Source of the DNA: Mustelus asterias
Lineage: Eukaryota
Length of the DNA stretch: 64,000 nucleotides
Direction of reading: 5' to 3'
Assembly (NCBI RefSeq): GCF_964213995.1
Contig: NC_135808.1
Location: 43,400,001-43,464,000, forward strand
Of this stretch, positions 1 to 64,000 are shown one piece after another. A program made the translations under genes and the position numbers. Within the stretch, counting starts at the first letter, position 1, and each line of letters starts with the position of its first letter. The notes beneath the pieces are model-generated. The model saw only the letters and a list, made by a program, of their open reading frames with translations. It was not told the DNA's origin and made no database searches.

Positions 1-1295
1 GCTCCGGGGAAGTACTGGACAACGAAGGGTACTCTGTCCACTGTGTCCCGTGTTTGTCTTCTGAGGAGGTCGGTGCGGTTTTTCGCTGTGGCGCGTTGGA
101 ACTGTTGATCAATGAGTCTAGCGCCATATCCTGTTCTTATGAGGGCATCTTTCAGCGTCTGGAGGTGTCTGTTGCGATCCTCCTCATCCGAGCAGATCCT
201 GTGTATACGGAGGGCTTGTCCGTAGGGGATGGCTTCTTTAACGTGTTTAGGGTGGAAGCTGGAGAAGTGGAGCATCGTGAGGTTATCCGTGGGCTTGCGG
301 TACAGTGAGGTGCTGAGGTGACCGTCCTTAATGGAGATGCGCGTGTCCAAGAATGCAACCGATTCCGGAGAGTAGTCTATGGTGAGCCTGATGGTGGGAT
401 GGAACTTGTTGATGTCATCATAGAGTTGTTTCAGTGATTGTTCACCATGAGTCCAAAGGAAGAAAATGTCATCGATGTATCTAGTGTATAGCACCGGTTG
501 AAGGTCCCGTGCGGTGAAGAAGTCTTGTTCGAACCTGTGCATGAAGATGTTGGCATATTGAGGTGCAAATTTGGTCCCCATGGCTGTTCCGTGTGTCTGG
601 ATGAAGAACTGGTTGTTGAAGGTGAAGATATTGTGGTCCAGGATGAAGCGGATGAGATGTAAAATTGCATCTGGAAACTGGCAGTTGTTGGCGCTGAGCA
701 CTGAGGCCGTTGCAGCAATGCCATCGTCATGGGGGATGCTGGTGTAGAGTGCTGAGACATCCATTGTGACGAGGAGCGCTCCTGGTTCAACTGCTCCATG
801 TGTGCCGAGTTTCTGTAGGAAGTCCGTCGTGTCGCGACAAAAGCTGGGGGTTCTTTGTACAATGGGTTTCAGGATGCCCTCGACATAGCCGGAGAGGTTC
901 TCGCACAGGGTCCCATTGCCCGATACGATGGGACGGCCGGGTGTGTTTGCCTTGTGTATCTTCGGGAGGCAGTAGAGATCTCCAACGCGGGGAGTACGTG
1001 GGATGAGAGCACGGAGGGTGTTCTGAAGGTCCGGATCAAAGGTCTTGATCAGAGTGTTGAGTTGACGGGTGTGTTCTTTGGTCGGATCTGCAGGTAACTG
1101 TCTGTAGTGTTCCTCGTTGTTGAGTTGTCGGTACACTTCTTTGCAGTAATCCGTTCTGTTCAGTATGACGATGGCCCCTCCTTTGTCTGCTGGTTTGATG
1201 ACAATGTTGCGGTTGGTCTTGAGAGCGTGGATGGCGTTACGTTGTGCTTGGGTGATGTTCGGGGCTGTCTTGTGAGTGCGGCTGATGAATTTGGT
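1..1295 (-). mobile_element. Inverted (fold-back) arm of Penelope retroelement 1, running off the window start
   Basis: Reverse complement of 1558-2852 (position x pairs with 2853-x); the ORF track shows identical mirror ORFs, e.g. 54..308+ = 2545..2799- and 431..862- = 1991..2422+. Confidence 0.95.
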
Positions 1296-1302
1296 CTTGT
1301 GA

Positions 1303-3459
1303 GTGCGGCTGATGAATTTGGACCCCATCAGTCTCGCAGCAGACACAGAGGAATTCATCAGGCGAATGAGGCTGAGGGAGTTCTTCCACAAACCCCAAGA
1401 GGCCAACAACGAACACAATGAGACAGCCAATGAACTGGAACAGCCGACAGAGAGATCCGCAGTGCATCCGAAGAGGAAAGAGTCGAATTGGACTCCTCCG
1501 GAAGGCCGCTGCCCTCGACTTGACATGTATGCCCAAGCCGTCAGGAGGTGCGTCAACACCAAATTCATCAGCCGCACTCACAAGACAGCCCCGAACATCA
1601 CCCAAGCACAACGTAACGCCATCCACGCTCTCAAGACCAACCGCAACATTGTCATCAAACCAGCAGACAAAGGAGGGGCCATCGTCATACTGAACAGAAC
1701 GGATTACTGCAAAGAAGTGTACCGACAACTCAACAACGAGGAACACTACAGACAGTTACCTGCAGATCCGACCAAAGAACACACCCGTCAACTCAACACT
1801 CTGATCAAGACCTTTGATCCGGACCTTCAGAACACCCTCCGTGCTCTCATCCCACGTACTCCCCGCGTTGGAGATCTCTACTGCCTCCCGAAGATACACA
1901 AGGCAAACACACCCGGCCGTCCCATCGTATCGGGCAATGGGACCCTGTGCGAGAACCTCTCCGGCTATGTCGAGGGCATCCTGAAACCCATTGTACAAAG
2001 AACCCCCAGCTTTTGTCGCGACACGACGGACTTCCTACAGAAACTCGGCACACATGGAGCAGTTGAACCAGGAGCGCTCCTCGTCACAATGGATGTCTCA
2101 GCACTCTACACCAGCATCCCCCATGACGATGGCATTGCTGCAACGGCCTCAGTGCTCAGCGCCAACAACTGCCAGTTTCCAGATGCAATTTTACATCTCA
2201 TCCGCTTCATCCTGGACCACAATATCTTCACCTTCAACAACCAGTTCTTCATCCAGACACACGGAACAGCCATGGGGACCAAATTTGCACCTCAATATGC
2301 CAACATCTTCATGCACAGGTTCGAACAAGACTTCTTCACCGCACGGGACCTTCAACCGGTGCTATACACTAGATACATCGATGACATTTTCTTCCTTTGG
2401 ACTCATGGTGAACAATCACTGAAACAACTCTATGATGACATCAACAAGTTCCATCCCACCATCAGGCTCACCATAGACTACTCTCCGGAATCGGTTGCAT
2501 TCTTGGACACGCGCATCTCCATTAAGGACGGTCACCTCAGCACCTCACTGTACCGCAAGCCCACGGATAACCTCACGATGCTCCACTTCTCCAGCTTCCA
2601 CCCTAAACACGTTAAAGAAGCCATCCCCTACGGACAAGCCCTCCGTATACACAGGATCTGCTCGGATGAGGAGGATCGCAACAGACACCTCCAGACGCTG
2701 AAAGATGCCCTCATAAGAACAGGATATGGCGCTAGACTCATTGATCAACAGTTCCAACGCGCCACAGCGAAAAACCGCACCGACCTCCTCAGAAGACAAA
2801 CACGGGACACAGTGGACAGAGTACCCTTCGTTGTCCAGTACTTCCCCGGAGCGGAGAAGCTACGGCATCTCCTCCGGAGCCTTCAACATGTCATTGATGA
2901 AGACGAACATCTCGCCAAGGCCATCCCCACACCCCCACTTCTTGCCTTCAAACAACCGCACAACCTCAAACAGACCATTGTCCGCAGCAAACTACCCAGC
3001 CTTCAGGAGAACAGTGACCAAGACACCACACAACCCTGCCACAGCAACCTCTGCAAGACGTGCCGGATCATCGACACAGATGCCATCATCTCACGTGAGA
3101 ACACCATCCACCAGGTACACGGTACATACTCTTGCAACTCGGCCAACGTTGTCTACCTGATACGCTGCAAGAAAGGATGTCCCGAGGCATGGTACATTGG
3201 GGAAACTATGCAGACGCTGCGACAACGGATGAATGAACACCGCTCGACAATCACCAGGCAAGACTGTTCTCTTCCTGTTGGGGAGCACTTCAGCGGTCAC
3301 GGGCATTCGGCCTCTGATATTCGGGTAAGCGTTCTCCAAGGCGGCCTTCGCGACACACGACAGCGCAGAGTCGCGGAGCAGAAACTGATAGCCAAGTTCC
3401 GCACACACAAGGACGGCCTCAACCGGGATATTGGGTTTATGTCACACTATTTCACATAA
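1303..3459 (+). CDS. Penelope-like element polyprotein (reverse transcriptase + GIY-YIG endonuclease), 5'-truncated but uninterrupted
   Basis: 718-aa ORF with PLE RT motifs (IKPADKGG, YCLPKIHK, GRPIVS, MDVSALYT, GTAMG, RYIDD) and a C-terminal GIY-YIG (VVYLIRC...WYIGET..LRQRMNEH, VGEHF, GLN). Confidence 0.95.
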   Translation: MRLMNLDPISLAADTEEFIRRMRLREFFHKPQEANNEHNETANELEQPTERSAVHPKRKESNWTPPEGRCPRLDMYAQAVRRCVNTKFISRTHKTAPNITQAQRNAIHALKTNRNIVIKPADKGGAIVILNRTDYCKEVYRQLNNEEHYRQLPADPTKEHTRQLNTLIKTFDPDLQNTLRALIPRTPRVGDLYCLPKIHKANTPGRPIVSGNGTLCENLSGYVEGILKPIVQRTPSFCRDTTDFLQKLGTHGAVEPGALLVTMDVSALYTSIPHDDGIAATASVLSANNCQFPDAILHLIRFILDHNIFTFNNQFFIQTHGTAMGTKFAPQYANIFMHRFEQDFFTARDLQPVLYTRYIDDIFFLWTHGEQSLKQLYDDINKFHPTIRLTIDYSPESVAFLDTRISIKDGHLSTSLYRKPTDNLTMLHFSSFHPKHVKEAIPYGQALRIHRICSDEEDRNRHLQTLKDALIRTGYGARLIDQQFQRATAKNRTDLLRRQTRDTVDRVPFVVQYFPGAEKLRHLLRSLQHVIDEDEHLAKAIPTPPLLAFKQPHNLKQTIVRSKLPSLQENSDQDTTQPCHSNLCKTCRIIDTDAIISRENTIHQVHGTYSCNSANVVYLIRCKKGCPEAWYIGETMQTLRQRMNEHRSTITRQDCSLPVGEHFSGHGHSASDIRVSVLQGGLRDTRQRRVAEQKLIAKFRTHKDGLNRDIGFMSHYFT

Positions 3460-3872
3460 ATATTTCTGCTTTTTTCCTCCTGAGTCTTTATCATGCGATC
3501 CTAGAATCAGAATTTATGTCACACTATTTGTAACTCCCACAGTTGCGTGGACCTGCAGAGTTTCACTGGCTGTCTTGTCTGGAGACAATACACATCTTTT
3601 TAGCCTGTCTTGATGCTCTCTCCACTCCCATTGTTTTGTTTCTTAAAGACTGGATTAGTTGTAAGTATTCGCATTCCAACCATTATTCATGTAAATTGAG
3701 TCTGTGTCTTATAAGTTCTGTTTGTGAACAGAATTCCCACTCACCTGAAGAAGGGGCTCAGAGCCTCGAAAGCTTGTGTGGCTTTTGCTACCAAATAAAC
3801 CTGTTGGACTTTAACCTGGTGTTGTTAAACTTCTTACTGTGTTTACCCCAGTCCAACGCCGGCATCTCCACA
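1321..3872 (+). mobile_element. Penelope retroelement 1 (forward arm with 3' pseudo-LTR)
   Basis: RT/GIY-YIG ORF followed by a 3' segment shared with copies at 13756-14100, 15493-15831, 31619-31930 and 62954-63190, ending ...ggcatctccaca. Confidence 0.93.
3737..3781 (+). ncRNA. Minimal type I hammerhead ribozyme motif in Penelope pLTR
   Basis: cac-CTGAAGA-a-ggggct(cag)agcctc-GAAA-gctt-gtg: CUGANGA and GAAA cores, stem II, palindromic AAGCTT stem III and short stem I, as known for PLE hammerheads. Confidence 0.8.
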
Positions 3873-4609
3873 CTGGGAGGAAGGCAGGGAGCATGCAAGA
3901 GGGAGTGAAAAGCAATGTTTAAATCATTAAAGAACTGAGGAGGCCGCAAACCTTACTCACAGAGCCTTCTTTACATCATACCCAGAAGAACAACAGTGCA
4001 GACAGAGTTCTTATTTCCCTGTTTTTCAATTCAGGCAGTGTTCTTAATTCCTCAAACACAAACAGAATCTCTTAATGGGCCACTATCAGCACCTTTCTTA
4101 GCCACGAATACCACTGAGGGGGAATAAAAACCATACTAATAATTATGGAGGAAAATAGGAGCATTTTAATAACTGTGTTCAGTGAAAGGGCTAACAGAGA
4201 CAAATCACAAAAGCCGACACAATGTTTAACTGCAGGAATGCTGGGAAAGGCGTTTAAACAAGGCATTGAGAAAAGGAGTTGATTCTCCGACACAGCTGGG
4301 ATGTTTGAAGATGGTTGAAAACAATATCCAATTGGTGCAATTAAAAGTCTCATGACAATTGGATATTATAATTAAACTAGTGTAAGGTGATTCCGATTCA
4401 TTTTAAAAACTGTGCTAATCAACGAATGTGTGTGGATAGAGAACTCCCAGGCAACTTTTGTAAGCTGTGCCCAGTATATCTTCTAATTCTATCTTTTACT
4501 CTTGCTCTAAAGCTTCATTCTAACTGTTTTAAACTCTCTAACAATGCTCTAATTAAATCTCTTACAGATTTGGTGATTGTTAGGACCCTGGCAGACTTTT
4601 GAATGGACC

Positions 4610-4779
4610 TACCTTGCATTAAGTTGACCTTTTTCTACACCCCGAGCTATGTCTGTAACATTACATTCTCCACTCTCTCCTTTCCTTCTTGATGAACAGT
4701 ATGTTTTGTCTGTATAGCGTGCACAAAACAATACTTTCCACTGTATACAATACATGTAACAAGAATAAATCAAATCAAA
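4610..4779 (+). mobile_element. Rex1/Babar-type LINE 3' tail fragment
   Basis: Same 3' UTR (…caatactttccactgtatac…aataaatcaaatcaaa) as the copy at 33890-34305, which carries Rex/Babar C-terminal coding sequence. Confidence 0.6.
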
Positions 4780-5035
4780 CTTTTATTGGCATATGCTAAT
4801 TATTTGTAATCAAATTTGAACTATAATTGCTTATGTATTTCTGAATTTTTCACTCTGAATGACTTCAATCAGAGTCCTATAGCTATAGTCTTTTAATAAA
4901 TTCATCTTGAAACCAGTCCGCGACTTTGTCTCGTTACTTGACAAGATAGTCAAGTAGCGAGAATGATTGATTGGTTTTCTTGTTGCATTTAAAACTTTGT
5001 GACAGTCCTGTAACAACCACCATTTACATTCCCTT

Positions 5036-5310
5036 TTGTCATCTTGTCTGTCACATCTTTGTCAATTTCCCCGTCTCCACCTAACACTGGCCCTCTGTCC
5101 AGCCCCCATATGTTCCCCGACCCATTCCCCCCCTCACCCTAACAGTATAATTATCATCCTATTTTTCACTGTCTTCAGCTCTAACGAAGGGTCATCCAGA
5201 CTCGAAATGTTGGCTCTTTTCTCTCTCTACAGTTGCTGTCAGACCTGCAGAGATTTTCCAACATTTTTTCTTTTTGTTTCAGGTTCCAACATCAGCAGTA
5301 TTTTGCTTTT
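5036..5310 (+). mobile_element. Old pLTR of a second Penelope-like family with a decayed hammerhead core
   Basis: ctaacgaagggtcatccagactcgaaatgtt (degenerate CUGANGA..GAAA) followed by a tail also present, inverted, at about 60975-61060. Confidence 0.5.
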
Positions 5311-5464
5311 ATTCGTATTTCCTCATTTTCCTTCTGGGTTAGCAGGAAGACAAGCCTTAGTCAGTGATTGGGGAAGCAGCGAGAGGGTGTGCAGTGCAGG
5401 AAGTGGGAACTACAGCTCTATGTTGTTGTCATTTACAGAGGTGGATCCCATTTCCCTGTTGCAG

Positions 5465-5725
5465 CCTCCCACTGGTACCGCTATTTTTTCACCTCGGTGT
5501 CTGGCATCTCGGATTTCCCTGAGTTTGTATCGGTTGGTTACCTGGATGATAAGGAGCTGAATTATTATGAGAGTGGGATGAAGGAGATGGTCCCTCGACA
5601 CAGAGCGATGGAGCTGACTGCTGATGCGGAGTTTTACCAGAGGAACACACATGGCCTGCGGAGGTGGCAGCAGATTCATAAAGCCAACATGCAGGCTCTA
5701 ATGGGCCGCACCAATCAGTCTGGCG
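5465..5725 (+). CDS. MHC class I alpha1 exon
   Basis: ttgcag|CC…TGGCG|gtgag; 261 nt; ASHWYRYFFTSVSGISDFPEFVSVGYLDD…LMGRTNQSG, with Y7, R84 and the N86 glycosylation site. Confidence 0.93.
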
Positions 5726-5879
5726 GTGAGTTATCCCTCCCCCCTTCACTGTGATACTCCCTGAGGGTCAGATCTGGGAATTAGGGAAGAGGCTGACTGT
5801 GGGACTTGGTGCAGTGAGTGGATCTTGTGTTCTCGGGATTATCTACATTGAACAGCGTTCATCAGGGAGAGAAAGGGAG

Positions 5880-7130
5880 CTGGAAAAATTTAAATTCACC
5901 AATCGGATTACTGATTGGGATGCAGGAGGAATCTTTCAATTTACTGAAAGGGATCCGGGGCGAAACTTTAAATTCACTGATCAGTGTCTTGGGGGGATCT
6001 TTAAATTCACTGAGTCATAAAGCTTTACAGCATTGAAACAGGCCCTTTGGCCCAACTTGACAATGCCACTCTTTTTTTAAACCACTAAGCTTGCTTGTGT
6101 TTTGCCCATATCCCTCTATACCCATCTTACCCATGTAACTGTCTAAATGCTTTTTAAAAGACAAAATTGTATCCACCTTTACTACTACCTCTGGCAGCTT
6201 GTTCCAGACACTCACCACCCTCTGTGTGAAAATATGGCCCTTTTGGATCCTTTTGTATCGCTCCCCTCTCACCTCAAACCTATGCCCTCTAGTTTTAGAC
6301 TCTCCTACCTTTGGGAAAAGATGTTGACTATCTAGCTGATCTATGCCCTCATTATTTTATAGGCCTCTAAGATCACCGCTCAGCCTCCTGTGCTCCAGGA
6401 AAAAAAGTCCTCCTCTATCCAGCCTCTCTTTATAACTCAATCCATCAAGTCCCGGTAGCATTGAAGTAAATCTTTTCTGCACTCTTTCTAGTTTAATAAT
6501 ATCCTTTCTATAATAGGGTGACCAGAACTATACACAGTATTCCAAGTGTGGCCTGACTAATGTCTTGTTCAACTTCAACAAGACGTCCCAACTCCTGTAT
6601 TCAATGTTCTGACCAATGAAACCAAGCATGCCAAATGCTTTCTTCACCATTCTATCTACTTGTGACTCCACTTTCAAGGATCTATGAACCTGTACCCCTA
6701 TATCTCTTTGTTCTATAGCTCTCCCTAACGCCTGAATATTAAATGAGTAAGTCCTGCCCTTGTTCGATCTACCAAAATGCATCATCTCGCATTTATCTAA
6801 ATTAAACTCCATCTGCCATTCATCGGCCCACTGGCCCAATTGATTAAGGTTCTGTTGCAATCCTAGATAACATTCTTCACTGTCCACTGCCACCAATCTT
6901 ACTAACCATGCCTCTTAAATTCTCAACCAAATCATTAATATAAATGACAAATAACAGTGGACCCAGCACTGATCCCTGAGGCACACCGCTGGTCACAGGC
7001 CTCCAGTTTGAAAAACATCCCTCTACAACCACCCTCTGTCTTTTGTCATCAAGCTGATTGGAATCTAGGGTGTATCTTTAAATTTACTGATCAGGGTCCA
7101 GACGGAACCTTTAAATTCACCGATCAGTAT
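5880..7130. repeat. ~33-bp degenerate minisatellite (…ctttaaatt(c/t)actga…) split by a CR1 insertion
   Basis: About 4 units at 5880-6013 and 2 units at 7054-7130, either side of the CR1 at 6015-7053. Confidence 0.6.
6015..7053 (-). mobile_element. CR1 LINE 3' fragment
   Basis: Degenerate ORF2 C-terminus (WQMEFN.DKC, LVRPHLEYCV, FTQRVV) plus 3' tail. Confidence 0.9.
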
Positions 7131-9194
7131 ATGGGGAATGCTAATGAGCGAAATTAAGTATGGTTCTGAGGGACGGTCGAGGGTCACAGATTGTGGAGTC
7201 GATTTGAGTGGAAGTTGCAAATGCCAAAGGAAGGAAGAGAGTGGTAGGAGTGTTTTATAAGCTGCCAAAAAGTAGCCACACTGTAGGAAAAAGTTTAAAA
7301 TCAAGAAATAACAGATGCATATAAATAGAGCACTGCATTAATCATGGGCGACTTTAATTTTCATATAGATTGCTCTAATCAAATTGAAATGGCAGCCAAG
7401 AGAATGAATTCGTAGAGTGCATTCAGGATTTTTTTGGAACAATATGTTATGGAGAAAATTAGGGATCAGGCTATTTTGGATCTGGTAATGAGGTAGGTTT
7501 GATAAATGATCTCAAGGTTAACGATCCCTTAGGAAATAGTGATCACAGTATGATGGAATTTAGCATTCAGCTTGAGTGTGAGAAAATTAGGACTGAAATA
7601 TCAGTGTTAAACTTAAAGAAGGGAAATTATTAAGGCATTCGGATGGAATTAGCCTAAGTGGATTAGTCATATAGATTAGTGGAGAAGCCAGTAGATCAGT
7701 GGCTGACATGTAGGGAGATAATTCATCACTCCCAGCAAAAATACATTCCAATGAGGAGGAATGACTCAAAAGGGAAAAGAAAACCTATCATGGATAACCG
7801 GGGAAGTTAAGGAGGGCAGTAAGTTGAAAGTAGAAACATTTAAGCTGGAAAAGGTAGTGGTAGGCCAGAAAAGTGGGATAGATTCAGAATGTAGTAAAGA
7901 TGGAGTAAAAAGAAATCAGGAGAGGAAAATAAACGAAAATGATAAAAACAGACAATGAGGTTTTTTTTACATGTATTAAAAGGAAGGCAAAACTTAAAGA
8001 AAGCATTGGCTCCTTAGAGAATGAAACTGGGTAAGTAATTATGAGAAACAAAGAAATGGCAGAGGAGTTAAATAGATATTTTGCATTGGTTTTTTGCTGT
8101 AGAGGATACTACAAGCATCCCAGAAATAGAAAAAATATTTATGGGGGGAATTAAATATAATCACCATCACCAGAGAAATAGTTTTAGGAAAACTCATGAG
8201 GGTAAATGCTGACAAGCCCCCTGTAGCTGATGGTTTGTACCCCAGGTTCTGAAAGAAGGTAGCGACAGAATTTGTTTTTTGGAGCAAGCCAGGAATGAAT
8301 TTGTGTTTGCCCGGTCCATTCTGAGCATAGACTTTGTAACTTTTTAAGGATGGAGTAAAATTATTTTTTAAAAAATGATATAGCTACAGAGATCATGATG
8401 CATTGGTAGTCATTTTCCAACATTCCTTGAAATCCGGAACAGTGTGGAAGGATTGGAAAACTGCCAATTTGGTCCTCATGTTCAAAAAGGAAAGAGCCAA
8501 AATGCAGGAAACTACAGGTCAGTTAGTCTAAGTTCAGTTATTGGAAAATATTAGAATTGATTATTAAGAATAGAATATATTCACATGAGCAGTCTGGGAA
8601 TGGAGGGATACAAACGAATGGTCGAGTTGGACCAATGAGCGGCACAGGCTTGGAGGGCCGAAGGGCCTGTTTCCTGTGCTGTATTGTTCTTTGTTCTTTG
8701 TAATAGCAGTGCATTTGGAATGTCACAATCTGATCAAACAGAGTTAGCATGATTTCATGAAGGGGAAATCATGCTTTACAAAATTACCAGAGTTCTTTGA
8801 GGTATATCAGCCAGAATGGATCGAGGAGAACCAGTCGATTTTGCATCTTTAAATTTTCAAAAGGCATTTGATGGGGTGCCATAAAAAAAGCTACTATACA
8901 AGATAGGAGCTCATGGTGTTGGAAATAATATTCTGGCATGTATAGCGGATTGGCTAACTAACGGGAAACAGTGAGTAGTGATAAGGGAATCTTTCAAGGT
9001 GGAGGGTGCCACAGGGATCAGTGCTCAGACTACAGTTCTTCACAATATATATTAATGATTTGGAGGACGGAACAGAGTGTACTATTGTTAAATTTACAGA
9101 TGATTTCAAAGGGTGGGAGGGAAGGCAGGTTGTAAGGAAGATTTATATAGGTTACAGGACAATATTGATACGTTACAGACAGATATTGACAGGT

Positions 9195-10047
9195 TATTGT
9201 CGGGCAATACAGCAGGATATAGATAGGCTGGAAAATTGGGCGGAGAGGTGGCAGATGGAGTTTAATCCGGATAAATGCGAAGTGATGCATTTTGGAAGAA
9301 ATAATGTAGGGAGGAGTTATACAATAAATGGCAGAGTCATCAGGAGTATAGAAACACAGAGGGTCCTCGGTATGCAAGTCCACAAATCCTTGAAGGTGGC
9401 AACACAGGTGGAGAAGGTGGTGAAGAAGGCATATGGTATGCTTGCCTTTTATAGGACGGGATATAGAGTATAAAAGCTGGAGTCTGATGATGCAGCTGTA
9501 TAGAACGCTGGTTAGGCCACATTTGGAGTACTGCGTCCAGTTCTGGTCGCCGCACTACCAGAAGGACGTGGAGGCATTGGAGAGAGTGCAGAGAAGGTTT
9601 ACCAGGATGTTGCCTGGTATGGAGGGTTTTAGCTATGAGGAGAGATTGGGTAGACTGGGGTTGTTCTCCTTGGAAAGACGGAGAATGAGGGGAGATCTAA
9701 TAGAGGTATACAAGATTATGAAGGGTATAGATAGGGTGAACAGTGGGAAGCTTTTTCCCAGGTCGGAGGTGACGATCACGAGGGGTCACAGGCTCAAGCT
9801 GAGAGGGGCGAAGTATAACTCAGACATCAGAGGGACGTTTTTTACACAGAGGGTGGTGGGGGCCTGGAATGCGCTGCCAAGTAGGGTGGTGGAGGCAGGC
9901 ACGCTGACATCGTTTAAGACTTACCTGGATAGTCACATGAGCAGCCTGGGAATGGAGGGATACAAACGATTGGTCTAGTTGGACCAAGGAGCGGCACAGG
10001 CTTGGAGGGCCGAAGGGCCTGTTTTCCTGTGCTGTACTGTTCTTTGT
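9195..10047 (+). mobile_element. Young CR1 3' fragment nested in the older CR1
   Basis: ORF 9433..9978 is nearly identical to the C-terminus of ORF 44967..46121. Confidence 0.9.
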
Positions 10048-10182
10048 TAAGTGAGTGGGCACAAAATTGGCAAATGGACATCAATGTGTGAAAATGTGAC
10101 TTTATTCATTTTGGAAGAAAGGATGTGAAGGAGGATTATTACTTAAATGGAGAGAAACTGCAGAAAGCTGTAGCACAAAGGG

Positions 10183-10495
10183 ACATGGTGGCACAGTGGT
10201 TAGCACTGCTGCCTCACAGTGCTAGGAACCCGGGTTCAATTCCAGTCTCGAGTAACTGCCTGTCTAGAGTTTGCTTGTTCTCCCTGTGTCTGCGTAGCTT
10301 TCCCCTGGGTGCTCCAGTTTCCTCTCACAGGCCAAAGATGTGCGGGTTAGGTGGATTGGTCATGCTAAATTGCCCCTCAGTGTCAGGGGATACTAGGGTA
10401 GGGTAAATGCATAGGGTTATGGGAATAGAGCCTGGGTGGGATTATGGTCGATGCAGACTCGATGGGCCTCCTGCATTGTAGGATTCCATGATTCT
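10183..10495 (+). mobile_element. HE1-type tRNA-derived SINE
   Basis: A/B-box head (ggcacagtggttagcac…ggttcaattcc), conserved core and CR1-like tail. Confidence 0.8.
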
Positions 10496-11130
10496 AGGTG
10501 TTTGCTACAACTGTACAATGTACTAGTGAGACCACATTTAGAATAATGTGTACAGTTTGGTCCCCTCATTTAAAGAAGTATATATTATCAATGGAGGCAG
10601 TAGAGAGGAGGTTTGCTAGGATGCTCCTGGAGGGACTGTCCTTTGAGGAAAGGTTAAACAGGTCAGCTCTGTAATCCTTGGAGTTCAGAAGAATGAGAGG
10701 TGATGTGATTAAAACATACAAGATTCTTAGGGGGTTAGACAGGGTAAATGTTGGGAGGATGTTTCCACTCGGGGAGAGTGTAAGACCAGAGGACATAGTC
10801 ACAGAATTAGGGGGTGCTGGTTTAAGATGGATTTGAAGGAGAATCGCTTCTCTCAAAAAGTGGCAAAATTTTGGAATTCTTTACCCCAGGAAGCTGTGGA
10901 GTCCTTGAACATTTTCAAGGCTGAAATTGTTAGAGTTTTAATCAAATAGGGAATTCAGGGTTCTGAAGATAAGGCAGGAAAGTGGACTTGGCGAGTGTTA
11001 GATCAGCCTTGATCTTATGGCAGAGCAGGCTCGAAGGGCTAAATGGCCTACTCCAGTTCCTATTTTTTTATTGTCTTTATTCACTGAGTTTCTCCTGTTG
11101 TCTCTCTGGCTGTGCTTGTGTGATTGACAG

Positions 11131-11399
11131 GGATCCACATCTATCAGCAAATGTACGGCTGTGAGAGGATGGCAGTGCTGGCCTAGCATTTATTCAGCAT
11201 GGCTGGGATGGAAGCGATTTCATGAGCTTTGACAAGGAACACAAGGTGTGGGTCACCCCACTGACATGGGCAGTGATGAGCAAGCAGAAATGGGATCAGA
11301 ATAAAGCCTTTAACCAGCAAGAGAAGAGTTATCTGGAGGGAACATGTATCGAGTGGCTGAAAAAGTACCTGGAGTATGGAAGGAGAGATCTACGACCTG
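11131..11399 (+). CDS. MHC class I alpha2 exon (frameshifted)
   Basis: gacag|GG ATC CAC…: GIHIYQQMYGCE, then frame change to EDGSAGLAFIQHGWDGSDFMSFDKE…KQKWD…YLEGTCIEWLKKYLEYG…|gtgagt; TAG at 11184-11186 in the entry frame. Confidence 0.93.
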
Positions 11400-11722
11400 G
11401 TGAGTAAGAGAGAGAGGGGGGGGTGGGTGGGTGGGGTGGGGCAGTGGGTGGGGGTGGGGGCGGAGAGACACGTAATAGAGGCAGGACCATTAGTGATTGA
11501 GGTGTGAGGACAGAGGCTATGGTGGAGGAGGTATTTGAGAGAGGGGGGCTGTGTGGTGTGAGTGGCTGAGAGTTGGTGAGTGACTGGGTCTCAGTCTCAA
11601 CTTGAGTGGGTATTCAGTCATCTGATCTCCAATTTTATATCATTCTCTAGGGTCTTGCTTGAAGGGGTATCTATCATTCTCTGTCCCTCACTGATTGGTT
11701 CTGATTTGTTTCACTCTCTCAG

Positions 11723-11995
11723 TTCCTCCTCAAATGTTTCTTTCTGTGGACAAGGCGTCAGACACTGAACCAGCCCAACTCTCCTGTCTGCTCACGGGAT
11801 TTTATCCTTGTGATATCGAAGTCACTCTCCTGAGAAATGGTGCAGTGATCATGGAGACACATTCCACTGGCATCCTGCCCAATCACAATGGCACCTACCA
11901 GCTCCGGAGATGGGCACAAATCAACCCTAAAGATGGAGCCACGTATTCCTGTCAGTATGAACAGAGAGAGACAGGAATGGAGACCAGGGACTGGG
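11723..11995 (+). CDS. MHC class I alpha3 (Ig C1-set) exon
   Basis: ctctcag|TT CCT CCT…TGG G|gtaag; 273 nt; LSCLLTGFYP.DIEV…GILPNHNGTYQL…YSC…W. Confidence 0.93.
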
Positions 11996-12227
11996 GTAAG
12001 ACCAACAATGACTGCAGGAGGGGAATGGGGGGGTGGGGGCAGTGGTGGAGGGAATACATTGGATGTCAGTGACTGTAGGGGGCGGGGGGCACTGGATGTC
12101 AGTGACTGTGGGATGGGGACCACTTTGTTTCAATGAGATAGAAAGTTCTATTTAATCAGCTCTCATCTCTGTTTTAAATTCTAACTGCCGCATATCTGTA
12201 CATTTCCCAGGATGTTTATCGTATCGA

Positions 12228-13060
12228 ATCATAGAACCATACAGCGCAGACGAGGTGCTTTGGCCCATTCAGTCCACACCAACACATTAGAAACACCTGA
12301 ACTCCCACCAAATCCCACTTGCCAGCACGTGGCCCATAGCCCTAAATGTTATGGTGTGCCAAGTGCTCATCCAGATACTTTTTAAAGGATGTGAGGCAAC
12401 CTGCCTCTACCACCCTCCCAGACAGCGCATTCCAAACTGTCACCACTCTTTGGGTAAATAAGTTTTTCCCCTCACCAACGCCCCCCCCCCCCCCCCCCCC
12501 CCCACAAAAAAAACCTCCTGCCCCTCACCTTGCATCTCTGACCCTTCGAGACTGACCCTTCAACAAGGGGAATAGCTGTTCCCTATCCACCCTGTCCATG
12601 CCCCTCATAATCTCCTTTGTACTTTGATTTCTGTTCGGGCTGTTCCCCCTCCTTTTTGGGGAGCTGCCCCTTTTACTTTGTCCTGACTTAATCTGAGTTT
12701 GTTTATTTGGTTTGACCTAAAAAGAGGGCAGCATCCTGGTGAGCCTCCTCTGCACCCCCTCCAGTGCAATCACATCCTTCCTAAAATGTGGCGACCAGAA
12801 CAGTACACAGTACTCCAGCTGTGGCCTCAGCAAAGTTCGATACAACTCAACATGACTTCCCTGCTTTTGTAATCTATGCCTCGATTGGTAAAGGCAAGTG
12901 TCCCATATGCCTTTTCCACCACCCTATATCCGACTGATCTCCATTTACAAATGTGTTAAACATTTGAGATCGTTCCATCTAAACCCAAGTCCAGGACACT
13001 AATATAAATCAAATGGAGATGTGTTTCAATCACTGACCTGTGGGGACACCACTCCTCTCC
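12228..13060 (-). mobile_element. CR1 LINE fragment with a ~110-bp unrelated insertion at about 12612-12725
   Basis: CR1 3' end and ORF2 remnants (…gcgaccagaacagtacacagtactccag…). Confidence 0.75.
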
Positions 13061-13401
13061 AATCTGAAGATCACTAGTGGCTTCAGGAAGGGAGATATGC
13101 CCCCTGACTGGATAGGGAGTTTACAGACATAGCGAGATAGCACAATTAATAGGAATATATATCTTGGGTGTTGAAACCCAGGACCACTTGCAGAGTGAGA
13201 TTTAACTTGGAGATGCTAAAACAAAGAATAATTAAAGACTAAGGGTTGGACAAAGTGTCTGGAAATTAACAATGGATTTACATTAATATTAAGCGGACCG
13301 TCCCTGTACATTAATTGGCAGCTATTAACATGTACCCTCGACCTATTGAAACTGGAATTCTGCTATCTCCCAGAATTGGACACGACCTCTGGGAAGATAT
13401 A

Positions 13402-13748
13402 GGGCGGCACGGTAGCACAGTGGTTAGCACTGCTGCTTCACAGCTCCAGGGTCCTGGGTTCGATTCCCAGCTCGGGTCACTGTCTGTGTGGAGTTTGCAC
13501 ATTCTCCTCGTGTCTGCGTGGGTTTCCTCCGGGTGCTCCGGTTTCCTCCCACAGTCCAAAGATGTGCGGGTTAGGTTGATTGGCCAGGTTAAAAAAAAAA
13601 ATTGCCCCTTAGAGTCCTGGGATGTGTAGGTTAGAGGGATTAGCGGGTAAAATATATGGGGGTAGGGCCTGGGTGGGATTGTGGTCGGTGCAGACTCGAT
13701 GGGCCGAATGACCTCCTTCTGCACTGTAGGGATTCTATGATTTCTATG
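13402..13748 (+). mobile_element. HE1 SINE, full length
   Basis: gggcggcacggtagcacagtggttagcac… head, V-type core, tail ending ttctatgatttctatg; near-identical copies at 17155-17481(-) and 60243-60592(+). Confidence 0.9.
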
Positions 13749-13849
13749 TGTTTCATGATGTGGAGATGCCGGCGTTGGACTGGGGTAAACACAGTAAGAA
13801 GTTTAACAACACCAGGTTAAAGTCCAACAGGTTTATTTGGTAGCAAAAG

Positions 13850-13894
13850 CCACACAAGCTTTCGGAGCTCTTAGCCCCTTCTTCAGGTGAGTGG
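13850..13894 (-). ncRNA. Hammerhead ribozyme motif (Penelope 2)
   Basis: ccactcac-CTGAAGA-aggggctaagagctcc-GAAA-gctt-gtgtgg on the - strand. Confidence 0.78.
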
Positions 13895-15731
13895 GAATTC
13901 TGTTCACAAACAGAGCTTATAAAGACACAGACTCAATTTACATGAATAATGGTTGGAATGCAAATACTTACAACTAATCAAGTCTTTAAGAGACGAAACA
14001 ATGTGAGTGGAGAGAGCATCAAGACAGGCTAAAAAGATGTGTATTGTCTCCAGACAAGACAGCCAGTGAAACTCTGCAGGTCCACGCAACTGTTACAAAT
14101 AGTGTGACATGAACCCAATATCCCGGTTGAGGCTGTCCTCGTGTGTGCGGAACTTGGCTATCAGTTTCTGCTCAGCGACTCTGCGCTGTCGTGTGTCGCG
14201 AAGGCCGCCTTGGAGAACGCTTACCCGAATATCAGAGGCCGAATGCCCGTGACCGCTGAAGTGCTCCCCAACAGGAAGAGAACCGTCTTGCCTGGTGATT
14301 GTCGAGCGGTGTTCATTCATCCGTTGTCGCAGCGTCTGCATAGTTTCCCCAATGTACCATGCCTCGGGACATCCTTTCTTGCAGCGTATCAGGTAGACAA
14401 CGTTGGCCGAATTGCAAGAGTATGTACCGTGTACCTGGTGGATGGTGTTCTCACATGAGATGATGGCATCTGTGTCGATGATCCGGCACGTCTTGCAGAG
14501 GTTGCTGTGGCAGGGTTGTGTGGTGTCATGGTCACTGTTCTCCTGAAGGCTGGGTAGTTTGCTGCGGACAATGGTCTGTTTGAGGTTGTGCGGTTGTTTG
14601 AAGGCAAGAAGTGGGGGTGTGGGGATGGCCTTGGCGAGATGTTCGTCTTCATTAATGACATGTTGAATGCCCCGGAGGAGATGCCGTAGCTTCCCCGCTC
14701 CGGGGAAGTACTGGACAACGAAGGGTACTCTGTCCACTGTGTCCCGTGTTTGTCTTCTGAGGAGGTCGGTGCGGTTTTTCGCTGTGGCGCGTTGGAACTG
14801 TTGATCAATGAGTCGAGCGCCATATCCTGTTCTTATGAGGGCATCTTTCAGCGTCTGGAGGTGTCTGTTGCGATCCTCCTCATCCGAGCAGATCCTGTGT
14901 ATACGGAGGGCTTGTCCGTAGGGGATGGCTTCTTTAACGTGTTTAGGGTGGAAGCTGGAGAAGTGGAGCATCGTGAGGTTATCCGTGGGCTTGCGGTACA
15001 GTGAGGTGCTGAGGTGACCGTCCTTAATGGAGATGCGTGTGTCCAAGAATGCAACCGATTCCGGAGAGTAGTCCATGGTGAGCCTGATGGTGGGATGGAA
15101 CTTGTTGATGTCATCATAGTTGTTTCAGTGATTGTTCACCATGAGTCCAAAGGAAGAAAATGTCATCGATGTATCTAGTGTATAGCATCGGTTGAAGGTC
15201 CCGTGCGGTGAAGAAGTCTTGTTCAAACCTGTGCATGAAGATGTTGGCATATTGAGGTGCGAATGGCTGTTCCGTGTGTCTGGATGAAGAACTGTTTGTT
15301 GAAGGTGAAGATATTGTGGTCCAGGATGAAGCGGATGAGATGTAAAATTGCATCTGGAAACTGGCAGTTGTTGGCGCTGAGCACTGAGGCCGTTGCAGCA
15401 ATGCCATCGTCATGGGGGATGCTGGTGTAGAGTGCCAAGACATCCATTGTGACGAGGAGCGCTCCTGGTTCAACTGCTCCATGTGTGCCTCGACCGGGAT
15501 ATTGGGTTCATGTCACACTATTTGTAACTCCCACAGTTGCGTGGACCTGCAGAGTTTCACTGGCTGTCTTGTCTGGAGACAATACACATCTTTTTAGCCT
15601 GTCTTGATGCTCTCTCCACTCACATTGTTTTGTCTCTTAAAGACTTGATTAGTTGTAAGTATTTGCATTCCAACCATTATTCATGTAAATTGAGTCTGTG
15701 TCTTTATAAGCTCTGTTTGTGAACAGAATTC

Positions 15732-15776
15732 CCACTCACCTGAAGAAGGGGCTAAGAGCTCCGAAAGCTTGTGTGG
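15732..15776 (+). ncRNA. Hammerhead ribozyme motif (inverted pLTR of Penelope 2)
   Basis: Same motif as 13850-13894, on the + strand. Confidence 0.78.
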
Positions 15777-16378
15777 CTTTTGCTACCAAATAAACCTGTT
15801 GGACTTTAACCTGGTGTTGTTAAACTTCTTAAGATGTGTTTCAACAGGGTAGGGTATAAAAGTCACACGATAAGAACTCTTTCTCCGCAGAGATAGCTCT
15901 TTCTGGGAGTTCATGTCTCTCATTCCAACTATATTAAAATCTGCTGTACAGAGGAATTAGGAGCGAGAGTCGGCAATTCAGCCCTTTGAGCCCGCTCTGC
16001 AAATCAATATGATCATGGCTGATCTCCATTCCATTCCAACTCCCCTTCCCTGCCTTTTCCCCATAGTCCTTTATCCCACTTTTGATCAAATATTTACCTA
16101 TCTCTTTCTTGAATCCATTGATTCTGTATCCACTGCACTCTGGAGCAGTGAGTTCCATAGATTCACAATCCTCTGTGAGAAGTAGCTGTTCCTTATCTCT
16201 GTCTTGAACCTGCTCCCCCCCCCCCCTTACTCTACAACTATGACCTCTTGTCCTAGACTGTTCTAGAAGAGGGAACATTTGGTTAACATTTATTTTATCA
16301 ATCTCATTGAGTATTTTATAAACACCAATCAAATCCTCTCTTCTTCTGTACTCAAGCGAGTACAAGCCCAAGCTATTC

Positions 16379-19300
16379 ATAGAAACATAGAAAAACTACA
16401 GCACAAAACAGGCCCTTCGGCCCCACAAGTTGTGCCGAACATATCCCTACCTTTTTAGGCCTACCTGTAACCCTCCATCCTATTAAGTCCCATATACTCA
16501 TCCAGGAGTCTCTTAAAAGACCCTATTGAGTTTGTCTCCACCACCACTGACGGCAGTCGATTCCACTCGCCCACCACCCTCTGTGAAAAACTTACCCCTA
16601 ACATCTCCCCTGTACCTACCCCCCAGCACCTTAAACCTGTGTCCTCTCGTAGCAGCCATTTCCACCCTGGGAAAAAGCCTCTGAGAGTCCACCCGATCTA
16701 TGCCTCTCAACATCTTGTATACCTCTATTAGGTCTCCTCTCATCCTACGTCTCTCCAAGGAGAAAAGACCGAGCTCCCTCAGCCTATCCTCATAAGGCAT
16801 GCCACTCAATCCAGGCAACATCCTTGTAAATCTCCTCTGCACTTTTTCAATCTTTTCCACATCCTTCCTGTAATGAGGCGACCAGAACTGAGCACAGTAC
16901 TCCAAGTGGGGTCTGACGAGGGTCTTATATAGCTGCATCATTATCCCCGGACTCCTAAACTCAATCCCTCGATTGATAAAGGCCAGCATGCCATACGCTG
17001 CCTTAACCACCTCCTCCACCTGCGGGGCCGATTTCAGAATCCTATGGACCCGGACCCCAAGGTCCTTCTGATCCTCTACAGTACAGTCTTTCCCTTTATA
17101 TTGTACTCCTTCATCCCATTTGACCTACCAAAATGGACCACTATGCATTTCATAGAATTCATAGAAACCCGACAGTGCAGAAGGAGGCCATTCGGCCCAT
17201 CGAGTCTGCACCGACCACAATCCCACCCAGGCCCTACCCCCACATATTTACCCGCTAATCTACGCATCTCAGGACTCTAAGGGGCAATTTTTAACCTGGC
17301 CAATCAACCTAACCCGCACATCTTTGGACTGTGGGAGGAAACCGGAGCACCCGGGGGAAACCCACGCAGACACGAGGAGAATGTGCAAACTCCACACAGA
17401 CAGTGACCCGAGCCGGGAATCGAACCCGGGATCCTGGAGCTATGAAGCAGCAGTGCTAACCACTGTGCTACCGTGCCGCCCCTGCATTTATCTGGGTTGA
17501 AGTCCATCTGCCACTTCTCCGCCCAGTCTTGCATCCTATCTATGTCCCTCTGTAACTTCTGACATCCCTCCGGACTATCCACAACCCCACCAACCTTTAT
17601 GTTGTCGGCAAACTTACCAACCCATCCCTCCACTTCCTCATCCAGGTCATTTATGAAAATGACAAACAGCAAGGGTCCCAGAACAGATCCCTGGGGCACT
17701 CCACTGGTGACTGACCTCCATTTAGAAAAAGACCCATCTATACCCACTCTCTGCCTTCTGCAGGCAAGCCAGTTCTGGATCCACAGGGCAGCAGCCCCTT
17801 GGATCCCATGCCCTCACTTTTTCTAGAAGCCTTGCATGGGGGACCTTATTGAACGCCTTGCTAAAATCCATATAAACCACATCTATCGCTTTCCCTTAGT
17901 CAATGTGTTTAGTCACATTTTCGAAGAACTCCACAGGCTCGTAAGGCACGATCTGCCTTTGACAAAGCCATGCTGAGTATTCTTGAGCATACTAAACCTC
18001 TCTAAATGCTCATAAATCTTGCCCCTCAGGATCTTCTCCATCAGCTTACCAACCACTGAGGTTAGACTCACCGGTCAGTAATTTCCTGGGCTATCCCTGT
18101 TCCCCTTCTTGAAAATAGGAACCACATCTGCAATCCTCCAGCACCTCTCCCGTCTCCATCGATGACGCAAAGATCATCACCGGAGGCTCATCAATCTCTT
18201 CCCTCGCCTCCCACAGTAACCTGGGGTACATCCCATCCGGACCCGGCGACTTATCTATCTTGATGCCATTCAAAGATTCCAGCACAACCTCTTTGTTAAA
18301 TTCCACATACTCAATCTTTTCAGTCCACCGCAGGCCCACAGTACATCCACCCACGTCCTCTGTGAAAACCGAGGCAAAATACTCATTAAGCACCTCTGCC
18401 ATTTCTACTGGTTCCGTACAGATTTTCCTGCCTTCACCTTTTATAGGCCCTATTCCTTCACGTCTCATCCTTTTACTCTTCACATATTTATAGAACGCCT
18501 TAGGGTTTTCCTCAATCGTTCCTGCCAAGGCCTTCTCGTGACCCCTTCTGGCTCTCCTAATTTTCTTCTTTAGTCCCTTCCTACAAGCCGTATACTCTTC
18601 TAAATCCCTATCTTCGCCAAGCTCTCTGAACCTTTTGTACACTTTCCTTTTCTTCTCAACTAGGTCGCGCACAGCTTTCGTGCACCACAGTTCCTTTAAC
18701 CGACCAACTCCTCCCTGTCTGCTCGGAACGTTGTCCTGTAGAACCCTAGACAGACATTCCTTGAAAAACTGCCACCTCTCTTCAGTACGTTTCCCTGAAA
18801 ATACCTTCTTCCAGTTCACTCCTCTAATTTGCTGCCTTATTTTCCCCTTACTCCATATAAACGCTTTCCTAGCTTGCCTGATCCCCTCTTTTTCCAATGC
18901 AAGCGTAAAGGAGATAGAGTTATGATCGCTATCCCCAAGATGCTCTCCCACTGAGATCTGACATCTGTCCAGGTCCATTGGTCAGTATCAGATCAAGTAC
19001 AGCCTCTCCTCTTGTCGGCTTGTCCTGTGTCAGGAAACCCTCCTGAACACACCTAACAAACTCCTCCCCATCCAATCCCCTTACCCTCGGGATATTCCAA
19101 TCTATGTTTGGGAAATTAAAGTCTCCCATCACAACAACTCTGCTATTACTGCATCTCTCCAGGATCTGTTTCCCTATCCGCTCCTCCACCTCCCTGTTAC
19201 TATTGGGCGGCCTATAGAAAACTCCCAGCAAAGTGATCGACCCCTTCCCACTCCGAACTTCCACCCACAGAGACTCTGTCGACAATCCCTCCACAGCTTA

Positions 19301-19670
19301 CACCTTCTCTACAGCTGTGACACTATCCCTGATCAGCAGTGCCACTCCACCCCCTCTCTTGCCTCCCTCCCTGTCCTTCCTGAAACATCTGAATCCCGGC
19401 ACCTGGAGTATCCAGTCCTGTCCCTGAGACATCCAAGTCTCCGTAATGGCCACCACATCACACTTCCAGGCATCGATCCACGCTCTGAGCTCATCCCCTT
19501 TATTCACTATACTCCTGGCATTAAAGTAAACACATCTCAATCCTTTGGTCTGAGCTCTCCCCTTCTCTATCCCCCGTCTATCCTCCCTCTTGCACTGTCT
19601 ATAACCCTTCTCTGTTTGCAAGCTAACTTCCTTGCTCCCAGTCACCTCGTCTCGATCCCCTCCCCCCAAC
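16379..19670 (-). mobile_element. HER1/CR1 LINE with nearly complete ORF2 (APE endonuclease + RT), several frameshifts
   Basis: ORFs 19298..19762 (YFNARS, ITETW), 18929..19294 (GDFN), 18091..18978 (SDHN), 17304..17747 (PQGSVLGP) and 16513..17019; tail ctatgtttctatg. Confidence 0.92.
17155..17481 (-). mobile_element. HE1 SINE nested in CR1
   Basis: Reverse-complement match to 13402-13748; interrupts the CR1 at NPDKC. Confidence 0.9.
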
Positions 19671-21271
19671 CACTGCTCCTCAAATGATAGTCCCTTCAAA
19701 CCTGGGATCAATCTGGTGAACTTCTTCTGAACTGCCTCCAGTGCCATCACATTCCTCCTCAAAGAAGGTGACTAAAACTGAACGTAATACTCCCAAGTGT
19801 GGTCTCACAATCTCTTTATACAATTATAACAACACTTCTCTACTTTTATATCTAGACCCTTTGCAATAAATGCTAAGATTCCATTTGCCTTCCTTATAAT
19901 ATTCTGCACCTGCATACCTGCCTTCTGAGACTCATGCACAAGGGCACCCAGATCCCTCTGCATAGACACCTTTTGAATCTGTTTCCCATTTAAATAGTAA
20001 TTTGCTCTTTTATTTTTCTGGCCAAAATGGATAACCTTGCATTTATCCACGTTAAACTCCACCTGCCAGATTGTGGCCCATTCCCCCAGCCTTTCAATAT
20101 CCATTTGTACGTTTTTCATCTCCTAATCACAGCCTGCTTTCCCACCTATTTTCGCATCCTCAGCAAATTTTGCTATGCCCCTGCTTGTAGATCATTGATA
20201 TAGATGGCAAATAGTTGTGGTCTGAGAACAGAACCTTGCGGGACCCCACTAGTTACACATCGCCAACTGGAGAAGGACCCATTTATCCCAGCCCTCTGCT
20301 TTCTATCAGTCAGCCAATCCTCAATCCAAGCCACTACTCTACCCCCAACCCCCTGGGATCTAACCTTCTGGATCAGTCTCTTGTGTGGTACCTTATCAAA
20401 TGCCTTCTTGAAGTCCATATAGATCACATCCACAGGATCCCCGATATCTATCTTGCTGGTTACATCCTCAAAAAATTCTAGCAGGTTTGTCAAACAAGAC
20501 TTGCCCTTCAGAAAACCGTGCTTACACTGGTGAATTGAGCTCTGCTTTTCCAGATGGTCAGTCACCTCTTCCTTAATGGTTGACTCCAGCAACTTTTCCA
20601 TCACAGAAGTCAAGCTGATTGGTCTATAGTTTCCCACTTTCAGCCCCTCTCCTTTCTTGATTAAGGTCATCACATTAGTATGTTTCCAGTCTACCGGTAC
20701 CTTTCCAATCCAGGGAATTTTGGAATATCATAACTATTCAATCCACTATCTCTGCTGTCAACCCTTTAACACTCTGAGGTGTAGGCCATCAGGTCCTAGG
20801 GACCTATCTACTTTTAAACCCTCAGTTTATTGAGTATCTTCTCCCTGATAGTAATTTCACCGAGGTATTTCACTGTATTAACTGCAGTTTTTCAGACAGA
20901 ATTACTATCTTTTCTGCATCCAGCCGAGGTCTCATTGTGCTTTCTTTGTTTCTCGGTCACCCTCAATTCAGCAATCGCCCTCTCTAAAGTATAGACCCCA
21001 ATAGATTTTCTCCACAACCACCACTATTTATTCAACCATGTTTTTCCAAGTATCAGTTCATTGTGTCCTGATTATTACAACTTTAACAGGAGAAATTCGA
21101 GATTGGACAAGTAACATTGGAGATCATTGGTAGAATTGAACAATAAGAGAGGACATTAAACTCTGATGGGAGTTGTCGCCTAGTCCTGATAAGCACAATG
21201 AGGTGACGTGTATGTTACAGGAATTCCTCCCTCTTTCCTCACACTGTTACTATCCCAGTCTATATTAGACA

Positions 21272-23600
21272 CATAGAAAAATAGAAGATCGGAGCAGGAG
21301 GAGGCCATTTGGCCCTTTGAGCCTGCTCCGCCATTCATTACGATCATGGCTGATCATCCAACTCAATAGCCTAATCCTGCTTTTGCCCCATAACCTTTGA
21401 TCTCATTCGCCCCAAGTGCCTCTTGAATACATTCAATGTTTTGGCATCAACTACTTCATGTTGTAATGAATTCCACAGGCTCACCACTCTTTGGGTGAAG
21501 AAATGTCTCCTCACCTCCGTTCTAAATGGTCTACCCTGAATCCTCAGACTGTGACCCCTGGTTCTGGACTCCCTCACCATTAGGAATATCCTCTCTGCAG
21601 CTACCCTGTCTAGTCCTGTTAGAATTCTATAAGTCTCTATGTGATCCCGCCCCCCCTCATTCATCTCAACTCCAGCAAAAACAATCCTAACCTAGTCAAT
21701 CTGTCCTCACACATCAGTCCTGCCATCCCCAGAATCAGCCTGGTAAACCTTCGCTGCACACTCTCGAGAGCAAGAACACCCTTCCTCAGAAAAGGAGACC
21801 GAAACTGCACACAATACTCTAGGTGTTGCCTCACCAAAGTCCTGAACAGTTGGAACAACACATCCCTGCTCCTGTACTCGAAACCTCTCGCAATGAAGGC
21901 CAACATACCATTTGCCTTCTTTACCGCCTGCTGCACCTGCATGCTTACCTTCAGTGACTGGTGCACAAGGACACCCAGGTCTCGCTGCACACCCCTCTCC
22001 CAATTTACAGCCATTCAGGTAGTAATCTGCCACCTTGTTTTTGCTTCCAAAGTGAATAACTTCACATTTATCCAAATTATACTGCATCTGCCATTGATTA
22101 GCCCACTCACCCAACCTGTCCAGATCATTCTGAACGATGTCTCACCCACCTTGGTATCATCTGCAAACTTTGAGATGTTACATTTTGTTCCCTCATCCAA
22201 ATCATGAATATATATTGTGAATAGCTGGGGTCCCAGCACCGATCCCTGTGGCACCCCACTAGTGACTGCCTGCCAATTTGAAAAGCATTCTTAACTCCTC
22301 CTCTTTGTTTCCTCTCTGCCAACCAGTTTTCTACCCGTCTCAATACTTTTCCCCAATCCCATGTGCTTTAATCTTGCATGATAATCTCTTGTGCGGGACT
22401 TTGTCAAACACTTTCTGAAAGTCCAAATATACCACATCCACTGGCTCCCCTTTGTCAACTCGACTAGTTACATCTTCAAAGAATTCCAACAGATTTGTCA
22501 AGCATGATTTTCCCTTCATAAATCCATGATGACTCTGTCTAATCCTGCCACTGCTTTCTAAATGCTCTGCTATAAAGTCCTTGATAATGGATTTGAGGAT
22601 TTCCCCCACGACCAATGTTAAGCTTACTGGCCTATTATTTCCTCGTTTTCTCTCTACCTCCCTTTTTTGAATATTGGAGTGACATTAGCTACCCTCCTTT
22701 CTGCAGGGACTGTTCCAGAGTCTATAGGATCCTGGAAAATGACCACCAATGCATCCACTATTTCTGGAGCCGCTTCCTTAAGTACTCTGGGATGTAGACT
22801 ATCAGGCCTTGGGGATTTAACCGTCTTTAACGCCATCAATTTTCCCAGCACCATTTCTCTACTAATATTGATCTCCCTCAGTTCTTCCCTCTCTCTAAAT
22901 TTTGCATTCTCCAACATTTCTGGCATCTGATTTGTGTCGTCTTTTGTGAAGACAGAACCAAAGTATGTATTCAGTTGCTCGGCCATTTCTTTGTCTTCTA
23001 TTATATATTCCCCTGTTTCTGTCTGTAGGGGACCTACATTTATCAACCTCTTTCTCTTTACATATCTATATAAACTCTTCGTCTCTGTCTTTATGTTCTC
23101 TGCAAGCTACTTGCGTACTGTATATTCCCCTTCTTAATCAATCCCTTGGTCCTTCTTTGCTGAATTCTAAACTGCTCCCAATCCTCAGACCTATTATTTT
23201 CCCTGGCTCAATCTGTATGCTTCTTCCTTGGATCGGATACTTTCTCTAATTTCCTTTGTAAGCCATGGATTGGCCCTCTTACCCATTTTGCTTTTGTCCA
23301 GACGGGAATAAACGGTTGCTGCAGTTCCCCATGCGTTCCTTGAATGTTTGCCATTGCCTTTCCACTGTCATTCCTTTAAGTAACTCTCCCCAATGTATCT
23401 TAGGATAATTAAAGTCTCTCATTCTCTGATGTGTGTGTGTAAATTCTCGCTCTCTCCTTCCCACTATTTGGTGATCTATAGTTTACACCCAGTAGTGTAA
23501 TCACTCCTCTATTCTTCCCATCACTCTCTCCAGTTTGATTGTAATTTTCCACCCTCCAGTACATTACCTTTTTCCAGTACTGGGAGTTTCTGTAATCAGT
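21272..23600 (-). mobile_element. CR1 LINE, decayed ORF2
   Basis: ORF fragments 22654..23046, 22340..22615, 22015..22254, 21661..22014 and 21371..21664 carry CR1 RT motifs. Confidence 0.9.
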
Positions 23601-23963
23601 CCTCCCACCCATGTTTGCCTCTTGAGAAACCTCCTGCCTCCCATCACTACTGCCACAAGTCTATTCTGAGATATTGTGAGGATTAATCTCTTCTGTAGGT
23701 GACGAGAAAGGACTTTGGAATGATGAGTAATTCCAATATCTGCAGCAAGTTACAAGCTGCATTGATTTAATCCAGATAAACATCCCAAAGTGTTTCACAG
23801 GAATGTAATCCCCGTCATACTGAATATTTCTAACCTACATCATGCTCTGCTCAGACTCTCCCTCATCACACACTGGAATTCAGTCTGGGACAGGGTTTGA
23901 TACAATGGTTTCTGACTGAGCAGACACTGTGGTTACTCATTGATCTCCTCATTCCCTCCACAG

Positions 23964-24089
23964 ATGGAACATTCCGATTGACTGCAGGATCTCCAGAGGG
24001 AATCAAGCTCGGTTTGATTGGTGGAATTATTTTTGTTCCCATCGTTCTGATTGCTGCATTTATTGGTGTGGTTGTGAGGAAGAGGAGAG
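23964..24089 (+). CDS. MHC class I connecting-peptide/transmembrane exon
   Basis: ccacag|AT GGA…AGA G|gtagg; 126 nt; LGLIGGIIFVPIVLIAAFIGVVV followed by the basic stop-transfer RKRR. Confidence 0.85.
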
Positions 24090-24108
24090 GTAGGAAATGA
24101 GGACAGGG

Positions 24109-24145
24109 CACTCACTCACTCACTCACTCACTCACTCACTCACTC
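24109..24145. repeat. (CACT)n microsatellite
   Basis: About 9 perfect units. Confidence 0.95.
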
Positions 24146-24474
24146 GGGCTGTGAGGAACGGGGCCAGTAGGAAATGAGGAAAGTGTCACTCGCTCACTAT
24201 CGAGTTGAGGAAGGAGTGAAGTAGGAAATGAGAGCAGGGAGGGGGGAGGCCATTACAGGGACTATGGTTAGTAGAGAAGGGGTGCTGTTGTCTGTACTGG
24301 GTTTGAGGGCTGAAAGTGAGAGGGGTGTGAAGGAAGAGATGTGACTGAGGGGAGGGGAGTATGGTGTTTGTAGCTGAAGGTGCCGTTGGGTGTATACGGT
24401 AATTTTGTGTGGGCGAGGTGAGGCTATCAGGTTTTTAGTTTATAATTGAGATTCCCTTTTCCTGTCTATTATAG

Positions 24475-24510
24475 GAGGACAGAAGAATTCTGCTTACAGT
24501 CCAGCAAATC
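24475..24510 (+). CDS. MHC class I cytoplasmic exon 1
   Basis: ttatag|GA GGA…AAT C|gtaagt; 36 nt; GGQKNSAYSPAN with the typical class I tail tyrosine (YxxA). Confidence 0.8.
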
Positions 24511-24842
24511 GTAAGTGTACAAATGGCCCAATTGTGAGCCTGTGCATGTGTATGTCCCTGCCTGGAGAGAAGAGGGTTACTCTGCCTCTCAGATTCTCCG
24601 CACGCCCACTCTCCCCCCCCCCCCCCCCGTCTCTGTCACTCTTTATCTCTCACTGCCCTGTATTTTGTGTTTCTCTCACCTTGTCTCTATCTTTCTCCCG
24701 TCAGTCTATGTGCTGTTCTCTTGTCTGCTTCTTTCACTCACTGTCGTTCTGCCTCTTACACACTCACTCGATCCCTCTGTGTTCTCTAGACAGAACATTC
24801 ACCACATTGTGAAATGTTTGACAGAATTTCTTCTTTTCACAG

Positions 24843-24916
24843 CTGCTGAGAAAGGAGATTCATTGTCAGACTCATCAGTCTCTGCCTGCAATGGCGAGTC
24901 GCTCACTGCAGATTGA
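24843..24916 (+). CDS. MHC class I cytoplasmic exon 2 to stop
   Basis: ttttcacag|CT GCT GAG…; PAEKGDSLSDSSVSACNGESLTAD*, a Ser-rich class I tail. Confidence 0.75.
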
Positions 24917-25009
24917 CACCAGCTGCAACTCCACCAAACTAGGTTATCAACAGCAGGAACGGTGAGCCTGGGATATTGGAAGATACCAGACTGAATTTCA
25001 TTACAGTCT

Positions 25010-25290
25010 TGTTCTTCTGGCAGTAAAGATATTTCAATAAAGCAATAAAATAACTCGCTTCACAAAGTAAATCAAAGAAATAGGTTTAATAAAGAAACTT
25101 CATTACACCAACTCTTGGGCTACACCCTGGGTCACACAAGCCCCATCTGCTTTCCTTTTATACTGGATCAGCTGACCACTACATCATTTTACCATTGGTT
25201 ACATTGTCTGCTAGGTCAGCTGACCCTCAGCATGTTACCATTGGTTATGTTATAACAGATTCCAATGTTATCGTTGGTTACATTAGAACA
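25010..25290 (-). mobile_element. Short solo LTR inserted in the MHC class I 3' region
   Basis: Termini TGTTCT…AGAACA; 5-bp TSD agtct at 25005-25009 and 25291-25295; TATAAAAG and ATTAAA on the - strand. Confidence 0.75.
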
Positions 25291-26374
25291 AGTCTCGCTG
25301 CTTTTTCACTTGATGCTTCTATAGATTTCCAACTCAGTGAAAGCTGAGATCCACCAGCCAGTGTGTAAGACACAAGCTCCAGTGATGGAGGGAATAACTT
25401 TGACAGATGATGATATTACAGAGATAGGAATAGATTGTAGAGAATGACTGATGGAAAATGGTGAATGACAGTTATGATGCATGTTGAGATATGTGACCAG
25501 GCTGAACGAGAGAATCTGTGGAAATTCACCTTGCCTCCCTGCGATCCTGTGGAAATGTGGTGATTCAGAAAAGCTAAGGATGAAAGGACACTAAGTGTGA
25601 CATAGGTGTGAGATTGAAGAGCAGGCTGAATTAAAACCACTTCAAACACACAATTCGCTGCGTTGTTTTGTAAAAATGAGTTGACTGAAGAAACACGTGA
25701 TGTTCAGTGTAGAAACAGAAGATTGAGACAATCAGATCCCCCTCTGAAACTACCACTGAGTGAGGATGTATTAGCAATAACAAGAGCAAAAAGATCCAGA
25801 GACACGATTGAGATTGTATTTGCCGGCTGAATTTTAAATTTTTCACTCCCAAGTTGTGTTAATTTCTGTAACATAATGAATATTCAACACTGTTTTAATA
25901 AAACATGGAACTATTGTTTGTGTCTGTTTCTCATTCCACTCAGAAAGTTGTTTAAACCCAGCCTCACAGGATTAATGAGAAAAGCCAAAACCATAAGCCG
26001 TACCATAGAATCCCTACAGAGACCGTTTGGCCCATCAAGTCTGCACTGACTCTCCAAAAGAGCATCTTACCAGGCTGCCCCACTGCAATAGCCGTAACCC
26101 TGTGCATTTACCATGGCCAATCCACCGAACCTACATATGTCTTCACATTGACCATGCAATTTAGCATAGTCAATCTATCCAAGCTGCACATCTTTGTCTG
26201 ATGCATATAGTTTGATGTGCTGACTTCCCCTTTAGAGTATGGGTCAGGTGACCCATGGGCAATTGATCCACCCAGTGTAGGACGCTGTGGACAGTCTCAG
26301 AGCTGACTGCGAATGAGTGCAGATCTTCAATAAACAGCTCCCAGTATTCAAGCCTACCTAAGATTCTTTGTGAA

Positions 26375-26702
26375 ATAAAGTTTATTTATTAGTCACAAGT
26401 AGGCTGACAACACTGCAGTGAAATTACTGTGAAAGTCCCCTAAATTCTCCCTCAGTGTACCCGAACAGGCACCGGAGTGTGGCGATATCAAATCAAGTTG
26501 CCACTCTCCGGTGCCTGTTCGGGTACACTTAGGGAGAATTTAGCATAGCCAATGTACCGAACCAACACATCTTCTGGACTGTGGGAAGAAACCCACACAG
26601 CCAGAGGTGAATGTGCAGACTTCGCACAGACAGTGACACAAGGCGGGAATCGAACCCGGGTCCTTGGTGCTGTGATGTAGCAGCACTAACCACTGTGCGG
26701 CC
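26375..26702 (-). mobile_element. V-type tRNA SINE with an internal inverted duplication, nested in an LTR-like fragment inside an HE1 SINE (about 26005-26880)
   Basis: Head ccgcacagtggttagtgc…ggttcgattccc on -, tail …gtgactaataaataaa; the flanking HE1 core is split between catctttg (about 26196) and gactgtggg (about 26736). Confidence 0.75.
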
Positions 26703-27334
26703 CCTTAGTTCGCAGCAATAATACAGAATACTTCCGACTGTGGGAGGAAATGAGCACCCATAGGAAACCCATGTAGACACGGTGAGAACATGCAAATTCC
26801 ACACAGTCAGCCAAGGTCAGAATTGAACTCAGGTCCCTGGCAATGTGAGCCAGCAATGTTTACCACTGTGCCACCCTGCCACCTGATTCTCTTGGAGGTT
26901 GTGCCCGCTGTATGGTTTACAGAGTTCACTCGGTCAGCAGCTGAGCCCAGGACAAACCCCAGTGTGTAATATCCCATTGGAAAATTCACCTCTTCCCCAG
27001 CCTCTGTCGCGCTTTGATCAGAAGACACTTTCTGGTAGACAAATGTCCTGAAGACACTGCAGAAATTCACACCCTTTCTGAGAAAAACTTAACCCAAGCT
27101 CTATTAAACTTTCGCTCCCAGAATTTACTACAGGCTTGTCTATTCCAGGGATTCTCAACCAGAAGTAAGAAGATTTCAAGGGAAATATTTGAAAAGTCTG
27201 ATGTGAGTGTTTAATATCAGTGATCAGACACAGGATGGTGCTGCCACCCAATCCTTTCCCCAGGAACTGAAGCTGTAACAGTGTCGCATTGAGCAGAGTT
27301 TCAGTCTCTGCTTTATTCAGATTAAGAGAGTCAC

Positions 27335-27404
27335 CGAATGTTCCGCCCATTGAAGTAGACAGTGCCTGAAAACTGATCCAGAGGCAATTCCGGGAGTTCC
27401 TCAT
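27335..27404 (-). other. Putative orphan leader (signal-peptide) exon
   Basis: agcATG with A at -3; MRNSRNCLWISFQALSTSMGGTF(G); 70 nt ending phase 1 at a weak donor G|GTGACT; preceded by TATA and IRF sites. Confidence 0.4.
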
Positions 27405-27473
27405 GCTGAACTAGACAGTGACAGAAAACTGTTCCAGTGGCAATGTCTCTTTACCTGTTGACAGAACCAAGGG

Positions 27474-27516
27474 TTATATAGCTCCTTCCTGAGTTTCAGC
27501 GTTTCACTTTTAGTCA
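27474..27516 (-). promoter_or_regulatory. IRF/ISRE-like element plus TATA box
   Basis: The - strand reads TGACTAAAAGTGAAACGCTGAAACTC-AGGAAG-GAGC-TATATAA; the TATA ends 70 nt before the ATG at 27404. Confidence 0.5.
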
Positions 27517-27583
27517 GAGAATGGGAAAAACATTTGCAACTGAATAGCAGTTGAGGGAATAGTCATTCTCTGGTTCATTCCCC

Positions 27584-28670
27584 TGTGACGATACTGTGCC
27601 TTTAAGAAATGCATTTGTCATGTTTTTTTTAATACTTTTCCAATTCAATCAAATCAAATCCAATTCAGAGTCTCAACAAGTTGAGACATTTCAGATCCAG
27701 GCTGACAAGACAGGACGGGAGACCAAAACCACCCTGTCCTGGGCCTGATCTACATGAGTCAAGCTGATTGGAGAAGGGGGAGGATCCTCCTCCAAGACTT
27801 GAGCTCATTTGCATCTTAGCCAAAAGGCTTGAGTGCAACATGTTTTTAGCCGACTCTTCCATTTATCGGTGCTGCTGGGCCCATATCTGGCAGCCCAGTA
27901 ATGGTACTGCAGCAGTATAATTTCTATAATGTTTGTTTTAATTTGGACTCTTGTTGTTTTGGTGGTCCCCCTGGGTATTTGCAGTGTAGGATGTGATTAG
28001 GTTGATTGACAGATAAGGTTGAATGACTGGGTGGAGCTTGGTTTACACAGAACATTCAAGCTTCGTTGCTATTTTGATGCTGCTTGGAGTTGGTGGAGAG
28101 CCGTGCCTTTCTTTTCCCCCTCTGTGAAGTTGGAGACTTGAATCTGCCAGGAAATAAGTCTCTTTCGTTGAGAAGGTGCTGGTTGGAAGCTGCAGAGTCA
28201 GATCGCCCTTTAAACTCTGAAGTTTGGAGACTGGGAGTTGCCTGACACTATGTTTACTTCTCTGAAGTTCTGCTGTTTGAGGCTATATCCTCCTCTGATC
28301 TCTATCCAGAAGTGTTAAAAGGCTGGAAATCTAGCCACATGAGCATATTTTGTTTTTGTGCCAACTAATTGTGAAGAAGGGTGTATATCTATGGGGATAT
28401 TGCTTTAAATTGGAACTATAGAGATTGCTAGTTGTTAAGAATCTTACTTTGTCTTGTTGAAATATTTTAATTGGTAAACGGTGTGCTAAGTGTTTTTGCT
28501 GTATTCTAACTGTGCTCTTAAATAATATTTGATTTGATAAAAGTGGGTCAATTGAATCATACCTGGAGCAAAACACCTTATGCTCACCCTACTGTCATAA
28601 TCAAAAGTAAAAGTTGGGGTCTAGCCTAACTTCGTAATATACCTTGGAGTTTCTGATCTGGTCCCTAACA
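27584..28670 (+). mobile_element. Solo LTR (Gypsy-like) containing a nested retroposon
   Basis: TGTGA…TAACA termini; 4-bp TSD cccc at 27580-27583 and 28671-28674. Confidence 0.7.
27628..27838 (-). mobile_element. Short poly(A) retroposon with a U2 snRNA-derived 5' head (SINEU-like)
   Basis: 5' end CTCAAGCCTTTTGGCTAAGAT (16-nt exact match to U2 nt 12-27 as recalled); ATTAAA + poly(A) at the 3' end; TSD catgttttt at 27619-27627 and 27839-27847. Confidence 0.7.
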
Positions 28671-29169
28671 CCCCAGAGTAATGACCAATCAGTCGACTTG
28701 CCTGATTTGAATTTGAACAAAGCTTGGCAGTTAACAGTTCCGTGCTGCATTCTACAAGACAATGCCTCCACCAATCAGAGCCCACTTGCCAACCAATCAG
28801 CACTCTTCTGATGCAGTACAAGTTGTTGTCCCCCAGTTACAGTTGGGTCATTTCTTCCGAATATTTTTGATGAGAGTAAGACGGCAGGCTTAGATAGCAT
28901 GTCTCTCTTTTCACCAAGACCCTGTATTTACTGTTGGACATGAGACAGCCCAGACACTGCCCATTGGAGAAAGGATGGTGGAGGATTAAATTTACATCAT
29001 CTAGCAATTTAGCAGCTGAGAACAGGATCTGGCCAGATCTGGTGATGGATGGTAAACCAGTTCATCAACATATCAGTTCCCATTCCTATCTCTTGTACTT
29101 AAGAAAATGAATATAAAGTCTGTACCCAGGGAAAGGGTCAGGATGAGAGGGGATTGGTTTTATTGGGGA

Positions 29170-29500
29170 CTCGGACATCTCAGGTGGGGGTGAGTAAATC
29201 AGTAGCTGCAGAAATGTTGTGGTGAACGGAGGTGTAAAGGCCGAGTGTGTTGGGATTTGGAGAGTGCGGTTGTTAGTGAATTGGGGAATAGTTTATTCCA
29301 GGGATGGATACAGAAGGTGGAGCTGGAATGTGGGAGGAGGTGTGGGTGCTGAGTAATACATGGAAGTGATCAGAGACGGTCTCCTCTGTGATTGATATGA
29401 TATGAATAGTGAGACCAGGTGAAGTGGGCAAGCAAGGAAACTTCTGGAAAGACAATTATTTCTCACATACAATCTACACTTTGTCAGCATTAATTACTGA
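29170..29500 (-). mobile_element. Ancient LINE (L2-like) endonuclease fragment
   Basis: ORF 29273..29455 includes ISITEETVSDHFHV (APE SDH motif). Confidence 0.5.
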
Positions 29501-29672
29501 CAGACAAATTCAAATCGTGATGCTGTCAGCTCATTACTGGAGTGTTTGGAATGGATCCAATCTGGTTGTTGATGAAAAGAAAGGGGTGGCCCACAAAATG
29601 GCATCAGAATTTGTAGTGATTGCATCGCGACAAAGGGTCAAAGTTCCAATCACCAAACCCTCATCTTTTACA

Positions 29673-29745
29673 GCCCCACTGGCCTAATGGATAAGGAGCT
29701 GTCTTCCTAAACCAGGGATTGTATGTTCAAGTCCTATCCGGGGTG
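29673..29745 (+). tRNA. tRNA-Arg(CCT) pseudogene
   Basis: 73 nt colinear with vertebrate tRNA-Arg-CCT (GCCCCA.TGGCCTAATGGATAAGG…CCTAA.CCAGGGATTGT…GGGGTG); anticodon at 29706-29708; mismatches in acceptor, anticodon and T stems. Confidence 0.85.
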
Positions 29746-30540
29746 GAGTAAAGTTTGATCTCGAAACAAATGTCAAAGCTCCTCCTCTCGACATTGTCAC
29801 ATTCTGTGACAATCAGATAACTTTCTGTTTAACCTCCCAACCAATCTGGGCAGTTCCTGTTCAACCTCCTTCTCACTCTGTCATTGGCTTTCCACTGACA
29901 CAAAACAATGCAATGTTTCTCCCAAGTTGTGCACCATCCCAACACTCGAGGAACAATGGCCCAAAACCCCTGGAGAGTCGGAGGCTGGATGTCCCTCAGA
30001 CGATGTACTACAGGATCCCTTGAATATCTCAACACAACAGAAATTGATGTTAAGTGTGAATATGTGCTGGGCAATTCGTCTGCTCTCAGATTCTCAGAGA
30101 AACCTGCAGCTTTGAGTTAAATTGAGAGACTTTGGAGGGGCTGATTACCCTGGCAGACAAAAACAATTCTATTCCCACTCCTGGTTAACTGGTGCCAGAC
30201 CCCACTCTCCGTCCAATTTCCCTTTGACCAAACCTGATTGCCCTTACCTCCCAACTCCCTCTCCACCCAAATTATCTGACCCAACCATCATCCTACCCCA
30301 CCCTCCTACTATCCAGTTGCCACCGTTTGCCCTAGCCATTACCCACCTGACCTACTTAGCTCACAACCATATCACACACTATTACCTATCATACCCCTTA
30401 CCTTACCATCCTTCCCCTTCATCTTCCCTACTGTTTGTCTCACCCACCCTTCCCCAGGGCACTTGTTTTGCCAAATCTGCCATTTTACCCCCTTATCTCA
30501 CCCCACCCTACAACTTCACCAGCCCTACCTTCCTTACCAT

Positions 30541-30692
30541 TTACCTTACCCAGCCTAACCTCCACGCACTTATCTCACCCACCCTTACCCACTTACCTTA
30601 CCCAACCTAACCTCCACGCACTTATCTCACCCACCCTGACCCACTTACCTTACCCAGCCTGACCCCCACGCACTTATCTCACACACCCTGAG
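30541..30692. repeat. 52-bp minisatellite, about 3 copies, in a C-rich tract
   Basis: ccacgcacttatctcac recurs every 52 nt. Confidence 0.85.
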
Positions 30693-31618
30693 CCAATTGC
30701 CTCATGTACTCGATATATTTAACCATTAAACTCCGCTTCATAGCTAGGCAAGAAGATTTGGAACAGTTCAACTATTTACTGACCAGAATGCAGCATCTCA
30801 CTTCACATAAAGATGGCATGGCTTATCTCCCACCAACCATCCAGCACCATGAAGTGTCAATTCCATATCTAGTATGTTCGATATTTTTGGAGAAGCCAGA
30901 ATCAGAGGTCCATGCCAGAAATGTGGAGCTCAGGCAGAAATGGAGAAGTGGCGAACAATTGGTTATTGCTGGTTGGAAGATACCAGCCAAATTATCCAGG
31001 ATTTCCGATCTCCGGATGGATCCCAAAGATTTGCCAGGCATCCACAGAAGTCCCCATGAACCAACTATGGAAATTACTGGGAAGTCTGGAGTTCCGGCAG
31101 CTCATTTCCTTGCCTCTCAAACCTCCCTCCAAGCTCTGAGTTAGAGTCAGACTTACTTACCAGAATGCCCAGAGAAAGTTAGAAATATTAAAACAATTTC
31201 TAACTCTGGGTAATTACAGAACATGACTCCCCCTGACTAGCCGACTACCTCTGCGGACCCTACCAAAGTCCGTCCTTCATATGATTACGCTCCCCAACCG
31301 GCCAAACACCTTAACCTGCTATACCCATTCACCCATCCAGCCACCTGCCATCTTTCCCCTTCACCCATCAACATGCCTACCAAACCGCTCACCCACTTAC
31401 CTGTGACACAACTTCTCCTGCCATATAGTTGTTGCTGTAATTCACTATTCATCTGCCCGCTCATCCAATTACCTGCCACCATTCACCCTCACCAAATTAC
31501 CAGCCACATGCCCCCCGACCCAGTTACCTGACAGACTTACCTTCTCTCCACAGCTTCACAATGTAGTTTGGGCGCATTTATACTCACTGAGATATGACAA
31601 CTGCTGGTAAAAAAGCAG

Positions 31619-33095
31619 TAAGAAGTCTCACAACACCAGGTTAAAGTCCAACAGGTTTATTTGGTGGTAAATACCATAAGCTTTCGGAGAACTGCTCCTT
31701 CGTCAGATGGAGTGGAAATGTGCTCTCAAACAGTGCAAACAGACAAAATCAAGTTGCAGAATACTGATTAGAATGCGAATCCTACAACCAGCCAGGTCTT
31801 AAAGGTACAGACAATGTGGGTGGAGGGAACATTAAACACAGGTTAAAGAGATGTGTATTGTCTCCAGACAGAACAGCTAGTGAGATTCTGCAAGCCCAGG
31901 AGGCAAGCTGTGGGGGTTACTGATAATGTGACATAAATCCAACATCCCGGTTTAGGCCGCCCTCATGTGTGCGGAACTTGGCTATCAGTTTCTGTTCAGC
32001 GACTCTGCGCTGTCATGTGTCGTGAAGGCCGCCTTGGTGAACGCTTACCTGAAGATCCAAGGCTGAATGCCCGTGACTGCTGAAGTGCTCCCCCACAGGA
32101 AGAGAACAGTCTTGCCTGGTAATTGTCGAGTGGTGTTCATTCATTCGTTGTCGTAGCGTCTGCATGGTTTCCCCAATGTACCATGCCTCGGGACATCCTT
32201 TCCTGCAGCGTATCAGGTAGACAATGTTGGTCGAGTTGCAAGAGTAGGTACCGTGTACCTGGTAGATGGTGTTCTCACGTGAGATGATGGCATCCGTGTC
32301 GATGATCCAGTACATCTTGCAGAGGTTGCTGTGGCAGGGTTGTGCGGTGTTGTGGTCACTGTTCTCCTGAAGGTTGGGTAGTTTTCTGTGGAAAATGGTC
32401 TGTTTGAGGTTGCGTGGTTGTTTGAAGGCAAGAAGTGGGGGTGTGGGGATGGCCTTGGCGAGATGTTCGTCTTCATCAATGACTTGTTGAAGGCTCCGGA
32501 GGAGATGCCGTAGCTTCTCCGCTCCGGGGAAGTACTGGACGACGAAGGGTACTCTGTCCACCGTGTCCCGTGTTTGTCTTCTGAGGAGGTCAGTGCGGTT
32601 TTTCGCTGTGGCGCGTCGGAACTGTTGATTGATGAGTCGAGCGCCATATCCTGTTCTTATGAGGGCATCTTTCAGCGTCTGGAGGTGTCTGTTGTGATCC
32701 TTCTCATCCGAGCAGATCCCGTGTATTCGGAGGGCTTGTCCGTAGGGGATGGCTTCTTTAACGTGTTTAGGGTGGAAGCTGGAGAAGTGGAGCATCATGA
32801 GGTTATCCGTGGGCTTGCGGTACAGTGAGGTGCTGAGGTGACCGTCCTTCATGGAGATGCGTGTGTCCAAGAATGCAACCGATTCCGGAGAGTAGTCCAT
32901 GGTGAGTCTGATGGTGGGATGGAACTTGTTGATGTCATCATATAGTTGTTTCAGTGATTGCTCACCATGACTCCAAAGGAAGAAAATATCATCGATGTAT
33001 CTAGTGTATAGCATCGGTTGAAGGTCCTGTGCGGTGAAGAAGTCTTGTTCGAACCTGTGCATGAAGGATCTCCACATCATGACTACCATCGACAC
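31619..33095 (-). mobile_element. Penelope retroelement 3 (diverged subfamily), 5'-truncated with a short inverted segment (33067-33095)
   Basis: RT C-terminus/GIY-YIG in ORF 32013..33254 with premature TGA; 13-bp TSD ggtaaaaaagcag at 31606-31618 and 33096-33108. Confidence 0.92.
31674..31715 (-). ncRNA. Hammerhead ribozyme motif (Penelope 3)
   Basis: ccat-CTGACGA-a-ggag(cagtt)ctcc-GAAA-gctt-atgg. Confidence 0.8.
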
Positions 33096-33809
33096 GGTAA
33101 AAAAGCAGGCATGGCTTGCCTTTCCCCAACACACCTGCACTACCAAAAGGGGTTCCCAAAAATACTGATACACTCCACATTTCTGAGGAGGCTCTGGTTC
33201 CGAAGAGTGGATGGGAAATGCAGAGCCGTGTAACAATCTAACAGTGGAGGCCACTCCTTGGAAGATTCGGCCCCATGGGCGAATTGAATGCTGGAATGGC
33301 TGAAGGGCTGAATGGCCTCCTCCTGTACCGATGTTGATAAGTTGTTCAGAAGATCCATGTCAAAAGACAGGGAAATGGAGCTGAGATATAGATCAGGTAT
33401 CGTGGGGTTAAATTAGCCCATCCCAGTCAGATCAGGAGCCACAGAACTCAGATTCTTGGGAGATATTCCAGATCCTTGTCTGAGGTAGTCTTCAAAGTTG
33501 CAGAGGTCGATTTACCATGGTAACAACCTGGACATGAGATTCAAGGAGGCACAGACCATATCATAGAAATCATAGAAACCCTACAGTACAGAAAGAGGCC
33601 ATTCGGCCCATCGAGTCTGCACCGACCACAATCCCACCCAGGCCCTACCCCCATATCTACCCACTAATCCCTCCAACCTACGCATCTCAGGACACTAAGG
33701 GCAATTTTTAGCATGGCCAATCAACCTAACCCGCACATCTTTGGACTGATAGATTAATCAATAGATAGATTGAAAGATGGTCGGATAGAAAAGAAGGAAG
33801 GTAGACTAT

Positions 33810-33887
<78 letters not shown>
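33810..33887. repeat. (GATA)n microsatellite
   Basis: About 19 perfect units. Confidence 0.97.
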
Positions 33888-33888
<1 letters not shown>

Positions 33889-33889
33889 A

Positions 33890-34305
33890 GTTTTGATTTT
33901 ATTTATTATTGTCACATGTATTGGTATACAGTCAAAAGTATTGTTTCTTGCACGCTATACAACGCATATCGTACATAGGGAAGGAAAGGAGAGAATGCAG
34001 AATGTAGTGTTACAGTCATAGCTCGAGTGTAGAGAAAGATCAACTTAATGTGAGGTCGGTCCATTCAAAAGTCTAATGCAGCAGGGAAGAGATTGTTTTT
34101 GAGTCGGTTGGCACGTGACATCAGACTTTGGTATCTTTTTTTTGATGGAAGAAAGTGGAAAAGAGTAACTCTGGGGTGCGTGGGGTCCTTGATTATGCTG
34201 GCTGCTTTTCCGAGACAGAGGGCAATGTAGACAGTGTCAATGGATGGGAGGCTAGTTTCCATGATGTACTGGGCTTCATTGATGACCCTTTGTAGTTTCT
34301 TGCAG
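33890..34305 (-). mobile_element. Rex1/Babar LINE 3' fragment
   Basis: ORF 34065..34262 (LPSI…KAASIIKDPTHP…FHFLPS.KRY…RLKNNLFP) is typical of the Rex/Babar RT C-terminus. Confidence 0.8.
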
Positions 34306-34549
34306 TCATGGATGGATGGATAGATTGATGGCTAGATAGATAGATAGGTAAGTAGGTATATGGATAGAAAATAAATAGATGACAGAATGTATGATAGGCA
34401 GATAGATAAATAGATGGACAACAAGGTAGGCAATTCGAAAGGCAGATAGAAATAAAGAGACTGGATAAGAGAGAAAATTGAGATGAATAGGGATATAGAT
34501 CTACAGAGACATACAGAGAAATATGGCCAGGCACATGGCATGGAAATAG

Positions 34550-35350
34550 ATGTGGAATGTGAAAGAGTCAGAAAGAAAGCCGACAGAGAGAGAACAAGAT
34601 AAAAAGAAAGTGAGAGAGAGATGGAAATAAAGGGATAAGGTGATGAAGAAAGGGAGAGAGAGCAGTGAGTCCACAGAGAGTGAGTAGGAGAATGCTAAAT
34701 AACAAGAGACGTATGATTCTAAGGAATCAAAGAGAGAAAAAGAAAAGTGAGGGGAAGAGAGTGGTGACAGGGTATGAAAAGAGATGGGATAAGAGGAAGG
34801 GAGGGAGAAAGAAAGAGAGACAAACAGATGAGGGAGAGATAAAAGGATAAGAAGAGAAAGATAGTTTAAGTGACAGGGATGGAGAGAGAGATTAAGAGGC
34901 AGGTATGGAGAGAGAGATTAAGAGGCAGGTATGGAGAAAGGGTTTAATAATAGAGATTGAGGGAGAAAGAGTTTCGGACATTGGCATGGTGAGAGAGTTT
35001 AAAGGACAGGGATGGAGAGAGATTAAGATTAGGAATGGAAAGAGAGTTCAAGAGGCAGAAATGGAGAGAGAGCATTTAAGAGGCAGGGATGGAGAGAGAA
35101 CTTAAGAACAGGGATGAAGAGAAAGTTCAAGAAACAAGGATGGAATGGAGAGAGAGTTTACAAGACAGAGAGGGAGAGAGAGACTGGAGAGAGAGTAAAA
35201 GAGAAGGGATGAAGAGTAATTTCAAGAAACAGGGATGAAGAGAATGAACTTAAGCATGGATGGAGAGTGAGCTTAAGAAAAGTGATGGAGAGAAAGTTCA
35301 AGAGACAGCGATGGATAACAAGTTCACGAATAGGGATGGCCAGTGAGAGG
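34550..35350. repeat. GA-rich low-complexity / ~25-bp degenerate tandem repeat
   Basis: Recurrent ggatggagagagag.ttaagag.cag units. Confidence 0.75.
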
Positions 35351-35654
35351 GAAGAGATTGAAAGTGATCTTGTGAAGGATTATTCAGAGAAAGGTATGAG
35401 CGGGGAAATTGAGTAAAGGACATAGGGATAGGTGTTGAAAAGATAATTAAAGTGAATTAGGCAGATGCTTAACAGAATGGTCGTGCATAATTAGCTTGCT
35501 TTGTTATTCCATGTCTCTGTTGAGAAGCGCAGGATCCCTTATGTATTTTAAAGCTTCAGCAACTTTCCCTGGGACTTGGTGACATTTGTATATATTGACT
35601 GCAAGTCTATATGCTCCTATACATGGTTCATGTTATCAAACCTCTTGAACATTT

Positions 35655-37170
35655 GCATCCAAGGAATCAGTCTGGTAAACCTTTGCTGCACACCCTCTAT
35701 AGCAAGAATATCCTCCCTCAGATACGTAGACCAAAAACTAGGTGCATTCTAACCAAGACCTTGTACAATTGCAACAAGTCATCTCTGCTCCTCTACTCAA
35801 ATCCTCTCGCTATGACGGCCAACATACCATTTGCCTTCTTTACTGCCTGCTGCACCTAAGTGCTTACTTCAGCAACTAGTGTACAAGGACACCCAGGTCT
35901 AGTTGCACATTCCCCTCTCTTAATTTATAGCCATTCAGATAATATCCTGTCTTCCTGTTCTTGCTACCAAAGTGGATAACCTCACATTATCCACATTTTA
36001 CTGCATCTTCCATGCATTTGACCACTCACTCAGCTTTGTCCGTATCACACTGAAGCATTTCTGTATCCTCCTCACAACTCATCTTCCCACCCATCTTTAG
36101 ATTATAGAATCATCGAATCCCTACAGTACAGAAGGAGGCCATTCAGCCCATCGAGGCTGTATCAACCACAATCCCACTCAGGCCCTATTCCCATAACAGC
36201 ACACACTAGGGTCAATTCAGCATGGCCAATCAACCTGACTCACACATCTTTGATAAAGGTATCACCCTTGATGTGGTGTACTTCGATTTCTGAAAGGCAC
36301 TTGATACAGTGCCTGAAAACAGACTTCCAGGCAAAGCTAATGTTGATGGAGTAAAGGGGAGCTCAGCAACATGTATATGAATTTGGCTGAGTGACAGGAA
36401 GCAGCGAGTAATGGTCAATGGATGCATTTTATGACTGGAACGCGGGTTACAGAGGATATATTAATTACCTGGACCTTGGCTTACATGACAGAATGCGATA
36501 ACCATGTTGACTGTACAACTTCAGGACATTGGCAAATTCATGGAATGAATGGATAAATGGCAGATGAATTTCAATGTGGAGATTACTTTTTGTTAGCAGA
36601 AGATGTGTTCGCAGACAGTAGAAAAGAAATGGTACAGTTGTACAAATGGTTTACAAGCAAAGCTGTAAATGTCCATGAATCATTGAAGGTTAAGAGCGTG
36701 GATGATAAATTATCTCAAGCTTAATTAATAGTGGTCTAGAGTACAAGAGCAATACAATTGTGTTCAATTTGTAGAAAATGCACTGGTTCAGTCTCAACTG
36801 GCGTATTATCTCCAGATCTGGATGCTGCACTTTAGGAAAGATTTGAAGCCATTGGAGAAAGTGCAGAAAAGATTCACGAGAATAGTTCCAAGGATGTTCA
36901 GTCAGATAGATTGGAAAAGGTTGGGACTGTTTCCCTGGAAATGTGCAGGCTAAAATGAGATTTATTAGACGCGTTCAACACCAGGAGGTTACACACTGAT
37001 CTGTGATGATAGATGACACACTGATGACAGAGAACAAGTGGTCACAAATTGAAGGCGATTTGTAAGAGAAAGAATTGGTACAAAAGGAGGAGTTTTTTTT
37101 CATTTAGTCAGTCTTTTCAGATCTAGAATGCACTGTCGGATAGTGTTGTTGTGGTAGGTTCAATATTGAC
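35655..37170. mobile_element. Two decayed CR1 fragments (35655-36100 on -, 36255-37170 on +) separated by a partial HE1 SINE
   Basis: CR1 ORF2 nucleotide motifs on both strands. Confidence 0.7.
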
Positions 37171-37172
37171 AC

Positions 37173-38052
37173 TGTTATGAAGGGGGAGGATGATCCCCTC
37201 TCTGAGAATTAACACTCAACGACTCAAAGAGAAGTACCTCCCTTCATAATCAGTTAAAGAGGGTGTGAGAAGGGGTAATATCTGTGCTTCAGCAACTTTT
37301 AGTGGTTAAATCAAAATAACTACCTGAGACTCTCTCAGCAAAGCAAAAAGGAACACTTCCTTTATCTAACTAATAGTGAACAGGTTAACTAAACTATTAA
37401 CAAACCAAATAGAACACTATTCCAATGGAATGCTGTTTAGATAAATCTAATTCCCACTTCTTAACAAAAAAATAGAACTTTTAGTCAATCTGAAAATTTC
37501 AACCAGGTTTGTCATCTTCCGGAATCTTCTGTCTTCTTTGCTGATTTCTTCTGTCTTCACTATCAAGATGAGGCATTTTTTTAAAGAGATAAATGTGATA
37601 TTACGCTGGCAGAGACAGTTGCTGGCTATGTGTGTGTCTCTCTCTCGAGCTGTGTGCTGTGGCAGAGGCTGGCTGGCAGAGGCAGTTGCTGCCTGGCTCT
37701 CCGGAGCTGGCTCTTCCATCCCCGATGACAGACCAAACTCCCCACAATAGGATTAGTTTACAGGTTACTAAAACATCAAAATGAAATCTGTTAGGCTGCT
37801 GTTATTCAAATGCCTAATTTAAACTGATAGATTAAAATTCAAAAACGAGCTGTCGTCTTGGCAGCAGCACTGCCGATCCTTGCGGTACAATGTTTCACTC
37901 TGTGCTCACTGTATACATGCATTTTGCACCTGCGTCTCTTTTAACTCTCTAAGCAGAGCAAAAAACACTATTTTTAAACAGAATCATGAAATTTTACAAC
38001 TCTTAGCATTTTACAATTTTAAAATAATTTTACAAACACTAACTTCACAACG
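37173..38052. mobile_element. Solo LTR, ~880 bp
   Basis: Termini tgttatgaag…cttcacaacg (imperfect inverted); (g)acac duplicated on both sides; interrupts a CR1 3' end. Confidence 0.65.
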
Positions 38053-38939
38053 ACACTCATTAAGGAATTGGCTATTAGCTGATAATGGGGAATGTACCAG
38101 GATAAGGGGAGAAGGCGGGGAGTGGGACAGGGTGAAGTGATCATGTGGAGAGCTGGAACTGGCTTGGCCGAATGGTCTCCTTCTGGGGGAGGGGAGGGTG
38201 GAGGTGAGGAGTGAGCATGGGGGAAGAATGTCAGAAAAAGTGGAGAGTGTTTGGGTGTGGGGAGAGAGATAGATGGGGAGGGAGGCGGGGGGATGGTGGA
38301 ACCACAAGAATTGAGAGGCAGTTTAAGAGGCAGAGCTGTAGAGAAAGCTTTAGGAAAGATTTGAAGCCATTGGAGAAAGTGCAGAAAAGATTCACAAGAA
38401 TAGTTCAAGGCAAATGGAACAAAAGTTTGATTAAGAAACGGGGAAAGGGAAAGTAATTTTGGGAAAGGTTAAGAGAAAAGAATGGAAGGAGAGATTGAGA
38501 AAAAGGCATAGGAGGGAGATAAAGGTAATATAGGTCAGGGGAAGAGCCAATTACAACAGGCAGGAGGTATTAAGGGAAAGGAACAGATATTGATTTGCAA
38601 AGGGAGAGAGATAGTTAAAGAAAGACAGTGAGTGGTAAATAAAGAAAGTGGGAGAGATGAGGGAGGGAGAGAAGTGGGAGCGGGGAGCGGGAGAGATGAG
38701 GGAGGGAGAGAAGTGGGGGAGAAGGTTGGGGAGGAGGTGGTGGAAGAGAGAAGGGGAGGGGGGAGGGAAATTGTTAATATCAGAGTCAGTTTTATAGAGA
38801 ATAGATAAAAACAGATTTAAAGATAAAATCCTGGGGGAGAGAGAGGAATAGAGATCGGATATATTCAATTGCACTTTGAAGGTTCTTTTGAAACTACTTC
38901 TTCCACCTTTCAGATTGTAACAATTCACCTGTGAATAAA

Positions 38940-39133
38940 GGGCTGCACAGTGACAGAGTGGTTAGAACTGCTGCCTCTCACAGTGCCAGGGACCTGGGTT
39001 CAGCCTTGGGTAACTGTCTGGAGTTTGCACATTCTCTCTGTGTTTGCGTGGGTTTCCTCCGGGTACTCCAGTTTTCTTTAACAGTCCAAAGATGTGCAGG
39101 TTAGGTGGATCGATCATGCTAAATTGCCTCATT
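38940..39133 (+). mobile_element. 5' half of an HE1-type SINE split by the Harbinger (3' half at 46263-46370)
   Basis: The SINE reads …gctaaattgcctcATT | gtgtccc…ggattagtggggtaaat across the insertion. Confidence 0.75.
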
Positions 39134-39814
39134 AAACCCGATTTTACCATTTTCATTCTAAGTGCTGAATCTGGGCCCAATTCAGATCCAACTTTGAAAT
39201 CTGCTTTCAGGCACCCGAACATGCGCAGTTAGAAAAAAACAAAAAGTGCACCCCTGCCACATCGCGCCCGGACCGGTTAATGCCTCCCTCTAGCCCCCAC
39301 AGACATTGCCCCACCCCCACAACATTACAGACCCACCTATCCCCCCACCCTCCGCCATCCAGAACAATCGCGGTCCCCTCCCCCTTTCCCCTCCACCGAT
39401 CTCAGGCAGAGTGGCAGCGGACACCCCTTCCCCCTCACTCATCTCAGGCAGCGTGATCCACCCAGCCCCCTCCACACTACAGATATCAGGCAGAGTGATC
39501 CCCCTCACCCCCACCCCGGACCCTCCCACACAAGGCCCCATCTCCTCTGGACTCCGATGGCTGTGTGACACCTCCCTCTCTCTCCCCTGTCCCTAATCAT
39601 TGAGGCACTCATCCACTCCCCACCCCGCTCCCCAGCAGCACACCTGCAAGTGCTCACTTGCTTTCCCCTCAATGCTAACAAGCAAACTGCATGGAACTTG
39701 CTGGAATGCTCTGCCAAACTGCCTGCAGCTGATCTGCCCTAACGAGGGGCAGCTCCATAAAAAACTCAAGAATGGACAGGCAGGCAGGCAGTGCAGGGAG
39801 AAAATGAGCTCATG

Positions 39815-42081
39815 ACCATCTCCCCGATTTTCTGAGGATGACCTGGGGAGGCATCTGGATGCAGCAGAGGTGAGGCGGGACACCCTCTTCCTCCCAGGAG
39901 GACGCAGACCCAGGGGGGGTGATGGCAATGCGGCCTGGAAGGAAGTCGCCACCTCGGTCAGTGCCAGGGCAGTGGCCCCCCAAACCGTGAAGCAGTGCCG
40001 GAAAAAACTCAATGAGCTCACCCGTGCAGCAAGGGTGAGTGCTGAACCCCATTTAGCATGTTCCCCCATATCTCCCCCAGATCCTCCCATTCCCAGCATC
40101 CAGCATGCTTTCAGCTCCTGACCCCCAAGCACCTCCTTCCTTTTTCCCCAATGAGCCCCACGATGTTTGCCCTCTAAGGGTCACCACCTGATTCATCTGC
40201 ATGAGTCACACCACCATTTGTTTCATGGCTCCTTCTGTCTCCACAGAAGAAGACCAAGCACAACCCCCTTGAGAGGGTGAGGACAGGGGGTGGTGAGCCA
40301 GACCTCCGGGTCCTCACCCCCTTCGAGGAGACGCGGGCTGTCAGCGACAGCATGGTCGGGCTGCCGTTCAGACGTGAGCATCTGTCATTCCTACACTCAC
40401 TTTGAGGCAGCTTCCTGGGGGCACGAGTTTCAGGTGCAAGGGGCAAGGTGTAAAGGAGATGTACGAGGCATGTTTATTTGCATAGAGAGGGTAGTGGGTG
40501 CCTGGAACTCACTGCTGGGGGAGGTCGTGGATGCAGAAACGATAGGGACATTTAAGGGGCATCTCTACAGCTATCTGAATGGGATGGGAATAGAGGCATA
40601 TGGAAGGGTAGGGGCAAACAAATCAGATGGGCAGCCTGGTCGCTACATGGTTGGAAGGCCAAAGGGCCTGTTCCTGTGATGTAATTTTCTGGGTTCTTTG
40701 TTCTATGTTCAATGGAGACATATGATTCATGTGTTTGGCATCCCAGATTCCTCTCCTTCCCTTGCACTTAACCTTGTGTCCTGTGTTGCAGGGACAGGTC
40801 CTGACGCCCCAGGGCCTTCTGGACCACAGGCCCCGGCTACAGCTCCCACCCATCCTGAGAACGATAGCTCGGATGAGTCCTCAGAGGATATGGGTGAAGG
40901 AACCTCCGAGGTTGGCACCATTTATCCGTCAGCTTGTACTCACAACTCACCATCGCAGAAACTGACACGTCGGTGGGTCAGTTAGTGTTGAGGCTTCTGG
41001 GTCACAACCTGGTGAGCACGACACATCTGCTGATGTACATTGGGTGGAGGAGGGAACATCCGAGGCCTCTGGCATGCGGGGGCCTGCCGGAGGTGAGGAC
41101 TCAGCTGGCCCCAGGCTACATGCTGGTCCTCTGAGATCACTTCTCCCTCAGCTGCTGGAGATGCAGCAACAGAGCCAGGGAATGCAGGAGGGGCTGACGG
41201 CCACACTGGACCAACTGCGAGGCTGCTGGGAGGAGTCCCAGAGCTTTCAGGTGGACCAGCTGTTGCCTGTCTTGCATGCTTCCGAGGCCAACACTGCAAG
41301 GGTGGCGTCTGTAGTGGAAAGCCTGGGGCAGGGGATCCTCACCATGGGTGGCAGGCTCCAAGCAATGGCCGAGTCACAGCAGGTCACAGCGGAGGGACTG
41401 AGCAGGATTCTCAAGGTTCTGCGGCCCATGGCTGAGAGGCTCAAGAGCTTGCAGGAGACCCAGTGGGACTGCACTGAGGCACAGCGGGCAATGGCAGCAA
41501 CCCTTGAGAAGGTGACCCAGTCTCAGAGGGCCATGGCTGAGGGCTTGCGGAGTGTGGCCCAGTGCCAGAGGGCACTTGCTGCGGCCATTGAGAAGTTGCC
41601 CACGACTCAAGTGGCCATCGCGGAGAGGTCGACCACCATGGGTAGGACGCAGGTGGTCCTCCAAGACTGGCAGTGCCAGGTGACACTGGAGCTTCTGGAC
41701 CTCACTGCAGAAGCACCAGTGTCCCATGGAGTGACCCAGGGGCCAAAAGGGACCCCAAGGGAGGAGGAAGGGCTCGAGCCCATGCCAGGGCCTTCCAGCC
41801 AGGAGACTGTGGCTGTGGCAATACCTTCTGACTCCCCCCTTCCTGACACCGAGGCATCTCAGGGGCAGTGGGATGAAGAGGGTGTCATGGAAACATCCCA
41901 GACACCTGGAAGCAGACCAGGGCCCTCAAGGTTCAGGGCCTCGAGAGGACGCCCTCCTCGCGCATCACAGACCACGGGGCGAGGTAGGCAGCTGGCCCCC
42001 TCCACCTCTGATGTACATTCTGGGGAGTCACTGAGATGTAGTGGTAGGCCACGTAAGGTTAGGAAGTTGCAGTTGCACTGA
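39815..42081 (+). pseudogene. Harbinger Myb/SANT (trihelix) DNA-binding protein gene, three exons (about 39815-40034, 40247-40373, 40792-42081)
   Basis: PRFSEDDL…AWKEVA..VSA…QCRKKLNEL |gtgagt; cag| KKTKHN.LERVRTGGG; last exon coiled-coil-like, ending GRPRK; stop codons and frameshifts near the start and at about 40950-40990. Confidence 0.8.
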
Positions 42082-42941
42082 GATGGCACGGGTGAAGGGC
42101 TGCACTAGTTAGAAAGAAATGTAACATTTTTGTAATTTAACATTTTCTTTTCACAAGTTTTTATGTTTCACCACAGATCATAGATACCCTACAGTGCAGA
42201 AAGAGGCCATTTGGCCCATCGAGTCTGCACCGACCACAATCCCACCCAGGCCCTACCCCCATATCCCAACATATTTACCCACTAATCCCTCTAACCTACA
42301 CATCTCAGGACACTGAGGGGCAATTTTAGCATGGCCAATCAACCTAACCCGCACACCAGCTTATCTAAATGCCTTTATTGTAAATAAATGCTTTTTTTCA
42401 ACACCTACCTGTGAACAAGTTGTCTCGAATATGATTCCTGCTCCATTGACGATCACCTGACGGATGCCTCATGGTGATATCAGTTGAGGTGGCCCCTCAA
42501 TGCAGTGTCACTGAGAAAAGGAAGTCATTGGTCTCTCCTATCCCACGAGCGATTACCTCCCAACCCCCATCCCACCCGCCCCAGGGCCCTGTATAGGGGT
42601 TTCGGATATATTATCCACTAGACAGACATGGAGCCAGGTGCCAGCGTGCATGTGGAGCTCAGGTAGGAGTCAGACTAGTTTGCACCAGGGCATCATCATA
42701 ATGGTGCTTAGCGAGTCGTCATCACCCTCCAGCCTACCAAAGAATTCACTAACACAGAGTACCCAGACCCACCACTCTGGTGTGACAATGTGCAGGATAT
42801 ATAGAAGGCATTTGGCGGGGGCGGGAATGGAACCCACAGTCACCATCCCCTAGCGACTGAACCGCCTGATTATCAGAGCCTCCCTTGCTGCCCTCGCATG
42901 CCTCAGCTGAGATGTCAGCCCTCCACCGCCTGGCTGGTGTT

Positions 42942-44130
42942 TCAAGGCGCTCTCTTCCTCCTCTTCCTCTTCCTCCCTTCCTCCTCCTCCTGCTGGTCAT
43001 CCTCCCCAGTGACATCCGGCTGGTCATCCTCCACGTCATCTTCCTCCTCCAAGAGATCACCTTGCTGCACAGCCACATTGTGCAAGGCACAGCACACCAC
43101 CTCTATGCGGGAGGAGATTAGGGGGCTATACTGGAGGGCCCCTCCAGATCGGTCCAGGCACCGGAATCGCATCTTGAGGAGCCCAATGCACCTCTCTACT
43201 GTCGCGCAGGTGGCTACATGGGCCTCATTATAGCGGGTCTCCACCTCAGTCACAGGCCTCTGCACAGGCGTCATCAGCAGGTATCCCATATCACCCAGGA
43301 GCCACTCCCGCAGCCTGGACTCCTCCCCAAATGCTTCTGGGATGTCCAAGCTCCTGACAATGAAGCTGTCATGCACACTGCCTGGGTGTCTGCTGCAGAC
43401 GTGCATGATGGTCATATTGTGGTCACACACGATTTGTACCTTCAGGGAGTGGAATCCCTTCCTCTTAACAAATCGTCGTGGATTCTGTAGGGAGGCCCTG
43501 AGGGTGACGTGGGTGCTGTCGACCACCCCCGGCACATTCGGCATCCCCGCAATTGCAGTCGAACCCTGCAGCCCGGGCTTCCTGATAGGTCTGTTCCAGG
43601 TTAAATCTGATGTACTGCCCAGCCTGGGCACACAGGGCTTCAGTGACCTGCTTGACACAGGTGTGCACTGAAGACTGGGAGACGCCATAGACACCGCCAC
43701 TCAGGTCCTGGAAGGAGCCAATTGCGTAGAAGTTCAGAGCAGCCATCAATTTGAGAGCCACCGAGAGTGGGTAACCCCCGCCCACCCCCCCCCCCCCCCC
43801 TAGGCGCCAGGTCCTGCAACAGGTTGCACAGGTATCGCATGGTCTCCTTTCGGAGTCGGAGACGTTGGCGGCATACGGTGTCCGACATCTCCTCGAAGGA
43901 AACTTGTGCACGGAACTGCCGGGGTCTCTGCTCCCTCCTTCTCCTTTCCCCCCGCTCTGGGTGAGTGGCGGCCACCTCCTGCCTCTGGTGGTCGTCTCCC
44001 TCTGGTCCTGCAAGTGGTAAGGCCCAGGCCTCATGGGCCCGCAATTCTTCCTTCAGTTCTTCCTCCTCAGCTCCACCAGCAACCAAAAGAACAGCAAGAT
44101 TGGTTGCATTGATTGCATTGCAAAAGCCAT
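42942..44130 (-). pseudogene. Harbinger DDE transposase (HARBI1-like), frameshifted
   Basis: Motifs spread across frames: CRQRLRL; ALNFYAIGSFQ…GVSQSSVH (HTH); VDSTH, RKGFHSL.VQIVCD, PGSVHD, LLGDMGY, VERCIGLLKMRFRCLD, CCALHN. Confidence 0.92.
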
Positions 44131-44204
44131 CTGGTCACTCTGAAGGGAGGGGGGGGTGGAATGGAGGGAGGTGGAGATGAACAAATGTGGAAGCCATGCA
44201 ACAC

Positions 44205-44330
44205 TGCTTGCTCCAAGCACAATCACATACCCCCCCATGCCCCCCAATTCCCCCAGCCACATGCTCCCCACAATCACAGCCCTCCATGCCCCCCAATCCC
44301 CCCAGCCACATCCTCCCCACAATCACAGCT
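44205..44330. repeat. ~49-bp tandem repeat inside the Harbinger
   Basis: cacaatcaca…ccatgcccccca.tcccccagccacat, about 2.5 copies. Confidence 0.75.
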
Positions 44331-44886
44331 CCTGGTAAAGTTGAGAGGCTGCAGCAGTGCTATCTGCGAGGGTTTTGTGCACATCCTTCAGCCTGAAGTG
44401 AGCTCAGTCTGCTCGGACCCAGCAGCACTGCAAGACCCGAGGTCAGTGCTGAGACCCGGGTCCGTGCTGCAAGAGAAACATCGGAGACCCTGCAGAGCAA
44501 CAGCCCCCCACCCCCCACACACTCGCAGAGCCCCCACCGACCCGAGATAGAAAATGGCCGCAACAACAGGACACCCGTGAGTAGCAGAGAGCCGTTGGAC
44601 GCCATGCACTTACCTCCTCACCAACCCTCACTGATGAAGCGCCCGAATCAGACTTTTATTCAGCATGTCCATTTCGGGCCGATTCCGGATTGGCGAACGC
44701 GGTGGTAAAGGAGGAAGTGCTGGTAAAGTTGGGTGGGCAGCCTATTAATTCAATTGAAATGCATGCACATGCATTTAAATCGCCGTTGCGCCTATTTCGG
44801 GTGCGATTTGGATCGCGGCCATTTTCGGGCCTTGGTAAAGTGGGCATCTGCGCGGATGTGGGTGCAGATCGCATTAATGGCCTGAC

Positions 44887-46213
44887 AAAGAACAAAGAAC
44901 AAAGAACAGTACAGCACAGGAAACAGGCCCTTCGGCCCTCCAAGCCTGTGCCGCTCCTTGGTCCAACTACACCAATCGTTTGTATCCCTCCATTCCCAGG
45001 CTGCTCATGTGACTATCCAGGTAAGTCTTAAACGATGTCAGCATGCCTGCCTCCACTACCCTACTTGGCAGCGCATTCCAGGCCCCCACCACCCTCTGTG
45101 TAAAAAACGTCTCTCTGATATCTGAGTTATACTTCACCCCTCTCACCTTGAACCCGTGACCCCTCGTGATCGTCACCTCCGACCTGGGAAAAAGCTTCCC
45201 ACTGTTCGCCCTATCTATACCCTTCATAATCTTGTACACCTCTATTAGATCTCCCCTCATTCTCTGTCTTTCCAGGGAGAACAACCCCAGTTTACCCAAT
45301 CTCTCCTCATAGCTAAGACCCTCCATATCAGGCAACATCCTGGTAAACCTTCTCTGCACTCTCTCTAACACCTCCACGTCCTTCTGGTAGTGCGGCGACC
45401 AGAACTGGACGCAGTACTCCAAATGTGGCCTAACCCGCGTTCTATACAACTGCATCATCAGACTCCAGCTTTTATACTCTATACCCCGTCCTATAAAGGC
45501 AAGCATACCATATGCCTTCTTCACCACCTTCTCCACCTGTGTTGCCACCTTCAAGGATTTGTGGACTTGCACACCGAGGTCCCTCTGTGTTTCTATACTC
45601 CTGATGACTCTGCCATTTATTGTATAACTCCTCCCTACATTATTTCTTCCAAAATGCATCACTTCACATTTATCCGGATTAAACTCCATCTGCCACCTCT
45701 CCGCCCAATTTTCCAGCCTATCTATATCCTGCTGTATTGCCCGACAATGCTCTTCGCTATCCGCAAGTCCAGCCATCTTCGTGTCATCCGCAAACTTGCT
45801 GATTACACCAGTTACACCTTCTTCCAAATCATTTATATATATCACAAATAGCAGAGGTCCCAGTACAGAGCCCTGCGGAACACCACTGGTCACAGACCTC
45901 CAGCCGGAAAAAGACCCTTCGACCACTACCCTCTGTCTCCTATGGCCAAGCCAGTTCTCCACCCATCTAGCCACTTCCCCTTGTATCCCATGAGCCTTAA
46001 CCTTCTTAACCAACCTGCCATGTGGGACTTTGTCAAATGCCTTACTGAAATCCATATAGAGGACATCCACGGCCCTTCCTTCATCAACCGTTTTTGTCAC
46101 TTCCTCAAAAAACTCCACCAAATTTGTAAGGCACGACCTCCCTCTGACAGTCTGTCACTAATGAGATTGTTCCGTTCTAAATGCACATACATCCCGTCTC
46201 TAAGAATTTACAT
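44887..46213 (-). mobile_element. Young 5'-truncated CR1 inserted in the Harbinger right end
   Basis: Open 384-aa RT ORF 44967..46121; (gttcttt)n tail; cctgac duplicated at 44881-44886 and 46214-46219. Confidence 0.93.
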
Positions 46214-48049
46214 CCTGACTTTACCGCGTTTTCGTGCCCGACGCAATGGTAAAATCAGGGACATTGTGTCCCAATAAGTTTTTGTTTAGGGGGATTAGTG
46301 GGGTAAATAGTGGGGTTACTGGGTGGTGTGGGCGTGGATAAGATGTTCGTTCGGGGAGTCGGTGTAGACTGTCTGTTGGAGTTCCATTATCTCATTCACT
46401 GTTGATCGGTTGCCAGTACTTCTAGAATTGTGTTGTTTAGTTCGAGACACTCTCGGAATCCTCGTTTACTACATGGAACTCCTTTTAAATGTTCAACACC
46501 TATCTTGAAACTGCCTTTAAACCCCCCACCCATAAACATCTCAGTTCCCGCCTTTCCAAATAACTGCAAAAACTAAATAACTAATATCTTTCTGGTAAAC
46601 CATTTCTGCGCTATTTATAAAGCCACCATTCATAAAATTTGTTTACAGAACTGGACAATGCATTCCAGCTAATGCATAACCACTCTTTGGTAATGTTTGA
46701 GAGTAACGTCCTTAATTTTGAATTCTATGACTCTATTCGGAATGCTCGGGGTTCCCGCACGTTTTGCACGGCCGTATGAACTGATACTGTGACCTTCAGA
46801 AATGTGCGCACACAAACCCCATGTGCATTTATTCTCGTGACATGTTTGTGACCATCAATCCTCTTTAATATCGCAAGTGTAATAACTGTGTCCTTTCCTT
46901 GAACAGAAATCTGGGTTACAATGTTAGGTAGCATTGAGGATCTTACAATGAGTCATGCTCCTTGTTATTTAATGGCGTTGTCAACTGGTCACCAATATCC
47001 GGCTGTCCGCCTCTTGTGAAATAGCAGAAGATATTTGAGCTGAATTCTTCTCCAGGTTAAATTGTCTCCCTTTGTCAACTCGAGGGAGGCAATAAACTCG
47101 AACTGAGAATCTAAATGAATTGGTTCATTACTGACAGCAATATATGTGAATAAATATTTCATCCACAAATTATGCAACAGTCATTTTATCTTACTGAGTT
47201 TATTAACGAAATTAAAGGAGCATTACCAGTTTCCATCTCGTTATATAAACTGTCGCCAGATATTGTGCAACTTTATTGCAAAACTAGAACTCTCCGTGAA
47301 TTTTTAAAACATTTTATTTTGTAAGTTTTGAGTATTTCTTCTCGCAAACTTTATTTTCAACTTGTACACTTCTCCGCTGAAGGCTTTCCCGCGACAGGTG
47401 AACAGTCTCTATTCGGGATCCAAACAATGAACCTGAGAAAACATTGATTCATGGAAACAGAAACATCCGATTTCAACAGCAGTGTCCCCACTCCAGTGGG
47501 TTGGAGCTCACGCCGAGGTCACTCCTCTGAAGCTGAATGCAGCAGAATCAATGTGGTATTTGTGCTCCTAATCCTCTGATTGTATTGGGAATGAGGATAG
47601 AACCGGGGCTCCAGAATTGGTGTTGAAGTTGCAAAACTGGCAGCAGGCACTATCCTCAAGCCCAAAATCTTTTCCAGGACTCATTTAAAAGCTAAAGTAT
47701 CACGCAATTAGATTTTAGATGGAACGTTGTATACCACCATGGCTGCAAGTGGAGATTATTACATTAAAAAAAACCCTCTCGTTTTCATTTCAGTTGATTA
47801 AGCTCCAGTGAGACTTGGCGGTTCGATTTAATTGTGGGTGCAATTCAACTTCAGCTGAAGTCTAAAGCAGGCGATAGCAGATCCCTCTCCCGTCACACAG
47901 CCCCCACCACTTTAATCTCCATCAAACTCTCCTGACATGAAATTCTTGTCGGGCATATAGCAGGCGGCTCACTGACTGCATTATTAAAAAGGAAATGTAT
48001 GTCAGTTCTCCGAAGTCAGCTCTAGTTTGATTAATCTCAGACCTTTCAG

Positions 48050-48939
48050 CTATTTGCTTAATTTAGTAACGAAAGCCAGAGGATGTTTAAACAGATTCTT
48101 CAACTCCTCTCTGAATTTAGCCTGGGAAGCTACATAAATGATGGTGTTTGTGCAGGAACCCAGATCCTGAAGCATATAGCCAACTTGTTCTACAATGGCG
48201 AATGGATTGCTATAATCTGACTGTAAGAATTCAACATCTGTAATTTGGGCACAGATGAAATGAATCAGGATGACCAACCATAACAGTATAAAATTTCCGG
48301 ATATGAGCAGCAGTAACACAACTGACCTCTTTCGATTTTCCATTTCTGGGTCGTTGCCACTGTTCCTGAGAGCCTTCCTGATCCTGCTTGTCAGTAAAAT
48401 GTGCCTGATGGTCAGACCATTGAACAACAGAACCAAGAAAAACGGAATAAAAGTCAGTAAAACTATATCAATCCATAGGTATGTAACCCATGCAGGTTCA
48501 GTATAACGGCTGGATTTCACAATGCAGAACCAGGATATATTGTCAATTATTACCTGAGGTTCAGACACAAAATATCTTGGTATATTCTCTAAAATGCTCA
48601 GCCCCCATATCGCTGCTACAATAACCTTTGCAGTTTTTTCGGTGCAATATTTTGTTCTTATTTGTTGGCAACAAATTGCCACATACCGATCAAAGGTGAA
48701 GGCGATAGTTAACCAGACGGAACATTCCACCGAAACAAAAAGCAGGAAGAATTTCATTCTGCACACGGGCGTGTAGTCTAGGAATGAATCCGGAAAATAA
48801 AGTTCCTGCAGCTCAAAGAGGGTGACATCAAATATCAGGCACAGCAAGTCCGCCACTGCCATGGTCAAGAGGTAAACAGTGATGCATCTGGAGAGGCCGC
48901 ACTTTCCCCGGGACAGGATCACAATGGTCACCACATTGG
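48050..48939 (-). CDS. GPR139/GPR142-like class A GPCR, exon 2
   Basis: ttgcag|CC AAT GTG…; NVVTIVILSRGKCGLS, MAVADLL, SVWLTIAFTFDRYVAICC, KYCTEKTA, DPEMENRKRS, LGSCTNTIIY, KFREEL; TAG stop. Confidence 0.92.
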
Positions 48940-49977
48940 CTGCAACAGGAGAAGGAGTGGCAAGACAGAATGTGAAGGAGGCAGAAATATATGCAATCAG
49001 GAATATTGACTTGAAACTAAATTCAGGAAAATAATCATGTGACAATAAAAAAAGTGGAACTGCTGCATATACTGACATCGGTGGAGAGAAAAACAGTTGC
49101 CTTTTCAGAGTTGAATGCGGAACATTTTATTTTCATTGGCGAAGATTTGCAGCAACCACAGTATTTTTGGAAGTACGTAAAACTCGTGCTGAGTTTCCTC
49201 ACTCAAGTTAATACCTCTCTTTGTCACGCAAGTCCATAGGACACTAATGTTTGTCTAACCATTGTCATTGACTGAGCCATCTCCAAAGGGAATCGAAACT
49301 CACGAAATCTGGATTTAAAGTCAATAGTTCGTGTTTCGTTATACAAAAAAGGATGCAAATCAAGAAAGATACGGAAATTATATCTCTGTATTCGCCTCTT
49401 TATCAATCGCATCGGTAATAGAAATTGCACATTCAGACGCTGCTCTGCCTTTCCTGCAAATAAACCTTTCGCGATTTTCCATTAAAATGCACATTAGTGA
49501 AGCAATGTTAATCTCAATTTAATATTCAAGTTTATAATTTACGCAAAGACTCAGGAAGTGAGTATCAGGGTCTTTGACCCCATTTGTAACCGACTCGAGT
49601 TAGGTTTCTCAGTGATTCATTTCAGAACAGCTAATTTTGCATTGGTTTAAATTCGATTGCAGTAGCATAACAAGATTCAAATCATTCCACAGTTCCTGTG
49701 CGGGTGATCCATTTCATGCATCAAGTTTCTGTTCGACACAATAGTGGATTTCAAATAGTAACAAGTGGTGTCTTCAACAATGTTCAAGAGCTTGAAGCAC
49801 TTTCCAACAGTTTGCTTACATGTAATGTTGCTGTTAAAATTTTTAAAAGTTGAACGATTGTCAAAATGACTAGTAATTGTTGCGGTAAGGAGGCATAGAA
49901 AACAAATCCACAGAGTTGGCCCAGATGGTACAATGGTCGACATTGATTAATCACTGGACAGTGATTGGAAAATTGTT

Positions 49978-50110
49978 GGGTGGGGATTTTCGGTCTTCCC
50001 GTCCCAAGACAGAAAATTCCCACCCATTACAGGACTTTTAAATGGTCCGTCAAATTTTCCGTGCCGCCCGCGACGATTCATGCGGCGGGCGGGACAGGAA
50101 AATGTACCCC
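49978..50110. mobile_element. MITE-like element in the GPCR intron
   Basis: gggtggggattttc…gaaaattcccaccc and attttccgtgccgcccg…cgggcgggacaggaaaat internal inverted repeats. Confidence 0.55.
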
Positions 50111-50675
50111 TTTGCTCACGTTAGGCTAACACATGTGATATCAGCATTAGCGATATACGCTGGATGTCATCTCTGGCTCTAGAAAAGCTAGAAAAAGGAT
50201 CGACTATGACTTCCATCACTGAATAAAACAATTGATTTGTTCTGGGTCATAGCTTCACCAACTTGACACCTCGTTTTCAGGTACGTCTGCTGCCATTCCC
50301 AGCAGACGCTCCAACATTCCCCTGTCCCTCAGTTGTAGGAAATATAATGGTCTGCTCAATGTGATGTGGCCTCAGAAAACTTTCGATATGTTTAATCAGT
50401 ATCGCACTGGTGGCAATATTGGGATTGTCCATTGGGGAAAGTTTGAGGGCAATAGATGTAATGTCGACTTTTGGGAGATAACATCACCTTGGCTACTGAT
50501 TATGGATCTCAGTTTATTCCCTCTTCTGGGTGACTTCAGCGAAAAGGGGAATCAGCTTGTGAGGCTTGTGTCACTGAGATCTGACTGATAGGACACCGTC
50601 TTCAGAGGAGCAGAAAGAGCAACATTATTGTTCAACACTTTGAAACATAAATAACCATTGTCAAAAGAGACTTAC

Positions 50676-50745
50676 CAGGAATGCCAAATAGTACGAGAAC
50701 AGGGTAATATATTTTTTCTATCTGGGTAAGTATTGCGCCTGCCAT
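50676..50745 (-). CDS. GPR139/GPR142-like GPCR, exon 1
   Basis: aaaATGG… MAGAILTQIEKIYYPVLVLFGIP(A) |gtaagt; 70 + 890 nt = 960 nt, giving an intact 319-aa 7TM protein. Confidence 0.88.
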
Positions 50746-50838
50746 TTTTTGGAGAAGTCACCAGACTGTTGGCCTTAAGATGAGATGTGTTCATATGACT
50801 ACACAATACCATGTCGGCATATTACACACACACACAGA

Positions 50839-50888
50839 TATATATATACGCCTGAGAGAGCTCTGGTGATGTAGTTACATTACGTAAC
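50839..50888 (-). promoter_or_regulatory. Putative GPCR promoter: (TA)5 TATA-like tract plus PAR-bZIP/NFIL3 D-box
   Basis: ATTACGTAAC (50879-50888) fits RTTAYGTAAY; it lies 30 nt upstream of the TA tract, which is about 95 nt upstream of the ATG. Confidence 0.45.
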
Positions 50889-51611
50889 AACTTGCATTAG
50901 TTACAGTTATTTGAATACATCTAAGTCTGTCCTCGGTACAGCAGTGATTTCCCAATACATTCCCTCCCAATGGTGATCAGCACATCATAACAACAACATT
51001 TAGAACAGATTGAGAATATTCTGGGGCTTTACTCTGCACAGTTGTTAGTCGTGGTGCAAAAATCGTTGTTCCCATTGGTAACGATCCCATCATACCTATT
51101 AACAGAGCAATGCCTTTCAACTTTCTAAACTTGAAAGCGTCTTTTGTGGATCTATTTTTCTTTTCAGTGCATTCTGGATTATTTCCAAATTAACAAAATC
51201 GAATATTTAAACACACGTTGCCGTGGGAATACGCGTTAATTTATTTCTGGATTCTTTATCATTTTTCTCCAAAGTGAATGCTATTATTATCCGGGGCTGG
51301 ATCCTTTCATATTTCTGCCATCCATTGTAACTCGGAAAGAGCACCTGTGAACTATTTTGAGAGGAAAGCACCGTGTTGGACACATTTTCTTGTAAAGAAT
51401 GGTAACATAGCAGCTGCAATGTGAGATAGCGACATTTTCCAACCCAGACATCAGGTGTGCATGTAATGGAATATTCTAGGTCGGACATTAACATTGTGCT
51501 CTATTCCTCTCCCCAGAAGGAACTTGATTGGCTCATCTGACACAAAATGCAGTTCCAGAGTAAGGGGGTTCCAATCAATTTGACTGGGGTCATTTCGGTC
51601 TAAAATGCAAT

Positions 51612-51925
51612 CATAGAATCCCTACAGAGCAGAAGAAGGCCATTCGACCCATCGAGTCTGCACCGACCACAATCCCACCCAGGCCCTATCCCCGTAACCC
51701 CACGCATTTACCCTGTTAATCCCCTGACACTAAGGGGCAATTTAGCATGGCCAATCCACCAACCTGCACATCTTTAGAGTGTGTGAGGAAACCGGAGCAC
51801 CCGGAGAAAACCCACGCAGACAAGGGGAAAATATGCAAACTCCACACAGTGATCCGAGGGTGGAATTGAACCTGGGTCCCTAACGTTGTGAGGCAACAGT
51901 GCGAACCACTGTGTCATCGTGCCGT
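51612..51925 (-). mobile_element. HE1-type SINE
   Basis: Reverse complement of head, core and tail. Confidence 0.85.
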
Positions 51926-53029
51926 GCGCAATGGTTACAGGCTGGCATCAAGATGTTTGGCACTTGATACTTTTCCAAATTCCATACTAAAAGCATGGTG
52001 CCACAGATAGATCAATTGTTCAGATTGGGTGCAGGAAGATGGAAACAGGGGATTGAATATTTAATGGAAGAGGCAGGCTTTTCTGCGTCGGCAGTTTGGT
52101 ACACTGATGTGTTGGCTGGCTTCTGTCAGAGTTCAGCATCTTAATGAGACACTGCATTCTGGGTGCAGAAGGGAAGCAGATTAGTGACTGTAATCCATTT
52201 CGGTACCAACAAGCTGATGTGTATGAGGGATGAGGAACTGCAGGAGTATACCAGGACGCTAGGATGGAGGTTGGGAAGCAGCATCTGAAAGGCAGCAATC
52301 TCGATATGTTTGCCATTCTTACAAATAGCTATAGATGTAGATATAGGGAGAAAAAATAGAGGAATGTGTAGCTTCCGAAGGGAAGGCTTTAGATCCCGAG
52401 GACAGTTCGAATGGCCACCCTGTGATTGGTTCTATAATGGCCGGAAGGCTTTCGCAGCAGGGACAGGTCTGGGAGGGGCTCAAACTAGGATGTCACAGAA
52501 TAAGGGAGAGGAAAAGTGCACAAAGGATATGGGAGCGAGTAAGAGATACAGTATGCCGTATTGTGTGGTCAGGTGAAGAGGAATTCAGGGAATAAGGTCA
52601 AATCTGTGTTTACAGTGGATTAATATAAACGCATGGACACTTGTGTATAGGCTGGACAAGATCATAGAAATCATAGAAACCCTACAGTACAGAAAGAAGC
52701 CATTCGGCCCATTGAGTCTGCACCGACCACAATCCCACCCAGGCAATATGCAGGCGTAAATAATCACATGGGATTTTGTGCTGGTCATGAAGCATAACAT
52801 GGCTGGGCCATGGCGGAATGAATCCCAAAAAGACTGGGGAGGAAGGTGGTGCTGCTGGCAAATTCATTCACATGAAGCAATGTGTATTATTCTGCTTTGC
52901 TCTTCAAATCCTTCACCTGTGGGTTCACTCAACTGCTGCTGCCTGGAATGCACTGGTGTCGTATTTGTGCATGTGTGTCAGGGGCTCAGCATGCATGTTG
53001 AGGGGGGGGGGGGGTGGTGGGAGGGAGAG

Positions 53030-54110
53030 GGTGTCATAGAGTCATAGAGGTTTACAACATGGAAACAGGCCCTTCGGCCCAACTTGTCCTTGTCTATGCC
53101 CCTCATTATTTTATAGACCTCTATAAGATCACTCCTCTGCCTTCTACGCTCCAGAGAAAAAAGTCCAAGTCGATCCAGCCTCTCCTTATAACTCAAACCA
53201 TCAAGTCCTCGTAGAATCCTAGTAAATCTTTTCTGCACTCTTTCTAGTTTAATAATATCTTTTCTATAATAGGGTGAACAGAACTGTACACAGCATCCCA
53301 AGCATGACCTTAGCATGTCTTGTACAACTTCAACAAGATGTGCGGGTTAGGTTGATTGGCCATGCTAAAATTTCCCCTTAGTGTCCTGAGATGCGTAGGT
53401 TAGAGGGATTAGCGGGTAAATGTATAGGATATGGGAGTAGGGCCTGGATGGGATTGTGGTCGGTGCAGACTTGATGGGCCGAATGGCCTGTTTCTGCACT
53501 GTAGGGTTTCTATTTCTATGATTCTAAGTTGTCCCAATTCCTGTATTCAATATTCTGACCAATGAAACCAAGCATGCTGAATGCCTTCTTCACCACTCTG
53601 TACACCTGTGACTCCACTTTCAAGGAGCTATGAACATGTATCCCTGGATCTCTTTGTTCTGTAACTCTCCCCAACGCCCGACCATTAACTGAGTAAGTCC
53701 TGCCCCGGTTCAATCTACCAAAATGCATCACCTCGCATTTCTCTAAATATAACTCCATCTGCCATGAGTCTACCCACTGGCCCAATTGATCAAGATCCCG
53801 TTGCAATCGGAGATAACTTTCTTCACTGCCCACTATGCTACCAACCTTGGTAACATCAGCAAACTTACTAACCATGCCTCCTATATTCTCATCCAAATTA
53901 TTAATATAAATAACAAATAACAGTGGACCCACACTATTCTCTGAGGCACACTGCTGGTCACAGGTCTCCAGTTTGAAAAACAACCCTCTGCAACCACCCT
54001 TTGGCTTCTGTCATCAAGCCAATTTAGCTACCTCATCCTGGATCCCGTGAGATTTAACCTTATGCAACAACCTACCATGCGGTACCTTGTCAAAGGCTTT
54101 GCTAAGGTCC
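53030..54110 (-). mobile_element. CR1 fragment with nested partial HE1 SINE (53335-53522)
   Basis: ORFs 53516..53983 and 52978..53316 carry CR1 RT motifs. Confidence 0.85.
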
Positions 54111-55284
54111 ATGGGTGGGGGTGATGAAGGATGGAAGTTGGCAATGCCAGAAACTTGGAAGGCTGTCTCTGTATCAATTGGAGTTTGGAAGATTAAGAAG
54201 TGGTGCAGACTCGATGGGCCGAATGGCCTCCTTCTGCACTGTAGGGTTTCTATGTTTTCTATCTATGTCTATGTGAGGCACCTATAACCAACCATACAAT
54301 TGGTAGCTTTTGCATCTTTATGTGGGACAATTTATTCGAGAAACCACATTCGCTATGTAGCTGCTTTAGAAAATACTTGCTCATCATCCCTCCCCTTGCA
54401 ACATTGGCTAGTCTACGTAATCAGCAATTTACTCTATAACTAGTCACTAACTGCATTGTTAGTCAGGCTATTGATTCTGTTGGCAATTGTGTATAGTTAT
54501 CTTCCATTACTCGCTGTGTATACAATGGTTTATTCGTTCATTTCCTTAAAATATTTTGCAGAATGAAGGCGTTTTATTCAATGTCTGGCACAAATTTATT
54601 TCCCTATACTTTTATCCTATCCCACTACCTAGTCAATCACTGGAGTTAAAGTTTGCAAACTTTGCGTTCTATTCGACCTGTAATAACCGCTTGATCTCAT
54701 GCTTTCCCTTTTCACCAAAGTTAATATGCAATGCCCGCCTCAATAACAAACCTTCGCCATTGTCTCAGCCTATTTTCTGTTGAAACCTGGATCCATGATC
54801 TTGCTCTATCCAAACTGGACGAGTCAAAGCTCTCCTGGTTCACCTCCTTCCTGATATTCAGATTCAAATTGATAAATCAATTAGCTTCACCCATCACCCT
54901 GCTACTCACTGACACATGTAAAGTGCTTTTCCAACTGCAAAGCAACGGCTTGATTTTAAGTCGATAATTCTTGTTTTGGAACTTAATTACAAGGTCTTTC
55001 CAATTACTGCCACACGCCTGTCCTTTCCCTGTCATTCTTATCTGTTTACTCATGCAAATATTCAACAAATTCTCTTCAAAAACTTACCATTATAAGTGCG
55101 TCCATCATAGCTTAAAAGAGTGGGTAAAAATAACAGATAGTATATATCGTGGTAAATACTTTGGTAGAAATAGTAGAACAACGCATTATTTAAATGGAAA
55201 AAGACCACTGAATGTTGCAGTTCAGAGAGATCTGGACATCCTCAATCATGAGTCACAAAAAAATCTGAATAAGTTGAGTGTGCA

Positions 55285-57035
55285 AACTTTAAATAAGTTT
55301 TTTGTGTCGGTCTTCACGGTGGAAGACACAAATAGTTGACTGAATATGAACGATAGATGGTTGGTAGGAGGAGAGGTACTCAATACAATTAATGTTACCA
55401 GGGAGGCAGTGCTTGGTAGACTAACGGGACTGAAGGTGGACAAGTCCCCGGGCCCGGATGGAATGCATCCCAGGGTGCTGAAAGAAATGTCAGAGGTAAT
55501 AGCAGATGCGTTAGTGGTTATTTATCAAAATTCGTTGGATTCTGGGGTAGTGCCGGTGGATTGGAAAATGGCTAATGTTACGCCGCTGTTTAAAAAAGGA
55601 AATAGACAAAAGGCAGGTAACTACAGGCCGGTTAGCTTAACGTCTGTAGTTGGGAAAATGCTGGAATCCATCATTAAAGAAGAAATAGCACGCCATCTGA
55701 ATAAGAATGGTTCGATTAAGCAGACGCAGCATGGATTCATGAGGGGAAAGTCATGCTTGACGAACTTGTTGGATTTTTATGAAGATGTGACTAGTGTGGT
55801 TGACGGAGGGGAACCGGTGGATGCGGTGTTTTTGGATTTCCAAAAGGCGTTTGATAAGGTGCCTCACAATAGGTTGCTGAAGAAGATTGGGTCACACGGA
55901 GTTGGGGGTAGGGTGTTAGCGGGGATTGGGGATTGGCTATCCGACAGGAAACAGAGAGTCGGAATAAATGGGTGCTTTTCTGGTTGGCGGATGGTAACGA
56001 GTGGTGTGCCGCAGGCATCGGTACTGGGGCCTCAACTATTTACCATTTATATAGACGATCTGGAGGAGGGGACTGAGTGTAGGGTAACAAAGTTTGCAGA
56101 CGACACAAAGATAAGTGGAAAAGTGAATCGTGTGGAGGGCGTAGAAGGTCTGCAGAGAGATTTGGACAGGCTGAGTGAGTGGGCGAGGATCTGGCAGATG
56201 GAGTATAACGTTCACAAATGTGAGGTTATTCACTTTGGAGGAAATAATAGCAAATTGGATTATTATCTAAATGGAAAAAAATTACAACATGCTACTGTGC
56301 AAAGGGACCTGGGGGTCCTTGTGCATGCGACGCAAAAACACAGTCTGCAGGTGCAACAGGTGATCAAGAAGGCAAATGGGATGTTGGCCTATATCGCAAG
56401 GGGGATAGAATATAAAAGCAGAGATGTCTTGCTGCATCTGTACAGGGCATTGGTGAGGCCGCAGCTGGAATACTGTGCGCAGTATTGGTCCCCTTATTTG
56501 CGGAAGGATATATTGGCCTTGGAGGGAGTGCAGAGAAGGTTCACCAGGTTGATACCAGAGATGAGGGGTGTTGATTATGAGGAGAGACTGAGCAGATTGG
56601 GTTTGTACTCGTTGGAACTTAGAAGGCTGAGGGGGGAATCTTATAGAGACCTAAAGGATAATGAAGGGGCTGGATAGGGTAGAGGTGGAGAGATTCTTTC
56701 CACTTAGAAAGGAAGCTAGAACTTGAGGGCACAGCCTCAAAATAAAGGGGGGTCAGTTTAGGACAGAGTTGAGGAGGAACTTCTTCTCTCAGAGGGTGGT
56801 GAATCTCTGGAATTCTCTGCCCACTGAAGTGGTGGAGGCTACCTCGTTGAATATGTTTAAATCACGGATAGGTGGATTCCTGATCGGTACGGGAATTAGG
56901 GGTTATGGGGATCAGGCGGGTAAGTGGAACTGATCCACTTCAGATCAGCCATGATCTCATTGAATGGCGGGGCGGGCTCGAGGGGCGAGATGGCCGACTC
57001 CTGCTCCTATTTCTTATGTTCTTATGTACTTATGT
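55285..57035 (+). mobile_element. CR1 LINE with a 443-aa open RT region, frameshift near 56635
   Basis: KSPGPDG, NYRPVSLTS, DFQKAFDKV, KFADD, LVRPQLEYC; tail ttcttatgttcttatg. Confidence 0.93.
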
Positions 57036-57284
57036 TCTTAATTGGAAATGCCGATGGAACGTTGGCCTTTATTACAAGGGGAAATTGACAAGACATGGAA
57101 CAAAGTATTGCTAACACTGCACAGGGCATTGTTGAGACCACACCTAGAATACCGCATGCAGATATAGTCTGCTTATTTTAAAAAAACATTATGCTTGGGT
57201 GACAGTAAAAAGAGCGTTCACTCGGTTGATTTTTGGGATAACTGGATTGCCTAATGAAGATGTACAGAACATGTTGGTATTAGA

Positions 57285-60055
57285 CAAAGACAAAGAACAA
57301 AGAACAATGCAGCACAGGTACAGGCCCTTCGGCCCTCCAAGCCTGCGCTGCTCATGTGCCCACTAGACCATTCTTTTGTATCCCTCTATTCCCAGTCTGT
57401 TCATGTGGTTATCTCAATACGTCTTAAACGATCCCAGTGTGTCCGCCTCAATCACCTTGCTTGGCAGTGCATTCCAGGCCCCCACCAACCGCTGTGTAAA
57501 ATACATCCCCCTGACATCTGTGTTGAACCTTGCCCCCCTCACCTTGAACCCGTGACCCCTTGTGTTCGTCACCTCCGACCTGGGAAAAAGCTTCCCACTG
57601 TTCACTCTATCTATGCCCTTCATCCTCCGTCTTTCCAGGGAGAACAACCCCAGTTTACCCAATCTCTCCTCATAGCTAAGACCCTCCATACCAGGCAACA
57701 TCCTGGTAAACCTTCTCTGTACTCTCTCCAAAGCCTCCACGTCCTTCTGGTAGTGTGGCGACCAGAACTGGACGCAGTATTCCAAATGTGGCCTAACCAT
57801 CGTTCTATTCAGCTGCAACATCACATGCCAACTTTTATACTCTATGCCCGTCCAATAAAGGCAAGCATGCCATATGCCTTCTTCACCACCCTCTCCACCT
57901 GTGCTGCCACCTTTAAGGATCTGTAGACTTGTACACCCAGGTCCCTCTGTGTGACTATGCTCCTGATGGTTCTGCCATTTATTGTATAGTTCCCTCTTAC
58001 ATTAGCTCTACCGAAATGCATCACTTCGCTTTTATCTGGATTAAATTCCATCTGCCATTTCTCCGCCCAATGTTCCAGCCTATCTATATCCTGCTGTATT
58101 CTCTGACAATGTTCATCACTATCCGCAACTCCAGCAATCTTCGTGTCATCCGCAAACTTACTGATCACACCAGTTACATCTTCCTCCAAATCATTTATAT
58201 GTATCACAAACAGCAGAGGCCCCAGTACAGAGCCCTGCGGAACACCACTGGTCACAGACATCCAGCCAGAAAAAGAGCCCTCCACTGCTACCCTCTGTCT
58301 TCTATGGCTAAGCCAGTTCTCCACCCATCTAGCTAGCTCACCTTTTATCCCATGAGATTTAACCTTTTGCACCAGCCTACCATGAGGGACCTTGTCAAAC
58401 GCTTTACTAAAATCCATATAGACGACATCCACGGCCCTTCCCTCGTCAATCGTTTTTGTCACCTCCTCAAAAAACTCAACCAAATTTGTGAGGCATGACC
58501 TCCCTCATACAAAACCATGCTGTCTATCACTAATGAGATTCTTCAGTTCTAAATGCGCATATATCCTATCTCTAAGAATCTTCTCCAACAACTTCCCTGC
58601 CACGGACGTCAAGCTCACCGGCCTATAATTACCCAGGTTATCCTTGCTACCCTTCTTAAATAACGGGACCACATTTGCTATCCTCCAATCTTCTGGGACC
58701 TCACCTGTGTCCAGTGAAGAGACAAAGATTTCTGTTAGAGGCCCAGCAATTGCATCTCTCGCCTTCCTGAGGAGTCTAGGATACACGCCATCTGGCCCTG
58801 GAGATTTGTCTGTCTTAATGTTTCCTAAAAAACCTAACACTTCCTCCCTTGTAATTGAGATTTTTTCTAACGGGTCAACACATCTCTCTGAGACACTACC
58901 AGTCAGCATGTCCCTCTCCTTTGTGAATACTGATGCAAAGTATTCGTTTAGGATCTCTCCTACTTCCTTTGGTTCTAAGCATAATTCCCCTCCTTTGTCC
59001 CTGAGAGGTCTGATTCTTTCCCTAACAACCCTCTTGTTCCTAACGTATGTATAAAATGCCTTAGGATTTTCCTTAATCCTGTCTGCCAAGGACATTTTGT
59101 GACCCCTTTTTGCCCTTCTAACTCCCTGTTTGAGTTCTTTTCTACTTTCTCTGCATTAATCCAGTGCTCCATCTGTTTTTAGCTGCCTGGACCTCATGTA
59201 TGCCTCTTTTTTCTTTTTGATTAGACCCACAATTTCACTGGTTATCCCCGGCTCTCGAATCCTACCATTCCTATCCTTCCTCTTTGCAGGCACATGCCTG
59301 TCCTGCAGTCCTATCAACTGGTCCTTAAAAGACTCCCACATGCCAGATGTGGATTTACCCTCAAACAGCCTCTCCCAATCAACAGCCACCAAATCCTGCC
59401 TAATCCGGCTGTAGTTAGCCTTCCCCCAATTCAGCACCTTACCCATAGGACAACACTCATCTTTTTCCATTACTATCCTAAAGTTTACAGAATTGTGGCC
59501 ACTATTTCCCACATGTTCCCCTACTGAAACTTTGATGACCTGACCGGGCTCATTCCCCAGTACTAGGTCCAGTAAAGCCCCCTCTCTCGTTGGACTGTCA
59601 ACATATTGTTCCAAAGAACCTTCCTGTACGCATTTTATAAATTCTTCCCCGTCCAGGCCCCCAGCCCTAAGCGATTTCCAGTCTATACAAGGGAAATTAA
59701 AGTCTCCCACAACAGCAACCCTATTTTTTCTGCACCTGTCCAGAACCTCCTTACATATCCGTTCCTCAACTTCCCGTGGGCTGTTGGGAGGCCTGTAGTA
59801 TACCCCCAGCATAGTGACTGCGCCCTTCCTGTTTCTGAGCTCCACCCACAGTGACTTGTTACCTGACCCTTCCAAATTGTCCACCCTCTGTCCCGCTGTA
59901 ATATGCTCCCTAACCAGCATTGCTATTCCCCCACCTCTCCTCGCCCCTCCTCTGTCTCATCTAAAACACTTATACCCCGGAATATTCAGCTGCCAGTCCT
60001 GTCCTTCTTTTAACCAAGTCTCCGTCACTGCAACCACATCCAAGTTCTGTGCAAT
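57285..60055 (-). mobile_element. CR1 LINE, near-complete ORF2 (EN + RT) with frameshifts
   Basis: ORFs 59156..59920, 58505..59095, 57842..58483 and 57414..57824; (gttcttt)n tail. Confidence 0.93.
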
Positions 60056-60242
60056 CATGCTAATATTCGTTGGAATTTGGAGAGACGGAAGTGATCTCTT
60101 CAAAATCTTAAATATTCTGAGGGGCCTTGAAAGGGTGACATGCTCCGAGAATTTTTCCCGTGACATCTTCAATACCAAATATCCACCCGCACCATCACTC
60201 ACACCTGCAGCAACATGATGTTATACATGACCTTTTTTTATT

Positions 60243-60592
60243 GGGCGGCACGGTAGCACAGTGGTTAGCACTGCTGCTTCACAGCTCCAGGGACCTGGGT
60301 TCGATTCCCGGCTTGGGTCACTGTCTGTGTGGAGTTTGCACATTCTCCTCGTGTTTGCGTGGGTTTCCTCCGGGTGCTCCGGTTTCCTCCCACAGTCCAA
60401 AGATGTGCGGGTTTGGTTGATTGGCCATGTTAAAATTGCCCCTTAGTGTTCTGAGATGCGTAGGTTAGAGGGATTAGTGGGTAAAATATGTAGGGATATG
60501 GGAGTAGGGCCTGGGTGGGATTGTGGTCGGTGCAAACTCGATGGGCTGAATGGCCTCTTTCTGTACTGTAGGGTTTCTATGATTTCTATGAT
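60243..60592 (+). mobile_element. HE1 SINE, full length
   Basis: Matches 13402-13748. Confidence 0.9.
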
Positions 60593-61939
60593 TGCATCAG
60601 TCTCGCTTTGTCCCAGTGAGGTTGGTTGCCAACTCCAAGAATATTTATATTTCCAAGTTTAGTTTCAGCTCAGTTTGATATTGTTCATTGTATAAACAAG
60701 TCCAGTCATTTAAAAATAAAGTGTGATCACAATGACTAACACGGGGGAATGTCACTGTCTACCTCATTGTTGTCTGAAAAAAAAGAAACCATTCAATCAT
60801 ACAGCGTCACATCCAAACAGCAAATACCCCGTTACTATAAATGATCTATCTTTGCAACATGTCAATTATGCATTTAGAAAAGATATGAAAATTAGAAACG
60901 TGAAAGCATTAGGAAAATCTGTCCTGAAGTTTGCGACTATCAACCTCCCAAATTTAGTTTTGATAAACCCAAAGCAAATTACTGCAGATACTGGAATCTG
61001 AAACAAAAACAGAAAGTCCTAGAAAATCTCAGCATGTCTGACAGTATTTGTGGAGAGGGAATAATGGTAAATTTCCAAGCTGGTAGAAAAGGTATTCTCT
61101 CAAACACATTCACATTTACATTTGACTCTCTATTGTTATAAGAATAAAAGTTAACTTGTATTAATGTCAGAAGCAGGATAAGCAAGGGGATTGGCCATAA
61201 TGAAGGGTTATGCTTGTGATACATTCTAAGTACAAAGTTCAACCTTTTCGGTACAAAATACATTAACCCTTTAGGTACAAAATACATTGAGTACAAAAAA
61301 CATTAACCCTTTCACTTCTTCAACAGGAAGGATGTAAATGCATTGGAGCCAGTGCTGAAGAGGTTTACAATACTGGGTCCATGAATGAAAAATTCAGCAA
61401 CCAGAATAGATTGGAGAGTTTTGCACTGTTTTCTTTGCAGAGAAGAAGAAGAGGAGGAAATTTGATATATGCGCTCAAAATCATGATAAGGCTGGATATG
61501 GTTGAGAAGGAGAAACTGTTCCTGCTCGTGAACGGATTAAGAATGAAAGGGCATAGGTTTAAAGTGATTTAGAAAAAAAAAGTGATGTGAGAAGGAAACT
61601 GTCTTCCACAATGAATTGTTCGGGTCTGGAATGAACTGCCGATTCAACCCAATTCAACCCAACTATTCAAAAGGGCATTGAGTCGTTATTCAAATAGAAA
61701 CAATGTGTAGAGCAACGGGGAAAAGGCAGGGGATGGCAATAAAGCCATTGAAAACCCGATGGGCTGAATATCTTCCTTCTGCCCTGTAACAATTCTGTGA
61801 TTCTATGATTACAGAAATATACAGTGAATTTGCAACTATTTGTAGATTCATGCAATAGCTGGACTAATGTTTTAAAAGAGGCCTGATTATCATTAAATTT
61901 GCTTATCTCAAAACATCATGTAACCATTTTCACGTGACA

Positions 61940-62555
61940 GTCATAGAGTCATAGAGGTTTACAACATGGAAACAGGCCCTTTGGCCCAACTTGTCCATGC
62001 CACCCTTTTTTTTAAAACCCCTAAGCTAATCCCAATTGCCCGCATTTGGCCCATATCCCTCTATACCCATTGTACCCATGTAACTATCTAAATGCTTTTT
62101 AAAAGATAAAATTGTACCCGCCTCTACTACTACCTCTGGCAGCTTGTTCCAGACACTCACCACCCTCTATGTGAAACAATTGCCCCTCTGGACACTTTTG
62201 TATCTCTCCCCTGTCACCTTGAACCTATGCCCTCTAGTTTTCGACTCCCCTACCTTTGGGAAAAGATATTGACTATCTACCTTGTCTATGCCCCTCATTA
62301 TTTTATAGACCTCTATAAGATCATCCCTCAGCCTCCTACGCTCCAGAGAAAAAAGTCCCAATCTATTCAGCCTCTCCTTATAACTCAATCCATCAAGTCC
62401 TGGTAGCATCCTAGTAAATCATTTCTGCACTCTTTCTCGTTTAATAATATCCTTTCTATAATAGGGTGGCCAGAACTGCACACAGTATTCCAAGTGTGGC
62501 CTTACCAATGTCTTGTACAACTTCAACAAGACATTCCAACTCCTGTATTCAATGC
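61940..62555 (-). mobile_element. CR1 3' fragment (same family as 6015-7053)
   Basis: ORF 62167..62409 and shared tail. Confidence 0.88.
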
Positions 62556-62746
62556 ACAATGTTGTCATATGTTTTCATAACACCTATGCGTTTGGTATCT
62601 AATCCCTGCTCCAGTAGAAATATGTTTTATGCACAAATCCATCACTCCTGCAATAATAATGCTACATATGTCACCTTAATTTGCGCTAAGCTGCTGCTAT
62701 TCAAAGTCTGGTATATAATTTATCTGTTTATTTCCCTTCCTTACAG

Positions 62747-62953
62747 TCAACCTGTTGACGATTTTTATCTGATTCAAGGAAAGTGTGATCTCTCCAAGTG
62801 TGTTCATCGTTATTTGGTGGCCATGGTCTTTGCAGATCTACTGGTTATTATCGCTGATCTGATCTTGAGGCAGATTGCAATTCTTTATCAAGAACATTTC
62901 ATTTTCATGTATACCTCCACGTGAGGAATATCCACGCTGCCCTCCTTTATGCA
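62747..62953 (+). pseudogene. Second GPR139-like GPCR, start of exon 2, frameshifted and cut by a Penelope insertion
   Basis: cttacag|TC AAC CTG TTG ACG ATT…; after a frameshift IQGKCDLSKCVHRYLVAMVFADLLVII; after another, NIHAALLYA. Confidence 0.8.
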
Positions 62954-64000
62954 CAGTAAGGAGTCTCACAACACCAGGTTAAAGTCCAACAGGTTTATTT
63001 GGTAGCAAAAGCCACTCGCTTTCGGAGCACATCCCTTTCGTCAGGTAAGTGGGAGTTCCGTTCACAAACAGGGCATATAAAGACACAAACTCAATTTACA
63101 AAATTGGTTGGAATGCGAGTCTTTACAGGTAATCAAGTCTTAAAGGTACAGACAATGTGTGTGGAGAGAGCGTTAAGCACAGGTTAAAGAGATAGAACAT
63201 AGAACATAGAAAGCCACAGCACAAACAGGCCCTTCGGCCCACAAGTTGCGCCGATCACATCCCCACCTCTAGGCCTATCTATAGCCCTCAATCCCATTAA
63301 ATCCCATGTACTCATCCAGAAGTCTCTTAAAAGACCCCAACGAGTTTGCCTCCACCACCACCGACGTCAGCCGATTCCACTCACCCACCACCCTCTGAGT
63401 GAAAAACTTACCCCTGACATCCCCCCTGTACCTACCCCCCAGCACCTTAAACCTGTGTCCTCTCGTAGCAACCATTTCAGCCCTTGGAAATAGCCTCTGA
63501 GAGTCCACCCTATCCAGACCCCTCAACATCTTGTAAACCTCTATCAGGTCACCTCTCATCCTTCGTCTCTCCAGGGAGAAGAGACCAAGCTCCCTCAACC
63601 TATCCTCATAAGGCATGCCCCCCAATCCAGGCAACATCCTTGTAAATCTCCTCTGCACCCTTTCAATGGCTTCAACATCTTTCCTGTAATGAGGTGACCA
63701 GAACTGCGCGCAGTACTCCAAGTGGGGTCTAACCAGGGTCCTATAAAGCTGCAGCATTATCTCCCGACTCCTAAACTCAATCCCTCGATTAATGAAGGCT
63801 AGTACGCCGTACGTAGATGTGTATTGTCTCCAGCCAGGGCAGTTAGTGAGATTTTGCAAGCCCAGGCAAGTCGTGGGGGTTACAGATAGTGTGACATGAA
63901 CCCAAGATCCCGGTTGAGGCCGTCCTCATGTATGCGGAACTTGGCTATCAGTTTCTGCTCTGCGACTCTGCGTTGTCGTGTGTTGTGAAGGCTGCCTTGG
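62954..64000 (-). mobile_element. Penelope retroelement 4 (3' end) interrupted by a CR1 (63193-63812)
   Basis: pLTR with a degenerate hammerhead at about 63012-63053; GIY-YIG 3' end resumes at 63814; CR1 ORF 63275..63859. Confidence 0.88.

Follow-up and report, generated by a model that had tools for sequence, protein, structure and literature searches.

A young SINEU-type retroposon family built of U2 snRNA pieces in the shark Mustelus asterias and its probable link to U2 genes and a Keno-type LINE

The genome of Mustelus asterias contains a real and young SINEU-type retroposon family, and the copy studied here is a headless member of it. The copy lies in the window, the 64,000-nucleotide stretch of contig NC_135808.1 (positions 43,400,001 to 43,464,000) that was analysed. 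The full element is ~330 nt long and starts with U2 nt 1-39 (the head is 100% identical over 38 nt). In accordance with the definition of SINEU, the family has a 5' head from U1 or U2 snRNA (here U2, and lost from the window copy), is short (<500 nt) and non-coding with a 3' A-tail, shares one structure among 115 aligned copies, as a true multi-copy family does and a sum of independent chimeras does not, and has a target preference in common with a Tx1 family, using the same U2 site and sharing a TSD with a Keno-type LINE. The family identity of the window copy as a SINEU-type retroposon is near certain. The family consists largely of U2 pieces and, judging from sequence comparison, is probably transcribed from U2 gene promoters and probably copied by the Keno-type Tx1 LINE. 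The original prediction of an snRNA-headed, non-autonomous retroposon moved by Tx1 machinery holds at the level of the family, which is abundant, U2-headed and likely mobilised by a Tx1 element, but not for the window copy itself.

Anatomy of the window copy and its host LTR

The window copy occupies 27623..27828 on the minus strand and comprises the 3' 206 nt of an element of the youngest subfamily, truncated at its 5' end so that the U2 1-39 head and the first module are missing. The truncation point lies in an internal second U2 piece (27813..27828, minus strand), which corresponds to U2 nt 12-27 here and to nt 4-27 in full-length copies according to the family alignment. These 16 nt are 100% identical to the U2 genes of the same genome, and ~0.005 such matches are expected per 64 kb. 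An octamer motif (27807..27814, minus strand), likely altered U2 nt 26-33, is positioned at the end of the piece. It is followed by module 2 (27761..27806, minus strand), a hairpin that a shuffle-tested alignment traces to the 5' half of an older family, family B, and whose predicted stem is kept across variants. Module 3 (27649..27760, minus strand) consists of a long hairpin and then a segment that, by alignment via family B, is homologous to U2 nt ~40-100 and stops before the Sm site. An 8-bp hairpin at 27670..27687 (minus strand) falls at the position of U2 stem IIb via family B, the stem being placed from the Rfam alignment. The 3' end (27623..27640, minus strand) presents ATTAAA (27628-27633, minus strand) and then an 8-A tail, and, going by counts of the end motif, its final ~10 nt are similar to the terminus of Keno on the 3' side. 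The original prediction had listed the U2 match at 27813-27828, the octamer, the 8-bp hairpin, ATTAAA with the A-tail and a pair of 9-nt repeats (27619-27627 and 27839-27847), and all of them are present.

The 16-nt U2 match was taken in the prediction for the 5' head of the element, which is false, as 28 of 29 other loci run at least 103 nt further 5' than the window copy, up to a U2 nt 1-39 head. The true family head is located ~124 nt further 5' and is absent from the window copy. The possibility had been raised that copies extend 5' beyond the U2 match as the end of a known LINE; they do extend, but into a longer U2 head and not into a LINE. The window insertion by itself is an ordinary truncated copy and, with neither head nor promoter, is likely dead. 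Among the loci retrieved, 23 distinct ones share its 198-nt core without a difference, and the 206-nt copy folds with a z of -4.74 (0 of 200 shuffles equally good). In Rfam searches, the window copy alone gives no U2 match at E<=10, the whole window gives no meaningful match, and no ribozyme family is found in the SINE; a full-length family copy matches Rfam U2 with 43.9 bits (E 1.2e-07). ARAGORN finds no tRNA in 26000-30000, in line with the predicted lack of tRNA A and B boxes.

As predicted, the copy is nested in an LTR. The host is a solo LTR on the plus strand (27584 to about 28670) with TG...CA ends and 4-nt CCCC flanks, and its relatives are about 900-950 nt long. The predicted 9-bp TSD is doubtful. 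The 5' repeat is separated from the element by 10 nt, and the empty site in 10/10 LTR relatives examined contains a sequence resembling these 10 nt together with the second repeat. The segment 27829..27847 (minus strand), made up of the 10 nt and the 5' repeat, is likely original host LTR sequence, and the 9-bp repeat is probably a pre-existing near-repeat of the solo LTR rather than a TSD. The duplication at the window insertion is likely absent or very short, which is the simpler reading. This verdict is likely and not certain, because the LTR relatives used for the empty sites are only 72-81% identical to the window LTR. Elsewhere in the window, a 448-codon open frame (32016-33359, minus strand) has a translation that, by eye, resembles an RT of the Penelope type whose C-terminal part is GIY-YIG-like.

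Size of the family and U2 ancestry of its body

A family search of the genome (3.68 Gb) yields 1,468 candidates, and the 40 that were scored are 99-100% identical. An internal-junction pattern matches 6,563 times genome-wide (control 0), and a U2-head pattern 6,584 times (control 1). The head/body junction differs between subfamilies, and that of the youngest subfamily has 252 exact matches. A U2-family search of the genome returns 135,653 'candidates', a rough figure and not a count, and a U4 search likewise returns 232,592. Of 115 distinct copies whose alignments span 180 nt or more and include the 3' end, 105 have their start in nt 1-16 of the reference, a full-length share that is inflated by a locus sample partly picked with head-containing patterns. 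A TSD of at least 8 nt is present in 62 of the 115 copies (mismatched-flank control mean 8.7, max 14), a count that tandem copies inflate. The A-tail is 8-9 nt long in 66 of the 106 copies measured. A tRNA-derived SINE (SINE2) is ruled out: there is no tRNA, there is an A-box-like match only and no B-box match, and T5 occurs in 110/115 copies.

Across 121 copies, A-to-G is not in excess among the rare changes of the family as a whole (43 A>G, 41 T>C). An inverted copy at L208 (also L113), inserted head-to-head in the head of an older copy, carries 7 rare A-to-G changes and 1 T-to-C, which is suggestive of RNA editing before reverse transcription.

The body of the element is best read through family B (~215 nt, 1,757 candidates), which is older and simpler than the window family (family A) and represents a diverged U2 in which a short stretch is duplicated past nt 34 and the end is A-rich; 22 of its copies are 84-94% identical to their own consensus. 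Family B aligns with U2 nt 40-156 with a score of 96 (shuffle max 31, 0/500). The third module and tail of the window copy align in turn with family B with a score of 71 (shuffle max 37, 0/500), and blastn matches window 27649-27709 to a family B copy at E 5e-07. The second module of an old subfamily scores 48 against family B (shuffle max 31, 0/500); the window's own second module is weaker, with a score of 22 (5/500 shuffles). Aligned directly with U2, the tail is marginal (3 and 13 of 300 shuffles), and its U2 affinity holds only via family B. In the alignment, the window family ends before the Sm site of U2. According to these alignments, the body of the element is largely U2-derived, by way of family B, and the ~170 nt called a non-U2 body in the original prediction include a 3' part that traces back to U2. 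A partial family B copy is also present in the window at 8268-8360 (plus strand; 81% to a B copy, E 2e-18).

None of three candidate sources is clearly supported for module 1, which is absent from the window copy: against U4, at best 18/500 shuffles among 6 copies do as well, against an inverted copy of the head 15-180 of 500 (not significant), and against family B 6/500 in one old copy. At L254/L255 (G000:C1:112.24 Mb), module 1 is fused twice to nt 4-94 of a genuine U2 of the second type described below, a possible intermediate in the construction of the element.

The octamer is intact in 107/115 copies. The predicted spreading of Oct sites is true in the literal sense, but there is no sign of function. 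Within 1 mismatch, the octamer is absent from the 259-300 nt upstream of both U2 gene types and present upstream of U4. When compared by eye with family B and U2, it looks like mutated U2 sequence (altered nt 26-33) and not like a captured enhancer. In tandem arrays such as L026 and L051, the octamer of the upstream copy lies ~200 nt before the start of the next copy, near the usual enhancer distance; no PSE-like motif is seen by eye in these arrays.

U2 gene clusters, the Keno-type LINE and rival explanations

U2 genes are arranged in arrays on C24. The LINE in an 8-kb array has a 3' flank that begins at U2 nt 38/39, an ORF1 with ZCCHC3-type RNA-binding domains and a zinc knuckle, and an ORF2 with endonuclease, RT, and zf-RVT domains. 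U2 nt 39 is given as the 3' flank of Keno/Utopia, and Keno is described as having an AP endonuclease (PMC4640811). The Mustelus element is likewise an AP endonuclease-RT LINE with its 3' flank at U2 nt 39, but it does not show strict U2 specificity: outside the 8-kb array, the 3' flank is something other than U2 in 13 of the 15 copies read. It is dispersed (912 candidates), and TSD-like repeats are visible at several dispersed copies. ORF2 is broken in the 8-kb-array copy and is open for 1,135 aa in one copy on C21.

The tandem unit at L081 (G000:C24:44,845,000-44,855,000) is 8,035 nt long, contains an intact U2 gene and a broken Keno with its own U2 head, and is amplified about 15 times with identical 3' ends. 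ORF2 of the array Keno is interrupted by an abundant ~350-nt repeat, copies of which are present in the window at 13400-13747, 17152-17481, 60243-60593, and other positions. The first ~15 nt of Keno after the U2 head (L081:2510-2560) appear to resemble the insert after the family B head (L201). An internally deleted Keno derivative with a U2 head lies at L083:3630-3900 and is preceded by what we take to be a U1 5' fragment.

The SINE and Keno meet at the same sites. U2 nt 38-47 come after a SINE tail in 8 cases (control 0); in one of these (L230) the identity as a U2 gene is doubtful, and some go back to transduction from a common cluster. On C24, a single U2 gene harbours a SINE, then Keno, then another SINE, and at L006 the same order occurs with one shared TSD at a non-U2 site. 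The overall 3' alignment of the SINE with Keno is weak (2/200 shuffles equally good). A Keno-like terminal motif is present in 77/81 young, 19/24 intermediate, and 2/10 oldest copies, age being taken as identity to a young reference. A non-autonomous Keno formed by internal deletion is ruled out, since blastn finds nothing shared beyond U2 pieces, the 3' alignment is marginal, and such resemblances as exist at the termini are short.

The main U2 upstream motif is joined to a SINE at exactly one place (C24), where the copy starts at +1 and is internally damaged. C21 carries U2 genes of a second type (175.5 bits), with about 90% identity to the main one, a 449-nt unit and different upstream DNA, and their cluster contains a near-intact SINE at +1 behind a full spacer. 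The C21 cluster (L247-L250, G000:C21:28,045,000-28,085,000) also shows dense Keno invasion and inverted blocks. The upstream flank of the second type is found 8 times within the cluster and 8 times dispersed (16 in all); 6 of the matches run into a SINE, with several different head junctions, and at two more dispersed loci the flank precedes Keno sequence. Six of seven checked dispersed composites with U2-locus DNA are bounded by TSDs of 10-17 nt, indicating that U2 upstream DNA has been retroposed. Therefore, the transduced RNAs were likely made in U2 clusters. About 6-7 such transduced copies are found among thousands of copies. At L251 (G000:C14:62.229-62.230 Mb), a TSD-bounded U2-cluster piece of 1.65 kb contains three SINE copies and nearly a whole spacer, and is possibly a relocated source locus.

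The master copy under a U2 promoter that the prediction suggested looking for has a partial counterpart in the copies at +1 on C24 and C21, but none is found for the youngest subfamily. The promoter-linked SINE on C21 belongs to another subfamily (94% to the young reference; closest other fetched copies 96.9%), and a single young copy behind U2 upstream DNA on C14 differs from the young reference at a few positions. Among the copies at C24, C21, and C14, no promoter-linked source of the youngest subfamily, that of the window copy, is found. The upstream DNA of the second U2 type has no match to the PSE-like pattern and is assumed from its position to be a promoter. A permissive PSE-like search gives 3 matches, 2 of which are ordinary TSD-flanked insertions.

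Copies of the family also lie close to one another. For the first 100 matches listed on C1, 10 of the 99 distances between neighbours measure at most 500 nt, compared with 0.075 expected, and none is between 500 and 5,000 nt. Of 27 adjacent pairs, 17 have the greater similarity to the young reference in the 5' copy and 4 in the 3' copy, with 6 tied. This bias for the 5' side of older copies may reflect homing through the U2 head, or it may reflect the reuse of favourable nick sites. At L084:4880-7222, seven tandem copies are separated by a few bases, with an adjoining family-B-like copy in the opposite direction.

SINEs normally have their own Pol III promoter, and an internal Pol III-type promoter built from U2 sequence would make any full-length copy a potential source. 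Many subfamilies and mostly full-length copies suit such many sources, the internal U2 piece matches an A-box consensus, and the youngest subfamily is without a located promoter-linked source. However, T4 is present in 115/115 copies and T5 in 110/115, of which the latter argues against Pol III transcription; the young reference has no B-box match; and the U2-locus DNA inside TSDs points to transcripts of U2 clusters. We consider an internal promoter improbable. Slightly less probable still is that the heads were added by template switching onto U2 snRNA, with bodies transcribed by chance from varied upstream promoters. The variable head/body junction and the Keno derivative with the presumed U1 fragment would suit this origin. 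The junction variants, however, are common to many copies (252 exact for one), the heads end at nt ~33-39, adjoining the Keno site, and the U2 upstream DNA that is carried along is absent from mature U2 RNA. Template switching combined with such chance transcription of the bodies is what has been proposed for crocodilian SINEU (PMC4494074).

Given transcription from U2 loci, another L1 or Tx1 family could still have moved most dispersed copies, with Keno responsible for the U2-gene insertions only. The SINE has little 3' sequence in common with Keno, which is the LINE compared on this question, and the TSD length and nick context seen here are generic for L1/Tx1. This division of labour nevertheless appears unlikely, in that Keno is itself dispersed with TSD-like repeats at several copies, Keno and two SINE copies share one TSD at a non-U2 site, and the younger subfamilies carry the Keno-like terminal motif. 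Predicted folding bears on a further alternative. Folding z is -8.3 and -8.9 in two copies and -2.7 in an old copy, the branch-site sequence is predicted in a stem in all 7 head variants seen in at least 2 copies, and predicted stems persist across variants while loops change. Strong folding with kept stems and variable loops could be expected if the copies were processed pseudogenes of a small RNA that is a functional, rapidly evolving variant of U2, but the element stops before the Sm site, promoter and flank searches find no TSD-free, tail-free gene with its own promoter, and many short-lived subfamilies fit a selfish element, so that we regard such an origin as very unlikely. Transcription from U2 gene promoters and copying by the Keno-type LINE is the reading that we retain as probable.

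A proposed cycle and its relation to known systems

Amplification through U2 genes likely proceeds by a cycle of the following kind. The Keno protein would nick a U2 gene at nt 38/39 and reverse-transcribe SINE RNA there. The SINE head would merge with nt 1-39 of the gene, which would turn the copy into a source gene driven by the promoter of U2 (Pol II). In the transcript, a templated run of 8-9 A would prime new insertions, and read-through from neighbouring array units would give rise to transduced copies. With relaxed Keno targeting, most copies would end up in unrelated positions, preferentially on the 5' side of older copies. Modules would accumulate over time as elements inserted again and again at, or immediately before, the start of U2, and the head sequence able to pair with the branch site, predicted to be folded in a hairpin, would limit interference with splicing.

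We put at somewhat better than even the wider proposal that this is a promoter-less SINE class bred in U2 genes by a relaxed Keno, in which a U2 module can be gained with each round, selection on the RNA keeps the branch-site sequence folded away, and new copies home to the 5' side of older ones; the same cycle could explain crocodilian SINEU. As part of this proposal, the series from U2 to family B to family A would be preserved in one genome. Because this local series suggests a separate origin, the Mustelus family likely arose independently of crocodilian SINEU.

SINEU-1, -2, and -3 are crocodilian families, none of which was found outside crocodilians in the 2015 description by Kojima (PMC4494074). 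Two other papers cite SINEU without a shark example in the passages concerned (PMC5381603, PMC5786205), and among the matches listed in the open-access PMC and bioRxiv literature we find no report of SINEU from a shark or other elasmobranch. The Mustelus family resembles crocodilian SINEU in its U2-derived head, A-tail, length of <500 nt, repeated addition of U2 pieces, internal oligo-T, tandem copies around a shared TSD, and a Tx1 partner inferred from shared targets, and SINEU-3 is likewise built of U2 fragments (PMC4494074). The Tx1-Mar partners of SINEU group with Keno (PMC4494074). The preferred target of SINEU is a Mariner element (Mariner-N4_AMi; PMC4494074), whereas in Mustelus the preferences seen are for U2 genes and for the 5' side of copies of the family itself. 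Unlike what is described for SINEU (PMC4494074), copies in Mustelus begin at +1 of U2 genes, DNA of U2 loci is transduced, and near-identical young copies coexist with an older U2-like precursor family.

The partner LINE agrees with Keno in having an AP-type endonuclease and in its position at U2 nt 38/39, the site that the SINE also uses (PMC4494074, PMC4640811). Keno is described as U2-specific, whereas the Mustelus LINE is widely dispersed (PMC4494074, PMC4640811); the SINE differs from Keno in being non-coding and is not an internally deleted Keno. As with R2 in 28S rRNA genes, site-specific insertion into a multicopy RNA gene would supply transcription (PMC4494074). In contrast to R2, the Mustelus case involves a non-autonomous passenger in a Pol II snRNA gene, and the majority of its copies are elsewhere.

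The transcription mode of SINEU is posed as an open question in PMC4494074. In Mustelus asterias, a young SINEU-type family outside crocodilians occurs together with its older precursor family, candidate source loci within U2 clusters, and a LINE that may serve as helper and has a long open ORF2, which makes this question directly testable. In this shark, a splicing RNA has been remodelled into a parasite, and U2 5' fragments and octamer motifs have been scattered across the genome in their thousands. If true, the proposed cycle could account for the SINEU families of crocodilians as well.
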